Assembly: GCA_045605445.1 (NCBI GenBank)
Contig: JAZUPZ010000024.1
Span: forward strand, 1,956-65,955
Direction of reading: 5' to 3'
From: Clostridia bacterium
GTDB taxonomy: Bacteria > Bacillota > Clostridia > RGIG6154
Length of the DNA: 64,000 nucleotides
The position numbers and the translations under genes were made by a program. This document shows, piece by piece, positions 1 to 64,000 of this stretch. Within the stretch, counting starts at the first letter, position 1. Every line of letters begins with the position of its first letter. Below the pieces are notes generated by a model. It saw nothing but the letters and a program-made list of their open reading frames with translations. It did not search any database and was not told the DNA's origin.

Positions 1-520
1 AATCAACTCTTATTCCCTTCTCCCTTAACTCGTCGCCTCCGCCCTGGAAGCCCTTTTCTATGGCAATGGCACAGCCGCAAAGCTCCGCTCCTGCCCGGTT
101 AAGAATATCCATAAGTCCGCACAAAGCATTTCCCTTTGCAAGAAAATCGTCGATAAGCAGAACCTTGTCTCCCTTTCCAAGAAAGTCTTTACTTACAATA
201 GCATCGTAAACATTTTTCTTTGTAAAGGAAGTTACTCTTGAAGAGTAAAATTCATCAGAAATATTGCTTGATTTGTTCTTTTTGGCAAACACAACCGGCA
301 CCTTCATAAAATGAGCTGCCGCAAACGCAATCGCAATTCCCGATGTTTCGATTGTAAGTATTTTATTAACAGGCGTATCTTTATACAAACGGGCAATTTC
401 CTTTCCCATTTCCATCAGAAATTCAACGTCGATCTGATGATTAAGAAAACAGTCTACCTTTAAAATGTTTCCAGGAAGAACTCTTCCCTCTTTAAGTATT
501 TTTTCTTCCAGCGCTTTTAT
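1..520 (-). CDS. xpt: Xanthine phosphoribosyltransferase (3' end runs off the window; start uncertain, ATA 520 or ATG 535)
   Basis: Manual translation of the minus strand gives IKALEEKILKEGRVLPGNILKVDCFLNHQID...TIETSGIAIA...VFAKK...LLIDDFLAKG, with the Xpt N-terminus and PRPP-binding motif. Not in the ORF track because it has no stop inside the window. Confidence 0.93.
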   Translation of the reverse strand, partial: MKALEEKILKEGRVLPGNILKVDCFLNHQIDVEFLMEMGKEIARLYKDTPVNKILTIETSGIAIAFAAAHFMKVPVVFAKKNKSSNISDEFYSSRVTSFTKKNVYDAIVSKDFLGKGDKVLLIDDFLAKGNALCGLMDILNRAGAELCGCAIAIEKGFQGGGDELREKGIRVD

Positions 521-540
521 AAATATCACTCCCATGTAAC

Positions 541-654
541 AAAAAAACATACCGCAAAGATATGTTTACCGACAGATATAAGACTTCCCGAATCCGTTAA
601 TTTCACACATTCAGGCTAATCTTACGGAGCATTTAACCCTCCACTGCGGCAAAC
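541..654 (-). promoter_or_regulatory. Structured 5' leader with terminator/antiterminator upstream of xpt (riboswitch-like, class unassigned)
   Basis: Multi-stem pairing found by eye, plus terminator AAACATATC-TTTGC-GGTATGTTT-TTTT, lying between the promoter and the xpt RBS. Confidence 0.6.
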
Positions 655-671
655 GCTTTTTCGTTAGAAAA

Positions 672-700
672 AGTATAGCATACCCAATATTAAAAGTCAA
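672..700 (-). promoter_or_regulatory. Sigma-A promoter for xpt leader
   Basis: TTGACT-N17-TATACT with extended -10 TG on the minus strand. Confidence 0.75.
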
Positions 701-714
701 CAAAATTCTAACTT

Positions 715-1044
715 TTAATACAATATTCTGATATGTCCCACAACGGGCATCGGAGTATCATTCCCCCTTAAGGCTCTGAAGATTCCCATTAACGACAGTG
801 CAAGGAAAAAAAGTCCCTCCATATCCTTAAGGATATTTATTATTCCCTGACCTGTTCCGCCGAACAGCAGTTGCCACATCATTATTCCGAAATCCACCAG
901 AAGTTTAAGCATTCCTATAACCATCGCCTGATTCATATGAACCTTTGACTTCTGAAAATCTCCCAGAATAAGCGCAAGAACCCATCCGGGAACAGAAAAA
1001 TAGCAAAGAATATCCGTTATTTTCTTGTTTAAAACCTTAATCAT
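715..1044 (-). CDS. Small membrane protein (DUF4870-like)
   Basis: About 3 hydrophobic segments, H-x-NQA motif, C-terminal PMPVVG; overlaps the upstream gene stop. Confidence 0.6.
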   Translation of the reverse strand: MIKVLNKKITDILCYFSVPGWVLALILGDFQKSKVHMNQAMVIGMLKLLVDFGIMMWQLLFGGTGQGIINILKDMEGLFFLALSLMGIFRALRGNDTPMPVVGHIRILY

Positions 1045-2089
1045 TTTCTTCTTCCTTTCCTGTTAAAAAATTAAAAAGCACTCCCGTTATTGCGAAGAAA
1101 CCAAGATATCCACAAAGGGGATAAACAAAGGAAATAAGCTGCGAAAAGCCTACCCTTCCCAGAACAAGTCCCAAAGCGCAAATAAGTGTTACCGTCATTT
1201 TTTTGTTCAGTCCCGTTATTTTTGTTTTAAGGTAAACAACCGTTGAAACTATGCAGGACAACGAGGTTGAAAACATTGCCGCAAGAAGCAAAACCCCGTA
1301 TACAATTCCAAGCACCGTATTTATGCCAAAAGAAACCTCAAGCATAGGCAGCTGAGCTGTTTTACTCTGAGGATATACCTCCATTGAGAGGATTATCCCG
1401 AGGGATATTACAAGAAGCATAAGGCAACCAAGGAAAATTCCGCAAAAGGCATCACGGCGGCTTTTTACATTAACGCCCACCGGGGCAAGAATTGCAATTG
1501 AACAGAAGAAATTATAGGAAACAAAAACCCCTGCCGACACAAGCCAGTTTCCAAGAAGCGGATTTCCCAAAGTTACGGCTTCGCCGGGAAAAGCAATTCC
1601 TTTCCCTGCTCCCGCAAGAATAAAAACAACCGTTGTGCAAACCGTAAGAGCCGGAACCACCATTGAAAACACCTTTGTCATACTCCCGATTCCGCCCATT
1701 GCCGCAAGGGCACACAAAAGGCAGAACAAAAGCAGCGAAAGGTCTGCCGGAATTCCTGCAATGCGGTTCAAAAGAGTTCCCGCACCCGCCGCCATTATAA
1801 CAAAAATTCCAAACATAAAAAAGCCTTCAAAGAATCCGAAAAAGCCTCTTAACACTTTGTTTTCTTTTTTTACTATTATTTTATCGGCCTCATATATTCC
1901 GCTGTCGGAAGAAATGCACACAACCCCGTAGCCCAGAACAAGCTGAAACACCAGCGCTGCGGCAAGTCCGAAAAAGCCGTAAACCCCGAAGGATGAGAAA
2001 AACTGATACAGCTCCTGCCCGGAAACGTAGCCCGCTCCCAGAAAGCACCCGGCATATACAAAGCCAAGCTTTATTACTTCTTTGTTCAT
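1037..2089 (-). CDS. YkvI-family membrane protein / putative transporter
   Basis: GAGYVSGQELYQFF motif and ~10 TM segments; start moved to ATG 2089 (GAGG upstream). Confidence 0.75.
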   Translation of the reverse strand: MNKEVIKLGFVYAGCFLGAGYVSGQELYQFFSSFGVYGFFGLAAALVFQLVLGYGVVCISSDSGIYEADKIIVKKENKVLRGFFGFFEGFFMFGIFVIMAAGAGTLLNRIAGIPADLSLLLFCLLCALAAMGGIGSMTKVFSMVVPALTVCTTVVFILAGAGKGIAFPGEAVTLGNPLLGNWLVSAGVFVSYNFFCSIAILAPVGVNVKSRRDAFCGIFLGCLMLLVISLGIILSMEVYPQSKTAQLPMLEVSFGINTVLGIVYGVLLLAAMFSTSLSCIVSTVVYLKTKITGLNKKMTVTLICALGLVLGRVGFSQLISFVYPLCGYLGFFAITGVLFNFLTGKEEEND

Positions 2090-2143
2090 AAATAAAAACC
2101 TCGCGGATATTTTATCACACTCCGCAAGGTTTTTCAACAATTA

Positions 2144-2728
2144 TTATTTATCGCTGATAGTCTTCAGCTTTTCTATGCTTAAAGCTTCCTCTTTATAATT
2201 TTCAATATAATCGAGCATTTCGTCGATATCAACAAAAGCTTTGTAAAGGTTTAAAGACGCCTCTCTCATAAAGTTTCCCTTTACTGTTTTTTCAAGCATT
2301 GCAATCATTTCATTGTAATAACCGTTTACGTTGAAAATCGCAATAGGCTTATTGTGTCTGCCCAGCTGTTTCAGAGTGAAAATTTCAAAAAATTCCTCAT
2401 AGGTTCCTATTCCGCCGGGAGTCATTATAAAAGCATCGGATTTATCCTCCATTATCTGCTTTCTTTCCCTCATAGTTTCGGTGGGAATAAATTCGCTGCA
2501 TTCTTCAAACAAAACACCGTCAACTTTAAAAAACGTTGGCGCAACTCCTATTATTTCCCCTTTTCCTTCCCTTACGCCTCTTGCAGCGGCTCCCATAAGT
2601 CCGCAAGCTCCTCCGCCGAACACAAGGCCTATTTTCCTCTCTGCCATTTTTCTGCCCAGCTCTTCGCCTTTTTCTATGTACTCTTTGTCAATAAGATCAC
2701 TTGATGACCCGTATACGCAAATTCTCAT
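2144..2728 (-). CDS. LOG-family nucleotide monophosphate nucleosidase (Rossmann fold)
   Basis: ICVYGSS, GGGxxGLMG, MRERK, PGGIGTYEE motifs. Confidence 0.9.
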   Translation of the reverse strand: MRICVYGSSSDLIDKEYIEKGEELGRKMAERKIGLVFGGGACGLMGAAARGVREGKGEIIGVAPTFFKVDGVLFEECSEFIPTETMRERKQIMEDKSDAFIMTPGGIGTYEEFFEIFTLKQLGRHNKPIAIFNVNGYYNEMIAMLEKTVKGNFMREASLNLYKAFVDIDEMLDYIENYKEEALSIEKLKTISDK

Positions 2729-2772
2729 TAACCATCATCCTTTCCGTTAATTCTATGCTGTCCTTTGAAAAT

Positions 2773-3150
2773 TTATCTTCTTTTCTGAGGACCTACGCTG
2801 AAGGTTGAAATAAGCAGAAACAACGTTACCGGGAACAGTACGGAAACAACAAGATGCACCAGAAAGGCAAGAAATCCCCAGAGCTTAACCTTTATTACAT
2901 CAATCACCAGAACAGCAAGCTCAATAACACCGCTTATTATCCAGAGAACAGTTCTCAGTTCAGGTTTGAAAATACCGATAATAAAAAGCACAACCGCACC
3001 AAAAGACACAAAAGTGCAGGGCCACATTCTGTAATTTTTCTTTTCTTCAAAAAATTCAAAACCTTTCGACATTGCAAGAATATCAATTATAAATGCAAGC
3101 AAAGTTGCAGGACCAACCGCCCAGCTCATTATCTGAAGTATATCCATCAT
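2773..3150 (-). CDS. Hypothetical membrane protein
   Basis: 125 aa, ~4 TM segments, AAGGAG RBS. Confidence 0.65.
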   Translation of the reverse strand: MMDILQIMSWAVGPATLLAFIIDILAMSKGFEFFEEKKNYRMWPCTFVSFGAVVLFIIGIFKPELRTVLWIISGVIELAVLVIDVIKVKLWGFLAFLVHLVVSVLFPVTLFLLISTFSVGPQKRR

Positions 3151-3241
3151 TTTTCTCCTTTTTAACTTGTTTCAAAAATTATACCATTTTTTTCAGAAAT
3201 AATCAACTCAATTTCTGCATATAATCAAAGTGGTGATATTT

Positions 3242-3709
3242 ATGAGTAAATTTAAAACATATGCTAAAAACATTTTAATTGCGCTGGCAGTCGGATTTTT
3301 ATCGGCATTGCTCACAAGAGGAGATATGGAAAGCTTTAACACTCTGACAAAGCCTCCCCTTACGCCGCCGGACATTGTTTTTCCGATAGTATGGGGAATT
3401 CTTTACACCCTTATGGGAATAAGCCTTTCAATGGTTCAGCTTTCCCCCGGCCCGAAGGCTCTTATTCAGAAATCAACAATATACTATTACATTCAGCTTT
3501 TCTTTAACTTTTTCTGGTCCATATGGTTCTTTAAGTTTCAGTTTTTGCTGTTTTCCTTCCTATGGCTTCTTGCTATGCTCTTCTTCATAATTGTTATGAC
3601 GGTTAATTTTTTCAGGATAAACAAAATTGCCGCATATCTTCAGATCCCATACATCCTCTGGGTGACCTTTGCGGGATATCTTAACTTTATGTATTTTCTC
3701 CTGAACTGA
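3242..3709 (+). CDS. TspO/MBR tryptophan-rich sensory protein
   Basis: LTKPPLTPP, FPIVWGILY, NFFWSIWFF, PYILWVTFA motifs. Confidence 0.9.
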   Translation: MSKFKTYAKNILIALAVGFLSALLTRGDMESFNTLTKPPLTPPDIVFPIVWGILYTLMGISLSMVQLSPGPKALIQKSTIYYYIQLFFNFFWSIWFFKFQFLLFSFLWLLAMLFFIIVMTVNFFRINKIAAYLQIPYILWVTFAGYLNFMYFLLN

Positions 3710-3713
3710 TTTC

Positions 3714-3748
3714 CACCCCGCCGGCTTCGGTCGGCGGGGTGTTTTTTA
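3714..3748 (+). terminator. Intrinsic terminator after the TspO gene
   Basis: CACCCCGCCGGC-TTCG-GTCGGCGGGGTG followed by a T-run. Confidence 0.85.
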
Positions 3749-3760
3749 TGCGATGTTTTG

Positions 3761-3807
3761 AACTTCGCCGACAGGCGAAACATCACTTGCCGAAGGCAAA
3801 CTTAACT
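3761..3807. repeat. Short linker-hairpin array (ACATCAC/ACTT linkers)
   Basis: AAC-TTCGCC-GACA-GGCGAA-ACATCAC-TTGCC-GAA-GGCAA-ACTTAACT. Confidence 0.55.
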
Positions 3808-3815
3808 GATTCGAT

Positions 3816-3845
3816 ATTGACGAAATCGTCAATCAGATATATAAT
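3816..3845 (+). promoter_or_regulatory. Sigma-A promoter with perfect palindrome over the -35 box
   Basis: TTGACG(3817)-N17-TATAAT(3840); ATTGACGA-AA-TCGTCAAT at 3816-3833. Confidence 0.65.
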
Positions 3846-3980
3846 CAAATCGGTGACAGAGGATATATAACTGCCGGAAGAACAGGTGAAGACTTTACCG
3901 TCAAAAAAGTAGTTTGGCTTTTTAAATCAGCAGGTGTTGCTATCATCTAAAACGCTTATAACGGAGGGTTGGTGTTATAA

Positions 3981-4325
3981 ATGAATAAAAAAATATACAT
4001 AATTCTTGCTTTTGTATTACTTTTGACAATAATTCTTGTTATAAAGCAAAATTGCACACCTAACATTGATTTTACAAAGTTTGACAAAAAAGTATGGAAC
4101 GAATATCCGGATAAACGATATAAAATGATTGATGATTTTGAAAACAGATACCTGCCGGAACATCTAAACAAACAAAAAGTCACAGAACTGTTGGGCAGTA
4201 AACAAATGCAAGAGATTGGTAACAGCTATAATTATGTGATTAGCGGAAGCTTAAATACACTGTACTATGCAATTGTTTTTGATGAATCCGGAAACTGTAT
4301 TAAAACAGGGATTTACAGAGAATGA
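3981..4325 (+). CDS. Small exported hypothetical protein
   Basis: N-terminal signal/anchor, GGAGG RBS, AT-rich codons. Confidence 0.7.
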   Translation: MNKKIYIILAFVLLLTIILVIKQNCTPNIDFTKFDKKVWNEYPDKRYKMIDDFENRYLPEHLNKQKVTELLGSKQMQEIGNSYNYVISGSLNTLYYAIVFDESGNCIKTGIYRE

Positions 4326-4393
4326 ACTCAAGAAAACGGTTCTGTTGTGTTTTATATGTTTACAACAGAAACGGCAACGTATGAGGTGATGGG

Positions 4394-4858
4394 ATGAAAA
4401 AATTATACACATTGATAATTGTTACAGTAGTAATATTATCTGTTGTATATGCGGTTGGAAACGGTAATTTCTATTTTGGAAGCAATTCTGAATTTTATGA
4501 TACTGCTTTTGATTGTAAAAATAGCAAATGGCGATGTGACAAAATGGGAATAGAAGCATTTATTCCTGCTGAGGAACTGTCAAATTATATGATACTGACC
4601 GATTTGAAGACAAATAAAAAGTATATTCTTTTCGCTCTGGACAATTTTACCGTTGAGTTGTATTTGTACGAATCCTTTGGTACATCAGAATCAGAATATA
4701 TTGAATTGTCAACATCTCAAAAAGCGTTATATACAACCCAGATTTACTTCAGAAAAAAATGGGGAAAAGTGAAGGAATTTGTAATAGAAAACACAGATGA
4801 AAATTGTTGGTATAAATCCGGCAAATCTCAGATTACTTTCAAAAAAGTCGAAAGGTGA
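4394..4858 (+). CDS. Small exported hypothetical protein
   Basis: MKK plus hydrophobic signal, GAGGTG RBS, AT-rich. Confidence 0.7.
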   Translation: MKKLYTLIIVTVVILSVVYAVGNGNFYFGSNSEFYDTAFDCKNSKWRCDKMGIEAFIPAEELSNYMILTDLKTNKKYILFALDNFTVELYLYESFGTSESEYIELSTSQKALYTTQIYFRKKWGKVKEFVIENTDENCWYKSGKSQITFKKVER

Positions 4859-4885
4859 CACGAAGGGACGTACCGGTTTGTTACG

Positions 4886-5000
4886 TTATTAGATAATAGA
4901 TAAGGCAGAATAGATAATAGATAGAATGTGTGAACTCCGATGGATACCATCGGAGTTACTTCCATTTTTATTCTTTATTATTTATTATTTATTCTTTAAT
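4886..5000. repeat. Heptamer-like tracts flanking an AACTCCG hairpin
   Basis: TAGATAA-type repeats, AACTCCGATGG-ATA-CCATCGGAGTT, then TTATTAT/TTATTCT repeats. Confidence 0.6.
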
Positions 5001-5090
5001 ACAAGCAAAGCAAGTATCACGGTTTTCCGAAACATAGAAATCTTTGATTTCGTAATGTTTCGTGAAGTTCGTATTATTTATTCTTTGGTT

Positions 5091-5750
5091 TTACTCTATT
5101 GCAAGGTTGAAATATAAATCCTTTGTGTCAAAATTCCCCCGAAGGGCGGCAAATTTGACAGTTTTTTTCAAATCTTTTCCCAGATATTCAAGAACTCTGT
5201 CACCGTCTGTTATGCAGATTTCTTCGCCTTTTTTATATGCCTTTGCATAGGAAAGAATATATTCAATTACATCTCTGTTCCATTCAATATAATTTTCAAG
5301 ATGCTTTGCTCTTAAATAAAAATATTCCTTTGCGCTGCACTCCTCAAAGCCTTCTGCGGTTATATTTTTATAATCGGGAATATAAAGGTGTTTTGTGTAC
5401 CCGTATCTTGCATAAAAATCAAAAAGTGATTCCTCTGAGGGTTTTAAAAAAGTAAAATCAAAGTCGGTTTTTCTGCTAATATAATTAAGTATTTTTCCGC
5501 ACCTTCCCTGATTTCTGAACTCCTCCTTTGTTGCAACTGCGTAGATATAACCTCCCTTGAGCTCTCCCGACTTTACGGGGATTACCGTTGCCATTGAAAC
5601 CACCTTTAAGCCAACAACATCGACAAATGTATTTTTTACGGGACACACTTTTTCATAAAATTCATACACGTTTTTTTTACTTCCGCCGAAGGCTTTGACC
5701 CACAGTTTTGCAATTTGCCTCTTATAAAAGATATTTGCTCTTGTAATCAT
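5091..5750 (-). CDS. GNAT-family N-acetyltransferase
   Basis: YIYAVATKEEFRNQG (motif A), LxPxxxxLFDFYARYGY. Confidence 0.85.
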   Translation of the reverse strand: MITRANIFYKRQIAKLWVKAFGGSKKNVYEFYEKVCPVKNTFVDVVGLKVVSMATVIPVKSGELKGGYIYAVATKEEFRNQGRCGKILNYISRKTDFDFTFLKPSEESLFDFYARYGYTKHLYIPDYKNITAEGFEECSAKEYFYLRAKHLENYIEWNRDVIEYILSYAKAYKKGEEICITDGDRVLEYLGKDLKKTVKFAALRGNFDTKDLYFNLAIE

Positions 5751-5782
5751 TTGTTTACCTCCCCTGAAAATTCCTACCGTTG

Positions 5783-7282
5783 TTATTTTACCATAAATCT
5801 TGAAAATTTAAAACACCTAATTCTTAAACATCCGAAAATCACAAGCAGCGATGCATAAATAAAAAACATTATAAGGCTTCCTTTTAGCATTCCGGGCGCC
5901 GTATATTTTACGAACTCTGCCGCAATTATCATAGAAAGGGCGGGTTTTACAAAAACATTGTAAACATCTATTCTGAACCTGTATTCTCTGTAAAGGCAAC
6001 CCATACTGAGAATAAGATTCAAAAGCTCGCTTATATACAAAACGGCGATATACCCCGTAAGCCCCGCTCTGGGAACGAGAAGATAAATTAAAGCTATGCA
6101 GAGAAGCGTGTCAAGAATATTAATTTTCACTACCGTTACCTGTTTGTCGATTCCCTTTAAAATACTGTCGGTAACAGTATCCATATACATTAAAAGAACC
6201 AGCGGGGCAAGCAGGCAGATATACCTTCCCGCCTTTATGCTTTTATAAAGGGAAATTCCGATATCCTCTCCGTAGGCAAACAGAATTCCGCATATAAAAA
6301 GAGAAAACATAAAAACGTTTTTCACCAGAAGCACTATAATTGAATTTATTTTTTCGCGACTGCCCCTTATGTGCCTTGAAGCAATTTCCGGAACCGTAAG
6401 GCTTGCAACCGCCCCTATTATGGCATAGGGAAACATTACAACGGGAATAACCATTCCGTTCATAAGTCCGAAATCAGCAATCGCTCTTTTCTTTGAAAAC
6501 CCGTAAAGCACAAGCCCCGTTGGTATTATTATCTGCTTTATCGAAGAAAGGGCAGACTTTAAAGCGCTTGACAAAACCACGGGAACGGATATTTTAAAAA
6601 CCCTTGAAGTAAGATTGTTTCCCGACCTGAAATTTATAAGTCTTTTTTTGTCATCTACGTAAAGAAAAATGTTGATTAAAAGACAAATTCCCTCAGATAC
6701 CACCGAGCCGAGTATTAAAGCAAGACAGCCGAAGGCAACCCCTTTATGAATAAGCATTTTCATAAAAAGCATTACCGACAGAATTCTTACAACAACCTCT
6801 GTTATTTGCACAAAAGAGGATTTATAAGCTTTTCTTACCGCTATAAAATAACCGCTGAAAACCGATGAAATTGCAACAGACGGAAAGCACAGAGAAAGAG
6901 CCCTTACTATTTCGTGGGAAGCTTCCCCTTTCAGCACATATGTTTCTATAAAGGGGGCAAAAGCCCATACGCCCACGGACAGGACAAGAGAAAGCGCCCC
7001 GGCAAAAAACACGCACTTTCTTATTGCTTTTTTTGCCCCCAGCTCGCAGTTTAAGGCAAGCTCTTCCGAAACAACTCTTGTTGCGGCAAGGCTTAAGCCG
7101 GAAACGGCAACCCCCTGAGCGAAGGAAAAAACCGTCATTAAAAGAGAGTAAATCCCCATTCCGCCTTCTCCCAGCCTTACCGAAATATAAACATTAAACC
7201 ACAACAGCAAAACCCTTATTATTGCCGATGCGGTAACCATTGCAAATCCGTTTACAAAAAACTGAAACATTCTGCCCACCAA
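5783..7282 (-). CDS. SpoVB-like polysaccharide flippase (MOP superfamily)
   Basis: About 14 TM segments, LGEGGMGIY, SILKGIDKQ; typical SpoVB-like pattern. Confidence 0.8.
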   Translation of the reverse strand: MVGRMFQFFVNGFAMVTASAIIRVLLLWFNVYISVRLGEGGMGIYSLLMTVFSFAQGVAVSGLSLAATRVVSEELALNCELGAKKAIRKCVFFAGALSLVLSVGVWAFAPFIETYVLKGEASHEIVRALSLCFPSVAISSVFSGYFIAVRKAYKSSFVQITEVVVRILSVMLFMKMLIHKGVAFGCLALILGSVVSEGICLLINIFLYVDDKKRLINFRSGNNLTSRVFKISVPVVLSSALKSALSSIKQIIIPTGLVLYGFSKKRAIADFGLMNGMVIPVVMFPYAIIGAVASLTVPEIASRHIRGSREKINSIIVLLVKNVFMFSLFICGILFAYGEDIGISLYKSIKAGRYICLLAPLVLLMYMDTVTDSILKGIDKQVTVVKINILDTLLCIALIYLLVPRAGLTGYIAVLYISELLNLILSMGCLYREYRFRIDVYNVFVKPALSMIIAAEFVKYTAPGMLKGSLIMFFIYASLLVIFGCLRIRCFKFSRFMVK

Positions 7283-7375
7283 TCCCTTTTATAAATGATA
7301 TTAAAAATTCGCGGTCTTTATGTGCAAAATCCGTAACCGGGGTTTGACATTTTATCCGCCGAGTGATATCATATT

Positions 7376-7915
7376 ATGAAGGTGATTGAAATGTACGAAA
7401 ACATACTTGAATTTTCATTTCCCGAATATAACGAGCTTCCCGAGCTTGACCTTTATATGGACCAGGTTATAAGTCTTATTGATATGAAGCTCTCGGCTTT
7501 TGCGGACGAAAGCGGAAAAACCGCCACACCTACAATGATTAACAATTACGTTAAACAGAAAATTATAAATCCGCCGGTAAAGAAAAAATACAGCAGAGAA
7601 CATATTGCCCGGCTTTTTATGGTTTTTGTTTTAAAAAGGGTGTTCAGCGTTTCCGAAACAGACAGACTTTTGAAAAGCCTTTTAAAAGACGATTCAACCG
7701 AAAAGGTTTACACGGAATTCTGCAAACATATTGAATATGCCGTAAAGGTAGTATTTACGGAGTCGGAAAAAAACGTAGAGAAAATTTCTGAAAACAAAAA
7801 TGCAAAGCTTTATTCTGCCTGTGCCCTTGCCTTTGCAACCAAGATTTACGCAGAAAAGCTTATTAACAATATTCCGAAGGAAGATGAAAAAAATGACAAA
7901 CAAAATAAAAAATGA
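7376..7915 (+). CDS. DUF1836 family protein
   Basis: ELPELDLYMDQVI, TPTMINNYVK, P-x-KKKY motifs; start may be ATG 7391. Confidence 0.85.
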   Translation: MKVIEMYENILEFSFPEYNELPELDLYMDQVISLIDMKLSAFADESGKTATPTMINNYVKQKIINPPVKKKYSREHIARLFMVFVLKRVFSVSETDRLLKSLLKDDSTEKVYTEFCKHIEYAVKVVFTESEKNVEKISENKNAKLYSACALAFATKIYAEKLINNIPKEDEKNDKQNKK

Positions 7916-8444
7916 TGCAAACACAGTTATAAATGAGCTTATTGAGGTTTCAAAGCTCAAAGAAGGTGATGTTCTCGTTATTGGCTGCTCTTCAAGCGAA
8001 ATTATGGGCGACAAAATAGGAACAAATTCCGACGTTGATGCGGCAAAGGCTGTTTTTGAAGAAATTTACTCTGTTGCAAAAGCAAAGGGAATTTTCCTTG
8101 CGGCACAGTGTTGCGAGCATCTTAACCGCGCAATAGTTATTGAAAAGGAGCTTGCAGATAAAAAAGGGCTTGATTGCGTTAATGCAGTTCCTCAGCCCAA
8201 GGCAGGCGGTTCCTTTGCAACAAGAGCCTATGCTTCTTTCAAAAACCCCTGCGTTGTTGAACATATTAAGGCAGATGCCGGACTTGACATTGGCGGAACC
8301 CTTATAGGAATGCACTTAAAGGAGGTTGCCGTTCCGGTAAGACTTTCTTTGAAAAAGATTGGCGAAGCAAATATTTTGTGCGCAAGAACAAGACCGAAAT
8401 TCATTGGCGGAGTTCGTGCAAATTATAACGAAAACCTTCTTTAA
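7893..8444 (+). CDS. YwlG/UPF0340 (TIGR01440) family protein
   Basis: IGCSSSEI, QCCEHLNRA, KAGGS, GLDIGGTLIGMHLK, RPKFIGG; start moved to ATG 7893. Confidence 0.9.
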   Translation: MTNKIKNDANTVINELIEVSKLKEGDVLVIGCSSSEIMGDKIGTNSDVDAAKAVFEEIYSVAKAKGIFLAAQCCEHLNRAIVIEKELADKKGLDCVNAVPQPKAGGSFATRAYASFKNPCVVEHIKADAGLDIGGTLIGMHLKEVAVPVRLSLKKIGEANILCARTRPKFIGGVRANYNENLL

Positions 8445-8462
8445 TTTTTTTCAAAAAAGATA

Positions 8463-8491
8463 TTGACAAACCGCTTTTATTATGTTAGAAT
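8463..8491 (+). promoter_or_regulatory. Sigma-A promoter of tRNA-Ser pair
   Basis: TTGACA-N17-TAGAAT with TG. Confidence 0.8.
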
Positions 8492-8504
8492 AGTTAAGCG
8501 TTAC

Positions 8505-8591
8505 GGAGAGGTGTCCGAGTGGTTTAAGGAGCTAGTCTTGAAAACTAGTGATGCGGAAGCACCGTGAGTTCGAATCTCACCCTCTCCGCCA
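8505..8591 (+). tRNA. tRNA-Ser(TGA)
   Basis: GGAGAGG acceptor stem, anticodon arm CTAGT-CTTGAAA-ACTAG, long variable arm, GTTCGAATC, encoded CCA. Confidence 0.97.
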
Positions 8592-8649
8592 CTTTCAATC
8601 CGTACAACCACTGTACGGATTGAATAATATTAAAATAATTTATACATTC

Positions 8650-8743
8650 GGAGAAGTACCCAAGTCGGCCGAAGGGGGCGGTTTGCTAAACCGTTAGGTC
8701 GGTGAATACCGGCGCAAGGGTTCGAATCCCTTCTTCTCCGCCA
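8650..8743 (+). tRNA. tRNA-Ser(GCT)
   Basis: GGAGAAG acceptor stem, anticodon loop TTGCTAA, long variable arm, GTTCGAATC, CCA. Confidence 0.97.
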
Positions 8744-8771
8744 GCAAAAAAAAGATACCATTCGGTATCTG

Positions 8772-8931
8772 TTTTTTGCTGGCGGAGAAGTGGATTCGAA
8801 CCCGAGAGGGCACTCGCCGTTAAGAAAACGATTGATAATCGTTTTCAGGTGAGTGGTGCGAAGTCCGGTACCGAAGCCAAAGGCTTGGGTGGACAAGCAC
8901 GGCAGATTGCCTGCAATCTGCATCGAATCCC
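8772..8931. repeat. tRNA-linked structured element, copy A
   Basis: Inverted copy of the tRNA-Ser 3' end followed by a multi-stem body with GGTACCGAA; homologous to 9098-9250 and 53144-53289. Confidence 0.8.
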
Positions 8932-9097
8932 GTCTTAAAATTCTTTTTCTCTTTTGCTTGCGGACTGTGAAGTCTCGAGCAAGGTGATTTTCCGGGCACC
9001 GTTAAGAACGGTCGGAAAATAACGAAGCGCAGAGTATCCCGTAAAGTACTTTCTTTATCTTGGCGGATGTCGAGCATCTGTTTTTGTTATCGGAAGA

Positions 9098-9250
9098 GAT
9101 TCGAACACAGAGTGGGCAAAAAACGTCAAAAAAGTTGCCGGTGGCAAGTTTTTTAGTTTTTTGGTGTGCAGACGGGTACCGAAATGCGTTAGCATTTGGG
9201 TCGGCAAACACGACAGACGCGAAGCGGATGTATCCCTTCTTCTCCGCCAG
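9098..9250. repeat. tRNA-linked structured element, copy B, ending in a 19-nt direct copy of the tRNA-Ser 3' end
   Basis: GATTCGAAC...GGGTACCGAA...ATCCCTTCTTCTCCGCCAG (9232-9250 equals 8726-8744). Confidence 0.75.
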
Positions 9251-9326
9251 TGAAAAAAACAACCTATGAACAAAAAGACAAAGAGCTGAACGAAATTAAC
9301 CGTTCAGCTCTTCCATTATTTTTTAC

Positions 9327-10679
9327 TTAATTTCTTATCAGCACTGTCTGATTACTCTTAAGAAGGAATTTTTTCGGATTTAAGTAAGTTTTTGTAAGTG
9401 GGTTTTCTTCGTCGACCATATAAACCTCAAAGCCGTCTTCAAGGTTAATTGAAATTTCTTTGTCTTCCTCGGAAACGTTTGTAATCATAACCGCCTTTTT
9501 GTTGCCATCGGTTGATGCAACGGCATAAACGTCTTTTTCATTTAATTCGCACTCTGCCTGCTTGCCAAGCTGATACATATAACCAAATGCCTTGAATACA
9601 TAGAAAAGCGGACGCGGACAAACGTTGTAGCCGTCAAACATTCCCTGATAGGTGCTTACCATCATTCTTGTATCGTAATAACAGAGCATACTTGTTGGCT
9701 TGTTCTGCATTATAAGAAGCATTGCTGCTGCCTGAGCCGCCGCAAAGGAACTACCAAGAGTTCCCTTTACTCTTGCCGCATTGTTCCACTCGTTAAGCAT
9801 TGTTTCAATTTCGCCGTAGCCGCGTTCCTTTAAGAACTTGTCAACAAACTCTGCTATTATTCCCGTTCCCTCGGCATCAATATAACTATGCCATGAGAAG
9901 AAATCAATGGGTGAGCCATGTTCTTTTATGTAGTCAAAGAAGCCGTATAAGAACTTCATTCTGTATGCATTTTTTTCACCTTCATAACGCTCGCCAAGTC
10001 GTTTTTCAATGTCCATTCCGTATTTTTCAGGCTCTGCAAAAATATTATAAAAGCCTGTTGCCGCATAACCGCCAACCTTTATTGTGTCGCCAAAGCATTT
10101 TTTAAGGTGCTTTGAAGTAATGTCGTAAAGCTCATAATACTGCTCAGGAGTACCTGTCCACATCTGGTTCATATCGGGAGTAGGTCTGTTTTCGGGCTCG
10201 TTCCAGATTTCCCAGTATTTTATACCGTAATGGTAGCCGTCTGCCCAGCCTTCGTTGTAATGTCTTACAATATGTTCGCAGATTCTTGCCCATTTGTTAT
10301 AATCCTTTGGGGGATGAATTCTGTAGGCTCTTATGTTACACTGATTTTCAATTGTAACACCGAGACGGAAAATAGGAGAAACTCCGTATTCGTTAAGCCC
10401 TTCAAGAAGTACATCTGTAAATGCAAAATCATAAGATTCAGGGTCATTTTCGTCCGCATCAAAATCACGGAAAATGTTAGGAATATCAACAAATCTGTTT
10501 CCGCCGAAAGGGCCTCCAACATCGTGAAGTCTTGAATAAGGAATGTTTGCCTCCTGAAAATATTTTATGTGAGAAACATTGATTTTACAGAAGCCTCCCG
10601 TAAAAGGCGGCTGACCTACCGCGTGCATAGGCTTGATTATTCCTGTTTCTTTACCAAAATCTACGTTTATATTTACCAT
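9327..10679 (-). CDS. GH39-like glycoside hydrolase (clan GH-A)
   Basis: WEIWNEPE acid/base motif, DFFSWHSY, LNEWN nucleophile; GGAGG RBS before ATG 10679. Confidence 0.8.
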   Translation of the reverse strand: MVNINVDFGKETGIIKPMHAVGQPPFTGGFCKINVSHIKYFQEANIPYSRLHDVGGPFGGNRFVDIPNIFRDFDADENDPESYDFAFTDVLLEGLNEYGVSPIFRLGVTIENQCNIRAYRIHPPKDYNKWARICEHIVRHYNEGWADGYHYGIKYWEIWNEPENRPTPDMNQMWTGTPEQYYELYDITSKHLKKCFGDTIKVGGYAATGFYNIFAEPEKYGMDIEKRLGERYEGEKNAYRMKFLYGFFDYIKEHGSPIDFFSWHSYIDAEGTGIIAEFVDKFLKERGYGEIETMLNEWNNAARVKGTLGSSFAAAQAAAMLLIMQNKPTSMLCYYDTRMMVSTYQGMFDGYNVCPRPLFYVFKAFGYMYQLGKQAECELNEKDVYAVASTDGNKKAVMITNVSEEDKEISINLEDGFEVYMVDEENPLTKTYLNPKKFLLKSNQTVLIRN

Positions 10680-10795
10680 TTTTATCCTCCAACCAATTTT
10701 ATGCGTCAAGTATACCATATCAAAATATATTTTTCAACAGTTTTAGAATATAAAATTACTTTATTAAAGCAAAAAAGCACCCTGAGGTGCTTTTG

Positions 10796-11665
10796 TTAAT
10801 TGCTTTTTTTATAAACTGCAAAGTATGATGCTCCTACTATAAATGCAACGGCGATAAATACTTTTATGTCGGGAACGATACCATTTACAAAATATGTAAC
10901 AAACGGTGTTAAAACAGGCTTGATGAAAAACGCCATTGATGCCATTATGGCCCCGCCCTTTTCCATTGCTTTAAAGTAAGCAACATAGCCTACTCCTGTT
11001 ACGAAAATACCAAGATACAGAAGAATTGAAAGGCTTGTTATGTCTGTCTTCGGAACTATATCATATCCGCCGATTAAAAGAAACACCAAAAGTACGATAC
11101 TTCCAATCAGAAAACCGCCTGCCGACTGAATAAGTCCGCTGATTTTCTTTGCATATTTACGGCTTAAAGCTGTATAAAGGCTGAAGCTTATTGCCGCGAT
11201 TAAAGCAAGTGCAACAGAGCCAAGGTTTGTGCCCGAGCTGAAATCTGCACAGGCAACAACTCCGATAATACCAAGAACAAGTGCGATTATCTTATTTTTA
11301 GTAAACTTTTCTTCTTTTATGAAAAGCACAGCAAAAATAATTGTCAGCACAGAGTTTACGGAAAAGATAATAGCGATAAGTGACGGTGCATCCGCAAGTT
11401 TCACCGCAAACTGAAGTGAAAGCATACTGATGCAGATAACAAGCACCCCGAGAAGTGCCATTAAAGCAACATCCTTACCGGTAATTTTAATCTGCTCCTT
11501 TTTGATTTTAACAACTGCAAAGGGCAGAAGCATTAAAGAGCCTATTAAAAATCTCCAGAAGGTCATTGCATAAGGGCTTATATCATTTGCAATTAATTTG
11601 CTTACAGGCTCTAAAGTTACAAACATAAGCGCCGTAACAAGAGCATAAAAAATTCCTTTTTTCAT
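10796..11665 (-). CDS. EamA/DMT-family transporter
   Basis: About 10 TM segments in two EamA repeats; translationally coupled to the upstream hydrolase. Confidence 0.85.
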   Translation of the reverse strand: MKKGIFYALVTALMFVTLEPVSKLIANDISPYAMTFWRFLIGSLMLLPFAVVKIKKEQIKITGKDVALMALLGVLVICISMLSLQFAVKLADAPSLIAIIFSVNSVLTIIFAVLFIKEEKFTKNKIIALVLGIIGVVACADFSSGTNLGSVALALIAAISFSLYTALSRKYAKKISGLIQSAGGFLIGSIVLLVFLLIGGYDIVPKTDITSLSILLYLGIFVTGVGYVAYFKAMEKGGAIMASMAFFIKPVLTPFVTYFVNGIVPDIKVFIAVAFIVGASYFAVYKKSN

Positions 11666-12432
11666 TACTTATCTCCTTTATATTTGTCAATAAATTCAAG
11701 TATTGCCTTTGCAAAAACATTTTCACCGTTTTCATCATTTGCTTTGTTATATTTGCAATGAGTAAAACCTTCCATATACCTTACATCAACTTTGTCCATA
11801 TTGCATTTAAAATGCTTAAGGGTGGAAACAAGAAGCTTTGTCTGTTCGGGTCTGTTTTCCATATCGTGCTCTGCATAAAAAATCTGCATAGGTGCATAAT
11901 TTCTGTCACCGCAGATGTGATACAAAGGTGCTGCTTCGTCAATTATAACCCTTCTTGAGTCAATTCCTCTTTCACGAAGAACGTTAAAGTGAGTTGTAGG
12001 CTGACCTGCATCGTGAATGAATCCTGCTATTTCATCAGGGTTGATTTTATAAGGTGCAAGATATTTTTTGTCAAAACAAAGCATCTGTGAAAGATAACCG
12101 CCTGCAGAAGAACCACCCACAAAAAAAGCTGAGGGATTGCCGTAATCCTTCATATTTGAAATTGTCCAGGCAACAGCTGTTGCCGCATCTCTTATAAATT
12201 CGGGATAAACCGCTTCGGGATACATTCTGTAATTTGCAGAAACCACCGCAACACCTTTATTAACAAGAGGCTCAATAAAAACATTTCTGTCTGCAGCTTT
12301 GTCGCCATGCTCTATTCCGCCGCCGTGAAAATAGATAAACACGGGAAAGCTTTCAAGGTCGGGAATATGTATATCAAGCATCTGCTCAGGAAGTCCCATT
12401 TTCGTATAACAAATATTTTCAAAAGATTTCAT
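11665..12432 (-). CDS. Alpha/beta hydrolase (HSL-like esterase)
   Basis: HGGG oxyanion motif, GSSAG nucleophile elbow. Confidence 0.88.
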   Translation of the reverse strand: MKSFENICYTKMGLPEQMLDIHIPDLESFPVFIYFHGGGIEHGDKAADRNVFIEPLVNKGVAVVSANYRMYPEAVYPEFIRDAATAVAWTISNMKDYGNPSAFFVGGSSAGGYLSQMLCFDKKYLAPYKINPDEIAGFIHDAGQPTTHFNVLRERGIDSRRVIIDEAAPLYHICGDRNYAPMQIFYAEHDMENRPEQTKLLVSTLKHFKCNMDKVDVRYMEGFTHCKYNKANDENGENVFAKAILEFIDKYKGDK

Positions 12433-12546
12433 TTAAGTCACTCCTTTTGTTAAATATACCACCCTTTTAACATTTTGTAAAGAATATGCAAAACTATGCT
12501 TGAATATATTAAAATATATGGTAAAATAAATATAAGGAGTGATTTT

Positions 12547-13416
12547 ATGGAAATTCTTCAGTTAAAATATTTTGTTTCTACCGCAAGATACCAGAGCATT
12601 GCAAAAACGGCAAAGGAGTTTATGGTTCCCGCTTCAAGTGTTTCTGTAGCAATTAAAAAGCTCGAGGAAGAGCTTGAGGTTTCTCTTTTTGACAGAAGCG
12701 CAAACAGAATTAAGCTTAACAAAAACGGCGAAATATTTTTTAAGAGCATAAGCCTTTGCGAAAAAGAACTGAAAAATGTTAAAGCAGAGCTGCTTAACCG
12801 CAGTAAAATTCAGAAGGGCGAAATAAAGCTTCTTATTCTTACAAACAGAAGCTCGGTTACCGATGCCATTGTGGAATTTAAAAACGAATATCCCGACACT
12901 TCCTTTACTATTTCTCACGACAGCTTTGCAAAACCCGAAAGCTATGACCTTGTTATCTGCGACAGCGAAATCGATTCGGAAAGCTTTGAAAAGAAGGAGC
13001 TTATAAGGGAGGAAATTTTTCTTGGCGTACACAAAAGCAATCCCCTCTCCAAATACAACTCTGTAAAACTTACCACCCTTTCTGAGGAAAAATTCATTTC
13101 AATGAACAAGGGAAGCAGAATAAGAGAATTTACCGACAGCCTTCTTGAAAATGGCGGAATTTCACCTGTTCATGCCATTGAGTGCAGCGACCCTTACTAT
13201 ATTTGCAAATACCTTAAAATGGGGCTGGGAGTTACCTTTTTCCCCTCCGTTTCCTGGAAAAGAGAAATTGACGATTCAATTAAGCTTCTGAAAATAAACG
13301 ACGGCGTTTTCCGCACTTCATATTTATACACAAACAAAGCCTGTTCGGACATTGCAAAAATTTTTAGTCATAATTTAGAGCTTTCCGTAAAAAAGAGCTT
13401 TAATTTTTCCGTATAA
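12547..13416 (+). CDS. LysR-family regulator
   Basis: QLKYF...IKKLEEELEVSLFDR HTH; divergent from the esterase-EamA pair; AGGAG RBS. Confidence 0.9.
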   Translation: MEILQLKYFVSTARYQSIAKTAKEFMVPASSVSVAIKKLEEELEVSLFDRSANRIKLNKNGEIFFKSISLCEKELKNVKAELLNRSKIQKGEIKLLILTNRSSVTDAIVEFKNEYPDTSFTISHDSFAKPESYDLVICDSEIDSESFEKKELIREEIFLGVHKSNPLSKYNSVKLTTLSEEKFISMNKGSRIREFTDSLLENGGISPVHAIECSDPYYICKYLKMGLGVTFFPSVSWKREIDDSIKLLKINDGVFRTSYLYTNKACSDIAKIFSHNLELSVKKSFNFSV

Positions 13417-13451
13417 AAAAGGCTGAACGTTGATTACGTTCAGCCTTTTTT
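13415..13451. terminator. Bidirectional intrinsic terminator
   Basis: AAAAAAGGCTGAACGT-TGATT-ACGTTCAGCCTTTTTT between convergent genes. Confidence 0.85.
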
Positions 13452-13454
13452 GTC

Positions 13455-15005
13455 TTATTCTTCGTTATAGCATTCGAAAATTTCTTCAACTCTTTCAGAG
13501 TCTTTATTCTTTGTAAATACACTTATTAGAGGAACAACAACCATTGAAACCGCCATTGCGGAAACGCCCATTTCGGGAGACATTTTTGCAGCTGTTGCAA
13601 AATCGGAATTAAGTGTAATTACTAAAGTTGCAATACCTACAACCAGCAAGCCTGAAAGAATACCTGCATATGCGCCTGCTTTTGTAATTTTCTTTGAGAA
13701 AAGGCCCCAGATGTAAGGTCCGATAAAGCAGCCTGAAACAATACCCCAGGAGAAGGACATAAGGCTTACGATAATCGGAATATTCTGAGTTGCAAAGATA
13801 AAGGAGCATGCAACGAATACAAGGCAAAGAATTCTTGTAAGAAGCATCTGGCTTTCGGGTTTTGTTTCTTTTCTTCTTACTGCAGGAATAAGGTCAACTG
13901 CAACTGCAGATGCAGAGGTTAATACAACTGCCTCTAAGGTTGACATTGAAGCCGAGAGAAGAAGAATCATAATTACCGCAAGAAGGATAATTCCCAATGT
14001 TCCGCCACCTAAAACCTCCATAAGAACGGCAGGAATAACAGAGTCAACTCCGCCTTCGGGAAGAACGCCGCCAAGGATAAGTCTTGAGGTGCTTCCGATA
14101 AGGTATGCGCCGCATCCGATAATAACACAGAAAAGAGTAGAAATAATTGTTCCTCTCTTGATAGCCGCTGTATCCTTAATTGCATAGAACTTACCGATCA
14201 TCTGAGGAAGTCCCCAGGTACCAAAGCTTGTAAGCATAATGTTAAAGCAAAGGAATTTAAAGGATGAACCGCCGAAGATATTTGTAAGCTGTGAACCTGT
14301 AATAGGATTAGGATCTCCGGGAACTGTTTTAAAGCTGCTTAAGTTTTCAATAAGTCCTGAAATTCCGCCTACAGCATCATGTCCTAAAACTGCCAAAATA
14401 AGACAAATAACGCCGACAATCATAATTATACCCTGAACAAGGTCTGTATAAGCTGTTGCAATGTATCCGCCTGCAACAAGGTAAACCGCTGTAAGGCACG
14501 CAATAATAAGCATCCAAACCCAGGTTTCAACCCCGGGGAAAACTGCGCTGAAGAGCGAACCCAGACCTTTGTAAACTGCCGCTGAATAAGGAACAAGGAA
14601 CACGAAAATAATAACTGCCGCCAGGATTTTCATACCTTTTGAAGCATATCTTTTTTCAAAATAATCAGGCATTGTTCTGGCATTGAGCTTTTTGGTCATT
14701 TTTCTTGTTCTGTTTGCAAACAGAAGCCAGGAGAGCAAGCAACCGAGTACCGCATTACCGATACCAATCCAGATGCTGCCAAGACCAATGTTCCAGCCGT
14801 GCTGACCTGCGTAGCCAACGAAAACTACCGCAGAAAAATATGTAGTACCGTAAGCAAAGGCGGTAACCCATGCTCCGATGTTCCTGCCACCGATAAGGAA
14901 TCCGTCAAGAGTTTTTGACTTACCGTAGCTGATACAGCCGATAAGCGCCATTGTAATTGCATAAATGCCAAGAGCAATGATTGTGTAAAGTTGTGCATTT
15001 GTCAT
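13455..15005 (-). CDS. Sodium:solute symporter (SSS family)
   Basis: FLIGGR, FSAVVFVGYAG, AYTDLVQG, SASMST motifs; GGAGG before ATG 15005. Confidence 0.9.
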   Translation of the reverse strand: MTNAQLYTIIALGIYAITMALIGCISYGKSKTLDGFLIGGRNIGAWVTAFAYGTTYFSAVVFVGYAGQHGWNIGLGSIWIGIGNAVLGCLLSWLLFANRTRKMTKKLNARTMPDYFEKRYASKGMKILAAVIIFVFLVPYSAAVYKGLGSLFSAVFPGVETWVWMLIIACLTAVYLVAGGYIATAYTDLVQGIIMIVGVICLILAVLGHDAVGGISGLIENLSSFKTVPGDPNPITGSQLTNIFGGSSFKFLCFNIMLTSFGTWGLPQMIGKFYAIKDTAAIKRGTIISTLFCVIIGCGAYLIGSTSRLILGGVLPEGGVDSVIPAVLMEVLGGGTLGIILLAVIMILLLSASMSTLEAVVLTSASAVAVDLIPAVRRKETKPESQMLLTRILCLVFVACSFIFATQNIPIIVSLMSFSWGIVSGCFIGPYIWGLFSKKITKAGAYAGILSGLLVVGIATLVITLNSDFATAAKMSPEMGVSAMAVSMVVVPLISVFTKNKDSERVEEIFECYNEE

Positions 15006-15123
15006 TTGAATTTCCTCCAAGTATTGCTTTTTTCTGTAACTTAGTATATAATGCTTTTCAGTATTAGTCAAACGAATGATTTTGATGTTTACCATCTAAA
15101 TTTTCGATAGCGGAGGAAATATT

Positions 15124-16014
15124 ATGGAATTACGCAATTTAATTACCTTTATAAACGTAGCAGAGCTTGGCAGTTTCACCAAAGCGGCAGAGCAGCTTGA
15201 TTATTCACAGTCAACAATTTCATTTCAGATAAAACAGCTTGAAGAAGAGCTTGGTTGCCTTTTGTTCGAAAGAATAAATCACACCATAACTCTTACAGAA
15301 AGAGGCCGTGAGCTTGTATCTTACGCCCATCAGATTCGCACATTAACAGAGGAATTCAAGGAAAATCTTGAAGAGGAAAAGGATTTCAGCGGTCATATTC
15401 ACGTTGTTACTCCCGATTCCGTCTGTGATAATATGATCAACCGCAGTTATATAGGCTTTCACAATAAATATCCCTCCATTTCCGTTAAGCTCACCACCGC
15501 CGACACCACGGTTATGTTTGATATGCTTGACCATAACGAGGCCGACGTTGTCATTACCCTTGATAGTCACTCCTACAACAAGGACTACGTTATTGCAAAA
15601 GAGGAGCCTCTTTCAATGCACTTTGTAGCAAATACAAAATCAAAATTTGCAGGTGCTGCAAACCTTTCTATTCAGGATATTATAAACGAGCCTTTCATTC
15701 TTACAGAATACGGGCAGGGCTACAGAAGAGTTTTTGACAAGGAGCTTGCAAAAAAATCTCTGGAAATAACTCCCATACTTGAAATAGGAAGAACGGATAT
15801 AATAACCTCACTTATAGCCCAGGGAAATATGCTTTCATATCTGCCGGATTTTGTTACCGAGAATATGATAAAATCAGGTAACTTATGTTACCTTGACGTA
15901 TGCGATATGAACATTGAAATATGGAAGCAGCTTATTTACCACAAAAACAAATGGATGTCAAAAAGCCTTAAAATTTTTATTGATTACATAAAAGAAAATG
16001 AATTTTCAAACTGA
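15124..16014 (+). CDS. LysR-family regulator
   Basis: SFTKAAEQLDYSQSTISFQIKQLEEELG HTH; divergent from the symporter. Confidence 0.92.
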   Translation: MELRNLITFINVAELGSFTKAAEQLDYSQSTISFQIKQLEEELGCLLFERINHTITLTERGRELVSYAHQIRTLTEEFKENLEEEKDFSGHIHVVTPDSVCDNMINRSYIGFHNKYPSISVKLTTADTTVMFDMLDHNEADVVITLDSHSYNKDYVIAKEEPLSMHFVANTKSKFAGAANLSIQDIINEPFILTEYGQGYRRVFDKELAKKSLEITPILEIGRTDIITSLIAQGNMLSYLPDFVTENMIKSGNLCYLDVCDMNIEIWKQLIYHKNKWMSKSLKIFIDYIKENEFSN

Positions 16015-16061
16015 CAAAAACCTCTCAACGGCTCATACAGCCCTGAGAGGTTTTTTATACT

Positions 16062-17627
16062 TTACAGCAACGGGGCAAAAATCCTTATAAGTGAGCGGAT
16101 AAATCTCTGCCACAGAGTTGTTTTTATCATATCGGGGGTTATTCTTATGCTCTTTTTTACAGTTTCATCCATATCCTTTTTCATATCCGAAAAGGAGGAG
16201 CATTTGTACATCCAGATGCCGTTTTCAAAGTGATGAACAAGGCTTCTGTAATCAAGATTTATGGTTCCCGTCATTGCATATTCCCCGTCGCAGATATAAT
16301 TTTTGGCATGAACAAATCCGGGCTTGTATTCATAAATTTTTACTCCTGCCTCCATAAGACGGGGGTAAAAGCTTTTGGTCATTGCAAAAACAAGCTTTTT
16401 ATCGGGAATATGGGGAACAATTATTTTAACGTCAACTCCCCTTAGTGCCGCATTTTCAATGTCCTGGCAAAGGTCATTGTCAATTATTAAATAAGGCGAC
16501 ATCATATACATATATTTTGTTGAAGAGTTTACCATATTCTGAATAACGCTTTTTCCCACTCTTCTTTTAAAAATAGGGCGGGGGCCGTCGCCAAAGGGAA
16601 CTACATATCCCTTTTCCTCCTGTACGGAAATGCCGGGGAACTGATTGTGCTTTATCTTTTTAACTGTTTTTACGTTAATTCCGAAGTCTACCCAGAACAA
16701 TTTCGTAAGCTCGTTTACCGCTTCCCCCTCAAGCCTTATTCCCGTATCCTTCCAGTGCCCGTATTTTTTGATTTTGTTTATATATTCATCTGCAAGGTTA
16801 ACTCCGCCGGTGTAGCCTATATACCCGTCGATAATCATAAGCTTTCTGTGGCTTCTGTTGTTGAATTCGCTGTCTGCATCGCCTTTAAGCCTTGAAAAAG
16901 GCGTTGCTTCAATTCCCCACTTTTCAAGAATTCTGCTGTAATTTCCCGGCAGGGTTGACATACAGCCAACGTCGTCGTAAATTATCCTTACTTCCAGACC
17001 ATTTGCGGCTTTTTCCTTTAAAATTTCAAGAATGGAATTCCAGAAAATCCCCTCTTCTATAATAAAATATTCAAGATAAATAAACTTTTCCGCTCTTTTT
17101 AAATCTTTAAGCATACCTGAAAACATTTCCTCACCGCTTGAAAAATAAGTCTGCTTTGTATTTGTAAAAAGATGAGTTTCTGCAATGTTGCACAGCATTT
17201 TCGCCTGATTGTATGCTCCCGTGCTTTCACTTTTAAGCTTTTCAAAAAGCTCTTTGTCATTCTTCCTGTAGCTTCTGTCTTTTATTTCCTTAAGCCTTTT
17301 TACATACTTTTTCTTAAGCTTTCTTGAATAAAACATAAAATAAAGCATAAAGCCCGCCACCGGCAGAATAAGCACAAACAACAGCCAGGGAATTTTATAG
17401 TCGGGATTATCATCAGAGGCAACAATTTTTATTACGCAGGCAAACTGAGTAAGCGCCGCAGCAACATAAAAAAAGGGCACGCGGAAGCACAAAAAGATAA
17501 CTATTCCGATAATTGTCGCAATTTCAAAAACAGTAAGCATTATTGCAAGAATATACCTTACCGGGATATAGTTTATTTCTTTTTCTGTTTTCTGATTGTT
17601 TACATAAAACTTAATTTTCTTTTTCAC
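16062..17627 (-). CDS. cls: Cardiolipin synthase
   Basis: Two HKD motifs (HRKLMIID, HAKNYICD) and N-terminal TM segments; probable GTG start at 17627 after GGGAG. Confidence 0.9.
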   Translation of the reverse strand: MKKKIKFYVNNQKTEKEINYIPVRYILAIMLTVFEIATIIGIVIFLCFRVPFFYVAAALTQFACVIKIVASDDNPDYKIPWLLFVLILPVAGFMLYFMFYSRKLKKKYVKRLKEIKDRSYRKNDKELFEKLKSESTGAYNQAKMLCNIAETHLFTNTKQTYFSSGEEMFSGMLKDLKRAEKFIYLEYFIIEEGIFWNSILEILKEKAANGLEVRIIYDDVGCMSTLPGNYSRILEKWGIEATPFSRLKGDADSEFNNRSHRKLMIIDGYIGYTGGVNLADEYINKIKKYGHWKDTGIRLEGEAVNELTKLFWVDFGINVKTVKKIKHNQFPGISVQEEKGYVVPFGDGPRPIFKRRVGKSVIQNMVNSSTKYMYMMSPYLIIDNDLCQDIENAALRGVDVKIIVPHIPDKKLVFAMTKSFYPRLMEAGVKIYEYKPGFVHAKNYICDGEYAMTGTINLDYRSLVHHFENGIWMYKCSSFSDMKKDMDETVKKSIRITPDMIKTTLWQRFIRSLIRIFAPLL

Positions 17628-17765
17628 AGCTCTGCTCCCGTTCTTTATTACTATTATTATACTTTTTAAAAAATTGTATGTCAAATAACAGATTTCATAT
17701 TTTTGTTGTAAAATGGCGGATTTTGTGATAAAATTGTGTAAAAAGGTTAAAAAGAGGTTGAAACT

Positions 17766-18635
17766 ATGAAAAAAAGAAAATGGGGCGATCGCAGAGACGC
17801 CGCTTTAATAAAAAACGTGGACTCTGTGCATTTCATTATGCCCCACATTTTTCCCAACAGATGTGACAATGAAGCATTTATTTCCGAAAGAATTGACCTT
17901 ACGAATCTTGAAGCATACCTTGAAAAGAAAAATGCAGACAATCCGGAATATAAATACAATATGTTCCAGGTAATTGTCACCTCTGCCTTAAAGGCTTTTA
18001 CTTTAAGACCGAAGATGAACATTTTTGTTAAGAACAGACATTATTATCAGCGAAACGAAATTACTGCAGCCTTCACCGTTAAAAAAATCTTTTCGGACGA
18101 GGGCGGCGAAAGCCTTGCTTTTATTCATGCAAAGGAAGAAGATACAATTGACACAATTCACGACAAGCTTTACAAAAAAATTTCCCGTTGCAAATCGGAA
18201 GACCAGAACGAAAGCACAGAAGACAGTATGGACTTTTTCAACAAAATGCCAAGCTTTCTTTCCAGATTTCTTATTAACATTGTAAGATTTTTAGACGAGC
18301 ACGGCTGGGTTCCCAAAGCTTTTATTGCCAACGACCCTTACCACGCCTCCGTTCTTTTGACAAACCTTGGCTCAATTAAGCTCCACGCAGGCTATCATCA
18401 TCTTTCAAACTGGGGAACAACCTCTGTTTTTGTAATTGTGGGCGAAAGAAAAAAACGCCCCTTCTTCAACGAGGACGGCTCCTTTGAAATGAAAGACAGC
18501 GTTGATATAGGCCTTACAATTGACGAAAGAATTGCCGACGGCTATTACTATTCAAAAACCGTAAGACTCCTTAAAAAGCTTCTGGAAAATCCTGAGCTTC
18601 TTGATAAGCCGTTGAAAGAAGAGGTAGATTACTAA
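17766..18635 (+). CDS. Stand-alone 2-oxoacid-dehydrogenase E2-type acyltransferase domain protein
   Basis: LTNLGS and TIDERIADG (E2/CAT-like C-terminal motif); no lipoyl domain. Confidence 0.75.
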   Translation: MKKRKWGDRRDAALIKNVDSVHFIMPHIFPNRCDNEAFISERIDLTNLEAYLEKKNADNPEYKYNMFQVIVTSALKAFTLRPKMNIFVKNRHYYQRNEITAAFTVKKIFSDEGGESLAFIHAKEEDTIDTIHDKLYKKISRCKSEDQNESTEDSMDFFNKMPSFLSRFLINIVRFLDEHGWVPKAFIANDPYHASVLLTNLGSIKLHAGYHHLSNWGTTSVFVIVGERKKRPFFNEDGSFEMKDSVDIGLTIDERIADGYYYSKTVRLLKKLLENPELLDKPLKEEVDY

Positions 18636-20368
18636 TGGCAAAGATAACTGCAAAAACTCCCTGGGCGGAGCATATGGGCGATGTACCCCTTCATCTTGAT
18701 TATTTTGAAGGCTCAATGGCAGAAGCTGTAATGTTAATTGCAGAAAAATATCCGCATCACATTGCTTTTGATTTTATGGGCAAGACGACAACATACTCAA
18801 AGCTCGTTTCCCAGGTGGAAAAATGTGCCAAAGCTCTCAAGACAATCGGTGTACGTGAAGGCGACAAGGTTACCATCGCAATGCCCAACTGCCCTCAGGC
18901 AATTTATATGTTCTATGCCATAAATTTAGTGGGCGGAATTGCAAATATGATTCATCCCCTTTCTGCGGAAAAGGAAATTGAATTTTATCTGAACGAATCG
19001 CAGAGTGTTACCGCAATTACACTTGACCAGTTCTACAATAAATTTGAAAACATAAGAAAAAACACAAGTGTTGTTAACATTATTATTGCAAGTATCAAGG
19101 ATGAACTTTCAAAGCCCATCAAAGCGGGGTATATGCTTACAGAGGGAAGAAAAATCCAGAAAATCCCTGCAGATGCTCCCATTATCCGCTGGAATGAGTT
19201 TATGAATCTTTCAAAGCACTGCTTCTACAACTACAAGGTTAAAAGATGCGGTGATGATCCCGCAGTTATTCTCTACTCGGGTGGAACAACAGGTACATCA
19301 AAAGGTATTGTTCTCACAAACAAAAACTTCAATGCACTGGGGCAGCAAGTCATTGCTGCAAACGAAATGTTCAGACCCGGAGATAAGATGCTTGCCGCAA
19401 TGCCGATTTTCCACGGCTTCGGGCTTGGCGTTTGTATTCACACAATGCTTTCTCAGGGCGGAAGGTGTATTTTAGTACCAAGATTCACACCCAAAAGCTA
19501 CGGCAAACTGATTACGAGCCAAAAGTGTAACTTCATCGCAGGTGTACCTACGCTTTATGAAGCACTTTTAAGACTTCCCGACATGGACAAGGCTGACCTT
19601 TCAAACTTAAAAGGCGTGTTCTCGGGCGGTGACTCACTTTCAATTGAACTTAAAAAGAAGCTTGACAAATTCCTGCTTGACCATAAATGTATGATTCAGG
19701 TACGCGAAGGCTACGGCACAACAGAAACCGTTACCGCCTGCTGCCTCACCCCTGCTCATATGTACAAAAAAGGCAGTATCGGAATTCCTTTCCCGGATAC
19801 ATATATAAAAATTGTTGAACCTGATACAGACAAAGAGCTTCCATATGGCGAAGAGGGTGAAATTCTCCTTGCAGGACCGACTGTTATGAAAGAATATATG
19901 AATCATCCCGGTGAAACCGCTCAAACCCTGAGAACTCACGCAGACGGTCTTACCTGGGTTTACACAGGTGACCTGGGTTCTATGGATTCAGAAGGCTTCA
20001 TTTACTTCAAGGGAAGAGCAAAAAGAATGATTATAACGTCAGGATACAATGTTTATCCCGCACAGCTTGAAAACATTTTAGATGCTCACGAATATGTGCA
20101 GATGAGCTGTGTTATCGGTGTTCCCGACCCTTATAAAATTCAGAAAGTAAAAGCTTTTGTTAAACTTGCGGCAAACATTCCTGCAAGTGAGGACACAAAA
20201 CAGGAAATTCTCGGTTACTGCAGAAAGAACATTGCAAAATATTCAATGCCCTATGACATTGAATTCAGAGAAGAGCTTCCTAAAACATTAGTCGGCAAGG
20301 TTGCTTACCGTCAGCTTGAAGAGGAAGAACTTGCAAAAACTGAAAAAGAAAAAATTGAAAATGTATAA
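18635..20368 (+). CDS. Long-chain acyl-CoA synthetase (AMP-binding)
   Basis: YSGGTTGTSKG P-loop, GYGTTE, TGDLG, LPKTLVGK. Confidence 0.9.
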   Translation: MAKITAKTPWAEHMGDVPLHLDYFEGSMAEAVMLIAEKYPHHIAFDFMGKTTTYSKLVSQVEKCAKALKTIGVREGDKVTIAMPNCPQAIYMFYAINLVGGIANMIHPLSAEKEIEFYLNESQSVTAITLDQFYNKFENIRKNTSVVNIIIASIKDELSKPIKAGYMLTEGRKIQKIPADAPIIRWNEFMNLSKHCFYNYKVKRCGDDPAVILYSGGTTGTSKGIVLTNKNFNALGQQVIAANEMFRPGDKMLAAMPIFHGFGLGVCIHTMLSQGGRCILVPRFTPKSYGKLITSQKCNFIAGVPTLYEALLRLPDMDKADLSNLKGVFSGGDSLSIELKKKLDKFLLDHKCMIQVREGYGTTETVTACCLTPAHMYKKGSIGIPFPDTYIKIVEPDTDKELPYGEEGEILLAGPTVMKEYMNHPGETAQTLRTHADGLTWVYTGDLGSMDSEGFIYFKGRAKRMIITSGYNVYPAQLENILDAHEYVQMSCVIGVPDPYKIQKVKAFVKLAANIPASEDTKQEILGYCRKNIAKYSMPYDIEFREELPKTLVGKVAYRQLEEEELAKTEKEKIENV

Positions 20369-20369
20369 C

Positions 20370-20400
20370 AAAAAGCAGCTTTTTAAAAAGCTGCTTTTTT
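20370..20400. terminator. Bidirectional intrinsic terminator
   Basis: AAAAAGCAGCTTTT-T-AAAAAGCTGCTTTTTT between convergent genes. Confidence 0.75.
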
Positions 20401-20408
20401 ATTTTATC

Positions 20409-21287
20409 TTACAAAAAATTCATCATTATAATTGAGGCTATGCCGATTAAAATACCGACTGTGTTCTTAAGCTTAAGTTTTTCTTTAAAGAACATTGCGC
20501 CTACCAGAGCTGATGCTATAATTCCCGAACCGCAAGTTACCGGGAACAATATTGCCGCGTGAACCCTGCCCGCAAGAAATGCTATGATAAGCTGAAGTGC
20601 AAAGCCTAAAACTGCCGCTACTCCTCCGAATATATACCCTGTTTCCGGCATTTTTGAATTCTGTTCTTTTCCTTTGAAGAAAGGAAGCATAACACCAAAA
20701 AGAAGTGCCGCAAAAACATAAGATAAAACCATATACATCAGCGAATTTCCGTCAGGCACATAGTTTGCAAACAACTGTGCGGAAACATTTCCAAAGCCCG
20801 ATGAAAGTAAAACACCAAGAAGCACCACAAAGGTTACTGCAGTGAATTTTCTGTTTGTGCCGTTATCTTTTGTTGATGTTATAAGGTAAACGCCGATAAA
20901 AAATACCACAAGACCGATTATTTTCCCGATTGTTATAGCATCACCCATAAAAACTGCGCCGTAAATTACCGGTACAATAAGACTTGCCGATGCAAAAAGA
21001 GAGTTTATTGCAACAGTTGTAATCTGAAATGCATAAGTGCCGAGATATCCGCAGATAAAAAGCATTGCACCAAACATAAAGGAAATTAAAATTGTATATA
21101 GGTCAAAGTGGATTTTTCCTCCTCCGATAATAAGTGCAACGGCACCCACAACCGCCCCAACAAAATATCTGAACAAGTTGTATTTTGTCATAAACAACAT
21201 TCCGTCAAGACCTACACTTGCTCTTTTTTCAGAATATTTATAAGGAAAATATCCTATTGCCACAATCAATAATAATATATAAGCCAT
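20409..21287 (-). CDS. DMT/EamA-like membrane transporter
   Basis: About 10 TM segments, FFKEKL motif. Confidence 0.7.
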   Translation of the reverse strand: MAYILLLIVAIGYFPYKYSEKRASVGLDGMLFMTKYNLFRYFVGAVVGAVALIIGGGKIHFDLYTILISFMFGAMLFICGYLGTYAFQITTVAINSLFASASLIVPVIYGAVFMGDAITIGKIIGLVVFFIGVYLITSTKDNGTNRKFTAVTFVVLLGVLLSSGFGNVSAQLFANYVPDGNSLMYMVLSYVFAALLFGVMLPFFKGKEQNSKMPETGYIFGGVAAVLGFALQLIIAFLAGRVHAAILFPVTCGSGIIASALVGAMFFKEKLKLKNTVGILIGIASIIMMNFL

Positions 21288-21293
21288 AAGTTC

Positions 21294-22451
21294 CTACCAG
21301 AAGAGCTTGTCAAAGCCTTTTAATTTGTAAAGGGCTTCGATAAAGTAATAATCTCCGTAAATAATCGGGATATGCTTTCCGCTTTTGTTATCCTCGGGGC
21401 TGAAATATCTTTCGCTGCCGCCGCCTAAAATCGGGTCAGTTTCAGGGTTGTAGTCGCTGAATTTTTCATCAACAGCTTTTAAGATTTTGATAGCCGCATT
21501 AAGATACATTTTCTTTTCAAATTCAGGAACAACTTTGGCAATCTCAATAAGTCCGCAGGCGGTACAAGCCGCAGCGGTTGTGTCATACCAAAGGGGTTCT
21601 TCGGGAGCTCTGAAGTCAACTCTTGGAAGATAGCCGTCTTCAACAATGTTTGCAATAAAGTAATGTGCAACTTTCTTTGCTGTATCAAGATATTCTTTTT
21701 TGCCTGTGTGTATGTAAGAAAGAATAAAACCGTAAACTGCCCAGGACTGTCCTCTTGACCAGCTTGACTCTACAGCATAACCCTGACCGATGTGATGGTC
21801 TTCAACCTCACCTGTTTTCGGGTTGTGACAGCAGATGTGATAAACGCTTCCGTCGGGACGAATATGGTCTCTCATTGCCATATCTGCATGAGAGATTGCA
21901 ACGGCTTTAAATCTGTCATCACCTGTAACATCCGTTGCCCAGTAGAGAAGCGGAATGTTCATCATACAGTCAATGATTGTCCAGCCGTGAGTATTTTCAA
22001 CATCGTGCCATTTGTTCCAGGCTCTGATGAATTTACCTTCAATGTTGTATCTTCCCATTAAGATACTTGCCGCGTGGAGCGCTCTCTGTCTTGAACGGTC
22101 GTTGCCCGTAATCATATAATCAGCCTTTGCAGATGTGTTCCACATAAAGCCAACATCGTGATGAAGTCTGTCAAATTCGCCAAAAAGAGCTCTGTCTAGC
22201 ATTTCAACAGACTTGTCACCTGCTGTTTTATAAATTTCTTCACCTGTTGCATCATAAAGAAGCCACATAATTCCCGGCCAGAAACCGTTTGTCCACATTG
22301 CAACATTGTTTTCTGCCTGGTCATCATATACACCGTTTTCTGCAGTATATGGAATTTTATCCTGATTTCTTTCTGCAACGGAAGGCATTTTCTTTAAAAC
22401 CTTTTCCCAGGTTTCATCAATAAACTTTTGATTTTCAACTGAAAGATTCAT
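21294..22451 (-). CDS. GH88 unsaturated glucuronyl hydrolase
   Basis: WTNGFWPG, HHDVGF, IIDCMMN, WSRGQSW, YGDYYFIEAL; probable start ATG 22451. Confidence 0.92.
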   Translation of the reverse strand: MNLSVENQKFIDETWEKVLKKMPSVAERNQDKIPYTAENGVYDDQAENNVAMWTNGFWPGIMWLLYDATGEEIYKTAGDKSVEMLDRALFGEFDRLHHDVGFMWNTSAKADYMITGNDRSRQRALHAASILMGRYNIEGKFIRAWNKWHDVENTHGWTIIDCMMNIPLLYWATDVTGDDRFKAVAISHADMAMRDHIRPDGSVYHICCHNPKTGEVEDHHIGQGYAVESSWSRGQSWAVYGFILSYIHTGKKEYLDTAKKVAHYFIANIVEDGYLPRVDFRAPEEPLWYDTTAAACTACGLIEIAKVVPEFEKKMYLNAAIKILKAVDEKFSDYNPETDPILGGGSERYFSPEDNKSGKHIPIIYGDYYFIEALYKLKGFDKLFW

Positions 22452-22490
22452 AGATTTTTCCTTTCCTTTTTGCAACAAGGTTGCAAAATT

Positions 22491-22560
22491 AATGAATAGT
22501 GAATAATGAATGATGAATAATTGATGTAGGAACTCCGCGTTTGCGGAGTTCCTTTTATTT
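22491..22560. repeat. TGAATAA heptamer tract plus GGAACTCCG hairpin
   Basis: AATGAATAGTGAATAATGAATGATGAATAATTG then GGAACTCCGC-GTTT-GCGGAGTTCC. Confidence 0.65.
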
Positions 22561-22578
22561 TATTCGTTGTTGTACGGC

Positions 22579-22891
22579 AAACAAATTTTACCCGAAATGC
22601 AATAACGAGAGAAAATTCGTTTGTATTGTGCTGTCAGCCGACTGACATATACCTTGCTGACTATTTCCTCTTATTTCGGAGGAAAATTTGAATTAATTTG
22701 TGCATTGGGCTGTCCGAAGTGTACTTTGTGTACACGAGTGGGCAGACCAAGGTGCAAAGTAAACAAATTTTACCCGAAATTATGTAATAACGAGGAAATT
22801 TTCGTTCAAGTTGTGTTGATAACCGACCGACGCGTACTTTGTGTACGCAAGTGAGGTCAGCAACGCAAGATGGACAAAATTAACCGTTATT
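22579..22891. repeat. Tandem GTAC-tipped long hairpins (two full units, one truncated)
   Basis: Units 22673-22780 and 22786-22891 with GTAC-TTTGT-GTAC apex; 20-nt junction AAACAAATTTTACCCGAAAT duplicated at 22579 and 22761. Confidence 0.75.
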
Positions 22892-23675
22892 TAGGTTGTT
22901 TGCCGATATAAGCAAGTATGCCTCCATCAACATAAAGAATATGACCGTTAACTGCATTTGACGCATCCGATGCAAGGAACACAGCAGGTCCTGCAAGCTC
23001 TTCGGGCTTGAGCCATCTGCCTGCAGGGGTTTTTGAGATGATGAATGAATCAAACGGATGTCTTGAGCCGTCAGGCTGTTTTTCGCGAAGGGGTGCAGTC
23101 TGAGGTGTTTCGATGTATCCCGGTCCGATACCGTTGCACTGAATGTTGTATTCACCGTATTCTGAACAGATGTTTTTTGTAAGCATTTTGAGACCGCCTT
23201 TTGCCGCAGCATATGCAGAAACAGTTTCTCTTCCCAGCTCGCTCATCATTGAGCAGATGTTGATTATTTTTCCGTGACCTTTTTTAATCATTGACGGAAT
23301 AACTGCTTTTGAAACGATGAAAGGAGCGTTAAGGTCAACATCGATAACCTGTCTGAATTCTGCAGCTGTCATTTCGTGCATTGGAATTCTTTTGATTATG
23401 CCTGCGTTGTTAACTAAAATATCAATAACGCCAACTTCTTTTTCGATTTTTGCAACCATTTCGTTTACAGCATCTTCATCTGTAACGTTACAAACGTAAC
23501 CGTAAGCTTTGATTCCTGCTTCTTTATAAGCCTCAAGACCTTTGTCAACAAGCTCCTGATTAAGGTCGTTAAAAACGATTGTTGCGCCTGCTTCTGCAAG
23601 GCCTGATGCAATGGCAAAGCCAATGCCGTAAGAGCCGCCTGTAACTAAGGCGATTTTACCATCTAATCTGAACAT
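22887..23675 (-). CDS. kduD: Gluconate 5-dehydrogenase / KduD-type SDR
   Basis: TGGSYGIG, NNAG, YAAAK SDR motifs; adjacent to kduI. Confidence 0.8.
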   Translation of the reverse strand: MFRLDGKIALVTGGSYGIGFAIASGLAEAGATIVFNDLNQELVDKGLEAYKEAGIKAYGYVCNVTDEDAVNEMVAKIEKEVGVIDILVNNAGIIKRIPMHEMTAAEFRQVIDVDLNAPFIVSKAVIPSMIKKGHGKIINICSMMSELGRETVSAYAAAKGGLKMLTKNICSEYGEYNIQCNGIGPGYIETPQTAPLREKQPDGSRHPFDSFIISKTPAGRWLKPEELAGPAVFLASDASNAVNGHILYVDGGILAYIGKQPK

Positions 23676-23760
23676 AGTTTATTCCTCCTGTTTGGAATTT
23701 TCCGCATCTTACCTCAAAAGGGCAATCTGCGAAAAATTTGTTTTTATTTATTAAGCTGAA

Positions 23761-25386
23761 TTATCTTAAATCTCTTGTTTCAATATGATCCATATCAGTA
23801 AATTCCTGATTTTCGCCGCACATTGCCCAAATGAATGAATAAGCCTTTGTGCCAACGCCTGAGTGAATTGACCAGCTTGGTGAAATAACCGCTTCTTCGT
23901 TGTGCATAATAATGTGTCTTGTTTCATCAGGTTCACCCATCATATGGAATACTGCATCGTTTTCACCCATATCAAGATAAAGATAAACTTCCATTCTTCT
24001 GTCATGAGTATGGCAGGGCATTGTGTTCCAGTTTGAGCCGGGTTCAAGCTGAGTAAGACCCATTGAAAGCTGACAGCTCTTCATTACTTCAGGATGAATG
24101 TACTGGTTTATAACTCTCTTGTTGCAGTCTTCAACACTTCCGCAGGGAACTTTCTTAGCCTTTGTGATATCAATTTTAACAATCGGATATTCTTTGTGAG
24201 CAGGGCATGATGAAATGTAGAATTTTGCAGGCTCGTTTTCATCAACACTCTTGAAGGTAATATCTTTATTACCCATACCGATATAAATACCGTCTCTCGG
24301 GTTCATTTCATAGTCAACGCCGTCAACTGTGATAACACCTTTTCCGCCTATGTTGATACATCCCATTTCTCTTCTCTGAAGGAAATATTCTGCAGCAAGC
24401 TCTTTGCCTGCTTCAAGCTTTAATTCTCTCTTAACAGGCATCATACCGCAGGTGATAATTCTGTCGATATGGCTGTAAACCATTCTGATGTTGTCCTTTG
24501 TGAAAAGGTCCTGGATTAAAAATTCTTCTCTTAATCTTTCTGTTGTGTAATGTTTAACGTCTCTTGAATTTGATGCATTTCTTACTTCCATTGTTTCAAT
24601 CTCCTTTTTAATATAATTTCCGTAAACCTCAATCTGGCAAAGAGCCGCCCAGGAAAGGGGGTATGCCGCCTGTTTGAAGTTTGTTATGTGAATATAATCA
24701 GTTTTCTTTGGTTCGTCAAGCTTTACAATCTGTCCATCGGCTGTTTCTTCAAACTCGCCATGAACAAGGCTCTTGTCGGAAAACTCAATGTCAAAAGCTT
24801 TCCAGTATGTATCGTGAGGAAAATCTGCTCTTAAAAATACTTTGAACTCGGAAACCTCAACTTCTGTTCCGAAATAAACGTAGTATTCAAGGTCTTCTCT
24901 TGCTCCTGCCGCCCAGGAAAGATAAGGATATTTTCCATGACCCACGTTGTCGCAGACACCGTCGATTGCATTTCTTTCAAAGAATACCGGATCCTGTCTT
25001 GTTACGAAGTTAGCAGCGGCATGAGGAAAGCACTTGTCATAGAATCTCTGGTCAAAAGCATTAAGTGCAATGTTTCTTTTGCCGTAAAACTCTTCTTCCT
25101 CAATTTCTGCAATATATATTTTGTGACTGTCGCCCTGAAAAGCTTCGGGATGATATCCGTCAAGCAGATTACCGAAAGGAATTTTATAGTTTATAACCTT
25201 ATTTGGCACATAAACAATACTTTCTTTCAGATTTTCATCAAGCTGAAGCTTAACAAACTTTTCCGAAAGCTCTATGTACATAAAATCACCGGCTTCATAA
25301 ACGCCTTCATAAACGGCATCTATTACCTCGCCCTCTGCACGGAACTTAACCTTTTTGTCAGAGGACATTATACGAAGTTTTATCAT
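23761..25386 (-). CDS. kduI: N-terminal galactose-binding-like domain fused in frame to 5-keto-4-deoxyuronate isomerase (KduI part 24591-23761)
   Basis: C-terminal half has YSHIDR, WNTMPCHTHDRRME, SPSWSIHSG, WAMCGENQ; an internal AAGGAG RBS precedes ATG 24591. Confidence 0.88.
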   Translation of the reverse strand: MIKLRIMSSDKKVKFRAEGEVIDAVYEGVYEAGDFMYIELSEKFVKLQLDENLKESIVYVPNKVINYKIPFGNLLDGYHPEAFQGDSHKIYIAEIEEEEFYGKRNIALNAFDQRFYDKCFPHAAANFVTRQDPVFFERNAIDGVCDNVGHGKYPYLSWAAGAREDLEYYVYFGTEVEVSEFKVFLRADFPHDTYWKAFDIEFSDKSLVHGEFEETADGQIVKLDEPKKTDYIHITNFKQAAYPLSWAALCQIEVYGNYIKKEIETMEVRNASNSRDVKHYTTERLREEFLIQDLFTKDNIRMVYSHIDRIITCGMMPVKRELKLEAGKELAAEYFLQRREMGCINIGGKGVITVDGVDYEMNPRDGIYIGMGNKDITFKSVDENEPAKFYISSCPAHKEYPIVKIDITKAKKVPCGSVEDCNKRVINQYIHPEVMKSCQLSMGLTQLEPGSNWNTMPCHTHDRRMEVYLYLDMGENDAVFHMMGEPDETRHIIMHNEEAVISPSWSIHSGVGTKAYSFIWAMCGENQEFTDMDHIETRDLR

Positions 25387-25507
25387 AGCAATTCACTTCC
25401 TTTCAAGTATATCATACTACAAACTGACAACAATTTCTTTGCATTTTTAACTTATTTATTGCAAATCTCACTTATTTTTGTGCAATTTATTCAATTATTT
25501 AAAAAAA

Positions 25508-25532
25508 CGGGACGATGTAGCACCGCCCCTAC
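25508..25532 (-). repeat. GTAG-type REP palindrome
   Basis: Minus strand GTAGGGGCGGTGCTACATCGTCCCG. Confidence 0.6.
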
Positions 25533-25569
25533 GAATATGAATCAAGCTCTTTGATTTAAACTGAGCAAA

Positions 25570-25671
25570 AATTCGAGGAAAAATTGTTTGTATTGTGAAT
25601 TTTGCCGAGCGGGCAGTACTTTGGTACTTCAGCGAGGCAAAAGGTGCAATACAGGCAATTTTAACCGAATT
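25570..25671. repeat. GTAC-tipped long hairpin
   Basis: AATTCG-AGG-AAAAATTG...AGTAC-TTTG-GTACT...CAATTTT-AAC-CGAATT, abutting the HD gene stop. Confidence 0.7.
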
Positions 25672-26255
25672 TACTTTTTGCTGCCTTCAATAAAATACGT
25701 CGCCTCCATATCCGCAACAGAGGTTGCAAATGCCAACGGAAACATTTCAAAGGATTTGCCAACGCTTAAGGTGTCCTGAGTATTGGCAAAGCCCATATGA
25801 TATCTTATGGCAAAAGCTTCTTCCCTTGTAAGGCGCATAAAGCCCGATACAACGTAAACCGACTTTTCGCCGTGACCGTATGGAAGCGGATCGGAAAACT
25901 GATAATACGGAACCTTTTCCCATTCGCCTCTTTCGTTTTTGGCATTTCTGTATTCAACGCTGTAGCAGCCTGCCTTGCAAACGTCGTGAAGAAGTCCTGC
26001 AATTGCAATTGACTCATCGGAATAATTCATATTATAAGCGCCTTTTGCTCTTTCTCTTGAAAGATAGTCAACAAGGCATTCGTAAACGTTTACACTGTGT
26101 TCAACAAGTCCGCCCTCGTAGGAGCCGTGAAATCTTGCCGATGCGGGAGCGGTCATAAAGTCGCTCTGGTTTGTTAAATATTCGAGTAGCTTGTCTGCTC
26201 CCTCTCTTTTTATATTCTGATTAAAGTAATAGATAAATTTTTCCTTTGCATCCAT
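25671..26255 (-). CDS. HD-domain phosphohydrolase
   Basis: APAS..FH...GGLVEHS, LLHDVCK, GHGEKS, IRYHMG. Confidence 0.88.
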   Translation of the reverse strand: MDAKEKFIYYFNQNIKREGADKLLEYLTNQSDFMTAPASARFHGSYEGGLVEHSVNVYECLVDYLSRERAKGAYNMNYSDESIAIAGLLHDVCKAGCYSVEYRNAKNERGEWEKVPYYQFSDPLPYGHGEKSVYVVSGFMRLTREEAFAIRYHMGFANTQDTLSVGKSFEMFPLAFATSVADMEATYFIEGSKK

Positions 26256-26281
26256 TTATATTCACCCTTTCAAATTTTATG

Positions 26282-26308
26282 GTAGGGGCGGACGCCTCTG
26301 TCCGCCCG
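26282..26308 (+). repeat. GTAG-type REP palindrome
   Basis: GTAGGGGCGGACGCCTCTGTCCGCCCG, identical to 41794-41820. Confidence 0.75.
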
Positions 26309-26409
26309 ATTTAATTTTATAATAAATTTTTTCGGTTGTAAATATATTTATTGATTTTTCGTTCATTTTATAGTAAAATGGTAGCAGTTAAAAAGATTGG
26401 AGAAATACT

Positions 26410-26700
26410 ATGACAGGTAAACAGAGAGCTTATTTAAGAGGACTTGCAAACAAGATTCCCGCAAAATATCAGATTGGCAAAAACGGAATTGACTATAATT
26501 TCTTATCACTTTTAAGGGACGCCCTTGAAAAAAACGAACTTATTAAAATTCACGTTCTTGAAAACTCAATGGAAGACCCCCGCTCCGCCTGCGGTCAGCT
26601 TTGCGAAACTTTAGAGGCTGAACCCGTTCAGGTTATCGGAAGCAAGTTCGTTATCTATAAAGAATCAAAGGAACATAAAACAATCAAATTACCGAAATAA
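26410..26700 (+). CDS. yhbY: Ribosome assembly RNA-binding protein YhbY (CRM domain)
   Basis: MTGKQRAYLR, QIGKNG, ELIKIHVL, VQVIG. Confidence 0.92.
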   Translation: MTGKQRAYLRGLANKIPAKYQIGKNGIDYNFLSLLRDALEKNELIKIHVLENSMEDPRSACGQLCETLEAEPVQVIGSKFVIYKESKEHKTIKLPK

Positions 26701-26822
26701 TTTGATTGTTAGTTAGTAATTAAGAGAAAATAAACAAACCCTGAAAATCTCAGGGTTTGTTTTTATACAAAAACAAAGTCGGCATAAGCCGACTTTGAAC
26801 CTTTTTTATTCTTTATTATTTA

Positions 26823-27482
26823 TTATTTATTCTTTAAAACCATTTCAAGCTCCGCAGGACTTGAAATGATTAAATCTGCTTTGTTCTCTTCAAGCTCTTT
26901 TTTATCACGAAAGCCCCAGAGAACGCCAACGGTAAAGCAATCTGCATTTTTGCCCGTTTGCATATCTGTTGCGGTGTCGCCCACATAAACACATTCTTCG
27001 GGCAAAACATTAAATCCGTCAAGGATTTTTAAAAGCATTGCAGGGTCGGGTTTTCTCGGGTTGCCCTCCTGCTGCCCAAGAACAACATCAAAGAAGCCTT
27101 TTTCAAAAAAAGCATCAACCACAAAATCAACGGAAGACTGTGGCTTGTTTGAGAAAACGCCAAGCTTCACACCTTTTTCTTTAAGGCTTTTAAGCGTTTC
27201 CGCCATTCCCTTATAAAGGCTTGTTAAATAAAGCGGCTTTTCGTTGTAGCTTGTTAAATAAAAGTCAAGCATTTCCCTGTGAAGCTTCTCTTCAAACCTA
27301 TCCTGTGCCCTTAAAACTCTTTCAATTAAAAGAGATGCACCCTCGCCCACAAAATACTTGTAATCTTCCACAGCAAAGGTTTTGAGCCCGTATTTTTCAA
27401 GGGTTGAATTTACATAATATGCAATTGTATTCAAGGTGTCCGCCACCGTACCATCCAAATCAAAAACATAAGCTTTATACAA
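26823..27482 (-). CDS. HAD-family phosphatase (phosphoglycolate phosphatase-like)
   Basis: FDLDGT, SNK, KPDP, VGD...D motifs. Confidence 0.9.
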   Translation of the reverse strand: MYKAYVFDLDGTVADTLNTIAYYVNSTLEKYGLKTFAVEDYKYFVGEGASLLIERVLRAQDRFEEKLHREMLDFYLTSYNEKPLYLTSLYKGMAETLKSLKEKGVKLGVFSNKPQSSVDFVVDAFFEKGFFDVVLGQQEGNPRKPDPAMLLKILDGFNVLPEECVYVGDTATDMQTGKNADCFTVGVLWGFRDKKELEENKADLIISSPAELEMVLKNK

Positions 27483-28965
27483 CGCTTATTCCTCCTTTTG
27501 TTATGTTGTAATCTCCGACAATTCTTGCAACCTCTTCGCCGTGAAAATAAAAAGATTTCGCATCCACATCATCAAAAAACACTCTGTCAGTTTTTTCAAA
27601 ACCTTGGATTTCTTCGATATTTCTTACTGTAATCATAATACTGTCACACATTCCGCAAAATCCGAATTCAGGAACATCCACAAGCATTTTAGGTTCAACG
27701 ACTTCGTCACCGTACGGACACACACGGACAATTGCACGGTAATTATCGTCGCTGATTTTTTTAAGCTTGAGTTCAAGCTTTCTTTTCTTTAAAAGCATGG
27801 GCTTGAACAACCATTCCAAAGTCCATAAATAAAGTTTTGATTTAGGCTCATCATAAGAACATTTTACATTTTCAATTTCTTTTTTTATGCTCTCGCAAAC
27901 CTTTTTGTCGCCGTAAAAATTATGTTCTTTTATTCTAAGCTCTATTGCATAGCAAGCCTGCAGATAAAACTTATACGCCGTTCTGCAGCTTCCCTCTTCT
28001 TTGTAAAAATTTCCAAGACGAAAGGCTATATCGGCAAACTTGCAGTCTGTATGACCATCCAGAAAATGCTCCAGATTCTGTTGGTATAACTCGCTTATAA
28101 TATTAAATGCTGTTTCTTTGTTCTTTTTCACACCGTAGCCGTTATTAAACATATCAGCGATTTTATATCGGGATTCGTATATTCCTCCTGCCGCTCCCAC
28201 TGAAAAATAATAAAAAGCCTTGTCATATTCAGGAACGCCGTTATTACATCTTCCGTAATAATAAATATATCCGAGTGTGTTTGCATACACAGGGCCGGGC
28301 TTAATCTCCATAAGCTTAAGCATACAGTCTCTTGCAACAAACCAGTTTTTTTCAAAAGCTCTCGAACCGTTTCCGTAACTGTCATAGCCTTTTATTCTTA
28401 AGGCTATCTCCTCGTTGTTTTCGCAAAGCTCATTTGTAAAATTTCTGTATAATTCAACTGTTTCGTCACTTCCATTTTCAATTCTGTCTTCCCAACTACT
28501 TAAAAATATGACTTTTTCTTTATAACTGAACTCTCGCTTTGTAAGCGGTTTTCCTTTGTTTTTATAATATCGCTCTATTACTTCCAGAATTTCGTCGACA
28601 GAGAAGTCTGCATCCTCATACTCGTAATTGCACTTTAACATATACCACACATGGTCAAAAACAGAATATCTGTCCGGCAGACCTGCCATTCTTTCTTCGG
28701 TTGGCTCTTCGCAGTCAACGGCATTCCACACTTCAATGCAATCATAAAATGTTACATTGAGAATTTCAAACCATTCTTTAATTTTATCCCGACCAACCTG
28801 GTCTTTTTTTATGTTTTTTAATGCTGTATGCAAATCTTCAAGCGTAATCTGATACTGTTCTGCCCATAAGCTTACATTTTCGCCTTTTTCAAGGGATTCC
28901 GGGGTAAGCTCAAATCTGCAGAATTGTTTTAATTCTTCAGCGGAAAGTGTTATTAAATCATCCAT
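27475..28965 (-). CDS. Sel1-repeat protein
   Basis: LGYIYYYGR...YDKAFYYF and IADMFNNGYGVKKN repeats; GAGGTG before ATG 28965. Confidence 0.75.
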   Translation of the reverse strand: MDDLITLSAEELKQFCRFELTPESLEKGENVSLWAEQYQITLEDLHTALKNIKKDQVGRDKIKEWFEILNVTFYDCIEVWNAVDCEEPTEERMAGLPDRYSVFDHVWYMLKCNYEYEDADFSVDEILEVIERYYKNKGKPLTKREFSYKEKVIFLSSWEDRIENGSDETVELYRNFTNELCENNEEIALRIKGYDSYGNGSRAFEKNWFVARDCMLKLMEIKPGPVYANTLGYIYYYGRCNNGVPEYDKAFYYFSVGAAGGIYESRYKIADMFNNGYGVKKNKETAFNIISELYQQNLEHFLDGHTDCKFADIAFRLGNFYKEEGSCRTAYKFYLQACYAIELRIKEHNFYGDKKVCESIKKEIENVKCSYDEPKSKLYLWTLEWLFKPMLLKKRKLELKLKKISDDNYRAIVRVCPYGDEVVEPKMLVDVPEFGFCGMCDSIMITVRNIEEIQGFEKTDRVFFDDVDAKSFYFHGEEVARIVGDYNITKGGISVV

Positions 28966-29064
28966 CAATTTACACCTCGTATGTTTCACTCTTCTGTCGG
29001 AAGTTCTATATATTCTGAATACAACCATTTTAACACTAAAAAATGAAAATAGCAATACAGACAC

Positions 29065-29322
29065 AAAAAGCAGACCGTATGTGTTGTATCCTTAGGGATA
29101 CAACACCGATGTTTGCAACAAGTTGCAAATGAAGCACGCTTCGCGTATGATGTTTGTTCTTACGAACAAATGAAGTATTTGTTAAACAAATATTATGGAA
29201 AAAAGTTGTCTTTTCAGACAACTTTTTATCATTAACTTCGCTGCGTAGCAACTTACCTCGTGCGAAGCACGAACATAATTGAGGTTATCCTTTAGGAGAA
29301 CCACTTTAACGGTCTGCTTTTT
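29065..29322. repeat. 258-bp gene-less hairpin array bounded by a 14-bp inverted repeat
   Basis: AAAAAGCAGACCGT...ACGGTCTGCTTTTT enclosing ~9 mini-hairpins joined by TGA(A/T)G linkers (5' half) and ACTT/ACAT linkers (3' half). Confidence 0.75.
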
Positions 29323-29323
29323 A

Positions 29324-30688
29324 TTATACTGTATGTAATTTTTTCTCTGCGTGTCTTCTTACGAACAGATAAAGGACTGACTGCATTAAGAAGGTTCCGA
29401 GCCAGGATACGGGGAAGCACCAAAAAAGGGATTCAAAGGTTCCTATTGCTTTAAACACCGTAAAAATCCACACAATTCTTATTCCGCATACACCAAGGAT
29501 TGAAAAAATCATTGCCGAGGTTGCATATCTCATACCTCTTACTGCGCCGTTCATAATTTCCATAAATCCGCAAAGGCCGTAAAAAGTTCCTACAAGTCCC
29601 AGTCTTATAACCCCCATTCTTAAAGCCTCGGGGTTGCCCGGAGTATAAATTCCGATTAAAAACTCTGATGCAAAAACTGTTAAAAGCACAAATACAATGG
29701 AAATGATCGTCATATCTATCAGGCTGTATTTTACTGTTTTGCTTATTCTGTCAAACTTCTTTGCACCCATATTCTGGCTCACAAAAGCAGTTGTAGTCTG
29801 GGACATTGAATGAAGAATTGCATAGTAAAAACCGCCTATATTATTTGAAGCACTGCTTCCTGCAATTGCCGCAGTACCAAAGGTATTTACCGATGACTGA
29901 ACAAGAATGTTTGACAGTGAAAATACCATACTCTGAAGCCCCGAAGGAACACCGATTCTGACTATATCAATAAGTGATCTTTTATGTATATGAAGCTTTT
30001 TAAGTTCAAGCTTTGCATTGTCGGTTTCTCTGCAGAGAAGGTAAATTACGACAACCGCCGAGAAAAGCTGTGAAATTGAGGTTGCTGCAGCAACACCGTC
30101 TGCCGCCATTTTGAATTTAAGTACAAATATAAGATTAAGTCCTACATTTATAAGTCCCGCAATAAGGGAAATGTAGAGAGGTCTTTTGGTATCACCCTTT
30201 GCTCTTAAAATTGCTATACCGAATGTATAAATAAGTGCAGGGCATTTGCCTAAAAAGATTATCTGCATATAGATTTTTGCCTGAGGCATAACATCATCGG
30301 GAACGCCGATTAATTTAAGAAGAAATTCTGCAAAAACAAAACCGAAAACTGCAACAAAAATTCCGCCGATTATACTCAAAAGAACTGCGGTGTGAAGAGT
30401 TTTTTTGATTCTGTCATTATCCTTTGAGCCGAGAGCATTACCCATTACAACGCTTACACCCATGGAAAGTCCTAAAAACAGATTAAGAACAAAGGTTATA
30501 AGAGAACCGCATGTTCCTACTCCCGCCAAAGCCTCCTGACCGGCGTATCTGCCAACAACAATAACGTCTGCGGCGTTATAAAACTGCTGAAAAAAGCCTG
30601 TTAAGATAAAAGGGAAGGCATATCTGATTATATTAACAAACAGAGGACCTTCGCACATCTGAACATTTCTCGTTTTACTGATCACCAC
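29324..30688 (-). CDS. MATE-family efflux transporter
   Basis: About 12 TM segments, YNAADVIVVGR, GDTKRPL, GVAAAT. Confidence 0.9.
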   Translation of the reverse strand: MVISKTRNVQMCEGPLFVNIIRYAFPFILTGFFQQFYNAADVIVVGRYAGQEALAGVGTCGSLITFVLNLFLGLSMGVSVVMGNALGSKDNDRIKKTLHTAVLLSIIGGIFVAVFGFVFAEFLLKLIGVPDDVMPQAKIYMQIIFLGKCPALIYTFGIAILRAKGDTKRPLYISLIAGLINVGLNLIFVLKFKMAADGVAAATSISQLFSAVVVIYLLCRETDNAKLELKKLHIHKRSLIDIVRIGVPSGLQSMVFSLSNILVQSSVNTFGTAAIAGSSASNNIGGFYYAILHSMSQTTTAFVSQNMGAKKFDRISKTVKYSLIDMTIISIVFVLLTVFASEFLIGIYTPGNPEALRMGVIRLGLVGTFYGLCGFMEIMNGAVRGMRYATSAMIFSILGVCGIRIVWIFTVFKAIGTFESLFWCFPVSWLGTFLMQSVLYLFVRRHAEKKLHTV

Positions 30689-30848
30689 TTCAACCCCTTA
30701 AATCATTCTACACTCATTATAGAAACCAACAGATGAAAAGTAAATGTATTTAAACGAACTATATGGAATTTTCCGAACAATATTGTTGATTTTATTACTC
30801 TTATATGCTAAACTGTTTTCAGAAAACTCAAAAAGGAGTTTGAAAATT

Positions 30849-31604
30849 ATGTTTGACAATATGGAAAATATAAAACTTATTTCTTATTCAAAGGGAACTG
30901 CCTCTCAGAGCTCGAAGGTTGAAAACAGAAAAACACATCTTTTCCTTTTCAGAACCTCGGGAACAACCTGCCTTACAGCAGAGGGAGAAAGCTATGTGCT
31001 CAACTCCGGTGAAATGCTTTATATTCCAAAAGGACTTTCTTATGAATCGGGAAAAATTTCAGAAGAAGATTGTGAATACACCGCCGTTGTTTTCGATGCA
31101 GACATTGAAATCACAAAGCCGAAAAAATATTTAACCAAAGACATCCCCGAAGGCGAATTTATATGCAGTCACCTGCCCGATATGTGGAAGCTTGGTACAA
31201 CTGCCGATAAACTTAAATGTATTTCAATGTTTTACGGCATTTTGTCACACATTTCAAATATTGAAAACTCGGCATACTCAGAAAAATCAAAATTTGAAAT
31301 TATTGAGCCTGCCATAAAATATCTTAATAAAAATATTTTTAAAACCACCTTTAAGGTGGACTCGCTTCCTGCAATCTGCGGAATTTCGGACACTTATTTC
31401 AGAAAAATATTCATTGCAAAATACGGAACAACTCCGCAAAAATACGTTGTTTCAAAACGCCTTTCCCACGCAAGAACCATTATTGACATAGGCCATATTA
31501 AATCCGTCTCAAAGCTTGCTCTTACGGTAGGCTATAAAGACCCACTGTATTTTTCCAAAGCCTTTAAGAAAAAATACGGCATCTCCCCATCAGAGGCAAA
31601 CTAA
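30849..31604 (+). CDS. AraC-family regulator
   Basis: C-terminal VGYKDPLYFSKAFKKKYGISPS; AGGAG before ATG 30849; divergent from the MATE gene. Confidence 0.88.
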   Translation: MFDNMENIKLISYSKGTASQSSKVENRKTHLFLFRTSGTTCLTAEGESYVLNSGEMLYIPKGLSYESGKISEEDCEYTAVVFDADIEITKPKKYLTKDIPEGEFICSHLPDMWKLGTTADKLKCISMFYGILSHISNIENSAYSEKSKFEIIEPAIKYLNKNIFKTTFKVDSLPAICGISDTYFRKIFIAKYGTTPQKYVVSKRLSHARTIIDIGHIKSVSKLALTVGYKDPLYFSKAFKKKYGISPSEAN

Positions 31605-31645
31605 AAACTGCACCCGCGCCGAGTTTTTCGGTACGGGTGCAGTTT
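31605..31645. terminator. Intrinsic terminator
   Basis: AAACTGCACCCG...CGGGTGCAGTTT hairpin between convergent genes. Confidence 0.75.
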
Positions 31646-31678
31646 ATTGTCACAAGTGAATTTCATCAGTTACCAATT

Positions 31679-32014
31679 TTAAACAAGCTTTTTTAATTGT
31701 TTTACAAGTATTGGTAATTCCTCATAAACAACAGAGGCAATTATATTCCAATTTGTGCCTTCATAATTGTGAACCAATCTGTGTCGGAGACCGGAAATCA
31801 TAGACCATGGCACATCATTATGCATAGTTTTATATTCATCAGATAAGGCATACACCTGTTCTCCGATATTATATAAAGGTGTAGTAACCAACCATTGCAT
31901 TGCATAATCTTTAAGCAATTTTTCTCTTGTTATATTATTTTCACTAATATGATTCAGAAGCTTTTCAGCATATTCGCATATTTTCTGAACACGTTGTTTG
32001 TCAGAGTATTTCAT
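31679..32014 (-). CDS. HepT-like HEPN ribonuclease toxin (DUF86)
   Basis: IGE...VPW..ISGLRHRLVHNY (R-x4-H-x-Y); overlaps the antitoxin stop (ATGA). Confidence 0.88.
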   Translation of the reverse strand: MKYSDKQRVQKICEYAEKLLNHISENNITREKLLKDYAMQWLVTTPLYNIGEQVYALSDEYKTMHNDVPWSMISGLRHRLVHNYEGTNWNIIASVVYEELPILVKQLKKLV

Positions 32015-32319
32015 GCCACATTTAACCTCTCATTCATAATAGTGGAATAAAAATCGCTATCAGTATTTATCTCGCTTATTTCAAACACGTCAACCGGTCT
32101 TTGAAACGCAGTTCTTAATTCCTCCGCAAGGGCAAAAATATTTGTTAATTTGAAATTTTCTCCGCCAAAAACCAAAAAGTCCAGATCGCTGTTTTCCGTT
32201 GCCTCTCCACGGGCGTATGAACCAAACAAGTATATAGACTCTACATTATACTTATCCGCAATTGGCTTTATGATATCTTTTATTCCGTCTATAGTATAAA
32301 CAGCACCTGACATATACAC
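32011..32319 (-). CDS. MntA-like minimal nucleotidyltransferase antitoxin
   Basis: LFGSYARGEATENSDLD (GS-x10-DxD). Confidence 0.88.
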   Translation of the reverse strand: MYMSGAVYTIDGIKDIIKPIADKYNVESIYLFGSYARGEATENSDLDFLVFGGENFKLTNIFALAEELRTAFQRPVDVFEISEINTDSDFYSTIMNERLNVA

Positions 32320-32395
32320 TTGCTCCTTTCACCTTTGTTATGTTTATTATATCAAAACACTGTAAAAAAATCAATATTTTAAATTTGTGCGAAAA

Positions 32396-32490
32396 ATGCA
32401 CCGCAAAAGCGGTGCATTTCATGGTTTACCATTTCATTCACCGAAAGGTGAATTTCATTCGTCGCAAGACGAATTTCATTGAATAAATAA
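32396..32490. repeat. ATTTCAT-linked hairpin array, downstream of the four-helix-bundle gene
   Basis: Four hairpins each followed by TTTCAT; first 44 nt repeated at 32960-33003 with 1 mismatch. Confidence 0.85.
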
Positions 32491-32496
32491 TTTTAT

Positions 32497-32850
32497 TTAT
32501 TCTTTTTTCAGATTCTCTTTTGCAGTATTTATTGAAGAAATGAGAATTTTTCTTATTTTACCGCAATCATTTTTAAAAGTTTTATATGTATTTTCTTCTA
32601 TTATTTTTGTCCTCATAAAAAGTTCAAGCCAATACTCAGTTTCATAACATTCCTTTAGGGCAATTTGCATTTTTGAAATAAAGTCCAATTTGCTTTGCGC
32701 ATAATTGGCTTCATGAATATTTGCACCAATACTTGTAGCGCTTCTTAACATTTGATTTGTCAGAACCGCTTTCCCTTTTGTTGCATCGCACCAATTAACA
32801 ACATTTACTGAAAAATCCATAGATAAGTCAATTAAAATATTCTTAGTCAT
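32497..32850 (-). CDS. Four-helix-bundle protein (23S rRNA IVS protein / Avd-like fold)
   Basis: QMLRSATSIGANIHEANYAQSKLDFISKMQIALKECYETEYWLEL signature; AAGGAG before ATG 32850. Confidence 0.92.
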   Translation of the reverse strand: MTKNILIDLSMDFSVNVVNWCDATKGKAVLTNQMLRSATSIGANIHEANYAQSKLDFISKMQIALKECYETEYWLELFMRTKIIEENTYKTFKNDCGKIRKILISSINTAKENLKKE

Positions 32851-32866
32851 ATTTTTTCTCCTTGTT

Positions 32867-33030
32867 ATGAAATGCACTTCGTGCTTGAAATGACAAAGCT
32901 TCGCTTTGTCTTGAAATGTGCTGTCGCACATGAAATGAAATTCGTCCTCTTAAGAAAATATGCACCGCAAAAGCGGTGCATTTCACGGTTTACCATTTCA
33001 TTCGCATAAGCGAATTTCATTGAATAAGTA
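32867..33030. repeat. Two oppositely oriented linker-hairpin arrays upstream of the four-helix-bundle gene
   Basis: 32867-32944 has TGAAAT-linked hairpins; 32960-33030 has ATTTCA-linked hairpins. Confidence 0.85.
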
Positions 33031-33033
33031 AGA

Positions 33034-33180
33034 TTTTTGATGCAGAACGGACGAAAGGAATCGAAACGAAAGTTTCGACTTGCCCGAAGGCGTACTTTGT
33101 GTACGTCGAGAGGTGAGTTTCGTTCGTAGCAAAAAAGAACTCCGCGTTAACGGAGTTCTTAAATTGCGTTCTGCGCAAAA
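33034..33180. repeat. Branched GTAC-tipped hairpin containing a GAACTCCG arm
   Basis: TGCAGAACG...CCGAAG-GCGTAC-TTTGT-GTACGT-CGAG...GAACTCCG-CGTTAA-CGGAGTTC...CGTTCTGCG, next to the GGGtGRT stop. Confidence 0.7.
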
Positions 33181-33183
33181 AGA

Positions 33184-34185
33184 TTACTTATTCATGGCTT
33201 CTTCAATAGCAACAGCTACAGCTACAGTCATACCAACCATTGGGTTGTTACCTGCGCCGATAAGTCCCATCATTTCAACGTGAGCCGGAACTGATGAAGA
33301 ACCTGCGAACTGAGCATCTGAGTGCATTCTTCCCATTGTATCTGTCATACCGTAAGAAGCAGGACCTGCAGCCATGTTATCAGGATGAAGTGTTCTTCCT
33401 GTGCCGCCGCCTGATGCAACTGAGAAATATTTCTTACCCTGTTCGATACATTCCTTTTTGTATGTACCTGCAACAGGATGCTGGAATCTTGTTGGATTTG
33501 TTGAGTTACCTGTAATAGAAACGTCAACGCCTTCAAGGTGCATAATTGCAACGCCTTCACGAACATCGTCGGAGCCGTAGCAACGAACTTTTGCTCTTTC
33601 ACCCTTTGAGTAAGCTGTTTCTTTAACAACTTTAACTTCGCCTGTGTAGTAATCGAACTGAGTCTGAACATAAGTAAAGCCGTTGATTCTTGAAATAATC
33701 TGAGCAGCGTCTTTACCAAGACCGTTAAGAATTACTTTAAGGTCTTCTTTTCTTGCTTTGTTAGCTGATCTTGCAAGACCGATAGCACCTTCTGCAGCAG
33801 CAAAAGATTCGTGACCTGCCAAGAAAGCGAAGCATTTTGTTTCGTCTCTTAAAAGCATAGCACCGAGGTTACCGTGACCGATACCAACTTTTCTGTCGTC
33901 TGCAACAGAACCGGGGATACAGAATGACTGTAAGCCAAGGCCGATTTTTTCAGCTGCATCTGCAGCCTTTGTGCAACCGTCTTTAATTGCGATTGCAGCG
34001 CCTACGATGTAAGCCCAGCAAGCGTTTTCAAAGCAGATAGGCTGAATGCTTTTTACTAAATTATATACATCGATACCCTTATCGTCGCAGATCTGTTTTG
34101 CTTCTTCGATGGAAGAAATGCCGTGTTTCGCCAGCTCTGCGTTGATCTGGTCGATTCTTCTTTCATAACTTTCAAATAAAGCCAT
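33184..34185 (-). CDS. GGGtGRT protein (function unknown)
   Basis: Literal SGGGTGRTLHP motif and MALFESYERRI N-terminus. Confidence 0.92.
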   Translation of the reverse strand: MALFESYERRIDQINAELAKHGISSIEEAKQICDDKGIDVYNLVKSIQPICFENACWAYIVGAAIAIKDGCTKAADAAEKIGLGLQSFCIPGSVADDRKVGIGHGNLGAMLLRDETKCFAFLAGHESFAAAEGAIGLARSANKARKEDLKVILNGLGKDAAQIISRINGFTYVQTQFDYYTGEVKVVKETAYSKGERAKVRCYGSDDVREGVAIMHLEGVDVSITGNSTNPTRFQHPVAGTYKKECIEQGKKYFSVASGGGTGRTLHPDNMAAGPASYGMTDTMGRMHSDAQFAGSSSVPAHVEMMGLIGAGNNPMVGMTVAVAVAIEEAMNK

Positions 34186-34203
34186 TGTATGCTACCTCCT
34201 TAA

Positions 34204-34902
34204 TTATTCGTGACGAGGATCGATGAGCTTTGCTGCATCGTCAACTCTGCCGTACTGACCGCTTGCTTTTTCCATAGCTTCGTTTGCGTCCATACCTTTA
34301 GCAATCATTTCCATCATTTTGCCGAGGTGAACGAATTTATAACCGATAATCTGATTGTCTTCATCAACTGCGATTTTTGTTATGTAACCTTCTGCAAGTT
34401 CAAGATATCTTGGACCTTTTTCAAGAGTTGCATAGGTTGTACCAACCTGTGAACGAAGTCCTTTACCAAGGTCTTCAAGACCTGCACCGATCGGAAGACC
34501 ATCTTCTGAGAAAGCTGTCTGAGTACGACCGTAAACAATCTGAAGGAACAATTCTCTCATAGCTGTGTTTATAGCATCACAAACAAGGTCTGTGTTAAGA
34601 GCTTCAAGAATTGTTTTACCAACGAGGATTTCAGATGCCATAGCAGCTGAGTGGGTCATACCTGAGCAACCAACTGTTTCTACGAGTGCTTCCTGGATGA
34701 TACCTTCTTTTACGTTAAGTGTAAGCTTACATGTACCCTGCTGAGGAGCACACCAGCCGATACCGTGTGTAAGGCCGGAAATATCTTTAACTTCCTTAGC
34801 CTGGGTCCATTTACCTTCCTGCGGAATTGGAGCAGGACCGTGATATGCACCTTTAGCTAAAGGGCACATATGCTGTACTTCTGTTGAATATTTCATATAC
34901 AT
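34204..34902 (-). CDS. NifU/IscU-like scaffold-fold protein, partner of GGGtGRT
   Basis: GWCAPQQGTCKLTL, GCSGMTHS, LVCDAI cysteine pattern. Confidence 0.8.
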   Translation of the reverse strand: MYMKYSTEVQHMCPLAKGAYHGPAPIPQEGKWTQAKEVKDISGLTHGIGWCAPQQGTCKLTLNVKEGIIQEALVETVGCSGMTHSAAMASEILVGKTILEALNTDLVCDAINTAMRELFLQIVYGRTQTAFSEDGLPIGAGLEDLGKGLRSQVGTTYATLEKGPRYLELAEGYITKIAVDEDNQIIGYKFVHLGKMMEMIAKGMDANEAMEKASGQYGRVDDAAKLIDPRHE

Positions 34903-34930
34903 ACCTCCTGTATAAATTTCCTAACTAAAG

Positions 34931-34961
34931 ATTATATCATAATTGACGAAAACTGTCAATT
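34931..34961 (-). promoter_or_regulatory. Consensus promoter overlapped by an AATTGAC-N7-GTCAATT palindrome
   Basis: TTGACA-N17-TATAAT with TG on the minus strand; palindrome at 34941-34961. Confidence 0.7.
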
Positions 34962-35031
34962 TATTTAAGTATAAAAAAGCAGAAATTCTGCCCGCAGAAT
35001 TTCTGCCGAAATTTTCTTTATTCACTATAAG

Positions 35032-35192
35032 AAATGGAGTAGGAAAAAAAGAATTGGATTGGACAAACTGAGCAAAAGCAAGGCATAGCCTTGCTTTTGG
35101 TTACCCGAAGCTGTACATAGGTACAGCGAGTTAGGCGAAGTTTGTTCAAAGCGAACTTCGTGAGCGCTCCAAACTTTTTTTACACCACATTT
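35032..35192. repeat. Branched GTAC-tipped hairpin
   Basis: CCGAAG-CTGTAC-ATAG-GTACAG-CGAG apex; basal AGG/AC internal loop; abuts the stop at 35193. Confidence 0.65.
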
Positions 35193-38100
35193 TTACATTG
35201 TGATTTTAACAACCTGTGATTCATCAATCCATTCAACTTTTGCACCGAGAGCTTCTGAAATAAATCTTACGGGAACGAGAGTTCTTCCGTCGATTACTAC
35301 AGGAGCAACGTCGATTTCCTGCGGAACGCCGTTGATGTAGATTGTTTTTTCACCGATTGTAAGCTTAACCTCTGTGGTTGTAATATCCCATGAATCGGAG
35401 GTTACTCTCTTTGCTGTTACTGTCTGGGTTGCTTCGTCCCATTCAACAACTGCACCAACGTCCTCAAAGATTTTTCTCATCGGAACCATTGTTCTGTCAT
35501 TGATAAGCTGAGGTGAAACGTCGAACATTACTGTCTGTCCGTTGATTAAAACTTTAATATCATCTTCTCTTATCTGATAGAAGATGTTTGAATTATCGGG
35601 AGCACCGTAGAAGATACCTCTTCCGCTACCGCCTACATAAATAATACCAAACTGCTGTCTGTCAGCTGCCATCATACCGATAATCGGAATTTTGTGATGA
35701 ACTGTTGTAGATTCATCATAAATCTTTGTCCAATTCTTACCCATATCCTGTGAACGGTAAATTCCGTAAACTCCGCCTTTTGTTGCAACAACATAAATTG
35801 TCATTGGGTCGCCTGCTTTTTCTTCTTTACCGAAAGCAAAATCTACAACTTTATCAAAATCGCCTTCAAGGTATTTAAAGAGGTCGCCCTGTGTTGATGA
35901 ATACATAAGCTTTCCGCCGTTAATTGCAAAGAGATACTTTGTTCCCGGCATTGTTTCGATTTTGCCTGCAGAATCCATTGTTGTGATTGCTTTATATGTT
36001 ACACCGTAGTCTTCGCTCTTATAAAGAGTTTTGTCTGAATTTGACATATAGTAAACGACGTTTGGTTCTTTCTGGTCAACTGTAAGATAAGAAACTCTGT
36101 TCCATTTACTGTCTGCAGGAAAAGCAGGGGCATTTGAAATTGTCCAGGTTTTACCGTTATCAAAAGTTACTGCCGGTGCAGATTTGCCGTACAAAGTATA
36201 TACCGCATAGTTGCCTGTTTCAGGATGAGGCTCATTTGAAACTGCACAGCTGAAAGAATACTGACCTGCAACAGGAGCGGATTCCATCATTCTCCAGTTA
36301 AGACCGTTATCTGTTGAATACCAGCAAACGTCTTTACCTATTCTTACAACATAGTTAGGATTACCTTCTGAGAAAGCTGTTGTAGCAGGGTTTGAGTTTT
36401 TAGGCGGCAACATATTAGGCATATGCTGTGTTACGTCTGTAAATCTTCCGCCCAGGTAGTCGTAAGTATCAACAATAAGTCTTGCGCCTACAGGCAAGGT
36501 GTGAAGATATCTTAAGCAACCGTGTTCTACACCTTTGGTGTAGTTGGTAATTTTAACATTTTCGTCCCAGAGGTTTTCAGTTAAGTAGAAGTTCTGCCAG
36601 CCTGTAAAGCCTGCTCTGTTTTTATTGAACGGGTCCATTGCAATTGTTGTTGTGTTTGCAAAGAAGCCGTTATACTCTACTCTGGGGATGTAGTTATTTC
36701 TGATAAGTGTATCATTTAAAAGTGTCCAGCTTTTACCGCCGTCTATTGACTTGTAAGCATATTCGCCATAAGAACCAACAGGTCCGTGATGCCATGTTGT
36801 AACCATAAGGTTGGAATCTGACGGATATATCATAGAAGTCTGGAAGCGTTTACCTGCAACCGGAGAAACAATTGACCAGGTTCCGTTTTTATTCATTTTG
36901 AAAAGGTCTTTGTTTGTACCGATAAGGATTGTTCCGTCATCAGACATATTGATTGTCCAGATTACTTCAGTTTCAGGAATGTTACATCCGTCAACTCTGC
37001 TCCAGTTTGCACCGTAGTCTTCAGAAACCCAGAGACCTGCACCTGTTGTTCCAAGGTAAATTCTCTTTGAACCCTTGGCATCACCTGAGTTAATATCATA
37101 CAATATACCTCTTGGGCAAACGCCATTCTTTGTTGTTTCAAAAGGAACAGGAATTTCTTCCCAGGTTTTAAAGCCGTCTGTACTTCTTACAAGTCTGCCG
37201 TCCATTGTTGAACACATTACAACGTTTGAGTTGTTAGGGTCAACAGCGATACATTCTTTAGCGTTTCTGTAATCACCGTTTGCGCAGAAATAAGCTGTAA
37301 AGCCTGTATCTTCCCATGTATTACCTCTGTCGTAGGATTTCATTACGTGACCGAGATAATTTTCAGTTTTATTTGCATACATACCAAATGCTATGTATAA
37401 AATATCAGGATTATTGGGGTCAAGAGCCATACCGTCGATACCGAGGGTATAGTCCTGTGCCTGTTTAACAGAAAAGTTGTCTGTTATCGGAATCCATGTG
37501 TAGTTGTTATTATCCCATCTGTATGCGCCACCCATATCTGTACCCATATACATAAGTCCTGCTTCCTTCGGATGGAACAAAAGATGCGTTGAGCAGCCTG
37601 TACCGCCTTCCATAACCTGTCCCCATTCATAGCCTGTTTCAGGCTCTGCTGTAGGTTCAACGTCGTTATAGTTAGGATAAAGAGCGCCCGGAGCTTCGTA
37701 AGGCTGATCGAAAATAATATCAAGAGTATCGATTACGAAATTATAGCCTGAGCTCTTTTCGTTTTTGCCGTCGGGTCTGAATTCAAACCATCTTGTTTCA
37801 CCAAGGTCACAAACTGCTGTGCCGAATTCAATTTCAACGATTTCTTCTGTTGGTGAATACATATCAATTTTTTCACCTACACGAAGGTTTGTGTCTGAGA
37901 ACCAGAGCTGGATAATACCGCAGTCGGGACCTTTTCTTACCTTTGCCTTGATTTTGTACCAGCCTCTCTGCCAGATTGGTGCATAAAGACGGATGTAGTC
38001 ATTAAACACCCATTCTTCACCTTTTGTAGCAATAAGCTGATAAGCCTTTCCGCCGCTAAAAGCAGAATCTTCAATAATTGTAACCTCACCCTGTTTTGCT

Positions 38101-38219
38101 GCAAGTGTAAGGTTTTCTGCTTCATAATAGTCTGCCGCTTTGAGATTTAAAGCTGATACTGAAAATCCCATTGACATAACCATTATTAAAGCAAGAGTCA
38201 AAGAAATAATCTTTTTCAT
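35193..38219 (-). CDS. Secreted GH74-like (BNR/Asp-box propeller) protein with C-terminal copper-amine-oxidase-N domain
   Basis: Signal peptide, GTDMGGAYRWD, several SxDxGxTW boxes, RTMVPMR/RTLVPVRFISEALGAKVEW; start ATG 38219 after AGGAGG. Confidence 0.8.
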   Translation of the reverse strand: MKKIISLTLALIMVMSMGFSVSALNLKAADYYEAENLTLAAKQGEVTIIEDSAFSGGKAYQLIATKGEEWVFNDYIRLYAPIWQRGWYKIKAKVRKGPDCGIIQLWFSDTNLRVGEKIDMYSPTEEIVEIEFGTAVCDLGETRWFEFRPDGKNEKSSGYNFVIDTLDIIFDQPYEAPGALYPNYNDVEPTAEPETGYEWGQVMEGGTGCSTHLLFHPKEAGLMYMGTDMGGAYRWDNNNYTWIPITDNFSVKQAQDYTLGIDGMALDPNNPDILYIAFGMYANKTENYLGHVMKSYDRGNTWEDTGFTAYFCANGDYRNAKECIAVDPNNSNVVMCSTMDGRLVRSTDGFKTWEEIPVPFETTKNGVCPRGILYDINSGDAKGSKRIYLGTTGAGLWVSEDYGANWSRVDGCNIPETEVIWTINMSDDGTILIGTNKDLFKMNKNGTWSIVSPVAGKRFQTSMIYPSDSNLMVTTWHHGPVGSYGEYAYKSIDGGKSWTLLNDTLIRNNYIPRVEYNGFFANTTTIAMDPFNKNRAGFTGWQNFYLTENLWDENVKITNYTKGVEHGCLRYLHTLPVGARLIVDTYDYLGGRFTDVTQHMPNMLPPKNSNPATTAFSEGNPNYVVRIGKDVCWYSTDNGLNWRMMESAPVAGQYSFSCAVSNEPHPETGNYAVYTLYGKSAPAVTFDNGKTWTISNAPAFPADSKWNRVSYLTVDQKEPNVVYYMSNSDKTLYKSEDYGVTYKAITTMDSAGKIETMPGTKYLFAINGGKLMYSSTQGDLFKYLEGDFDKVVDFAFGKEEKAGDPMTIYVVATKGGVYGIYRSQDMGKNWTKIYDESTTVHHKIPIIGMMAADRQQFGIIYVGGSGRGIFYGAPDNSNIFYQIREDDIKVLINGQTVMFDVSPQLINDRTMVPMRKIFEDVGAVVEWDEATQTVTAKRVTSDSWDITTTEVKLTIGEKTIYINGVPQEIDVAPVVIDGRTLVPVRFISEALGAKVEWIDESQVVKITM

Positions 38220-38488
38220 ATGATTTCCTCCTTTTTTGATAATTTTAGAATAACATATATGAAAAAACAAATCAATACTGAATTTGTTTATTTCCTAAAA
38301 AACAGCAATAACACCTAAAAGTGGTGATGTTTTTACTGTTAAAAAAAGATTTTCTCCCCTTAAAATTTATTATAATATAAAAACGCCCTGTTTTCCTTTG
38401 AAATTTTTATCATTTTACCAAAAAACACGAAAATATTGTTGCTTTTTTCACTTCTCTTTGTTAAAATATTTCATAAGGCGGTGATATT

Positions 38489-39307
38489 ATGAGTTCCAAC
38501 GGTGAAAACTTTTGTCTTTTTGAACGGATTGAATATAAAAAAGAACGCCAGATGAACGATTACCATATTCACGATATCTATGAGCTCTATTACCTTGTCA
38601 AAGGAAAGGTAAGCTATTTTGTGGGTAATGAGATTTTTAACCTGAAAGCAGGAGATATGCTTATTACTCCCCCGAACACCTATCACAAAACCAACTATGA
38701 TGACAATCTTGCCATTGAGCGTATACTTTTCGCATTCCCAAAAGAATATATAAATCCTGAGTATTTAATCTACATAAACGAGCTTGAACAGGTAAAGCAC
38801 ATTCAGTTCCCCAAAGACCAGCTTTACAAAATTCAGGAAATTATTAAAAGATTTGAGCATGAACACAACCGCCGGGCTGACGGATATGAAAATATGAAGA
38901 AAGCAATGCTTTCTGAGTTGCTTATTATGATTTCAAGGCTCAGAATGCGGGAAAGCAAAACAAAATTTTCACATTCTTATAAAACAATTCAGGAAGCGGT
39001 GCAATATATAAGCACCAATTACAGCCAGGACTTAACCCTTTCCTGCCTTGCAAAAAGGTTTGCAATGAGCCCTACCCATTTTTCGAGTCAGTTTAAAAAA
39101 ATTACCGGGGTTGGTATGAACGACTATCTGAACATAACACGAATTGTAGCAAGTGAGAAGCTTCTTGAAACCACTGATTTGCCAATTACCAAAATTGCAA
39201 TGGAATGCGGCTTTAACGACAGCAACTACTTTGCCGCAGTATTTAAAAAAATCAAAGGAATTACACCGAAAAAATTTTCGCTTTTGCATAAAAAAACGGT
39301 TCTCTGA
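38489..39307 (+). CDS. AraC-family regulator with cupin sensor
   Basis: HIHDIYELYY cupin, CGFNDSNYFAAVFKKIKGITP; divergent from the GH74-like gene. Confidence 0.9.
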   Translation: MSSNGENFCLFERIEYKKERQMNDYHIHDIYELYYLVKGKVSYFVGNEIFNLKAGDMLITPPNTYHKTNYDDNLAIERILFAFPKEYINPEYLIYINELEQVKHIQFPKDQLYKIQEIIKRFEHEHNRRADGYENMKKAMLSELLIMISRLRMRESKTKFSHSYKTIQEAVQYISTNYSQDLTLSCLAKRFAMSPTHFSSQFKKITGVGMNDYLNITRIVASEKLLETTDLPITKIAMECGFNDSNYFAAVFKKIKGITPKKFSLLHKKTVL

Positions 39308-39332
39308 AAGAACCGTTTTTTATTGTTTTTTC

Positions 39333-40469
39333 TTATTTAACGATTTTGCCGTCGAGGATAACATTTACTACATTTGTCAGTGAAACCAGAATATCTCCGT
39401 CAGTAATTACAAGGTCGGCATCTTTGCCAACTTCAATTGAGCCTACTCTGTCTTCAATTCCAAGCTGCTTTGCCGGATTTATTGTTATCGCCTTTAAAGC
39501 TTCAAAGGCATCCATTCCGTGTTTCACCGCAAGACCTGCACAAACGGGCAGATGTTCAAGCTGGGTAACGGGAGCGTCGGTTGTAATGCTTACTGTTACT
39601 CCTGCCTTTGAAAGAATCCCCGGGGTTTCAAAGGTTTTGTTTGCAAGCTCCGGCTTGCTTGAGTTACACATTGAAGGACCTATTGCAACGGGAACGTTTG
39701 CTCTTTTCAGTTCTTCAACAATTAAGTGTCCTTCGGTGCAATGGTCAATTGTAAGCTTAACGTCAAATTCCTTTGCAATTCTTATAGCTGTGCAGATGTC
39801 ATCTGCTCTGTGAGCATGAGCCTTAAGAGGAATTTCCTTTTTCATTACGGGAATCATTCCCTCAAGCTTCATATCAAATTTAGGCATTTTTGAAGCATCG
39901 CCCTTTGCTGCCTCTTTTTTTTCAAGATAATCTCTTGCATTGAAAAGAAGCTCTCTGAGCTTTGCGGCAGTTGTCATTCTTGAAGCATCAGACTTTGAGC
40001 CATAAATAGTCTTTGGATTTTCACCAAAGGCGCATTTCATTGCAACCTTTTCTTTTATAATCATATCGTCAACGCAGGTGCCCTGAGTTTTTACTGACAT
40101 GAAAGTACCGCCTACAATGTTGGCACTTCCCGGCCCTACACCGATTGTGGTAATACCTGCTTCAAGGGCTCTTTTTAACAAAGGATTAAAAGGATTGAAA
40201 CCGTCGATTGCTCTTAAGTGAGGTGTTAAGATATCATTCTTTTCGTTTATGTCTCCGTTGCCTTTATAGGTTGCAAACTGATTGAGACCAACATGACAAT
40301 GAGCCTCAACAAGACCGGGATAAACATCTCTGCCCTCTGCATCAAGCACTTCGCCCTCGGCTTTAATGTCCTTTTCAATTGCTTTAATTTTGCCGTCTTC
40401 AATTAAAATGTCGGCAATAAAAGGTTCCTTTTCAACCGCATTATGTATTTTTGCATTTTTAATAATTAT
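39333..40469 (-). CDS. Metal-dependent amidohydrolase (probable ATA start)
   Basis: PGLVEAHCH, HAHRADD, IDH, TTDAP, GSIEVGKDAD; the frame extends 40 codons upstream of the track start with the typical xIIKNAKI N-terminus. Confidence 0.85.
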   Translation of the reverse strand: MIIKNAKIHNAVEKEPFIADILIEDGKIKAIEKDIKAEGEVLDAEGRDVYPGLVEAHCHVGLNQFATYKGNGDINEKNDILTPHLRAIDGFNPFNPLLKRALEAGITTIGVGPGSANIVGGTFMSVKTQGTCVDDMIIKEKVAMKCAFGENPKTIYGSKSDASRMTTAAKLRELLFNARDYLEKKEAAKGDASKMPKFDMKLEGMIPVMKKEIPLKAHAHRADDICTAIRIAKEFDVKLTIDHCTEGHLIVEELKRANVPVAIGPSMCNSSKPELANKTFETPGILSKAGVTVSITTDAPVTQLEHLPVCAGLAVKHGMDAFEALKAITINPAKQLGIEDRVGSIEVGKDADLVITDGDILVSLTNVVNVILDGKIVK

Positions 40470-40486
40470 TTTACCATCTCCCTTTT

Positions 40487-41692
40487 TTATTCTTTTATAA
40501 ATTTACCCATTAACAAGCATGCTTTTTCTTCGAAAATTCCCGTTTTTGCACATTCCTTTTCGCAGTATTTATCTACTCCCGCCTCTTCCCTTCTGCTGTC
40601 ATAAATAATGAAAGGAACAGGATCCATAACGTGGGTTTTAACCTTTAAAGGGGTTGGATGGTCGGGCATTACAAGAACTTTGTAATCCTCACCGGTTTTT
40701 TCCATATAGGAAAGAATAGGTCCTACGATTTTTTCGTCAATAAGCTCAATTGAAAGAACCTTGTTTTCAAGCTCGCCTCTGTGACCGCACTCGTCGGGAG
40801 CTTCAAGGTGAACATAAATAAAATCGTTATTTTCAAGAAGCTTTATTGCAGCCTCTGCCTTGCCTTCGAAATTTGTATCAACATTGCCCGTTGCACCTTC
40901 AACGTCGACAGATTCAAGGCCTGCAGAAATTGCAATACCTTTTATAAGGTCAACTGCGGAAACAACGCCGCCTTTAACAGAGTAAAGGCTTTCAAAGGAG
41001 GGCAATACAGCCTTGCTTCCCTCTCCCCATATCCAGATGCTGTTTGCAGGGTTAAGTCCCTTTTTCTTTCTTTCAACATTCACGGGGTGGTTCTTTAAAA
41101 TTTCGTTGCTCTTCTTCATAAATTCAAGAAGCTTTTCCGAGTTTTCTCCGCTCGGGAGATACTCTGTTACTTTTCTCCCTGAGATATCGTGAGGCGGAGT
41201 AAGGGTCATTGTAAGCTTTCCGTTTTTCTGAACAAGAATGTGTCTGTAAGAAAAGCCGGTATAAAAGCTGTAAACATCGTCTTTAAGCTCTTTATTAAGG
41301 GTTTTTATAAGCTCGTCTGCCTCTTTGGTTGAAATTTCTCCCGCAGAGTAGTCTACCATTGTTTTTTCTTCGTAATTTTCCTCTTCGGAAAGGGTTACAA
41401 AGTTTGTTCTGAAGGTTATATCGGTATCTTCAAGCTTAACGCCAACGGAAACTGCCTCTAAAGGAGAACGTCCCGTGTAATACTTAGTAGGGTCATAGCC
41501 CATAACGGAAAGGTTTGCCGTATCAGAGCCGGGCTTCATTCCGTCGGGCACAGTTTTTGCCATACCGCATATGCTCTTTTTTGCAAGGGCATCGATATTA
41601 GGCTTTTTTGCCACATCAAGAGGAGTTTTTCCGCCTAAGGCTTCAACGTCCCAGTCAGCCATTCCGTCGCCAAGAATTGTTATGTACTTCAT
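40487..41692 (-). CDS. apgM: Cofactor-independent phosphoglycerate mutase (ApgM type)
   Basis: GDGMAD, GSDTAN, GRSPLEA, HLEAPDECGH, DHPTP. Confidence 0.88.
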   Translation of the reverse strand: MKYITILGDGMADWDVEALGGKTPLDVAKKPNIDALAKKSICGMAKTVPDGMKPGSDTANLSVMGYDPTKYYTGRSPLEAVSVGVKLEDTDITFRTNFVTLSEEENYEEKTMVDYSAGEISTKEADELIKTLNKELKDDVYSFYTGFSYRHILVQKNGKLTMTLTPPHDISGRKVTEYLPSGENSEKLLEFMKKSNEILKNHPVNVERKKKGLNPANSIWIWGEGSKAVLPSFESLYSVKGGVVSAVDLIKGIAISAGLESVDVEGATGNVDTNFEGKAEAAIKLLENNDFIYVHLEAPDECGHRGELENKVLSIELIDEKIVGPILSYMEKTGEDYKVLVMPDHPTPLKVKTHVMDPVPFIIYDSRREEAGVDKYCEKECAKTGIFEEKACLLMGKFIKE

Positions 41693-41793
41693 AAAAAATC
41701 TATCCTTTCTGCATTATTAAATGCAATATAAAAATCATTACGCAGGTAAGGTCGTGGAAAATTTGTTTCAGATTGTGCATTTGTATGCCCGAA

Positions 41794-41820
41794 GTAGGGG
41801 CGGACGCCTCTGTCCGCCCG
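41794..41820 (+). repeat. GTAG-type REP palindrome
   Basis: Identical 27-mer to 26282-26308. Confidence 0.75.
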
Positions 41821-41826
41821 TGTTTG

Positions 41827-42465
41827 TTAACGAAATAATTTTGAACCAACACGAACCATTGTTGAACCGCATTTTACCGCCGTTTCATAGTCGGCACTCA
41901 TTCCCATTGAAAGAACATCTCCTTCAATGAGATTTTTGCTTTTTAAATTTTCAAATATATCTTTAAGTAAGGTGAAATAAGGCGTTGCATCGTCGGTTAT
42001 GGGAGCCATTCCCATTATTCCTTTTATTTTTATGTTTTTAAACTCTTTAAGCCCGTTTACAAAGGCTTCGGCATTATCAGGTTCAACGCCGAACCTGCCT
42101 TCAATGCCCGTTGAGTTTATCTGAACGAGGCAGTATGTCACAACCCCCTCTTTTTCAGAACGTTTGTTTATTTCCTTTGCAAGCTCAATTGAATCGAGCG
42201 AGTGAACAAGATGGGTTTTTCCTATGATATATTTAACCTTATTTGTCTGCAGATGCCCTATAAGATGCCACCTTATATCCTTTGGAAGGTTTTCCATTTT
42301 TTTAACCATATCCTGAACCTTGTTTTCGCCAAAGTCACGAAGGCCTGCGTTATACGCCTGCATAATTTCCTCTTCGGTATGATATTTGCTCACGGCAATC
42401 AAAGTTACGTTTTCGTTGAGATTTTTTTTAATTTCGGAAATATTTTTTTCAATGCTCAAGTTCAA
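41827..42465 (-). CDS. yggS: PLP homeostasis protein YggS
   Basis: AVSK, FGENKVQ, WHLIGHLQTNK, LSMGMSADY, VRVGS. Confidence 0.93.
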   Translation of the reverse strand: MNLSIEKNISEIKKNLNENVTLIAVSKYHTEEEIMQAYNAGLRDFGENKVQDMVKKMENLPKDIRWHLIGHLQTNKVKYIIGKTHLVHSLDSIELAKEINKRSEKEGVVTYCLVQINSTGIEGRFGVEPDNAEAFVNGLKEFKNIKIKGIMGMAPITDDATPYFTLLKDIFENLKSKNLIEGDVLSMGMSADYETAVKCGSTMVRVGSKLFR

Positions 42466-42637
42466 AACCTCCCCTGTATTTGTTAATTATACCATTATGT
42501 AGTTCAAAAATCAACTCATTTCTTTATAAAGATACCATATGTTGTAACAGGCGAAAAGACTTGATTTTTTTGCAGATTTAGTGTAGAATATAAGTTACTG
42601 TCTACGGAAAATGAAAATATAAGAAAGGATGAAAATA

Positions 42638-43678
42638 ATGTTGGATTTTTTCAAAAGAATGTTCGGATTCGGAACTGATATCGGCATTGATCTGGGAACT
42701 GCAACGGTTCTTGTTTACGTTAAGGATAAGGGCATTGTTATAAGAGAACCTTCTGTTGTTGCTATTGACAAAACAACAGGTCAGGTTATTAAAGTTGGCG
42801 TTGAAGCTCAGGAAATGCTCGGCAGAACCCCGGGCAACATCGTTGCAATACGTCCTCTTCGTGAAGGCGTTATTTCTGACTATGAAACAACAGAAAAAAT
42901 GCTTAAATATTTCCTGTCAAAGGTTAATGCTTCAAAGCTTTTCAAGCCCCGTGTTATCGTTTGCGTTCCAAGCGGCGTAACGGAGGTTGAACAGAGAGCA
43001 GTTATCGATGCTACAATTCACGCAGGCGCAAGAACTGTTCATATTATCGAAGAGCCTATCGCTGCTGCAATCGGCGCAGGTATTGAAATTGAAAAGCCTT
43101 ACGGCTCAATGGTCGTTGATATCGGCGGCGGCACAACCGACATTGCTGTTATTTCCCTCGGCGGAATAGTTGCAAGCGAATCAATTAAGGTTGGCGGCGA
43201 CAAGTTTGACGAAGCAATTGTTAAATATGTTAAAAAGAAATATAATGTTGCAATTGGCGAAAGAACCGCAGAAGAAATTAAAATTCAGGTTGGAAGCGTT
43301 TACTACAGAGATCAGGTTGTAAGCTGTTCCGTTAAAGGACGAAGCCTTATTTCAGGCCTTCCCCAGACTATTACAATTTCATCTGAGGAAACCTTTGAAG
43401 CCCTTGAAGAGCCCGTTTCACAGATTTGCGAAACAATTCACGGCGTTATGGAGCAAACCCCTCCGGAGCTTATCGGCGATATTTCCACAAGAGGTATTAT
43501 CTTAACCGGTGGCGGAGCTCTTATTTACGGACTGGACAAGCTCCTTCAGAGAGAAACAGGAATTAAGGTTGAAGTTGCAAACGACGCTGTTTCCTGCGTT
43601 GCTCTGGGCACGGGTACTGCCCTTGCTCATATTGAAGACCTTGGCTCTCTTGCCAAAACAAGATATCAGAGAGGTTAA
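42638..43678 (+). CDS. mreB: Rod shape-determining protein MreB/Mbl
   Basis: IGIDLGTA, EPSVVA, EEPIAAAIGAG, VDIGGGTTD, LTGGGA. Confidence 0.9.
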   Translation: MLDFFKRMFGFGTDIGIDLGTATVLVYVKDKGIVIREPSVVAIDKTTGQVIKVGVEAQEMLGRTPGNIVAIRPLREGVISDYETTEKMLKYFLSKVNASKLFKPRVIVCVPSGVTEVEQRAVIDATIHAGARTVHIIEEPIAAAIGAGIEIEKPYGSMVVDIGGGTTDIAVISLGGIVASESIKVGGDKFDEAIVKYVKKKYNVAIGERTAEEIKIQVGSVYYRDQVVSCSVKGRSLISGLPQTITISSEETFEALEEPVSQICETIHGVMEQTPPELIGDISTRGIILTGGGALIYGLDKLLQRETGIKVEVANDAVSCVALGTGTALAHIEDLGSLAKTRYQRG

Positions 43679-43700
43679 TTTCGTCAAAGAAAATTAACTC

Positions 43701-43729
43701 TTGACAAAAAATGTAATTTCAGCTATAAT
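43701..43729 (+). promoter_or_regulatory. Sigma-A promoter of rpsF-ssb-rpsR
   Basis: TTGACA-N17-TATAAT. Confidence 0.85.
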
Positions 43730-43751
43730 TATATGGTTGAATTTATATTCA

Positions 43752-43800
43752 ATATCCTTACCTGTATATAAGGTACAGGTCAAAAGTCCAAAGGGAGGTG
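43752..43800 (+). promoter_or_regulatory. Probable S6:S18 autoregulatory leader
   Basis: TCCTT pairing with the GGGA of the RBS, internal ACCTGTA/TACAGGT stem, directly before rpsF; resembles the known rpsF leader. Confidence 0.55.
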
Positions 43801-43807
43801 TAAAGAA

Positions 43808-44104
43808 ATGGTTAAAATTAACAAGTATGAAACAATATTTATTATTGATTCAACAAAGACTGAAGAACAGATTGCAGCCTTAACTGAAAAATTCAAATCA
43901 TTGATTTCCGCTTCAGGTGAAATCGTAAAGGTTGACGAATGGGGCAAAAGAAGACTTGCTTACCCAATCAACGATTTAACTGAAGGTTACTATGTTTTGG
44001 TTGAATTCACAGCTGCTCCTGAATTCCCGGCTGAACTTAACAGACAGTTCAAGATTACAGACGGAATTCTCAGATACATTGTTATCAACAAGGAAGAGAA
44101 ATAA
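43808..44104 (+). CDS. rpsF: 30S ribosomal protein S6
   Basis: KYETIFI, WGKRRLAYPI, EGYY. Confidence 0.97.
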   Translation: MVKINKYETIFIIDSTKTEEQIAALTEKFKSLISASGEIVKVDEWGKRRLAYPINDLTEGYYVLVEFTAAPEFPAELNRQFKITDGILRYIVINKEEK

Positions 44105-44122
44105 GAAAGGTAAGGTGTTATT

Positions 44123-44566
44123 ATGCTTAATAAAGTAGTTTTAATGGGCAGATTAACAAGAGATCCCGAATTGAGATACACTCCTTCAAACGTTGCGGTT
44201 GCAACCTTTTCTCTTGCCGTTGACAGAAACTATGCAAGAGCAGGTGAACAGCGTCAGACTGATTTTATCAATATTGTCGCTTGGAGAACCACAGCAGAGT
44301 TTGTTGCCAAGTATTTCACAAAAGGACAGCTTGTGGCACTTTGCGGAAAATTACAGACCAGAACATGGGATGATGCAGAGGGTAAAAAACGTTATGTGAC
44401 AGAAGTTGTTGCAGACGAAGTATTCTTTGCAGAAGGAAAAAGGGACGGTTCAGCTCCTGCAGCTCAGAGCTATACAACAGCTCCGCAGGCTCAGCAGACG
44501 GCCCCACAGGCAGAATCTAACGACGATTTCGCTATTATGCCTGATGACGATGATTTACCATTTTAA
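44123..44566 (+). CDS. ssb: Single-stranded DNA-binding protein
   Basis: NKVVLMGRLTRDPELRYT; C-terminal DDDLPF. Confidence 0.97.
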   Translation: MLNKVVLMGRLTRDPELRYTPSNVAVATFSLAVDRNYARAGEQRQTDFINIVAWRTTAEFVAKYFTKGQLVALCGKLQTRTWDDAEGKKRYVTEVVADEVFFAEGKRDGSAPAAQSYTTAPQAQQTAPQAESNDDFAIMPDDDDLPF

Positions 44567-44582
44567 ACAGGAGGTGTAGTAA

Positions 44583-44834
44583 ATGTCAGAAGTTAAAGAA
44601 TATAAAGATAAGATCAGAATGAGAAAACCTAAGAAAAAGGTTTGTCAGTTCTGTCAGGATAAAGTTCAGCTTATTGACTATAAAGATACAATGAAACTTA
44701 AGAGATTTGTTTCTGAAAGATCTAAAATTCTTCCAAGAAGAATTACAGGTACTTGTGCAAAGCACCAGAGACAGCTCACAGAAGCTATTAAGAGAGCAAG
44801 ACATATCGCGCTTCTCCCTTACAGCAACGATTGA
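44583..44834 (+). CDS. rpsR: 30S ribosomal protein S18 (Cys-containing form)
   Basis: [25 protein letters not shown]. Confidence 0.97.
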
Positions 44835-44839
44835 TTTTT

Positions 44840-44868
44840 AAAAAGCATCCGAAACGGATGCTTTTTTT
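44840..44868 (+). terminator. Intrinsic terminator of the rpsF operon
   Basis: AAAAAGCATCC-GAAAC-GGATGCTTTTTTT. Confidence 0.85.
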
Positions 44869-44882
44869 AGTTAATAGATAAG

Positions 44883-44933
44883 AGATAATAGTTAATAGAA
44901 ATTGAACAAAGCCGAAACGGCTTTGTTTTTATT
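44883..44933. repeat. Left direct repeat flanking the membrane-protein gene
   Basis: AGATAATAGTTAATAGAAAxTGxACAAAGCCGA...CGGCTTTGTTTTTATT, repeated at 45893-45951. Confidence 0.7.
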
Positions 44934-44986
44934 GCAATTTACGTATTTTTGTAGTATCATTATATACATAAAGTGAGGTACATAAA

Positions 44987-45898
44987 ATGAAAAAAACTAT
45001 TTCAATGGTTTACAGGCTGGCGTACATATTTTTCTTTTTGCTTGCCCTGTTCACAAAAATGAATTTCGATATTTCAAAGGTTGACATTGTTCTTTATTCC
45101 TTTGCTCTTATTACCGACACTGTTTCGGCTATTGCAATGCTTTTTTATGTTATAATGAGCATTAAGGGCAAGCCCGACGGCTTTATTACAAAAATAAAGC
45201 TTATTGCCGCCTTTTTATCTTTGGTGCTTTTAATTATGAACTACAACAGCATTTTAGGCAATGTTAACGTTGAGTGGATTTTAAACTGTCTGCTTCCTCT
45301 TATGCTTTTGCTTGACTATATTTTGTTCGATGCCAAAGCAAAGCTTATAAAGCAAACCTCAACTCTTTTCAAGGCTCTTTTCATTGCCCTTGGTGCTTTT
45401 GCCTTTTACAAAAAATTCGGACTTGATATTTCAGCTTTTATAAAGGGGCTTACAAGCTTTTCAAATCTTGTAACCTTTGCCGCAATTCTTTATATGCTTT
45501 TATCTTTTATTTATCTTATTTTCAGCGGCTCCTACAAAGCAAACTTCAAAAATGCGGAATTTGAAGCAATTCTTATTACCGCTCTGGTTACAAACTTTGT
45601 TCTTTTTAAGTTTTCGGGCTACAATATCGTGAAAACCGATTTTCCAAACGTTATTATTCATTATATTCTGCCCCTTATGCTGATTGTAAACTTTATTTTC
45701 TTTACTCCAAAATCGGCAATCCCCGGCTGGAAGCCGATTATATGGACGTTGATTGTAATTGCAATTTTTATAATAGAGTTTGTTTTCAATACAAATATCG
45801 GCTATTTTAAAAACATAACAAACCTGCTTATTTATAACCTTGCAACTCCCCTTCTTTCAGCCTACGGAGTGTATTTTATAAATCTAGTTAAAAGATAA
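44987..45898 (+). CDS. Polytopic membrane protein with internal duplication (Pr6Pr-like)
   Basis: About 10 TM segments; LLPLMLLLDYILF and HYILPLMLIVNFIFF repeated motif. Confidence 0.6.
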   Translation: MKKTISMVYRLAYIFFFLLALFTKMNFDISKVDIVLYSFALITDTVSAIAMLFYVIMSIKGKPDGFITKIKLIAAFLSLVLLIMNYNSILGNVNVEWILNCLLPLMLLLDYILFDAKAKLIKQTSTLFKALFIALGAFAFYKKFGLDISAFIKGLTSFSNLVTFAAILYMLLSFIYLIFSGSYKANFKNAEFEAILITALVTNFVLFKFSGYNIVKTDFPNVIIHYILPLMLIVNFIFFTPKSAIPGWKPIIWTLIVIAIFIIEFVFNTNIGYFKNITNLLIYNLATPLLSAYGVYFINLVKR

Positions 45899-45951
45899 TA
45901 GTTAATAGAAAATGTACAAAGCCGACCGTAAAGGTCGGCTTTGTTTTTATT
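45893..45951. repeat. Right direct repeat (contains the gene's stop codon)
   Basis: Matches 44883-44933 with a longer hairpin tip. Confidence 0.7.
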
Positions 45952-45999
45952 TATAATCCAAGCAACTGCTTTTTCTTTGCAGATTATTTGCTTTTATTT

Positions 46000-46042
46000 T
46001 ACACCACTTCTGGTGTATTGTCAATACATCTGATTGAGTGTA
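46000..46042 (+). promoter_or_regulatory. Tandem 18-bp palindromic operators upstream of XRE gene
   Basis: TACACCACTTCTGGTGTA (46000-46017) and TACATCTGATTGAGTGTA (46025-46042). Confidence 0.55.
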
Positions 46043-46068
46043 TGATAAACTTTTTTTGAGGTGGTTGG

Positions 46069-46284
46069 ATGAAAACCTGGGTTGAAAGATTAAGGGAATT
46101 AAGAGAAGATAATGACTTAAAGCAAAAGGATGTTGCAGACGTTTTAAATACTACTCAGCAGGTTTATTCAAGATACGAAAAAGGAACAAACGAAATTCCC
46201 GTTCACCACGTTATAACCCTTTCAAGATTTTACAAAGTGAGCTGCGACTACATTTTAGGAGAAACCGATAATCCGCAAAAATAA
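46069..46284 (+). CDS. Small XRE-family HTH protein
   Basis: RLRELREDNDLKQKDVA...YSRYEKG...VSCDYILG; GAGGTG RBS. Confidence 0.9.
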   Translation: MKTWVERLRELREDNDLKQKDVADVLNTTQQVYSRYEKGTNEIPVHHVITLSRFYKVSCDYILGETDNPQK

Positions 46285-46348
46285 CTCAAAAAGAACTCAT
46301 ACAAAAGTATGAGTTCTTTCTTATTTTGTTAACAATTATGGAAAATAC

Positions 46349-46460
46349 TAAAAATGTTCGCAGGCAAGGCGCGGTGAGGAAGACAGTACTTGGTGTACGG
46401 CAACGAGCCGCAACACGGCAAGCAAGCCCCTTAAACGGGCTTGCGGTGCGGGCATTTTTA
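46349..46460 (+). repeat. Structured element (GTAC-tipped), copy 1 of an XRE-linked pair
   Basis: Homologous to the reverse complement of 55763-55864 with compensatory changes. Confidence 0.75.
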
Positions 46461-46961
46461 ATATTTTCTAATGGGCAGCGATGCGTCATCTGTGCCCTTC
46501 TCTATTCTAACAATCTTTATGTAATAACTGTAATCATCGCTGACCTTTATCAGCACTCTGTCGCCCTCTTTATGCTTTAAAAGGGCTCTGCCCATGGGTG
46601 ATTCAAGGCTTATTAAATTCTTTAAAACGTCTTGCCTTGTGTTGGTTACAATTGTGTAGGTTTCTTCCTCGTTGTCCTCTTCTATAAAAACGGTAACCTT
46701 ATCGAAAATGCCCACCTCGTCTTCTTTCGATTCGGCATCGATTATTATGGCGGTATTTATCATTCTTTTTAAATGTCTTATTCTGCTTTCGTTAAGGTTC
46801 TTTTCCCTTTTTGCAATTTTATATTCATCGTTTTCACTTAAATCACCAAAGGCTCTTGCAACCTTAACCTCTTCAAGAAGCTTCGGGCGGAGGGTAACCT
46901 CTCTGTAGTCAATTTCCTCCTGCATTTTCTTTATATCAACCTTTGTAAGTTTATTGTGCAT
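46458..46961 (-). CDS. greA: GreA/GreB-family transcription elongation factor
   Basis: ARAFGDLSENDEY, ISLESPMGRALL; may be a paralog. Confidence 0.8.
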   Translation of the reverse strand: MHNKLTKVDIKKMQEEIDYREVTLRPKLLEEVKVARAFGDLSENDEYKIAKREKNLNESRIRHLKRMINTAIIIDAESKEDEVGIFDKVTVFIEEDNEEETYTIVTNTRQDVLKNLISLESPMGRALLKHKEGDRVLIKVSDDYSYYIKIVRIEKGTDDASLPIRKY

Positions 46962-47039
46962 ATCAGTTTACCTCGCTTTTACCCATTATACCAAAAACAA
47001 AGTGAAAAAACAACGGGAAATTTCCCGTTGTTTTTAATT

Positions 47040-50000
47040 TTACTGAAGTATTGAATTTTTCGTTATTGGTGTTATTGTTCCAAAGTCGGAAATTACGAAA
47101 AACTTAATGAAATACTTTGAAGTATCGAAATAAGTTGAGTCGATTTCCGCGCTGTAGAAGGTTTCCTTGTTTTCGCTTAATTCAACATCTTCATAAGGAA
47201 GCATTTTCACAAGCTTTAAAGGATTTTGTCTGTCGTAAACTCCAAGGATAGGCTTTACAGTTCCCTCGCCTTTCGGAAGGGTTACGGTTACATTTATATA
47301 TCCGGCATAAAGCCCCGTTACCGCATCTGAGCTTGCGTAGGTTATTTCAGATGTTACAGCCTTATCCCAGGACTGATTTACAATTCCAAAACCTGTATCA
47401 TTTCCCGATGCTGTTGTTTCAGTTTTATAAACCACCTTGAAGAGAGCTTCTTTTTTTCCTTTTTTAATAAGGCTGTTTACCCAGTCGGTTATTTCAAGCT
47501 CTATATTTCCGTAAAAGGCATCGTTAAGCTTCTGAGTTGCCACAAGAGTTCCCTCTGAAACAGAAAATTCCTTCACTGTTTTTTCTTCGGTGAACTCTGC
47601 AAACATTTCATTAAAGCTCTGTTCATAGCCGTAAATATTCAGAGTTCCGCTTCCGCTTATTCCCTCTGCCATCATTTTAAGCTTTGCGGAAACAACCTGA
47701 TTTCCGCCGCCGATATCAATGCTGTAGTAAGCAGCGCTCTTTTCGTCGCTTGTATTTTCATTAAGGTAATAAACAAGATATTCCGGAGAAATATAGTTAC
47801 GCAACCAATTATTTCCCTTTACAAACATTTCGTTTGTCGCAGGCTTAACATAGGTATATTCCTCGTTATTTTCCGTAAAGTTCGGAACATTATTTACTCT
47901 TTTAAACTTTGCTGTAAGCTCGATATCCTTATAAGAGAAGGTTACCTCATCGCCTGCATTATAGATTTTTTTAACAAACTCCTGTTCACCGTTGCCAACA
48001 TTTTCTTCGGCATAATATTCCCAGCCTGCAAATTCGTAATTTTCATCAATTATTACCGGTGCAACAGCGGTATACTTTTCGCCATATTTGCCTGAAACGC
48101 TTTCAACGCCTTCTGCTATATCGCCATTTACGTTAAAGCTTATGCTGTTTACATTTGAATAATTGTCATATTCATAAACAAGGGTTCCGCCGCTGCAGTT
48201 ACCAAGAAACACCTCGTTTGAAACCGGAGAGAACTGAACTGTGTAAATTGTCATTGGTCCTCTTGCGCCGGGAACGGGATACCAGGTTTCGCCGCCGTCT
48301 CTTGTTTCAACAATACCGTGGCAGGATACGCCCGCATTTGTGCATTTAACGCCTGCAATAAGGTGATTTTTGTCTTTTGGATTCTGGGCAATTTCGTTAA
48401 CCATTGCCTTCATTTCGTTGCTTTCGGTTCCCACAATTCCGCTTGTTTCTCTTTTGGTAACACGGGTCAGAGTTCCGTCTTCATTTATTGTGAACTTTGA
48501 AATCCAGCCTGCACTGTGACCTACCCAGAACACGTTTTTATCAAACAAATCAGGGCAGATTGTTGATGCACCTGAGGAAACGTTAACCTCTGTCCAGTTT
48601 AGCCCCGCATCTGTTGTATAAGAAAAATATTTTGAATTGGAGCTGTCAATTGAAAATCTTACTTTATCATCAACTGTTGAAATTGCATTGTAGCGTCTTT
48701 CGTTTTTGAGCCAGTTTACGCCATTGTCGTAGCTTGTATAATGAGGTGAATAAATTATGTTTTTATTATTCATATCATAAACAAGAAAAGTCCAGGGAAC
48801 CTCTGTATCTGCTCCCTCTATGGTTGACCAGGTTGTTCCGCCGTCAAAAGAAACCTTCATTGTCTGGGTGTACCAGTCCCCGGAGTTTGCAAAAATATGA
48901 TTTGAATCGTTAGGGTCAATAAGAACCGATTTACAGGTTCCCGTTACTCCTGCCATATGCGCAGTCGGAAGTGTTTCTCCGTCATAAGGAATGTCTGTAA
49001 CGCCAAGACCTTTATCGGTGTATGCCATCCAGAGTCTGTTGTCTTTATCAAAATAGAACTGATTCACATAGTTTCCTGAAAAACCGCTGCAGCTGATTTC
49101 ATAGGAAACACCGCCGTTGGTTGATTTATAAACAATATCGCCAAAGGAGAAGAACATTAAATCTGGGTCTGATGCACACATTGCAAAGCCTTCGCAGGCA
49201 TAGCCTCTATAGTGAGTTGTGTATCTGTCATTTTCAGTAAGAGTAGGCTTCTTCCAGGTTGTTCCCATATCGGTACTGTAAGCATAGGGAATTGTCATAT
49301 TGTTGAAAATCATATGAATATTTGTTTTTCCGTTTTTGGGATAACTGAACTTTACCGAGGTAGGATAATATTTTCCGTTGTTGTATTTATAAAAGCTCAT
49401 TGTCTCCCAGGTTTTACCTGCATCGAAGGATTTATAAACAAGGCTTCCGGCTGAAACTGAAATCCAGTGATTTGGATTAAGAGGATTTACCGCAAGGCTG
49501 TAGCCTGTGCCTGTTCCAAGAGCTTCAATTTTTGACCAGTTTGCTCCGCCGTCTCTTGAAATATTAAAGCCGCCGAAGGTTGCTGTTACAATAGTATTTC
49601 CGTCGGGAGAAACATAAAGATTTCCAACGTATTTATCTGCAAGAGCAGTATAACTGCTGTTGGTATAATCAGCCGTAAAGAAGGGCGCTTCTGCATTGTC
49701 TGTATAAACAAGCTTTGCAAGGCAGTTAAAAGTGTCGCCATCGTCGGTTGACTTAAACACGCCCTCTGATGTAAGAGCGTAAACATTGTTATTGTCGTCA
49801 AAGCAGATAAGAGTATCTGTGCTTGTAGCAGAAATTGTATTGCTTGAAATCACCTGCTTCCAGGTAAGTCCCGCATCGTTTGAACGCCAGATACCGTCCT
49901 GGCCTGTACGAACAGCCTTGTTTACAGAGCTGCTGTCAGTTCCCGTTGTACTTGTCTGTGCCATATAAACGGCTCTTTCGTATTTTGGGTGCCACTGAAT

Positions 50001-50369
50001 ATCGGTAACAGCCCAGGTGTTTGAGCCTTCACGGAGCTGATACCAGTTTTCACCGCCGTCGGTACTTCTCCATGCACCGGAGGTATCAACACCGAACATT
50101 ACATAGTCGGGATTAACAGGGGATATACCAAAACAGGTAATAACCTGTCCGCCCTCGCCGCCGCGTACTCCGTTTTTGGCATCTGCCGCAGTCTGCATAT
50201 GGTAAAGCTTGAACCAGGGAGTATATCTCGTAGTTGTCATATTTTCCGCATAAGGAAGATATTCCGCATCGCTTCCTTCGGGAATTGATCTGTAGTCTGT
50301 GTAAGCAAAAGATGAAACCGCTGAAAAAAGCATTACCACAGACAAAATCAGGCTTAAAATCTTTTTCAT
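47040..50369 (-). CDS. Large secreted BNR/Asp-box propeller protein (GH74/VPS10-like) with C-terminal accessory domains
   Basis: Signal peptide, GVDTSGAWRSTDGGENW and many SxDxGxxW boxes, FAGW repeat-like segment. Confidence 0.75.
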   Translation of the reverse strand: MKKILSLILSVVMLFSAVSSFAYTDYRSIPEGSDAEYLPYAENMTTTRYTPWFKLYHMQTAADAKNGVRGGEGGQVITCFGISPVNPDYVMFGVDTSGAWRSTDGGENWYQLREGSNTWAVTDIQWHPKYERAVYMAQTSTTGTDSSSVNKAVRTGQDGIWRSNDAGLTWKQVISSNTISATSTDTLICFDDNNNVYALTSEGVFKSTDDGDTFNCLAKLVYTDNAEAPFFTADYTNSSYTALADKYVGNLYVSPDGNTIVTATFGGFNISRDGGANWSKIEALGTGTGYSLAVNPLNPNHWISVSAGSLVYKSFDAGKTWETMSFYKYNNGKYYPTSVKFSYPKNGKTNIHMIFNNMTIPYAYSTDMGTTWKKPTLTENDRYTTHYRGYACEGFAMCASDPDLMFFSFGDIVYKSTNGGVSYEISCSGFSGNYVNQFYFDKDNRLWMAYTDKGLGVTDIPYDGETLPTAHMAGVTGTCKSVLIDPNDSNHIFANSGDWYTQTMKVSFDGGTTWSTIEGADTEVPWTFLVYDMNNKNIIYSPHYTSYDNGVNWLKNERRYNAISTVDDKVRFSIDSSNSKYFSYTTDAGLNWTEVNVSSGASTICPDLFDKNVFWVGHSAGWISKFTINEDGTLTRVTKRETSGIVGTESNEMKAMVNEIAQNPKDKNHLIAGVKCTNAGVSCHGIVETRDGGETWYPVPGARGPMTIYTVQFSPVSNEVFLGNCSGGTLVYEYDNYSNVNSISFNVNGDIAEGVESVSGKYGEKYTAVAPVIIDENYEFAGWEYYAEENVGNGEQEFVKKIYNAGDEVTFSYKDIELTAKFKRVNNVPNFTENNEEYTYVKPATNEMFVKGNNWLRNYISPEYLVYYLNENTSDEKSAAYYSIDIGGGNQVVSAKLKMMAEGISGSGTLNIYGYEQSFNEMFAEFTEEKTVKEFSVSEGTLVATQKLNDAFYGNIELEITDWVNSLIKKGKKEALFKVVYKTETTASGNDTGFGIVNQSWDKAVTSEITYASSDAVTGLYAGYINVTVTLPKGEGTVKPILGVYDRQNPLKLVKMLPYEDVELSENKETFYSAEIDSTYFDTSKYFIKFFVISDFGTITPITKNSILQ

Positions 50370-50418
50370 AATTCATTCTCCTTTTCCGATTTTCATCCCG
50401 ATTTTGATTATAACACAA

Positions 50419-51891
50419 CTACCCTATCAGTGCAAGTTTTACCGAGTTTGTTCCCAAATGTATGTTCAGGGCTGTTCCTTCCTTTTTGAAGCTTACAGTT
50501 TTTGTTTCAGGCTTAAGCTCTGCCGCCTGCTTTATAAGCTCTCTTTCTCCCTGGTCGGGATACGTTGGTGAGCCAAGCTCAAGATATTTTGTATAGGAAT
50601 TTGCCTTATTCCTGTCAATTTTATAAAATGTTATCTGTTTTTCGCCGGAAACTCCCTTTATTTCAACAGATATTTCCTCTTCATTCTCTTTTCCTATTTC
50701 TTCAACGCTGTTATAGAAAAGAATTGCAAGCTTTTCCTTAGTTGCTATAACGCCGAGATTTTCATCTTCAAAATCTGTCGGAAGCTGATTTTCAAAAAGC
50801 TTTGCGCCAAGAGCATAGGCATTGTAAATTGGTTTTTTAAAGCCGTTAAGGGTAAAGAAATTACAATAACCTTCAAAGTCTTTTTTAAGCCAGTGCTGCC
50901 CCGAAAGACAGATAAGCATTTTTGAAAGAGGAATTTTCTTTTCTCTTCTCATTTTGCTCATTTTGTCAATCATTTTAAAATAAAAGGCGCTGAAATACTC
51001 GTTGTTTCTTATATAAATTTTCGGACAGAAGTCCATATTTTTAAAGCCGGAGGCAGAAACGCTCCATTCGTCGATTACAATTTCCTTTGCCGGATTTCCG
51101 ACAGTTTCTGAAATTTCATAAATTAACTCTGTTCGCTTTAAAATATTATCAACGTGGGGCGATTCGCCATCATTTATGGCAGAAGCTCCCGTTGCATAGG
51201 TATGAATGGAAACAAAGTCCATTTTATCTCCCACCGCCGAAAGCACCTTTGTTATAAATTCAAGATTTGACGAAGCCGAGGGTCCGCCTGCCTTTATTTC
51301 GGGGCAGGCTCTTTTCACACCGCTGTAAAAAGCATTGTAAAGCCTTATGTAACCGTCAACCTTGCTCTGGTCAAAGGCTTCTCCCCTGTTATTGTTCAGC
51401 CAGTACCAGTGGTCGGGCTCATTCCAGCAATGAATATACCACTCTTTTGCCCTTTCGCCGTATCTTTCAAGAAGATGCTTTGTAAATTTATAACAAACTT
51501 CTTCCCAAAGGGCATAGTCCTTTGGCTCGGAAAAATTAAAGGTTTTGTTTTTGTATCTGGGCATATTGGCTATCAGTTCTTTGTCCTTTGCAATACAAAG
51601 GGGCATAAAATTGTAGCAGATAAGCAGCTTAAAGCCCTTTTCAACCATATAGTCAAAGCGCTTGTCGGTAAGAGTAAAATCATAAACAAGCTCTCCGTTT
51701 TTTTCTGAGACAACATCTTCAAACATTGAATAAAGCCTTACAAGCTTTGCAACCTTATCCTTTGCCACATTTTCAAGAATTTCCCTTCCCCATATATCCT
51801 CAACCGCATCGGTTGGGTGAAAATGAATATTATTCCAGAAGTTTTCGTTTTTAAAAGTTTCTTTTTCAGTATCAATAATTATTTTTTTCAT
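50419..51891 (-). CDS. GH39 beta-xylosidase-like glycoside hydrolase
   Basis: WNEPD, DFVSIHTY, IDEWS, KKPIYNAY; start placed at ATG 51891 after GAGGTG. Confidence 0.85.
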   Translation of the reverse strand: MKKIIIDTEKETFKNENFWNNIHFHPTDAVEDIWGREILENVAKDKVAKLVRLYSMFEDVVSEKNGELVYDFTLTDKRFDYMVEKGFKLLICYNFMPLCIAKDKELIANMPRYKNKTFNFSEPKDYALWEEVCYKFTKHLLERYGERAKEWYIHCWNEPDHWYWLNNNRGEAFDQSKVDGYIRLYNAFYSGVKRACPEIKAGGPSASSNLEFITKVLSAVGDKMDFVSIHTYATGASAINDGESPHVDNILKRTELIYEISETVGNPAKEIVIDEWSVSASGFKNMDFCPKIYIRNNEYFSAFYFKMIDKMSKMRREKKIPLSKMLICLSGQHWLKKDFEGYCNFFTLNGFKKPIYNAYALGAKLFENQLPTDFEDENLGVIATKEKLAILFYNSVEEIGKENEEEISVEIKGVSGEKQITFYKIDRNKANSYTKYLELGSPTYPDQGERELIKQAAELKPETKTVSFKKEGTALNIHLGTNSVKLALIG

Positions 51892-51993
51892 AGCACACCT
51901 CTCTTTTTTTATTATATCAGTCAAAGCGGGCTTTTGAAATAAATCATTCGACTTTTTATTTACACTTTTCGAAACCTGTGCTAAAATAAAGCT

Positions 51994-52857
51994 ATGAGAG
52001 AACTTAAACTTATAATAAGCGAAAAAAACGCGCAATACACCGTTGGTCAGCTTATAAAAAACCATTTTAAAATATCCGCAAGGCTTCTTACAAAGCTTAA
52101 GCAAAACGACCTTATTAAACTTAACGGAGAACACGTTACCGTAAGAGGAAAGGTTAAGGTTGGCGACGAGCTTAAGCTTATTATGCCCGAAAGCTCCTCG
52201 CTGAACGTTATTCCCGTAAACCTTCCTCTTGACATTGTTTACGAGGACGAGGACCTTCTTATTGTAAACAAGCCGAAAAATATGCCCGTTCATCCGAGTA
52301 TGAATAATTATGACAATACTCTCGGCAACGCCGTAAGGTATTATTTTAAAGACATTCCCTTTGTTTACCGTCCCGTAAACCGCCTTGACAGAGACACTAC
52401 GGGGCTTGTTATTGTGGCAAAAACCCCTCAGGCAAGTCATTCTCTTTCAATGCAGATGCAAAATAACAAATTCAAAAAAACATATCTTGCCATAACAGAG
52501 GGCATTCCCTCGCCATTGCAGGGGATTATTAACGCACCAATTACCAGAGAGCAGGAAAGCATTATAAAAAGATGCGTAAGAGAAGACGGGCAACGGGCGG
52601 TTACCGAGTATAAAATAATTCGAAAGGGCAATAATAAATCTGTAGCGGAAATTCTGCTTCATACGGGAAGAACCCATCAGATAAGGGTTCATTTTGCCCA
52701 CATAGGCTTCCCGCTTTATGCAGATTCCCTTTACGGCAGGGAAATTGAGGGCGAAACCTTTAACCTTCATTGCTTCAGGCTTGAATTTTTTCACCCCATA
52801 ACGGGAAAAGAAATGAAAATTGAATGTCCTCCGCCGGAAATTTTTACAAATTTTTAA
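51994..52857 (+). CDS. RluA-family pseudouridine synthase
   Basis: NKPKNMPVHP, RLDRDTTG, TGRTHQIRVH. Confidence 0.93.
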   Translation: MRELKLIISEKNAQYTVGQLIKNHFKISARLLTKLKQNDLIKLNGEHVTVRGKVKVGDELKLIMPESSSLNVIPVNLPLDIVYEDEDLLIVNKPKNMPVHPSMNNYDNTLGNAVRYYFKDIPFVYRPVNRLDRDTTGLVIVAKTPQASHSLSMQMQNNKFKKTYLAITEGIPSPLQGIINAPITREQESIIKRCVREDGQRAVTEYKIIRKGNNKSVAEILLHTGRTHQIRVHFAHIGFPLYADSLYGREIEGETFNLHCFRLEFFHPITGKEMKIECPPPEIFTNF

Positions 52858-52865
52858 ATTAGGTA

Positions 52866-52894
52866 TTGTCAAATTGAATATTTTGTGATATAAT
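52866..52894 (+). promoter_or_regulatory. Promoter of tRNA-Asp/Thr pair
   Basis: TTGTCA-N17-TATAAT with TG. Confidence 0.75.
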
Positions 52895-52936
52895 AGCAAC
52901 GTTAACGACTGAACAGAAAAAATCGGTCGTAGATGC

Positions 52937-53013
52937 GGCCCGGTAGTTCAGTTGGTTAGAACGCCTGCCTGTCACGCAGGAGGTCGAGAGTTCGAGTCTC
53001 TTCCGGGTCGCCA
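52937..53013 (+). tRNA. tRNA-Asp(GTC)
   Basis: Cloverleaf, CCTGC-CTGTCAC-GCAGG, GTTCGAGTC, CCA. Confidence 0.97.
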
Positions 53014-53020
53014 TTTTTTT

Positions 53021-53096
53021 GCTGTTGTAGCTCAGATGGTAGAGCACCACATTGGTAGTGTGGAGGTCACGGGTTCGATTCCCGTCAACAGCTCCA
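53021..53096 (+). tRNA. tRNA-Thr(GGT)
   Basis: Cloverleaf, CCACA-TTGGTAG-TGTGG, GTTCGATTC, CCA. Confidence 0.97.
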
Positions 53097-53097
53097 A

Positions 53098-53129
53098 TAA
53101 AAAAACACCCTTTCGGGTGTTTTTTTATT
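53098..53129 (+). terminator. Terminator after tRNA-Thr
   Basis: AAAAAAACACCC-TTTC-GGGTGTTTTTTT. Confidence 0.8.
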
Positions 53130-53143
53130 GGATTTAATTCGTG

Positions 53144-53289
53144 GGGAATCGAACCCTGAGAGGGCACTTGCCGTTAAGAAAACAATTGATAATTGTTTTT
53201 AGGCAAGTGGTACGAATCGGGTACCGAAACCGTAGATTTTGGTCGATGAGTACGGGAAGCTTTCAACGAAAGATTCCTTCCCGTCAACA
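53144..53289. repeat. tRNA-linked structured element, copy C
   Basis: GGGAATCGAACCC (inverse of the Thr T-arm)...GGTACCGAA...TTCCCGTCAACA (direct copy of 53079-53090). Confidence 0.8.
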
Positions 53290-53297
53290 CGTCGCAA

Positions 53298-53563
53298 CAA
53301 ACTCCGTTTCATTCGAAAATACTTTCTGTATTTTCTCATATTCTCCGTTGTTGCTCCTCTTCCGACAAAAGCCCTCTTCGTTTAGCCTTTTGTCGGCTTT
53401 TAAAACCTTTCTGTTTTCATTTTTTTCGGAAACGTGTTCAGCAAATATTCAAACTCCGTTTCATTCGAAAATACTTTCTGTATTTTCTCATATTCTCCGT
53501 TGTTGCTCCTCTTCCGACAAAAGCCCTCTTCGTTTAGCCTTTTGTCGGCTTTTAAAACCTTTC
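53298..53563. repeat. Perfect 114-bp direct repeat, period 152
   Basis: 53298-53411 equals 53450-53563; each copy carries a CCGACAAAAG...CTTTTGTCGG hairpin. Confidence 0.9.
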
Positions 53564-53594
53564 GGGTGTTTCAGGCTGTAAGCTGTCTTATTCT

Positions 53595-54323
53595 TTACTT
53601 CAAAGAGAACCAAATTCCGCCTGTACCGTTATAATCCAATCCGTATGCGAGCTTAGGATTTGCATCGTCTTTTTTCACCAGGAAAACAGCATAACCTTCG
53701 GTATTTCCGCCGGTATAAAGTTTTCCGCCCAATTGAGGTTCAGGTTCAACAACCGAACAACTTTCCATTTCTTCGTTATTTGAGCTGTACGCCTCAAAAT
53801 CATAGTAATTAACACTTACGGCAAAGTCGCCTTTTGTATTTACCACGGAATATGCTATTTTGGCAAGAACATATTCATAACCCTGAGGAGCTTCATCATT
53901 AAACCTATTAGCTTCTTTTATTTTTTTCCATGCTTCTTCTCCGCGCGTTGTTTCTACTACTCTTATAGCAACAGTATAATTATCCTCTGCAAACCATTCG
54001 CTTGTTTTAGTATAAGTCTGAACAGTATTTAAAGGAGCAGGATTCATTCTTGAGTACACATTTCCGGCTGAAGGCGCAGTTCCAACTTCTGCCTGTCTTA
54101 ATTCTTCATTCCATGTTACAGGAACACCTAAAGCTTCACCCATTGCACGAAGAGGAAGATATGTTCTTCCTTCAACCTCAAGAGCAGGAGGGTCTGAAAC
54201 AAATTCTTTTCCATTTACCAAAACTTTAAAATCAACCGGATTTGCCACATAAGAAACGGCAAATGCCCCCAATGCACCAAACAGCATTGCTCCAATCAAA
54301 AAACCGCAAATAAATTTTTTCAT
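53595..54323 (-). CDS. Exported protein: copper-amine-oxidase-N/stalk domain plus DUF4352-like domain
   Basis: Signal peptide, GRTYLPLRAMGEALGVPVTWN, C-terminal GGNTEGYAVFLV. Confidence 0.75.
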   Translation of the reverse strand: MKKFICGFLIGAMLFGALGAFAVSYVANPVDFKVLVNGKEFVSDPPALEVEGRTYLPLRAMGEALGVPVTWNEELRQAEVGTAPSAGNVYSRMNPAPLNTVQTYTKTSEWFAEDNYTVAIRVVETTRGEEAWKKIKEANRFNDEAPQGYEYVLAKIAYSVVNTKGDFAVSVNYYDFEAYSSNNEEMESCSVVEPEPQLGGKLYTGGNTEGYAVFLVKKDDANPKLAYGLDYNGTGGIWFSLK

Positions 54324-54383
54324 ACTTTTTCTCCTTTATAGTATTTGCTTCGTTTTTATTTGATGACCTCCTCTTTATGTATT

Positions 54384-54546
54384 AAAAAAGCGTGTAGCCA
54401 CTCAGAGTTACACGCCGAAAAACACATAACTCCGATAGCCGCCAAGCAAGTATACAAATCATAAATGCATACAAAAACGAAGCATGTATTTTTACCAAAT
54501 GGTATAAAAATACGCACCTATGATTTAATATTCACTTGCTTGGCAA
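54384..54546 (-). promoter_or_regulatory. Long structured leader with terminator
   Basis: GCCAAGCAAGT...ACTTGCTTGGC stem followed by GCGTGTAAC...GCTACACGC-TTTTTT; promoter TTGCAT-N17-TAGAAT at 54580-54552. Confidence 0.6.
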
Positions 54547-54683
54547 TTTTTATTCTAACATAAAAGACAGACAAATGCAAATCCTTCATTTCCAAAACTG
54601 CAAAGTTTATTTCAATTTGTGCATTATTATTGACTTTGCAATATTTTTATGATACTTTTAAAAAAACGAATGAGGTATTTATT

Positions 54684-55757
54684 ATGAAATATATTTCAGA
54701 AAAAGCTCCCGAAATAACCTTTAAGAATGAGCTTTTTGTAAACCACGAAGAAAAGACAAGAAGCGGACATTTGGGGCATGCAATGGTTGAGTGTAAAAAC
54801 GGCGATATTTTAGCTTTTTATTCCAACTGTTCGGGTGAACATCCGGGCTATCCTCACGGCGGACACACGATGAAAGGCTGGGTTGAATACAAGCGCTCAA
54901 AAGACAGAGGCATTACCTGGGGCAAGCCTGAAATTCTTAAATATTCTTACGACTGTTTTGAAGAGGGCAGGCATTTTATCGGCTGTGAAAAAGCAGTTGT
55001 ATGCGATGACGGAAGCATTGTTCTTTTCTGCCTTAAAAATATGGGCGACTCTTTTGAGCCCTATGACGTTCCTACTTATCTTATAAGCAGGGATAACGGC
55101 CACACCTGGTCTGAGGCTCAGAATTTTATGAATGAAAGAGGCAGAATTTACGATGCCGCATACAAAAACGGAAAAATTTACGTTCTTGAATTCTGTCACT
55201 CTACCGAAAAGGGATTTATTTGCGAAGAGGAAAACGTTTTCTACAAAATGTTCATAAGCAATGACAACGGCAAAAGTTTCAATCTTTTAAGTGAAATTCC
55301 CTTTAACACTCTGGGCCATGCTTACGGAAACTTTATTATAAGAGAAGATAACAGCATAGTTTTTTATGCATACAATCAAAAGGACGAATACAACTTAACC
55401 TGCCTTATAAGTAACGATATGGGCAAAAGCTGGGGCGAGCCCTTTAAATCAAGGGTTGACAAAATTGCAAGAAATCCGCAGGTTGGTTACTTAAACGGAT
55501 ATTACGTTCTCCACGCAAGAAGCGAAAAGGGCGTTAACTTTGTATTTTATTATTCAAAGGATGCGGTTAACTGGAGCGAGGGCACAATTGTTTCAGAGCT
55601 TTTAGAGGGAAAACCCCGAGGCGGCTGCTACTACTCAAACAACCTGAATATTAAAGGCAACGATGGTGTTGAGCGAATGCTGGTTCAGTATTCAGAGCAG
55701 TATATGCACGAGAGTGCCCGTGTTAACATAATGCACGCGTGGATTAGTATAGAATAA
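54684..55757 (+). CDS. Sialidase-fold (BNR/Asp-box) protein
   Basis: Asp-boxes SKDRGITW, SRDNGHTW, SNDNGKSF, SNDMGKSW, SKDAVNW; GAGGT before ATG 54684; no signal peptide. Confidence 0.75.
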   Translation: MKYISEKAPEITFKNELFVNHEEKTRSGHLGHAMVECKNGDILAFYSNCSGEHPGYPHGGHTMKGWVEYKRSKDRGITWGKPEILKYSYDCFEEGRHFIGCEKAVVCDDGSIVLFCLKNMGDSFEPYDVPTYLISRDNGHTWSEAQNFMNERGRIYDAAYKNGKIYVLEFCHSTEKGFICEEENVFYKMFISNDNGKSFNLLSEIPFNTLGHAYGNFIIREDNSIVFYAYNQKDEYNLTCLISNDMGKSWGEPFKSRVDKIARNPQVGYLNGYYVLHARSEKGVNFVFYYSKDAVNWSEGTIVSELLEGKPRGGCYYSNNLNIKGNDGVERMLVQYSEQYMHESARVNIMHAWISIE

Positions 55758-55762
55758 TTTAC

Positions 55763-55864
55763 AAAAGCCCGCACCGCAAAGTATAACTACTTTGCTTACT
55801 GTGTTGCAGCTCGTCGCCGTACCTTTGTACTGTCTTCCTCGCTGCGCCTTGTCTGCGGGCTTTT
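55763..55864 (-). repeat. Structured element (GTAC-tipped), copy 2 of the XRE-linked pair
   Basis: Reverse complement aligns with 46349-46460. Confidence 0.75.
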
Positions 55865-55901
55865 CCCGAAAATAAAAAGAAACTCCGTTTTGAGGAGTTT
55901 C

Positions 55902-56123
55902 TTAATCTTTCTTTCGGGGGTATGGCTTGGGATCGTCTGTAAGCCCTGCAAGATAATCCATACTGGTGTCAAGGGCAAGCGCCAGTTTTCTGCATTGTTC
56001 AAAAGTAAAATAACGTTTTCCGTTTTCAATTTTGGAATAGTCACTTTGGTCAATTCCCGTCATTATCTGTATTTTAATTTGTGTGTATCCTTTATTTTTA
56101 CGAAGTTCTTTTATCCTGTTCAT
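55902..56123 (-). CDS. Small XRE-family HTH protein
   Basis: MNRIKELRK...YSKIENG...TSMDYLAGLTDDP. Confidence 0.9.
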   Translation of the reverse strand: MNRIKELRKNKGYTQIKIQIMTGIDQSDYSKIENGKRYFTFEQCRKLALALDTSMDYLAGLTDDPKPYPRKKD

Positions 56124-56205
56124 TTTATCACCTACAATTATTATGGCAAATTACCCTATTGAAATTATGGTTAATTTGACCTATAATGTTATTGAGGTGA
56201 TATAT

Positions 56206-56484
56206 ATGGCGGAATTTTGTTTAGATTGTTGGAATAAATTAAACAACACTAATGATTCTGAAAAAATTTATAAAATTTCAAAAGACACAGAGCTGTGTGA
56301 AGGGTGTGGCGAATTAAAGAACATTATTATAATGCCAAAAAAGTCATACTATTTAAGAAAATACCGGGTGTTTTTATTCCCGTTTAAATGTATTTATCTG
56401 ATATTGTATGTTTTATTCAGACTATTGATTTTACCTTACCTTATTTTTAAGCACAGAAAAGAACTGTTCAAAGAAAAAAACTGA
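56206..56484 (+). CDS. Small hypothetical protein with CxxC...CxxC and a C-terminal hydrophobic segment
   Basis: MAEFCLDCWNK...LCEGCGE; GAGGTG before ATG 56206. Confidence 0.7.
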   Translation: MAEFCLDCWNKLNNTNDSEKIYKISKDTELCEGCGELKNIIIMPKKSYYLRKYRVFLFPFKCIYLILYVLFRLLILPYLIFKHRKELFKEKN

Positions 56485-56591
56485 ACTTCAACCATTCGTC
56501 GTTTTCAAAAAAAGAAACTCCGTACGGAGTTTCTTCATAAACTATTCACTATTACTATTCACTAAAAAAAGCACTCCAAAGAGTGCCTTTT

Positions 56592-57113
56592 TTAATATTC
56601 TTTTGTTATTACTTTCTTTTCTTTAAGCGACTGCTGAACATCTATTATCCTCTGATTTTCCGAGCCTCTGAAAACAAGGCGGATGTTTTTCAGTTCTTCT
56701 ACAAACCTTCCGTCTACCAGAATATCGGTCATAGAAAGGATTTCGTCGGTATATTCGCATCTTGCGCGGCTTTCCTTTAAAAGCTCTTCGTCGAAGAGGT
56801 AGCCTGTATAAATCCATACGGTTTTACCGGGGCATTCTTCTTTTACCCTTCTTAAGAAAGGCAGAAGCTCTTTCTGGTTTGAGGGTTCAAAGGGTTCACC
56901 ACCGAGAACGGTAATTCCGTTGATATAATCGGGCTTTAAATATTCGATTATTTTATCCTCAACCTCTTTTGTGAAGGGTTCGCCAAAGTTGAAATCCCAG
57001 GTCTGGGCATTAAAGCAGCCCCTGCAATGATGAGTACAACCGGAAACGAAAAGAGAAACCCTTACGCCTATGCCGTTTGCAATGTCGCAATTTTTTATTT
57101 CGCCGTAATTCAT
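56592..57113 (-). CDS. nrdG: Anaerobic ribonucleotide reductase activating protein
   Basis: CTHHCRGC radical-SAM motif, GGEPF, RGSENQR. Confidence 0.95.
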   Translation of the reverse strand: MNYGEIKNCDIANGIGVRVSLFVSGCTHHCRGCFNAQTWDFNFGEPFTKEVEDKIIEYLKPDYINGITVLGGEPFEPSNQKELLPFLRRVKEECPGKTVWIYTGYLFDEELLKESRARCEYTDEILSMTDILVDGRFVEELKNIRLVFRGSENQRIIDVQQSLKEKKVITKEY

Positions 57114-59293
57114 TACAGATGGAGTACCCTTTCTTTAATTTCCTGGGTTCTTCCCTGATTCCAGTACTGAGTTCCGATATATCCGCAGGTTCTTCTTGCA
57201 ACATTCATTTTTGACTGGTCGGTATTTCCGCAGCTTGGGCATTTCCATACCAGCTTTCCGTCTTCGTCCTCGGTTATTACTATTTCTCCGTCGTAGCCGC
57301 AAATCTGACAATAGTCTGATTTTGTGTTAAGCTCGGCATACATAATATTATCATAAATAAACTTCATAACGTCGAGAACAGCCTCGATATTATTCTGCAT
57401 ATTTGGAACTTCAACATAAGAAATCGCGCCTCCGGGAGAAAGCTCCTGGAACTGAGCCTCAAATGCGAGCTTTTTGAAAGCATCGATTTCTTCCGTAACG
57501 TGAACGTGGTAGCTGTTTGTAATATAATTCTTGTCAGTTACGCCCTCGATCATACCAAATCTCTTCTGAAGACATTTTGAGAATTTATAGGTTGTTGATT
57601 CCAGCGGTGTTCCGTAAATAGAAAAGTCGATATTTTCCTGTTCCTTCCATCTCTTTGTTGCCGCATTGAGATATTTCATAACCTCAAGAGCAAAAGGAGT
57701 TGCAGAAGGATCGGTATGAGATTTTCCTGTCATATATTTAACACATTCGTAAAGACCTGCATAGCCGAGAGAAATTGTTGAATAGCCGCCGTAAAGGAGC
57801 TTATCGATAGTTTCGCCCTTTCCAAGTCTTGCAAGAGCGCCGTACTGCCAGAGAATAGGAGCCGCATCGCTTAATGTTCCCTTAAGTCTGTTATGACGGC
57901 ACATAAGAGCTCTGTAGCAAAGGTCAAGTCTTTCATCAAAGATTTTCCAGAACTTTTCAATATCTCCGCCGGAAGAAAGAGCAACGTCAACAAGGTTAAT
58001 TGTTACAACGCCCTGGTTGAATCTGCCGTAATACTTAGGCTTGTTTGTTTCCGGGTCAACATAAGGAGTAAGGAAGGAACGGCAACCCATACAGGTATAG
58101 CAATGGCCTTCGCCGTTTTTATCAACCTTAAGCTTAAGCATAACCTTTTCTGAGATATAGTCGGGAACCATTCTCTTTGCGGTACATTTTGCCGCAAGCT
58201 CGGTAAGATAATAATATTTTGAATCGGTATGAATATTATCCTCTTCAAGAACGTAAATAAGCTTCGGGAATGCAGGAGTAATCCATACACCTGCTTCGTT
58301 TTTAACGCCGATAATTCTCTGCTGAAGCATTTCTTCTATAATCATAGCAAGGTCGTTTTTCGTAACCTCGTCTTTTGCTTCGTTAAGGTACATATAAACG
58401 GTAACAAAAGGAGCCTGACCGTTGGTTGTCATAAGAGTAACAACCTGGTACTGAATCATCTGACAGCCCTTCTGAATTTCCGCGCGAAGTCTTTTTTCAA
58501 CAATTTCCTTAAGAAGCTCTTCGCTTACATCTGCCCCGATAAGCTTCATTTCAGCTTCAACGTCGCGTCTGATTTTCTTTCTGCTTACGTCAACAAAGGG
58601 AGCTAAGTGAGTAAGGGAAATGCTCTGTCCGCCGTACTGAGAGGATGCAACCTGAGCTATAATCTGAGTTGCAATGTTGCAGGCGGTTGAAAAGCTGTGA
58701 GGAGTTTCAATCATAGTTCCGGAGATAACTGTTCCGTTCTGAAGCATATCCTCTAAGTTAACAAGGTCGCAGTTATGCATATGCTGAGCGAAATAGTCGG
58801 CATCGTGAAAATGAATAAGACCTTCCTCGTGAGCACGAACGATGTCTTCCGGGAGAAGGATTCTCTTTGTTATGTCTTTACTTATTTCCCCTGCCATATA
58901 GTCACGCTGAACGCTGTTTACGGTAGGATTTTTATTTGAATTTTCCTGTTTTACTTCTTCATTATTACATTCGATAAGAGTTAAAATCTGTTCGTCGGTT
59001 GTATTTGTTTTACGAACGAGAGCTCTGTTATAACGGTATGTAATATATTTACGGGCAACGTTGAAGGCTCCTTTGCTCATAATCTGGTCTTCAACAAGGT
59101 CCTGAATTTCTTCAACACCTGCAGAACGGCCAAGCTCATTACAGGTTTTTTCAACCTTTGCCGCAATTTCTTTAATATCGTCATTTGAAAGTCTTTCGCT
59201 TTCAACAACGCTTTCGTTTGCCTTTGTAACTGCAATGATAATTTTGGTTATGTCAAATACTGTTTCGATTCCGCTTCTCTTAATAATCTTCAT
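57113..59293 (-). CDS. nrdD: Anaerobic ribonucleoside-triphosphate reductase
   Basis: N-terminal ATP cone, CMGCRS, CxxC/CxxC, RRTCGY glycyl-radical motif. Confidence 0.96.
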   Translation of the reverse strand: MKIIKRSGIETVFDITKIIIAVTKANESVVESERLSNDDIKEIAAKVEKTCNELGRSAGVEEIQDLVEDQIMSKGAFNVARKYITYRYNRALVRKTNTTDEQILTLIECNNEEVKQENSNKNPTVNSVQRDYMAGEISKDITKRILLPEDIVRAHEEGLIHFHDADYFAQHMHNCDLVNLEDMLQNGTVISGTMIETPHSFSTACNIATQIIAQVASSQYGGQSISLTHLAPFVDVSRKKIRRDVEAEMKLIGADVSEELLKEIVEKRLRAEIQKGCQMIQYQVVTLMTTNGQAPFVTVYMYLNEAKDEVTKNDLAMIIEEMLQQRIIGVKNEAGVWITPAFPKLIYVLEEDNIHTDSKYYYLTELAAKCTAKRMVPDYISEKVMLKLKVDKNGEGHCYTCMGCRSFLTPYVDPETNKPKYYGRFNQGVVTINLVDVALSSGGDIEKFWKIFDERLDLCYRALMCRHNRLKGTLSDAAPILWQYGALARLGKGETIDKLLYGGYSTISLGYAGLYECVKYMTGKSHTDPSATPFALEVMKYLNAATKRWKEQENIDFSIYGTPLESTTYKFSKCLQKRFGMIEGVTDKNYITNSYHVHVTEEIDAFKKLAFEAQFQELSPGGAISYVEVPNMQNNIEAVLDVMKFIYDNIMYAELNTKSDYCQICGYDGEIVITEDEDGKLVWKCPSCGNTDQSKMNVARRTCGYIGTQYWNQGRTQEIKERVLHL

Positions 59294-59379
59294 AACTATT
59301 CTCCTGTTTTCTTTTTTTATATTTCTCCTGAATCCTTTATTTAAGCCATCTGTAGCCCCTCTTGTGGGGTGCAGATACT

Positions 59380-59432
59380 ATTATACACCATATATTGTGT
59401 GAAAGTCAACAACAAAATACTTTATTTTGTGA
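59380..59432 (-). promoter_or_regulatory. nrdD promoter with tandem NrdR boxes
   Basis: ACACCATATATTGTGT (59385-59400) and a weaker copy at ~59417-59432; TTGACT-N18-TATAAT on the minus strand. Confidence 0.75.
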
Positions 59433-59594
59433 AATTTATTGTTTCAAAAGTGGCAAACCCGCTTGTATCAAGGCTTTCGGCGGAATAAAATTTTACATAA
59501 AAAAACAACTATTGACAAATTCATTTTAAAAGCGTATATTTGATGTAGGAATAATTTTCACTTTTATAAAAAAGTGAGACAGGAGGAAACTTTT

Positions 59595-60968
59595 ATGAAA
59601 CTGATTTATGGGATTAAAGACAAGCCCAAATTCGGACAGTTACTCATCTTTGCTCTGCAGCAGTTGCTTGCAATTATGGCAGCAACAATCGCTGTTCCTG
59701 CAATCGTAGGAAACGAAATGTCTGCGTCTGCAGCTCTTTTTGGTGCCGGCGTAGGAACAATTGTTTATCTTTTATTTACAAAATTCAACAGCCCTGTTTT
59801 CTTAGGCTCATCCTTTGCATTTATCGGCTCAATGCTTGCGGCATTTGCAGGCGGCGTTTCCATGAGCCTGGGCTATCTCGGCCTTATTTTAGGCGCACTT
59901 TTTGCAGGTCTTGTTTATGTAGTTATTGCAATTATTGTTAAAATTGCAGGTGTAAACTGGATTAACAGGCTTATGCCGCCTGTAGTAATCGGACCTACCG
60001 TTGCAATCATCGGACTTTCACTTGCAAGCGCAGCTGTTAACGACATTTTCTCATACGGCGCTAAAAATGCTGACGGTTCTGCTTTTCTTATGACACCTGC
60101 TATCTGGGTATCATTTATCTGCGCTATGGTTACACTTTTTGTTGTTATCTTCTGTTCCACATACGGCAAAAAAATGGCAAAACTCATTCCTTTTATTATA
60201 GGTATTGTTGCGGGCTATATTGTAGCTGCTGTCTTCACGGCAATCGGCATAAGCACAGGTAATGCGTCTCTTATGATTATTGATTTTGCTCCGTTTAAAG
60301 CTCTTGTTGCAGAGGGTGTTACATTGTCAACATTTATCTCCCTTCCGGAATTCACATTCCTTGAAGCATTAAAGGGAATTCCGGAATTCAACTGGACTTA
60401 CGTTGCAACAATTGCAGTTGCATATGTTCCCGTTGCATTTGTTGTTTTTGCAGAACATATCGCAGACCACAAAAACTTATCTACAATTATTGAAAAAGAA
60501 CTTCTTGAAGACCCGGGTCTTCACAGAACACTTTTAGGTGACGGTATCGGTTCTGTCGCAGGCGCAATTTTCGGCGGATGCCCCAACACCACATACGGAG
60601 AATCTGTTGGCTGTGTTGCTATAACAAAGAACGCTTCTGTATATACTATATTCACAGCAGCAGTTATGGCAATCCTTGTTTCATTCGTATCCCCCTTTGT
60701 GGCATTTCTTGATTCTATTCCGGGATGCGTTATGGGCGGCGTTTGTACGACTCTTTACGGATTCATTGCAGTATCAGGTCTTAAAATGCTCCAGAAGGTT
60801 GACCTTGAACAGAACAAAAACCTCTTTACTGCTTCTGTAATTCTTATCGCAGGTATCGGCGGACTCGCAATGTCTATCGGCAAGGTTACTCTTACCTCTA
60901 TCGCCTGTGCCCTTATACTCGGCATAATTGTTAATATCACATTATCTAAATCTACAGATTCAGAATAA
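59595..60968 (+). CDS. uraA: Uracil permease (NCS2 family)
   Basis: [27 protein letters not shown]; AGGAGG before ATG 59595; upstream of upp. Confidence 0.88.
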
Positions 60969-60988
60969 CCGAAATCAAGGAGGACAAC

Positions 60989-61618
60989 ATGAAAAACGTT
61001 ACAGTATTTGACCACCCTCTTATTCAGCACAAAACCACTATTTTAAGGCAGACTACCACAACCAATAAGGAATTCCGTGAGTCTGTTGAAGAAATAACAA
61101 TGCTTATGTGCTACGAGGCTTTAAGAGATTTACCTCTTGAAGAAATTGAAATTCAAACACCTATTCAGAAAACAAAACAGAAAATTTTAAGCGGCAATAA
61201 AATTGCCATTGTACCTATTCTCCGTGCAGGCCTTGGCATGGTAAACGGAATGCTTAACCTGGTTCCCACCGCAAAGGTCGGACACATCGGAATGTATAGA
61301 GACGAGGTTACAATGCAGCCTCAGGAATATTACTGCAAGCTCCCTACAGATATTGATAAAAGACTTATCGTTGTGGTTGACCCTATGCTTGCAACCGGCG
61401 GCTCTGCAATTGATGCCATAAGCCAGATTAAATCCTACGGCGGCTCAAACATTAAGTTCCTTTGCCTTATTGCGGCACCTGAAGGAATTGAAGCCCTTAC
61501 AAAGGCTCATCCCGACGTTCAGATTTACTGTGCAAATGTTGACGAAGGACTTAACGAAAACTGCTACATTGTTCCCGGTCTTGGCGATGCCGGCGACAGA
61601 ATTTTCGGAACGAAATGA
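60989..61618 (+). CDS. upp: Uracil phosphoribosyltransferase
   Basis: [40 protein letters not shown]. Confidence 0.97.
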
Positions 61619-61634
61619 TATACTCGCAATGCTC

Positions 61635-61698
61635 GTAATAGATAATAGCTAATAGAAATAGTTGGAACTCCGACGGACACCATCGGAGTTCCTTTTTT
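61635..61698. repeat. TAATAG heptamer tract plus GGAACTCCG hairpin (terminator-like)
   Basis: TAATAGATAATAGCTAATAGAAATAG-TT-GGAACTCCGACGG-ACA-CCATCGGAGTTCC-TTTTTT; hairpin nearly identical to that at 4932-4958. Confidence 0.7.
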
Positions 61699-61715
61699 AT
61701 GACGAATTTTTTTGA

Positions 61716-61786
61716 AATTCAATTCGTGTTGCCTTGCAACAATTCATGGCAAAGCCAATTCACGACAACAACGTTGTCAATTCAAT
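61716..61786. repeat. AATTCA-linked hairpin array
   Basis: AATTCGT-GTTGC-CTT-GCAAC-AATTCAT-GGC-AAA-GCC-AATTCAC-GACAAC-AAC-GTTGTC-AATTCA. Confidence 0.75.
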
Positions 61787-61826
61787 CATAAAGAAATTTT
61801 AGCCGCTTTTTTGGGTTTTTCTTTAT

Positions 61827-62573
61827 TTAATCTACCTCAATGAATTTTGTGGTTTTGCATTTTTTCTTTGTTTCCTCGGGGAACTTAAAGTCGCTTATTA
61901 CATAATTTATACCTTCGAAGTCGAAAAGAACCTCTTTTATGTTTCTGTCTGCCTTGGCATGGTCGGCAAGAAAATAAGTTTTCTGGGCGTTGTTTTTCAT
62001 TATTTTCAAAAGAAGATAGTAGCCGCCCCTTGAATCGATTTGTCCTTTGGCGGAAAACGCCCCCGTTGAGAAAAACATTTTATCAACCTTATATTTATAG
62101 GCGTTTTCAACCGTAAGGTCGGAATATAAAACGCTGGGCGCTTCAAAAACCTTTCCACCGAGACAGATTACATTTATTCCGTAAGACGAGAGAATACTTA
62201 CAACCGCAAGATTATTTGTTATAACCGTTAAATTTTTTCTGTTTATTATATATGAGCACAAATACTGGGTTGTTGTGCTCCCGTCGATAAAAATTGTATC
62301 GCCGTTTTTAATAAGCTTTGCCGCCTCGCAGGCAATTTTATTTTTTTCCGGCTTCATTTTAAGGGAGCGGAACTGAAAGGGAATTGCCTCGCTTTTTAAA
62401 AGCTCAACGCCGCCATAGGAGCGTTTTATCATTTTTCTGTCTTCAAGAACTTTAAGGTCACGGTTTACGGTTGCATTACTGTAATGAAGCTCGTTTACAA
62501 GATATTTAACCGTAACATAATTATATTTATTGAGTATGTCCATTATGCGCTGAAGTCTTTCTTCGGAATACAT
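61827..62573 (-). CDS. DeoR/GlpR-family regulator
   Basis: SNATVNRDL HTH, RSYGG, IFIDGSTT, VITNN. Confidence 0.92.
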   Translation of the reverse strand: MYSEERLQRIMDILNKYNYVTVKYLVNELHYSNATVNRDLKVLEDRKMIKRSYGGVELLKSEAIPFQFRSLKMKPEKNKIACEAAKLIKNGDTIFIDGSTTTQYLCSYIINRKNLTVITNNLAVVSILSSYGINVICLGGKVFEAPSVLYSDLTVENAYKYKVDKMFFSTGAFSAKGQIDSRGGYYLLLKIMKNNAQKTYFLADHAKADRNIKEVLFDFEGINYVISDFKFPEETKKKCKTTKFIEVD

Positions 62574-62649
62574 TTACATACCTCCGTGATAATTGTTGAT
62601 AAATTCAGTATACATAATTCTTCATTTTTTGTCAACAAAAAACCGCCTG

Positions 62650-64000
62650 TCAGCGGTTTTTAATAAATTGGGTTATGATTTTTTCTGCTTCTTTATTATT
62701 ATCACAAATGCAAAGAACGGCAAAATCGCCGGTTATTATTACAACGGGATTTTCAAGCTTTGCCATTTCCTGAGGCATATAGCTTTCATATGCCTTTCTT
62801 TTTACCTCAATACGCTCGTTGATTTTTTTCTCTACAAGCTTTTTCATTTCCTTTCCCGAAAACTCAAAAATGGCAATTTCCTCGGCAGTGCTTCCTCCCC
62901 CTGCCATTACACATCCGTCAAGAAGGCTTTCGGGCTCAATACCGTAGAGAAATTTAACAGAATTTATTCCAGCCTCTGAAAGCTTGTCCTTAAAGGCAAC
63001 TCCTTCAACAAGGGCTTTTGCCAGCTTATGAGGGTTATATTTTCCACCCCCTGCAAAACGGGCGTTTTTTATTTCATCCGTTTTGCCTTCTCCGTACACG
63101 GGAACTGCATGACTTTTAAGATAGTTATACCAGTCCTTGTAATTATCGGGTTTAAGATGAACCCCGTCGGTTGTTATTTCCTCTTTAAGGTAACCCTCAT
63201 CATCGGCAACAGCCTCGTACACCTTAAGAAAATAAACATTTTTCTCTTTGGCAAGCTTTAAAAGGGCATCGTTCATTTTATAAATTACGCTGTTTTTAAT
63301 ATCGCCCTTTTTCTCTCTTTCCCTTGAAACGGGGAAAAGAGACTGAATATAAACCGGGCTTTTGGGATTGCTTTCCTTAATTGCATCAATCAAAGCTCCG
63401 TAATTTTTTATAAATGCGGGAATTTCCTCTTCCGAGGAAATGCTGTCGTTAAGACCCAGCATTATATAAAACTTTCCGCCCTTTGTGGTTTTAATCTGCT
63501 CTGCAATGCTTACGCCGTTTGCCGAAAGGGCAGACATAACGCCGGTTACGGAAATTCCCGTGTTGCTCAGGAAGGTTCCGCCCGCCTCTGCATAAAGCTT
63601 AAGCCCGTCGGTTAACGAATCGCCGATAAACACCGCATCGGCAAAATAAGAATCTTCTACCCTTTCGCCCTTTTTAACCTCTCCGCCAAGAGTTTTCAAA
63701 TGAGCAGAGGAGTTAATTATTTCAGTTATTTTTGAAAGGCTGCCGTCGGTAGCAAAGGTTGAAATTCCCTGAAGCACCAGAATATCGTTTACGCTGAATT
63801 TATAAAGCTCCTCAAACAAATCGCCGTTGAAATACCTTAAATCAATCATATAAATAGTTTCAAAATGATTTGCAAGAAAGGGCACAATGTTATTTGCATA
63901 GGAATCTTTAATTATTGCAAGCCTTCTTCCGTTTTTAACAGAGCTTGTTACAGTTGCAACTGCGTAGTTTCCGCCCATAAAAAAGGCATATTTATCCTTT
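62650..64000 (-). CDS. Partial multidomain protein: DHHW/AlgX-like C-terminus, SGNH/GDSL domain and DUF4358-like domain (start outside window)
   Basis: IIKDSYAN...IDLRYF; FIGDSL...GLND...DGVH; AEEIAIFE...YESYMPQE; frame open to the window edge. Confidence 0.75.
   Translation of the reverse strand, partial: KDKYAFFMGGNYAVATVTSSVKNGRRLAIIKDSYANNIVPFLANHFETIYMIDLRYFNGDLFEELYKFSVNDILVLQGISTFATDGSLSKITEIINSSAHLKTLGGEVKKGERVEDSYFADAVFIGDSLTDGLKLYAEAGGTFLSNTGISVTGVMSALSANGVSIAEQIKTTKGGKFYIMLGLNDSISSEEEIPAFIKNYGALIDAIKESNPKSPVYIQSLFPVSREREKKGDIKNSVIYKMNDALLKLAKEKNVYFLKVYEAVADDEGYLKEEITTDGVHLKPDNYKDWYNYLKSHAVPVYGEGKTDEIKNARFAGGGKYNPHKLAKALVEGVAFKDKLSEAGINSVKFLYGIEPESLLDGCVMAGGGSTAEEIAIFEFSGKEMKKLVEKKINERIEVKRKAYESYMPQEMAKLENPVVIITGDFAVLCICDNNKEAEKIITQFIKNR

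Follow-up and report, generated by a model that had tools for sequence, protein, structure and literature searches.

A family of ~200-bp protein-less elements at the 3' ends of tRNA and tmRNA genes in Clostridia that probably insert there and carry a structured RNA

The window analysed here is a stretch of 64,000 nucleotides from a Clostridia bacterium (contig JAZUPZ010000024.1 of assembly GCA_045605445.1, positions 1,956 to 65,955 of the forward strand). It contains three copies, A, B and C, of what we consider to be, on balance, a family of insertion elements of approximately 200 bp, which have no protein of their own, insert specifically at tRNA and tmRNA genes, at the 3' end, and carry a functional structured RNA. 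Direct support comes from linkage to tRNA genes, matching of the element ends to the local tRNA, a precise insertion polymorphism, covariation, the identification of the folding strand, and conservation above that of the flanking DNA.

The original prediction described three copies with a common layout. All three were found at the places given, and the core recognized by our covariance model lies within each of them. Copies A and B follow tRNA-Ser(GCU), where the features are:

8650..8743, + strand: target gene tRNA-Ser(GCU), identified by ARAGORN and the Rfam tRNA model
8744..8779, no strand assigned: T1, a bidirectional terminator-like hairpin, with terminator scan matches on both strands
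8780..8803, + strand: 5' end of copy A, comprising the inverted acceptor 3' strand and CCA (8780-8790) and the inverted T-arm ('anti-T', 8792-8803)
8792..8902, + strand: conserved body of copy A, covariance model R1, 114.7 bits
8901..8931, + strand: P7 terminal hairpin of copy A (8901-8921) and shortened direct copy (8923-8931)
8932..9095, + strand: inter-copy stretch, containing a degraded second terminator and a spacer, from the terminator scan
9096..9231, + strand: copy B, with degraded anti-T (9096-9108), body and P7; covariance model R1, 105 bits
9232..9249, + strand: direct 18-nt copy of tRNA-Ser nt 59-76, an exact second copy 488 nt past the tRNA
9281..9312, no strand assigned: T2, a terminator-like hairpin 3' of the direct repeat, from the terminator scan

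In tRNA-Ser (numbering read from the sequence), T-loop nt 54-60 correspond to 8721-8727 and nt 59-76 to 8726-8743. T1 has its stem-loop at 8753-8770, with an A-run on one side and a T-run on the other. The anti-T of copy A lies 47 nt past the end of the tRNA and has one mismatch; the body that it opens consists of the P1 hairpin, a P2/P3 domain and a P4-P6 domain containing GGTACCGAA. The direct repeat of copy A is reduced to TCGAATCCC at 8923-8931, a 9-nt match to tRNA nt 55-63. The inter-copy stretch contains a hairpin at 9062-9082 and TTGGCGGA at 9060-9067, and may be read as the decayed junction of a tandem pair. In copy B, the covariance-model core spans 9098-9213. The anti-T of this distal unit has drifted from the tRNA and has two mismatches, yet P1 is still paired, which suggests that the match to the tRNA may be a birthmark rather than a maintained function. 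The exact repeat at 9232..9249 would be the displaced native 3' end, or att repeat. By analogy with the pair of genomes G004 and G009 described below, T2 is probably the original terminator of tRNA-Ser, and T1 would belong to a module borne by the element, as it does at their tRNA-Thr locus, where it arrives together with the insert.

Copy C lies behind tRNA-Thr(GGU):

53021..53096, + strand: target gene tRNA-Thr(GGU), identified by ARAGORN and the Rfam tRNA model
53093..53132, + strand: T1 of copy C, an 18-pair terminator-like hairpin that extends into the CCA end
53143..53289, + strand: copy C, with anti-T (53143-53156), covariance-model body (53146-53255), P7 and direct copy

The direct copy in copy C, at 53278-53289, corresponds to tRNA-Thr nt 59-70 and is ended early by another repeat. 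The minimum free energy fold of this copy is a five-way junction, in which the anti-T is paired with the direct repeat as a closing stem (z -3.35). The inverted T-arm copies that had been proposed at the 5' ends are thus present in A, B and C, as are the direct copies of the tRNA end at the 3' ends of B (18 nt) and C (12 nt), and the compensatory stem changes between A and C are as originally listed.

The units consist, in order, of a terminator hairpin, an AT-rich spacer, an inverted copy of tRNA nt 51-63, a body of approximately 110 nt, a small hairpin and, last, nt 59-76 in direct orientation. The terminator scan places the terminator-like hairpin 3' of the tRNA and ahead of the element, a position that bears on the original suggestion that the inverted copy could sequester the pre-tRNA 3' half. 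Inserts range from 184 to 229 bp, with a median length of 203 bp (n = 87 copies). The ends of the element match their own tRNA far beyond chance. Among 49 tRNA-adjacent copies, the inverted match has a median length of 13 nt to the cognate tRNA and 6 nt in 2264 non-cognate pairings, while the direct match has median lengths of 20 and 5 nt in the same two sets. An inverted match of at least 12 nt is found in 78% of cognate and 3.9% of non-cognate pairings, and a direct match of at least 14 nt in 88% and 0% respectively. The proposal of a non-autonomous element bound to tRNA 3' ends, with ends matched to the local tRNA, is upheld. The direct repeat begins precisely at nt 59 in 33 of the 49 copies, and the base preceding it is a pyrimidine in 91% of 83 copies (G and A, 5% each). 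There are no terminal inverted repeats: end-to-end identity is 3.8 of 15 positions, compared to 3.7 of 15 in shuffled pairs. A -10-like signal upstream of the element is weak (50-68% per position), and a simple promoter scan upstream of the element at the loci in the window found no promoter. CCA is encoded in the tRNA genes here, and an RNA origin of the repeat is therefore not required.

The body shows the pattern expected of a conserved RNA structure. On 104 distinct sequences, 95.8% of the structure cells are paired, compared to 73.2% in shuffled controls, none of which (0/500) reached the observed value; in slid controls the pairing collapses to 37-46%. Changes on both sides are seen at 31 of the 36 pairs (863 cells), so that the covarying body first described from three copies holds on the larger alignment. 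On the tRNA-sense strand there are 144 G-U wobble cells compared to 14 A-C, which identifies this as the folding strand. At the orthologous tRNA-Arg(ACG) locus of G010 and G014, which are two different species, identity is 69.8% in the upstream 300 nt, 84.8% in the terminator and spacer, and 97.7% in the body. At the level of sequence, the covariation, the strand-specific wobble pairs and the conservation above the flank all point to a structured functional RNA. The suggestion that the minus strand of copy A is a tRNA mimic is not supported: the wobble pairs favour folding of the tRNA-sense strand, and the inverted T-arm of copy A would retain just two of the five T-stem pairs. As for known families, a search of the whole window against Rfam 15 gave scores above the gathering threshold for tRNAs and Gut-1 only, and none of its families, including HEARO/omega RNAs and tmRNA, matches the element. 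Between 8400 and 9500, with E values of up to 10, the only matches are far below threshold and fall on the tRNA end and the terminator palindrome; the group I intron (RF00028) and the self-cleaving ribozyme families give no match at this level.

The covariance model finds 12-13 copies in the source genome (2.1 Mb). The element is present in 34 of 150 sampled Clostridia genomes, from 16 families, and in 16 of the 18 genomes of the host's order. The expectation that matches would always be adjacent to a tRNA was borne out for the majority: 96 of 158 copies follow a tRNA or tmRNA gene of the same orientation, at a distance of 39-64 nt (median 53). The remainder comprise 16 copies at contig edges, 12 farther from a tRNA (mostly second tandem units), and 34 that have no called tRNA. 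In 89 of the 96 adjacent copies there is a direct repeat of nt 59-76, giving the combination of an intact tRNA or tmRNA gene and a displaced cognate fragment that is typical of genomic islands. The targets comprise 26 isoacceptors and tmRNA. Some tRNAs are occupied in several genera, examples among the 96 adjacent copies being Leu(CAA) (10 copies), Pro(UGG) and Lys(UUU) (8 copies each). The distribution is patchy, with two copies in G009, 8-9 in G004 of the same genus, and none in two genomes of the family. Tandem arrays and shortened remnants occur, and some distal copies end early at variable points. We considered whether these partial copies were truncated at birth, and dropped this idea on finding that a distal unit can belong to another subfamily or be an older remnant. 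The bodies do not cluster by tRNA, the mean identity being 0.685 between genomes at the same tRNA and 0.707 between different tRNAs within a genome. The bodies at tRNA-Arg(ACG) of G014 and tRNA-Met(CAU) of G005 are approximately 98% identical, and their terminators, spacers and terminal hairpins are unrelated. A blastn search of phage and plasmid collections gave no match; one IMG/VR contig carries a copy, at the edge of a prophage. Literature searches found no description of the element.

Evidence for insertion comes from the tRNA-Thr(CGU) locus, where 195 bp are present in G004 and absent from G009, which belongs to the same genus. An 18-bp duplication of nt 59-76 bounds the insert on both sides; 3' of the second copy comes the native terminator, which is orthologous between the two genomes. 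A long target-site duplication that includes the terminator was rejected because the terminator of the insert is missing from the empty site. At tRNA-Ala(UGC), G004 has a full unit with an adjoining remnant and G009 has the remnant alone. The proposed search for empty sites was thus successful in one clean filled/empty pair of genomes, for which gain in G004 and loss in G009 both fit, and the corresponding search of metagenomes with a 22-nt junction pattern gave no match. The Lys(UUU) and Ser(GGA) loci of G009 have no element, and their flanks are not colinear with G004. Between G000 and G001, which share a genus, there are differences in the tRNA-Thr(CGU) gene itself and rearrangements in the DNA that flanks tRNA-Lys(UUU). 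In genus g5, the contigs break off at the repeat at the orthologous loci.

A co-distributed protein had also been suggested as a test, and none of the proteins that we tested follows the element, which itself encodes none. Among 84 loci that span at least 2.5 kb, five queries found recombinase-like ORFs at three: L111 has a tyrosine integrase, and L026 and the viral contig L228 each have a large serine recombinase. The recombinases of the latter two belong to separate insertions, which sever the tRNA upstream from the element. The source genome has no match to the TnpB domain (PF07282) or to the IS110 DEDD domain (PF01548); the latter is matched in 15 of 41 relatives, in a distribution that does not follow the element. 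Reverse transcriptase (RVT_1) is absent from 11 of 20 element-positive genomes, including G027 (100% complete, 14 copies) and G005 (11 copies), and the reverse transcriptases of the source genome are of retron type and a DRT3 defence pair. Neither Y1 transposases nor the tRNA-adjacent tyrosine integrase of the source genome follow the element in their distribution. XerC/D-type recombinases are universal, and co-distribution is therefore uninformative for them.

We propose that the element would enter at T-loop position 58/59, or equivalently directly after CCA with an 18-bp duplication. It would supply its own nt 59-76 and terminator, so that the tRNA gene would remain whole, and the displaced native 3' end would become the direct repeat. 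Each lineage would be addressed to one tRNA by a module consisting of nt 59-76, terminator, spacer and inverted nt 51-63, while the ~110-nt body would be common to the lineages and swapped between them. This body would be a functional RNA read from the tRNA-sense strand, with a predicted five-way junction in which the inverted copy pairs with the start of the direct copy as the closing stem, leaving the tRNA acceptor 3' strand and CCA as a free single-stranded tail. We infer that the element is excised and moves as a unit with the help of a recombinase acting in trans, and that the two target-matched RNA ends help to choose or hold the site. We note that gene conversion that homogenises resident bodies could imitate recent movement, and that unequal recombination or a staggered cut would also leave an 18-bp repeat. 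A distinctly speculative extension of the proposal, which we consider improbable, is that the RNA is a programmable addressing device for insertion or retention of the 200-bp unit at 58/59. The closing stem would then open, allowing the anti-T to pair with nt 51-63 on the sense strand of the tRNA gene, and the 3' tail (nt 59-76) with the antisense strand. The two segments would bracket 58/59 and guide to it whatever inserts or retains the unit, which would be either an enzyme encoded by the host or the RNA.

The resemblance to known systems is partial in each case. Williams (2002) reportedly distinguished sublocation classes of integration within tRNA and tmRNA genes. Like the islands and prophages that tyrosine integrases place in these genes, the element is inserted in the 3' part of the tRNA and supplies a replacement 3' end, displaces a native fragment that forms a direct repeat from T-loop to CCA, also targets tmRNA, and accretes in tandem. 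It differs from them in its size of ~200 bp, in having no integrase or ORF, in forming a family with at least 26 targets, in having identity from nt 59 rather than across the whole T-loop, and in carrying the T-arm in inverted form along with an RNA body that is conserved and covaries. Relatives of such islands that lack an integrase include cis-mobilisable elements, satellites, and Xer-exploiting IMEX such as CTX phage. The element shares with these its att-like repeats, the lack of a recombinase, frequent tandems and, presumably, movement in trans; and as in CTX attP, the inverted and direct target copies can fold as one stem on a single strand. However, all of these elements use a single fixed target (dif or one tRNA) and are not known to carry a conserved multi-helix RNA; in the present family the target-matched stem is only 5-7 bp, and no helper was found. 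Xer-dependent islands are mentioned in the Islander paper (PMC4383910).

The combination of a structured scaffold with short segments that match the adjacent insertion site is also seen in guide-plus-scaffold RNAs. These include the IS110 bridge RNA, the TnpB/IscB omega RNA, and the tRNA-homing crRNA of type V-K CRISPR transposons. As in such RNAs, the two matched segments of the element are complementary to opposite strands of the target; unlike them, the element has its guides at the RNA termini and not in internal loops, and has no Rfam match. IS200/IS605 and IS110 are further set apart by the lack of a TnpB domain or IS110 DEDD transposase in the source genome, and among relatives neither family follows the element. 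The element resembles REP/BIME, REPIN-RAYT and MITE sequences in being small, non-coding, multi-copy and hairpin-rich, in lying 3' of genes, and in breaking assemblies. In contrast to these repeats, it has no terminal inverted repeats, its duplication is 18 bp rather than 2-10 bp, and it is tied strictly to tRNA 3' ends, has target-derived ends, and is not co-distributed with Y1 transposase. Finally, downstream of E. coli tyrT there are 178-bp tandem repeats, each of which contains the tRNA 3' end. Here too, tandem units behind a tRNA each end in its last ~19 nt, but the tyrT repeats are described from just one locus of one species, and are not known to form a family at many tRNAs or to have an inverted T-arm or a covarying structure.

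Several other explanations were weighed against insertion elements that carry an RNA. The strong covariation, the strand-specific wobble pairs and the body identity of 97.7% compared to 69.8% in the flanks would also be expected of small RNAs that serve the host, in which a shared scaffold binds one protein while the anti-T and the spare 3' end address one tRNA. Such RNAs could act in tRNA processing, quality control or 3'-end repair, or as decoys for tRNA-cutting toxins, and the genomic duplications would merely be the route by which their genes are born. Having at least 10 differently addressed copies per genome, and occupation of tRNAs such as Leu(CAA), Pro(UGG) and Lys(UUU) in several genera, also fit this explanation, which is credible although unlikely. 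It accounts poorly for the patchy presence (2 copies in G009 and 8-9 in G004, with none in two genomes of the family), for bodies that are not grouped by tRNA (0.685 compared to 0.707), and for the persistence of copies A and C with shortened direct repeats; moreover, the tandem arrays, remnants and precise insertion polymorphism resemble mobile DNA.

An intact tRNA with a displaced 3' fragment is the standard signature of tDNA islands in the Islander paper (PMC4383910), and at three loci (L111, L026 and L228) a recombinase gene adjoins the element. The copies could on this basis be scars, that is, att-proximal arms of integrase-bearing islands or prophages in tRNA genes that have lost their interior. 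We regard this as very unlikely indeed: the tight size range of 184-229 bp is unlike the spread of deletion products, the five queries found no recombinase-like ORF in 81 of 84 loci, the recombinases of L026 and L228 sit in separate insertions, and selection acts on the structure of the interior, which folds as the tRNA-sense strand. A retroelement, in which the 3' end of the tRNA is joined to an RNA copy or serves as its primer and the cDNA is fixed beside the tRNA gene, is hardly credible either. Reverse transcriptases that start from a tRNA primer copy its nt 59-76, as far as A58. The junction exactly after A58, the 18-nt repeat that includes CCA, and the shortening of some distal copies at variable points are what it would produce, and retroviral primer-binding sites have the same length of 18 nt. 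Against it, RVT_1 is missing from 11 of the 20 element-positive genomes, the reverse transcriptases of the source genome are of retron type or a DRT3 defence pair, the gene-encoded CCA makes an RNA origin unnecessary, and the folding strand bears sequence identical rather than complementary to the tRNA. We attach just as little weight to a ribozyme-type intron or trans-splicing RNA, which would use the anti-T as an internal guide and swap the 3' segment of the tRNA for the body's own copy. Group I introns have a G-U wobble at the 5' splice site, a terminal G before the 3' exon and a P3-P7 core. Their P1/P10 guide covers both sides of the junction, and the anti-T likewise spans 58/59, with 8 nt on the 5' side and 5 nt on the 3' side. 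The order of guide, structured core and '3' exon', the unit of ~200 nt, and the terminal hairpin that abuts the junction would also suit an intron. However, no group I or self-cleaving ribozyme family of Rfam matches at E values up to 10, A58 before the junction pairs with U in the anti-T rather than forming a G-U wobble, and the direct repeat is preceded by a pyrimidine, not G, in 91% of copies. In all adjacent cases the upstream tRNA is intact and sufficient, and splicing is therefore not needed.

The preferred reading, of insertion elements that carry a functional RNA, is of interest because tRNA genes are classic landing sites of mobile DNA. To our knowledge, the known users of tRNA genes all depend on an integrase, their own or a borrowed one, that has a single fixed target; here, one RNA scaffold is re-addressed to at least 26 tRNAs and tmRNA within ~200 bp, with no protein of its own. 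About one in four of the Clostridia genomes sampled has it, and the carriers are all uncultured gut organisms. If the RNA participates in targeting, the element would amount to a natural, programmable insertion system of very small size; if it were truly an addressing device, this would be a minimal RNA-guided and re-targetable system with no dedicated protein gene. If instead the RNAs serve the host, they would form a bacterial family of tRNA-addressed small RNAs. On a practical level, the repeats break MAG assemblies at tRNA loci, and the extra tRNA-end fragments are open to misreading by island-finding programs.

Four tRNA genes were called in the window by ARAGORN, and the three copies of the element (A, B and C) lie behind two of them. 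Coordinates of the copies are those of the covariance-model core.

8505-8591, tRNA-Ser(UGA)
8650-8743, tRNA-Ser(GCU)
8792-8902, copy A, behind tRNA-Ser(GCU)
9098-9213, copy B, in tandem with copy A
32411-32481, minus strand, Gut-1 RNA (RF01706), 51.8 bits, barely over its gathering score of 50 bits
52937-53013, tRNA-Asp
53021-53096, tRNA-Thr(GGU)
53146-53255, copy C, behind tRNA-Thr(GGU)

The original prediction of three copies with a shared layout was borne out: they can be aligned end to end, with a mean column identity of 71%. A match of the copies to an Rfam family, which the original prediction had counted as a refutation, did not appear: Rfam 15, run on the whole window at gathering score, returned only the four tRNAs and the unrelated Gut-1 RNA. 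A permissive scan of 8400-9500 gave only far sub-threshold matches, on the tRNA end and the terminator palindrome.

Inserts have a median size of 203 bp (range 184-229 bp), lack terminal inverted repeats, and are built in a constant order.

Parts of the unit, in order from the tRNA
T1: hairpin with an A-run on one side and a T-run on the other, and a terminator score on both strands; the stem often extends back across CCA
Spacer: AT-rich, 10-25 nt long; a weak TAAAAT-like box lies 7-12 nt ahead of the element
Anti-T: inverted copy of tRNA nt 51-63
P1: 3-bp hairpin sharing the final three anti-T bases
P2/P3: long stem around one of two interchangeable hairpins
P4-P6: stacked domain with near-invariant GGTACCGAA and TTGGGT
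P7: GNA-loop hairpin, ending 0-2 nt from the repeat
Direct repeat: copy of tRNA nt 59-76

In 45 of 83 copies, 19-21 nt separate the core from the repeat. For copy C the minimum-energy fold (-48.6 kcal/mol, z -3.35) is a predicted five-way junction, which anti-T closes by pairing with the start of the direct repeat; what remains of the repeat is single-stranded.

A profile made from the three window copies gave 11 strong matches in the element's own genome (2.14 Mb). A covariance model was then made from ten own-genome copies (113 positions, 36 pairs), and it found 13 matches there. The model also hit 20 of 41 relatives, among them 15 of the family's 17 genomes; a single genome holds as many as 14 copies. 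The element occurs in 16 of 18 genomes at the level of the order, and in 34 of 150 sampled genomes of the class, spanning 16 families. A pattern scan using one genome per species found at least 118 stretches; the matches listed are nearly all from MAGs labelled Clostridia, Acutalibacteraceae, Oscillospiraceae, Ruminococcus or Eubacteriales, from ruminant, horse and human gut, and the few from unrelated taxa have no covariance-model match. The copy counts are floors, because the model scores a longer, diverged subfamily weakly or not at all. In the own genome (G000) this subfamily is found after tRNA-Trp (C52:55117-55357), where it terminates in an exact copy of at least the last 16 nt of the tRNA, after tRNA-Gln(CUG) (C12), and distal to tRNA-Leu(GAG); it shares the GCCGGTGGC hairpin and CGGGTACCGCAAG with the element.

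We located 158 full-length copies, 80 in the own genome and relatives and 78 among the pattern-scan matches listed. As to the original question whether copies are always tRNA-adjacent, the majority are: 96 follow a tRNA or tmRNA gene on the same strand at a distance of 39-64 nt (median 53). A further 12 are at a greater distance (mostly second units of tandems), 16 are at a contig edge, and for 34 no tRNA was called in the flanking sequence used, which at many loci is just 250 nt. Several of these 34 follow a tRNA fragment truncated at its 5' end, of the type left by another island. The targets comprise 26 isoacceptors and tmRNA (five cases). One own-genome copy (C11:8586-8737), upstream of a V-type ATPase operon and remote from the tRNA-Trp gene on contig C52 that its direct repeat matches, has a degraded anti-T and may be displaced or ectopic.

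It had further been proposed that the ends match the local tRNA, and in 49 adjacent copies, compared with 2264 non-cognate pairings, this is clear. The median inverted match is 13 nt to the cognate tRNA and 6 nt to non-cognate ones, and the median direct match 20 and 5 nt; inverted matches of at least 12 nt occur in 78% against 3.9%, and direct matches of at least 14 nt in 88% against 0%. The direct repeat starts at nt 59 in 33 of the 49 copies, at nt 60 in six and at nt 61 in three. A58 is invariant in tRNAs, and yet the base preceding the repeat is A in just 5% of 83 copies; the repeat boundary is therefore sharp. The inverted copy of the Ser lineage is longer and takes in the entire acceptor 3' strand (window 8780-8790), as it does in a diverged relative from another genus.

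The covariation originally proposed from the window copies was confirmed on 104 distinct sequences of the body, the conserved folded part of about 110 nt: 95.8% of structure cells are paired, against 73.2% when shuffled, and both sides have changed in 31 of the 36 pairs (863 cells). Fitting the alignment to the model biases it toward structure; controls in which partners were slid by 1-3 columns, where pairing falls to 37-46%, and an independent RNAalifold analysis of ten sequences agree with it. There are 144 G-U cells and only 14 A-C cells, which would be the wobbles of the opposite strand, and therefore it is the tRNA-sense strand that folds, either as RNA or, conceivably, in the form of single-stranded DNA. 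Two congeners were compared at their orthologous tRNA-Arg(ACG) locus: identity is 69.8% in the upstream 300 nt, 100% in the tRNA, 84.8% in T1 and spacer, and 97.7% (126/129) from anti-T to P7.

The search for empty sites that the original prediction called for gave one in G009 (2 copies), by comparison with G004 (8-9 copies) of the same genus. At tRNA-Thr(CGU) their flanks are colinear with 77-78% identity, and G004 has 195 additional bases, consisting of T1, spacer, anti-T, body, P7 and a second copy of nt 59-76, followed by the terminator orthologous to that of G009. T1 is therefore part of what the element brings in, and exactly 18 bp are duplicated. At tRNA-Ala(UGC), a remnant (T1, spacer, anti-T, P1) stands alone in G009, and in G004 the same remnant is preceded by a full unit, giving an 86-nt repeat. 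Plain genes also occur at tRNA-Ser(GCU) (with terminator) in another relative, G002, and at tRNA-Lys(UUU) and tRNA-Ser(GGA) in G009; as their flanks lack colinearity with filled loci, they tell no more than that the element is no fixed part of these tRNA genes. Among the 96 adjacent copies, the direct repeat is followed by unrelated sequence in 47; the duplication extends into a second T1 or spacer in 17, stops at a second anti-T in four or within a second body in 13, and forms full tandem units in eight; no direct repeat was found in seven.

Bodies do not group by tRNA. Their identity averages 0.685 between genomes at the same tRNA (45 pairs), 0.707 within a genome at different tRNAs (230 pairs) and 0.663 in all other pairs (2885). 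The bodies at tRNA-Arg(ACG) of one relative (G014) and tRNA-Met(CAU) of another (G005) are about 98% identical from the conserved TCGAACCC of anti-T to AAGCAG, beside unrelated T1, spacer and P7. We therefore conclude that address module and body recombine; fresh insertion and gene conversion between resident copies would both fit the data.

Known elements enter tRNA genes and restore them on integration (Islander paper, PMC4383910), and the DNA-level facts fit this logic. The present element is unusual in being stripped to about 200 bp without an integrase, re-addressed to more than two dozen targets, and built on an RNA scaffold under clear selection. We consider it moderately probable that it is a protein-less insertion element, mobilised in trans, whose RNA matters to its life cycle. 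Anti-T is complementary to the sense strand across junction 58/59, and the 3' tail to the antisense strand from nt 59 onward; in the free RNA the two would pair with each other. A guide would be expected to have this geometry, and the matched ends may act as one. In the distal copy B, anti-T has drifted with P1 pairing retained, a warning that the tRNA match may merely record how the copy was made. No published description of such an element was found in the literature searched.

The rival readings are a host-serving family of tRNA-addressed RNAs, a ribozyme-type optional intron, island scars and a retroelement. The own genome has four tyrosine recombinases, two adjoining other tRNAs. As to island scars, five recombinase queries were run on the 84 loci that span at least 2.5 kb, and only 3 showed a recombinase-like ORF; in the cases inspected it is part of another insertion, between the element and its tRNA. 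As to a retroelement, the own genome has reverse transcriptases of retron type and a DRT3 pair, and among the 41 relatives RVT_1 has no match in 11 of the 20 that carry the element, one of which is 100% complete and has 14 copies. Nor does a Y1 transposase, IS110 or the integrase type seen next to tRNAs track the element across relatives; the co-distributed protein sought in the original prediction did not emerge from these classes. TnpB and IS110 DEDD domains are absent from the own genome.

The own-genome reverse transcriptases are an Ec107-like retron type and the DRT3a/DRT3b defence pair (C7:23581-24696 and C30:210174-213672). In G004, about 150 nt separate a partial model match (C10:110297-110362) from a gene for a Y1 transposase (RAYT-like) of 254 aa (110518-110853), a single case with no general link seen. 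At two unrelated loci, L228 (an IMG/VR contig, 5151-6719) and L026, an inserted element is bordered by a gene for a large serine recombinase that stops right at the first terminator of the tRNA-linked element, and upstream only the last tRNA bases remain, which suggests that serine-recombinase prophages likewise land in these tRNA 3' ends.

Two other repeats share these sites. One is REP-like (…TTTTTTCAATGAAAT…, its GTGAAAT hairpins reiterated) and comes after tRNA or tmRNA ends and element ends, in the own genome after tmRNA (C46), tRNA-Leu(CAG) (C47) and element copies (C44 and C11). A second small family, with its own terminator-like hairpin, has two tandem copies in the window (53290-53400 and about 53447-53560). 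It starts with CGTCG directly after a tRNA-end copy, either after CCA or, at the Thr locus, within the repeat, which it shortens to 12 nt; it also directly follows direct repeats on own-genome contigs C12 and C30, and is present at two extracted loci (L037, L038).

What the first reader, a model, noticed from the sequence alone, without database searches (positions are those of the whole stretch)
32396..33030. Best candidate system: four-helix-bundle (Avd/IVS-like) gene embedded in arrays of variable hairpins joined by a constant ATTTCAT linker
Seen: three arrays surround a 117-aa four-helix-bundle gene. The outer two are direct repeats (44 nt, 1 mismatch: 32396-32439 and 32960-33003) that then differ in hairpin number and content (TTCACC-GAAA-GGTGAA plus TTCGTC-GCAA-GACGAA versus TTCGC-ATAA-GCGAA) before the same ATTTCATTGAATAA end. 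Units therefore appear to be gained or lost modularly. The third array (32867-32944) is inverted and abuts the RBS. On the mRNA strand its AUUUCA linkers are complementary to the UGAAAU linkers of either the upstream array (leader fold) or the downstream array (looping out the whole ORF). Gene-less arrays of the same design with other linkers occur at 3761, 29065 and 61716. Known: this fold is encoded in some 23S rRNA intervening sequences and is shared with Avd, the nucleic-acid-binding accessory protein of diversity-generating retroelements; the function of stand-alone members is unknown. Inference: a small protein plus structured-repeat system in which the protein recognises linker-hairpin arrays for autoregulation, RNA excision or spread, with orphan arrays as non-autonomous targets.
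Basis: partly seen in the sequence, partly recalled or inferred. Interest (0 to 1): 0.85.

Follow-up and report, generated by a model that had tools for sequence, protein, structure and literature searches.

The report
Gut-1 hairpin arrays flanking IVS-protein gene
A small ring-forming protein gene of the kind first found inside ribosomal RNA genes sits here between arrays of tiny hairpins joined by one repeated seven-letter word, and the same pairing of protein type and word recurs in dozens of gut bacteria, which links two long-known elements of unknown function.

Summary
A 117-aa PF05635/TIGR02436 gene (32497-32850, minus strand) lies between three arrays of short perfect hairpins joined by ATTTCAT/ATGAAAT.

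The arrays are not new. They match Rfam Gut-1 (RF01706), a candidate RNA of unknown function from 2010. One array passes the curated cut-off and two score below it.

I found no report of the link to the gene. In 66 of 74 close homologues from other gut Clostridia, the 330 nt upstream hold one 6-mer at least three times forward and three times reversed. Only 12 of 1597 control genes do. The usual layout is four forward words, four reverse words, the ribosome-binding site, then the gene.

The word differs between protein clades: TGAAAT, TGAATT, CGATAT, ATGAAG, GCTAAA. Of 27 Gut-1-positive genomes in a class-wide sample, 24 carry PF05635, against 28 of 123 Gut-1-negative genomes. Gene-less arrays outnumber genes.

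More distant family members are flanked by inverted tandem heptamers without hairpins. A published 23S rRNA intervening sequence also has tandem heptamers before the gene.

The 48-nt direct repeat is best read as a duplicated forward array, not a target-site duplication.

My preferred mechanism is inferred. The pentameric ring reads the repeated word and autoregulates. DNA-level mobility and RNase III processing remain live rivals.

The parts
32396..32486 (-). Forward array lying downstream of the gene (the extra copy). In the gene's sense it reads four UGAAAU words with hairpins between them, ending in the hairpin GCACCGC-UUUU-GCGGUGC (32396-32417). This is the canonical four-unit form.
   Evidence: Rfam Gut-1 hit at 32411-32481 (-), 51.8 bits against a cut-off of 50. 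Sequence. Direct repeats D1 and D3.
32497..32850 (-). 117-aa four-helix-bundle gene (PF05635 23S_rRNA_IVP, TIGR02436) with the family motif R36xxxS40xxxN44xxE47.
   Evidence: Pfam E 6.4e-26. NCBIfam E 1.8e-29. Invariant columns. Motif named in PMC3936711 (passage). A profile of 22 family-f1 homologues (A1) matches PDB 2RLD at E 3.1e-48.
32865..32946 (-). Reverse array. In the gene's sense it reads AUUUCA words (four, the first doubled) with three hairpins. The last word lies 6 nt before the GGAG ribosome-binding site.
   Evidence: Rfam Gut-1 hit at 32865-32941 (+), 33.2 bits, below the cut-off. Sequence. Word positions.
32953..33022 (-). Forward array upstream of the reverse array (three-unit form). 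Its last hairpin (32960-32981) plus a U-rich tail looks like an intrinsic terminator.
   Evidence: Rfam Gut-1 hit at 32953-33022 (-), 31.1 bits, below the cut-off. Terminator-like site 32981..32960.
33021..33194 (.). A 19-nt inverted repeat (33021-33039 / 33176-33194) joins the stop codon of the GGGtGRT gene to the first word of the array. Its loop holds an insertion of about 135 nt (33040-33175) with its own outer stem and the terminator 33135-33160.
   Evidence: Inverted repeats I5 and I22. Terminator scan. Relatives have the same stop-codon hairpin without the insertion.
33184..34185 (-). Upstream GGGtGRT gene. It keeps the same position relative to the cassette in 10 related species.
   Evidence: Pfam E 1.6e-195. 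The motif of the gene's end was found in the 330 nt upstream of 10 homologous loci.

Best explanation
What it is (shown). This is a stand-alone gene of the 23S-rRNA-intervening-sequence protein family (S23p / PF05635 / TIGR02436, the fold shared with Avd), together with its cognate repeat arrays.

The arrays are the Rfam Gut-1 motif: a 7-nt word (core UGAAAU) repeated about four times, with short perfect hairpins looped out between the words.

The canonical unit in related gut Clostridia is: forward array (four words), reverse array (four complementary words), ribosome-binding site, gene. Here an extra forward array follows the gene. That extra copy produces the 48-nt direct repeat.

How it most likely works (inferred). 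The protein, a ring of five four-helix bundles in solved relatives, recognises the repeated word of its own clade in the transcript. With the hairpins looped out, successive words lie side by side. This is topologically the same as the plain tandem heptamers that flank more distant family members.

The last reverse word lies 20-60 nt before the start codon (6 nt before the ribosome-binding site here). In this subclade a terminator-like hairpin also separates the two arrays. Binding, or the word/anti-word pairing it competes with, would therefore set read-through and translation of the protein's own message. That is autoregulation of the TRAP or CsrA kind.

Gene-less arrays of the same word elsewhere in the genome would be further targets or decoys.
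For: - Identity of the arrays: Gut-1 hits.
- Identity of the gene.
- Association: in the 330 nt upstream, one 6-mer occurs at least three times forward and three times reversed in 66 of 74 close homologues from other species. The same holds for 12 of 25 family loci and 12 of 1597 control ORFs.
- Architecture: in most listed loci about four forward and four reverse words, with the last reverse word 20-60 nt before the ATG. Median word spacing is 20 nt (forward) and 23 nt (reverse). Gaps between hairpins are 3, 5 or 7 nt.
- Promoters: TTGAAA-17-TATAAT plus a 5' hairpin, which I read by eye in the sequences, precede the forward array in several loci. The arrays therefore lie inside the transcript.
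- Word tracks protein clade: 13 label changes on a 102-protein tree against a shuffled mean of 43.7, reached in 0 of 200 shuffles. The TGAATT, CGATAT and ATGAAG clades are starred.
- All three paralogues in this genome have the same design with different words. Gene-less arrays of those three words occur in the same genome, and the GCTAAA class, which has no gene here, has no arrays here.
- Co-occurrence within the family: four genomes without the gene have no Gut-1 match, and 13 of 14 with the gene have one.
- Co-occurrence across the class sample: 24 of 27 Gut-1-positive genomes carry PF05635, against 28 of 123 Gut-1-negative genomes.
- Ring: PDB relatives 2RLD and 2GSC each have five chains. 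Xcc0516 is described as a toroidal homopentamer (passage in PMC4990558).
- Heptamers next to the start codon are also reported for a 23S rRNA intervening sequence (same passages). They flank distant Clostridial members.
- A terminator-like fourth hairpin lies between the arrays in this subclade.
- Residue 49, beside the conserved E47, is N, K or Q according to word class.
Against: - No binding datum exists.
- The word-clade correlation is expected for any sequence linked to the gene, so it does not by itself show recognition.
- A single-strand reader of UGAAAU would not read the reverse array AUUUCA in the same transcript. The forward/reverse complementarity therefore needs either duplex recognition or a competing pairing.
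- Stems are almost wholly Watson-Crick: 714 + 810 pairs. G-T would extend stems in only 3 + 8 spacers and A-C in 3 + 4. That is unusual for a purely RNA-level structure.
- Loop sequences are strand-symmetric. Forward arrays have TTC, TGC and TAC loops, and reverse arrays have their complements GAA, GCA and GTA. This suggests the reverse array is the same element turned over, as in DNA repeats.
- Arrays occur without a detectable gene in G044, G066 and G134 (92-97% complete). G008 has 32 GCTAAA-pattern hits, but its only PF05635 match is a TGAATT-type copy with an in-frame stop.
- The window copy has no promoter-like site of its own.
- Many more distant PF05635 genes have no arrays: 22 of 28 class-level loci scored below 3.
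Confidence: 0.4

Rival explanations
1. A selfish cassette of the intervening-sequence type. The word and anti-word arrays pair in the transcript to form a stem of about 4 x 7 bp. In this variant the stem is interrupted by hairpins, giving a ladder of four-way junctions. RNase III or another host nuclease cuts the stem, releasing or insulating the cassette from the host transcript it rides on (rRNA, tRNA operons, the 3' end of the GGGtGRT operon). The protein's job is something other than reading the arrays.
For: - The family was defined inside 23S rRNA intervening sequences. [quoted passage not shown]
- Distant members here are flanked by inverted tandem heptamers that would enclose the ORF. 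Some lie directly after a tRNA with no terminator.
- Minimum-free-energy folds often pair L1:R4, L2:R3, L3:R2 and L4:R1.
- 13/13 complementarity between 32934-32946 and 32468-32480 would loop out the whole ORF.
- The cassette sits directly after a stop codon in 10 relatives.
- Family genes have been reported inserted between cas genes (passage in PMC3936711).
Against: - Each word helix is only 6-7 bp and AT-rich, and the register is ambiguous in the folds.
- Too few word variants exist to test compensation: 13 deviating words in 31 four-plus-four loci, with one complementary pair.
- In the usual layout both arrays are upstream, so the ORF is not enclosed. Downstream arrays occur in 3 of 80 loci.
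- This reading does not explain why gene-less arrays need the gene.
Confidence: 0.25
2. A DNA-level dispersed repeat family with the gene as its autonomous partner, like REP elements with their RAYT genes or pneumococcal BOX elements. The arrays act as single-stranded or duplex DNA sites. The protein is needed for their copying, spread or maintenance. Gene-less arrays are non-autonomous copies.
For: - Gene-less arrays outnumber genes: 24 Gut-1 matches against three genes here. Other genomes have up to 43 GCTAAA-pattern hits.
- Nearly identical arrays lie at unrelated loci, each after a different RNA gene and terminator. By eye, one unit string is identical in G087, G047 and G040, and near-identical arrays occur in other families' genomes.
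- Stems are perfect palindromes without G-T pairs.
- Loop bias is strand-symmetric, with C-GNA-G triloops on one strand. I recall these as exceptionally stable DNA mini-hairpins; no call tested this.
- Convergent forward/reverse pairs resemble REP doublets.
- Long direct repeats flank some cassettes: 24 nt on contig C7, about 28 nt in L144 and L147, and 48 nt here.
- Unit number varies between copies.
Against: - The protein is a 117-aa helical bundle matching only PF05635 in Pfam. It has no defence-family match.
- The window locus keeps the same position in 10 other species, so it is not recently mobile.
- Hairpin sequences differ between arrays while the words stay constant. Recent copy-and-paste would not give that.
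- Promoters and 5' hairpins show the arrays are transcribed.
- No empty-site/filled-site pair was found.
Confidence: 0.2
3. No functional tie. Gut-1-like arrays are generic structured repeats that settle after terminators and tRNA genes, and PF05635 genes settle in the same safe intergenic places. The association would then be one of shared niche and linkage.
For: - Both are often found after tRNA genes and terminators.
- Some genomes have arrays without the gene.
- 28 of 123 Gut-1-negative genomes have the gene.
Against: - A fixed order, orientation and distance to the start codon in 66 of 74 loci is not what shared niche predicts.
- Five word classes each go with their own protein clade.
- All four gene-less genomes of the family lack arrays while their sister genomes have both.
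Confidence: 0.07

Closest known systems
Gut-1 RNA motif (Rfam RF01706; Weinberg et al. 2010, PMC2864571)
   Same: Three hairpins joined and flanked by UGAAAU words. The array at 32411-32481 passes the curated cut-off. The paper lists it as a likely non-coding RNA known only from human gut sequence, with no function given (passages).
   Different: Here it is tied to a protein gene. It comes as forward plus reverse pairs. It has sister classes with other words (TGAATT, CGATAT, ATGAAG, GCTAAA) that the Rfam model catches only weakly or not at all. Relatives with it come from gut metagenome-assembled genomes of ruminants as well (record titles). The paper's Additional file 1, which holds its notes on Gut-1, could not be read, so a gene association may be mentioned there.
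23S rRNA intervening sequence with its S23p ORF (PMC4990558)
   Same: The same protein family. Heptamer repeats lie just before the start codon. Complementary ends can form a stem around the ORF. The element is regarded as selfish (abstract and passages).
   Different: This cassette is not in an rRNA gene. The window has no rRNA match, and the cassette lies between protein-coding genes. The heptamers are separated by hairpins, and both arrays usually lie upstream of the gene. There are many gene-less copies.
Avd, the accessory protein of diversity-generating retroelements
   Same: The fold and family resemblance between Avd and PF05635 is stated in PMC10053308 (passage). That Avd is a pentamer that binds nucleic acid is recalled, not taken from a call.
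   Different: Among the six ORFs scanned in 30744-34902 none matched a reverse-transcriptase family. The rest of the window was not scanned for one, and template or variable repeats were not looked for.
TRAP and CsrA/CsrB-type control (a ring or multimeric RNA-binding protein reading a short repeated word in its target leader, with decoy RNAs)
   Same: The logic only: a repeated short word next to a terminator and ribosome-binding site, an oligomeric protein, and extra word-bearing RNAs elsewhere. This rests on my own knowledge, not on a call.
   Different: The protein folds are unrelated. The words here come in both orientations and are separated by hairpins. No binding has been shown.
REP elements with RAYT genes (REPINs) and pneumococcal BOX elements
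   Same: Dispersed, modular, palindrome-rich intergenic repeats after terminators. A repeat class is specific to a linked gene clade. Inverted doublets occur, and the gene is flanked by the repeats. This is recalled, not taken from a call.
   Different: The linked gene matched only PF05635 in Pfam, so no transposase family was found. The constant part is the short joining word, not the palindrome.

Membership tests
Rfam RF01706 Gut-1 | Covariance-model score at or above the curated gathering score (50 bits) | tested here: met
   The array at 32411-32481 (-) scores 51.8 bits. The other two arrays score 33.2 and 31.1 bits, below the cut-off, with E 1.8e-4 and 6.4e-4.
Rfam RF01706 Gut-1 | Three hairpins separated and flanked by UGAAAU | tested here: met
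   The alignment to the model shows all three stems and four words.
PF05635 / TIGR02436 four-helix-bundle protein | Profile score above the curated cut-offs | tested here: met
   Pfam 91.1 bits against 33.8. TIGR02436 102.2 bits against 24.
PF05635 / TIGR02436 four-helix-bundle protein | Conserved motif RxxxSxxxNxxE | tested here: met
   R36, S40, N44 and E47 are invariant in 22 sequences. The motif is as given in PMC3936711 (passage).
PF05635 / TIGR02436 four-helix-bundle protein | Homopentameric ring | not tested
   Inferred from relatives only. 2RLD (E 3.1e-48) and 2GSC each have five chains. The pentamer is stated in PMC4990558 (passage). No model or complex prediction was run.
23S rRNA intervening sequence | Lies within a 23S rRNA gene (helix 25 or 45) | tested here: not met
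   No rRNA match anywhere in the window. The cassette lies between the GGGtGRT and nucleotidyltransferase/HepT genes.
23S rRNA intervening sequence | Terminal inverted repeats forming a stem that encloses the ORF | tested here: inconclusive
   13/13 and 11/11 complementarity between the reverse array and the downstream forward array. These are short segments, not a continuous stem of about 28 bp.
23S rRNA intervening sequence | Excision by RNase III | not testable with these tools
   The RNA contigs that were laid did not cover the arrays.
Diversity-generating retroelement (Avd role) | An adjacent reverse transcriptase, with template and variable repeats | tested here: not met
   The six ORFs scanned in 30744-34902 have no reverse-transcriptase domain. 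The wider window was not scanned, and the repeats were not looked for.
REP / RAYT system | The linked gene encodes an HUH tyrosine transposase | tested here: not met
   The only Pfam match of the linked gene is PF05635.
REP / RAYT system | Dispersed palindromic repeats whose class goes with the linked gene clade | tested here: met
   The constant part here is the joining word rather than the palindrome.

The most novel reading that the evidence does not exclude
The stand-alone proteins of the intervening-sequence family are sequence-specific readers of a repeated heptamer, with a clade-specific code. Residue 49 beside the conserved RxxxSxxxNxxE face is a candidate determinant.

Together with their hairpin-spaced word arrays they would form a previously unrecognised protein-plus-repeat system. 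Its gene-less arrays are propagated or maintained by the protein, either as structured small RNAs or as single-stranded DNA hairpin arrays.

This would explain both the Gut-1 motif and the 30-year-old puzzle of the intervening-sequence ORF. It could also bear on how Avd engages nucleic acid.
Probability: 0.22. Interest if true: 0.85.

Novelty: new variant of a known kind. Interest (0 to 1): 0.7.

Why it matters
Two long-known orphans are joined here. One is the Gut-1 RNA motif, published in 2010 with no function. The other is the stand-alone four-helix-bundle proteins first seen as ORFs in 23S rRNA intervening sequences, which share a fold with Avd and also have no known function.

The link gives a concrete, cheap test. 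Each protein clade should prefer its own 6-7-nt word. One genome supplies three paralogues with three words, which is a built-in specificity matrix.

The link also recasts Gut-1 as one member of a wider set of word-plus-hairpin arrays that are abundant in gut Clostridia. These arrays probably break many metagenome assemblies.

In the held library I found no paper making this link. The supplements of the 2010 paper could not be read.

Tried and rejected
- RNA evidence. Thirteen metatranscriptome runs held small shares of the stretch. Laying four of them gave deep cover only on the GGGtGRT gene (relatives at 90-99% likeness) and low-depth contigs on the ORF 32470-32817. No contig lay on the outer arrays, and only low depth (0.6-1.8, two of four runs) on the bins over the reverse array. 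This says nothing about transcription of the arrays.
- Empty-site search. The one same-genus genome (G003) is fragmented at this locus. Next to its GGGtGRT gene it carries an unrelated ORF-bearing segment, so no empty/filled comparison was possible.
- Kissing loops. Complementarity between forward and reverse hairpin loops within a locus was 13 of 135, against 8.4 in shuffles, and 46 of 1000 shuffles were as high. It was not pursued.
- Compensatory change between paired words. Only 13 deviating words were found in 31 four-plus-four loci, with one complementary pair (L016). That is too few to test.
- First strict array detector. It needed an exact 6-mer three or more times with perfect hairpins. 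It found 17 loci against 3 in the shuffle but missed known arrays. It was replaced by the forward/reverse 6-mer statistic.
- CRISPR-like reading. Rejected: the constant part is 7 nt, the variable parts are palindromes, and no cas genes are adjacent.
- Defence-system reading. There is no PADLOC match.
- Order-level search. It returned only the same single family.
- The recurrent element after tRNA genes. It has no convincing Rfam match; all matches score far below their cut-offs. The neighbouring 463-aa ORF is a glycosyl hydrolase, not a transposon gene.
- No structure or complex prediction was run.
Full report
**1. The observation.**

- A 48-nt direct repeat (32392-32439 / 32956-33003, 96% identical) and a second shared block (32470-32500 / 33011-33041, 84%) bracket the locus.
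- Between those blocks the left copy has two hairpins and the right copy has one.
- A third array (32865-32946) is inverted and abuts the ribosome-binding site of the minus-strand ORF 32497-32850.
- ATTTCAT occurs 32 times in the window against 23.3 +/- 5.1 expected, and nine of those lie in 32416-33020.
- The ORF is PF05635 (E 6.4e-26) and TIGR02436 (E 1.8e-29). It carries the family motif RxxxSxxxNxxE (motif as printed in PMC3936711).
- Its neighbours are a GGGtGRT gene upstream and a nucleotidyltransferase/HepT pair downstream, all on the minus strand.

**2. The arrays are a known motif.**

A scan of the window against Rfam returns RF01706, Gut-1, at 32411-32481 (-) with 51.8 bits against a cut-off of 50. 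A sensitive scan adds 32865-32941 (+) at 33.2 bits and 32953-33022 (-) at 31.1 bits.

The model consensus is three hairpins joined and flanked by UGAAAU. In the sense of the gene, the two outer arrays are therefore forward Gut-1 copies and the inner array is a reverse copy.

Gut-1 was published in 2010 as a likely non-coding RNA known only from human gut sequence, with no function (PMC2864571, passages). Its detailed notes are in a supplement I could not open. The only other paper in the held library that names it uses it as a folding benchmark.

**3. The same design at all three paralogues.**

The genome holds 24 Gut-1 matches at E <= 1, five of them over the cut-off. It holds only three PF05635 genes. 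Reading the other two genes shows the same layout on the sense strand, with a different word at each:

| Gene | Forward word | Reverse word | Context |
|---|---|---|---|
| Window | TGAAAT | ATTTCA | after the GGGtGRT gene |
| Contig C7 | GCGATAT (x4) | ATATCGC (x4) | preceded by TTGAAA-17-TATAAT and a 5' hairpin |
| Contig C8 | ATGAAG | GCTTCAT | after two tRNA genes and a terminator |

In each case the order is forward array, reverse array, ribosome-binding site, gene.

**4. How general it is.**

I used one statistic throughout: the largest value, over all 6-mers, of the smaller of the forward and reverse-complement counts in the 330 nt upstream.

- It reaches 3 or more in 12 of 1597 control ORFs of this genome and in 12 of 25 PF05635 loci from the 18 genomes of the family.
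- The 80 closest homologues in one-genome-per-species contigs are all gut Clostridia assembled from metagenomes. Of these, 79 ORFs were recovered, 74 had a full upstream stretch, and 66 of those 74 reach 3 or more.
- The layout is in most listed loci four forward words, then about 30 nt, then four reverse words, with the last word 20-60 nt before the ATG. Median word spacing is 20 nt (forward) and 23 nt (reverse).
- In a sliding scan of the whole genome, 31 windows reach 3 or more, against 5 in a shuffle.

**5. Word and protein clade.**

On a tree of 102 proteins the word classes need 13 changes, against a shuffled mean of 43.7. None of 200 shuffles was as low. The TGAATT, CGATAT and ATGAAG clades have starred support, and GCTAAA forms one group.

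This is what recognition predicts. It is also what linkage alone predicts, because the leader is inherited with the gene. Less trivial evidence comes from arrays that are not linked to a gene:

- Gene-less arrays in this genome carry the words of the three resident paralogues, plus TGAATT and a GTGATG class.
- The GCTAAA class, which has no gene here, has no pattern match here.
- Residue 49, two places after the invariant E47, is N in the TGAAAT and TGAATT classes, K in CGATAT and GCTAAA, and Q in ATGAAG. It is fully conserved within each class. This is a lead only.

**6. Co-occurrence.**

Within the family, the four genomes without PF05635 (G002, G005, G010, G011; 72-97% complete) have no Gut-1 match at E <= 0.001. 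Of the 14 genomes with the gene, 13 have at least one match. The four lie in three genera whose other members have both.

In an even sample of 151 genomes of the class, Gut-1 (E <= 1e-5) is found in 27 and PF05635 in 52 of 150 scored. Of the 27, 24 carry PF05635, against 28 of 123 of the rest.

The exceptions matter:

- G044, G066 and G134 (92-97% complete) have arrays and no detected gene.
- The GCTAAA pattern is expanded in seven genomes (6 to 43 hits). Four of them have a gene-linked GCTAAA array.
- G008 has 32 hits, but its only PF05635 match is a TGAATT-type copy with an in-frame stop.
- Many PF05635 hits lie at contig ends, so absence from these assemblies is weak evidence.

**7. This locus in its relatives.**

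Ten of the closest homologues carry, in the 330 nt upstream, the end of the same GGGtGRT gene. In the five I printed the order is: stop codon inside a small hairpin; four TGAAAT words, with a fourth hairpin GCACCGC...GCGGTGC followed by a U-rich tail; four ATTTCA words; ribosome-binding site; gene.

The window differs in three ways:

- The stop-codon hairpin (33021-33039 / 33176-33194) has a roughly 135-nt insertion in its loop, with its own outer stem and the operon terminator.
- The upstream forward array has three units.
- A full four-unit forward array follows the gene.

Downstream arrays are rare, at 3 of 80 loci. The simplest history is duplication of the forward array, or of the whole unit with loss of the second gene. 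That accounts for the 48-nt direct repeat without invoking insertion. Because the position is conserved across relatives, this copy is not recently mobile.

No promoter-like site precedes the gene in the window. The terminator-like fourth hairpin sits between the two arrays.

**8. The wider family.**

More distant PF05635 genes in Clostridia mostly lack hairpin arrays: 22 of 28 class-level loci score below 3. Many are instead flanked by tandem 6-8-mers in inverted orientation. In 10 of the 19 loci I printed these were visible by eye (for example L124, L135, L140, L121). In the family itself L002, L003, L004, L015 and L026 show the same, some directly after a tRNA gene.

The published 23S rRNA intervening sequence has three tandem heptamers before the S23p start codon, with copy number varying between strains. 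It also has a 28-bp terminal stem cut by RNase III (PMC4990558, abstract and passages).

The hairpin arrays therefore look like the same heptamer design with a hairpin looped out after each word. The unpaired gap between hairpins is 3, 5 or 7 nt.

**9. RNA or DNA?**

For RNA:
- Promoters and 5' hairpins lie directly before the forward array in gene-linked and gene-less copies.
- Minimum-free-energy folds frequently pair words with anti-words in nested order.
- A terminator-like hairpin and the ribosome-binding site lie at functional distances.

For DNA, or for both strands:
- Stems are nearly all Watson-Crick. Across 158 forward and 172 reverse distinct spacers (714 and 810 pairs), allowing G-T lengthens 3 and 8 stems and allowing A-C lengthens 3 and 4 (one search agrees).
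- Loops are strand-symmetric. TTC, TGC, TAC, TTGC and TTAC dominate forward arrays, and their complements GAA, GCA, GTA, GCAA and GTAA dominate reverse arrays. The reverse array is therefore the same element turned over.
- Nearly identical arrays lie at unrelated loci and in genomes of different families.
- Long direct repeats flank some cassettes.

I cannot decide between these with the tools at hand.

**10. Verdict.**

Shown:
- The arrays are Gut-1.
- The gene is a stand-alone member of the intervening-sequence protein family.
- The two form a conserved unit, with clade-specific words, in many gut Clostridia.
- Gene-less arrays depend statistically on the gene.

Inferred: the pentameric ring reads the repeated word and autoregulates (confidence 0.4). 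Processing of the intervening-sequence type (0.25) and a DNA-level repeat system (0.2) are serious rivals.

The solved relatives 2RLD and 2GSC have five chains each, and Xcc0516 is described as a toroidal homopentamer. That fits four to five words per array but proves nothing.

Searches of the held library for Gut-1, for the family names, and for heptamer repeats together with intervening sequences found no paper that links the motif to the protein.

Noticed in passing
window 33040-33175: An insertion of about 135 nt sits in the loop of the hairpin that joins the GGGtGRT stop codon to the first array word. It has its own 8-bp outer stem (GCAGAACG/CGTTCTGC), several inner hairpins, and the bidirectional-looking terminator 33135-33160. 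Relatives lack it.
   Followed up: partly
window 31679-32319 (-): A HepT-like ribonuclease and a nucleotidyltransferase overlap by 4 nt, which looks like a toxin-antitoxin pair. Their promoter-like site lies at 32374..32346, just beyond the downstream array.
   Followed up: no
window 29065-29320: A gene-less array of the ATGAAG/ATGATG word class is enclosed by a 12-nt outer stem (AAAAGCAGACCG / CGGTCTGCTTTT), with a terminator-like hairpin in the middle.
   Followed up: partly
window 61716-61790: A solitary reverse array of the TGAATT class (AATTCA words) follows a terminator. By eye it is homologous to the reverse arrays of TGAATT-type leaders in other genomes (L005). This genome has no intact TGAATT-type gene.
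   Followed up: partly
window 3761-3830; G000 contigs C33 (x3), C49, C51, C27 (x2): An array class with the word AGTGATGTT, plus CTTCAC on the other side, occurs in near-identical copies together with the same flanking sequence on several small contigs. It may be part of a larger repeated unit.
   Followed up: no
window 8790-8920 and 53140-53260; also G000:C44 about 103700-103800 and L149 about 880-1000: A recurrent conserved non-coding element lies just after tRNA-gene terminators. It contains the complement of a tRNA-like T-arm. It has no convincing Rfam match; all matches score far below their cut-offs.
   Followed up: partly
G000:C7:59580-60260 (L030): The GCGATAT-type cassette (arrays plus gene, about 655 nt) is flanked by a 24-nt direct repeat that is itself the 5' hairpin. 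After the second copy comes a truncated TGAATT-type array. This suggests cassette replacement by recombination at the shared 5' hairpin.
   Followed up: partly
L144 and L147 (G008), L145, L152: Gene-less GCTAAA-class elements carry a promoter, a 5' hairpin, both arrays and a conserved 3' box (GCATCTAAA...). Two of them are flanked by direct repeats of about 28 nt. Some are followed by an unrelated ORF with its own ribosome-binding site, so they could act as portable leaders.
   Followed up: partly
L002/L015 (G017:C9), L001, L003: PF05635 genes flanked by inverted tandem heptamers lie directly after a tRNA-Arg gene with no terminator. In G017 two such genes, a tRNA and a Gut-1 pair lie within 2 kb.
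   Followed up: partly
protein residue 49 (window 32704-32706): The residue two places after the invariant E47 is N, K or Q according to word class and is fully conserved within each class. It is a candidate specificity position, though confounded by phylogeny.
   Followed up: partly
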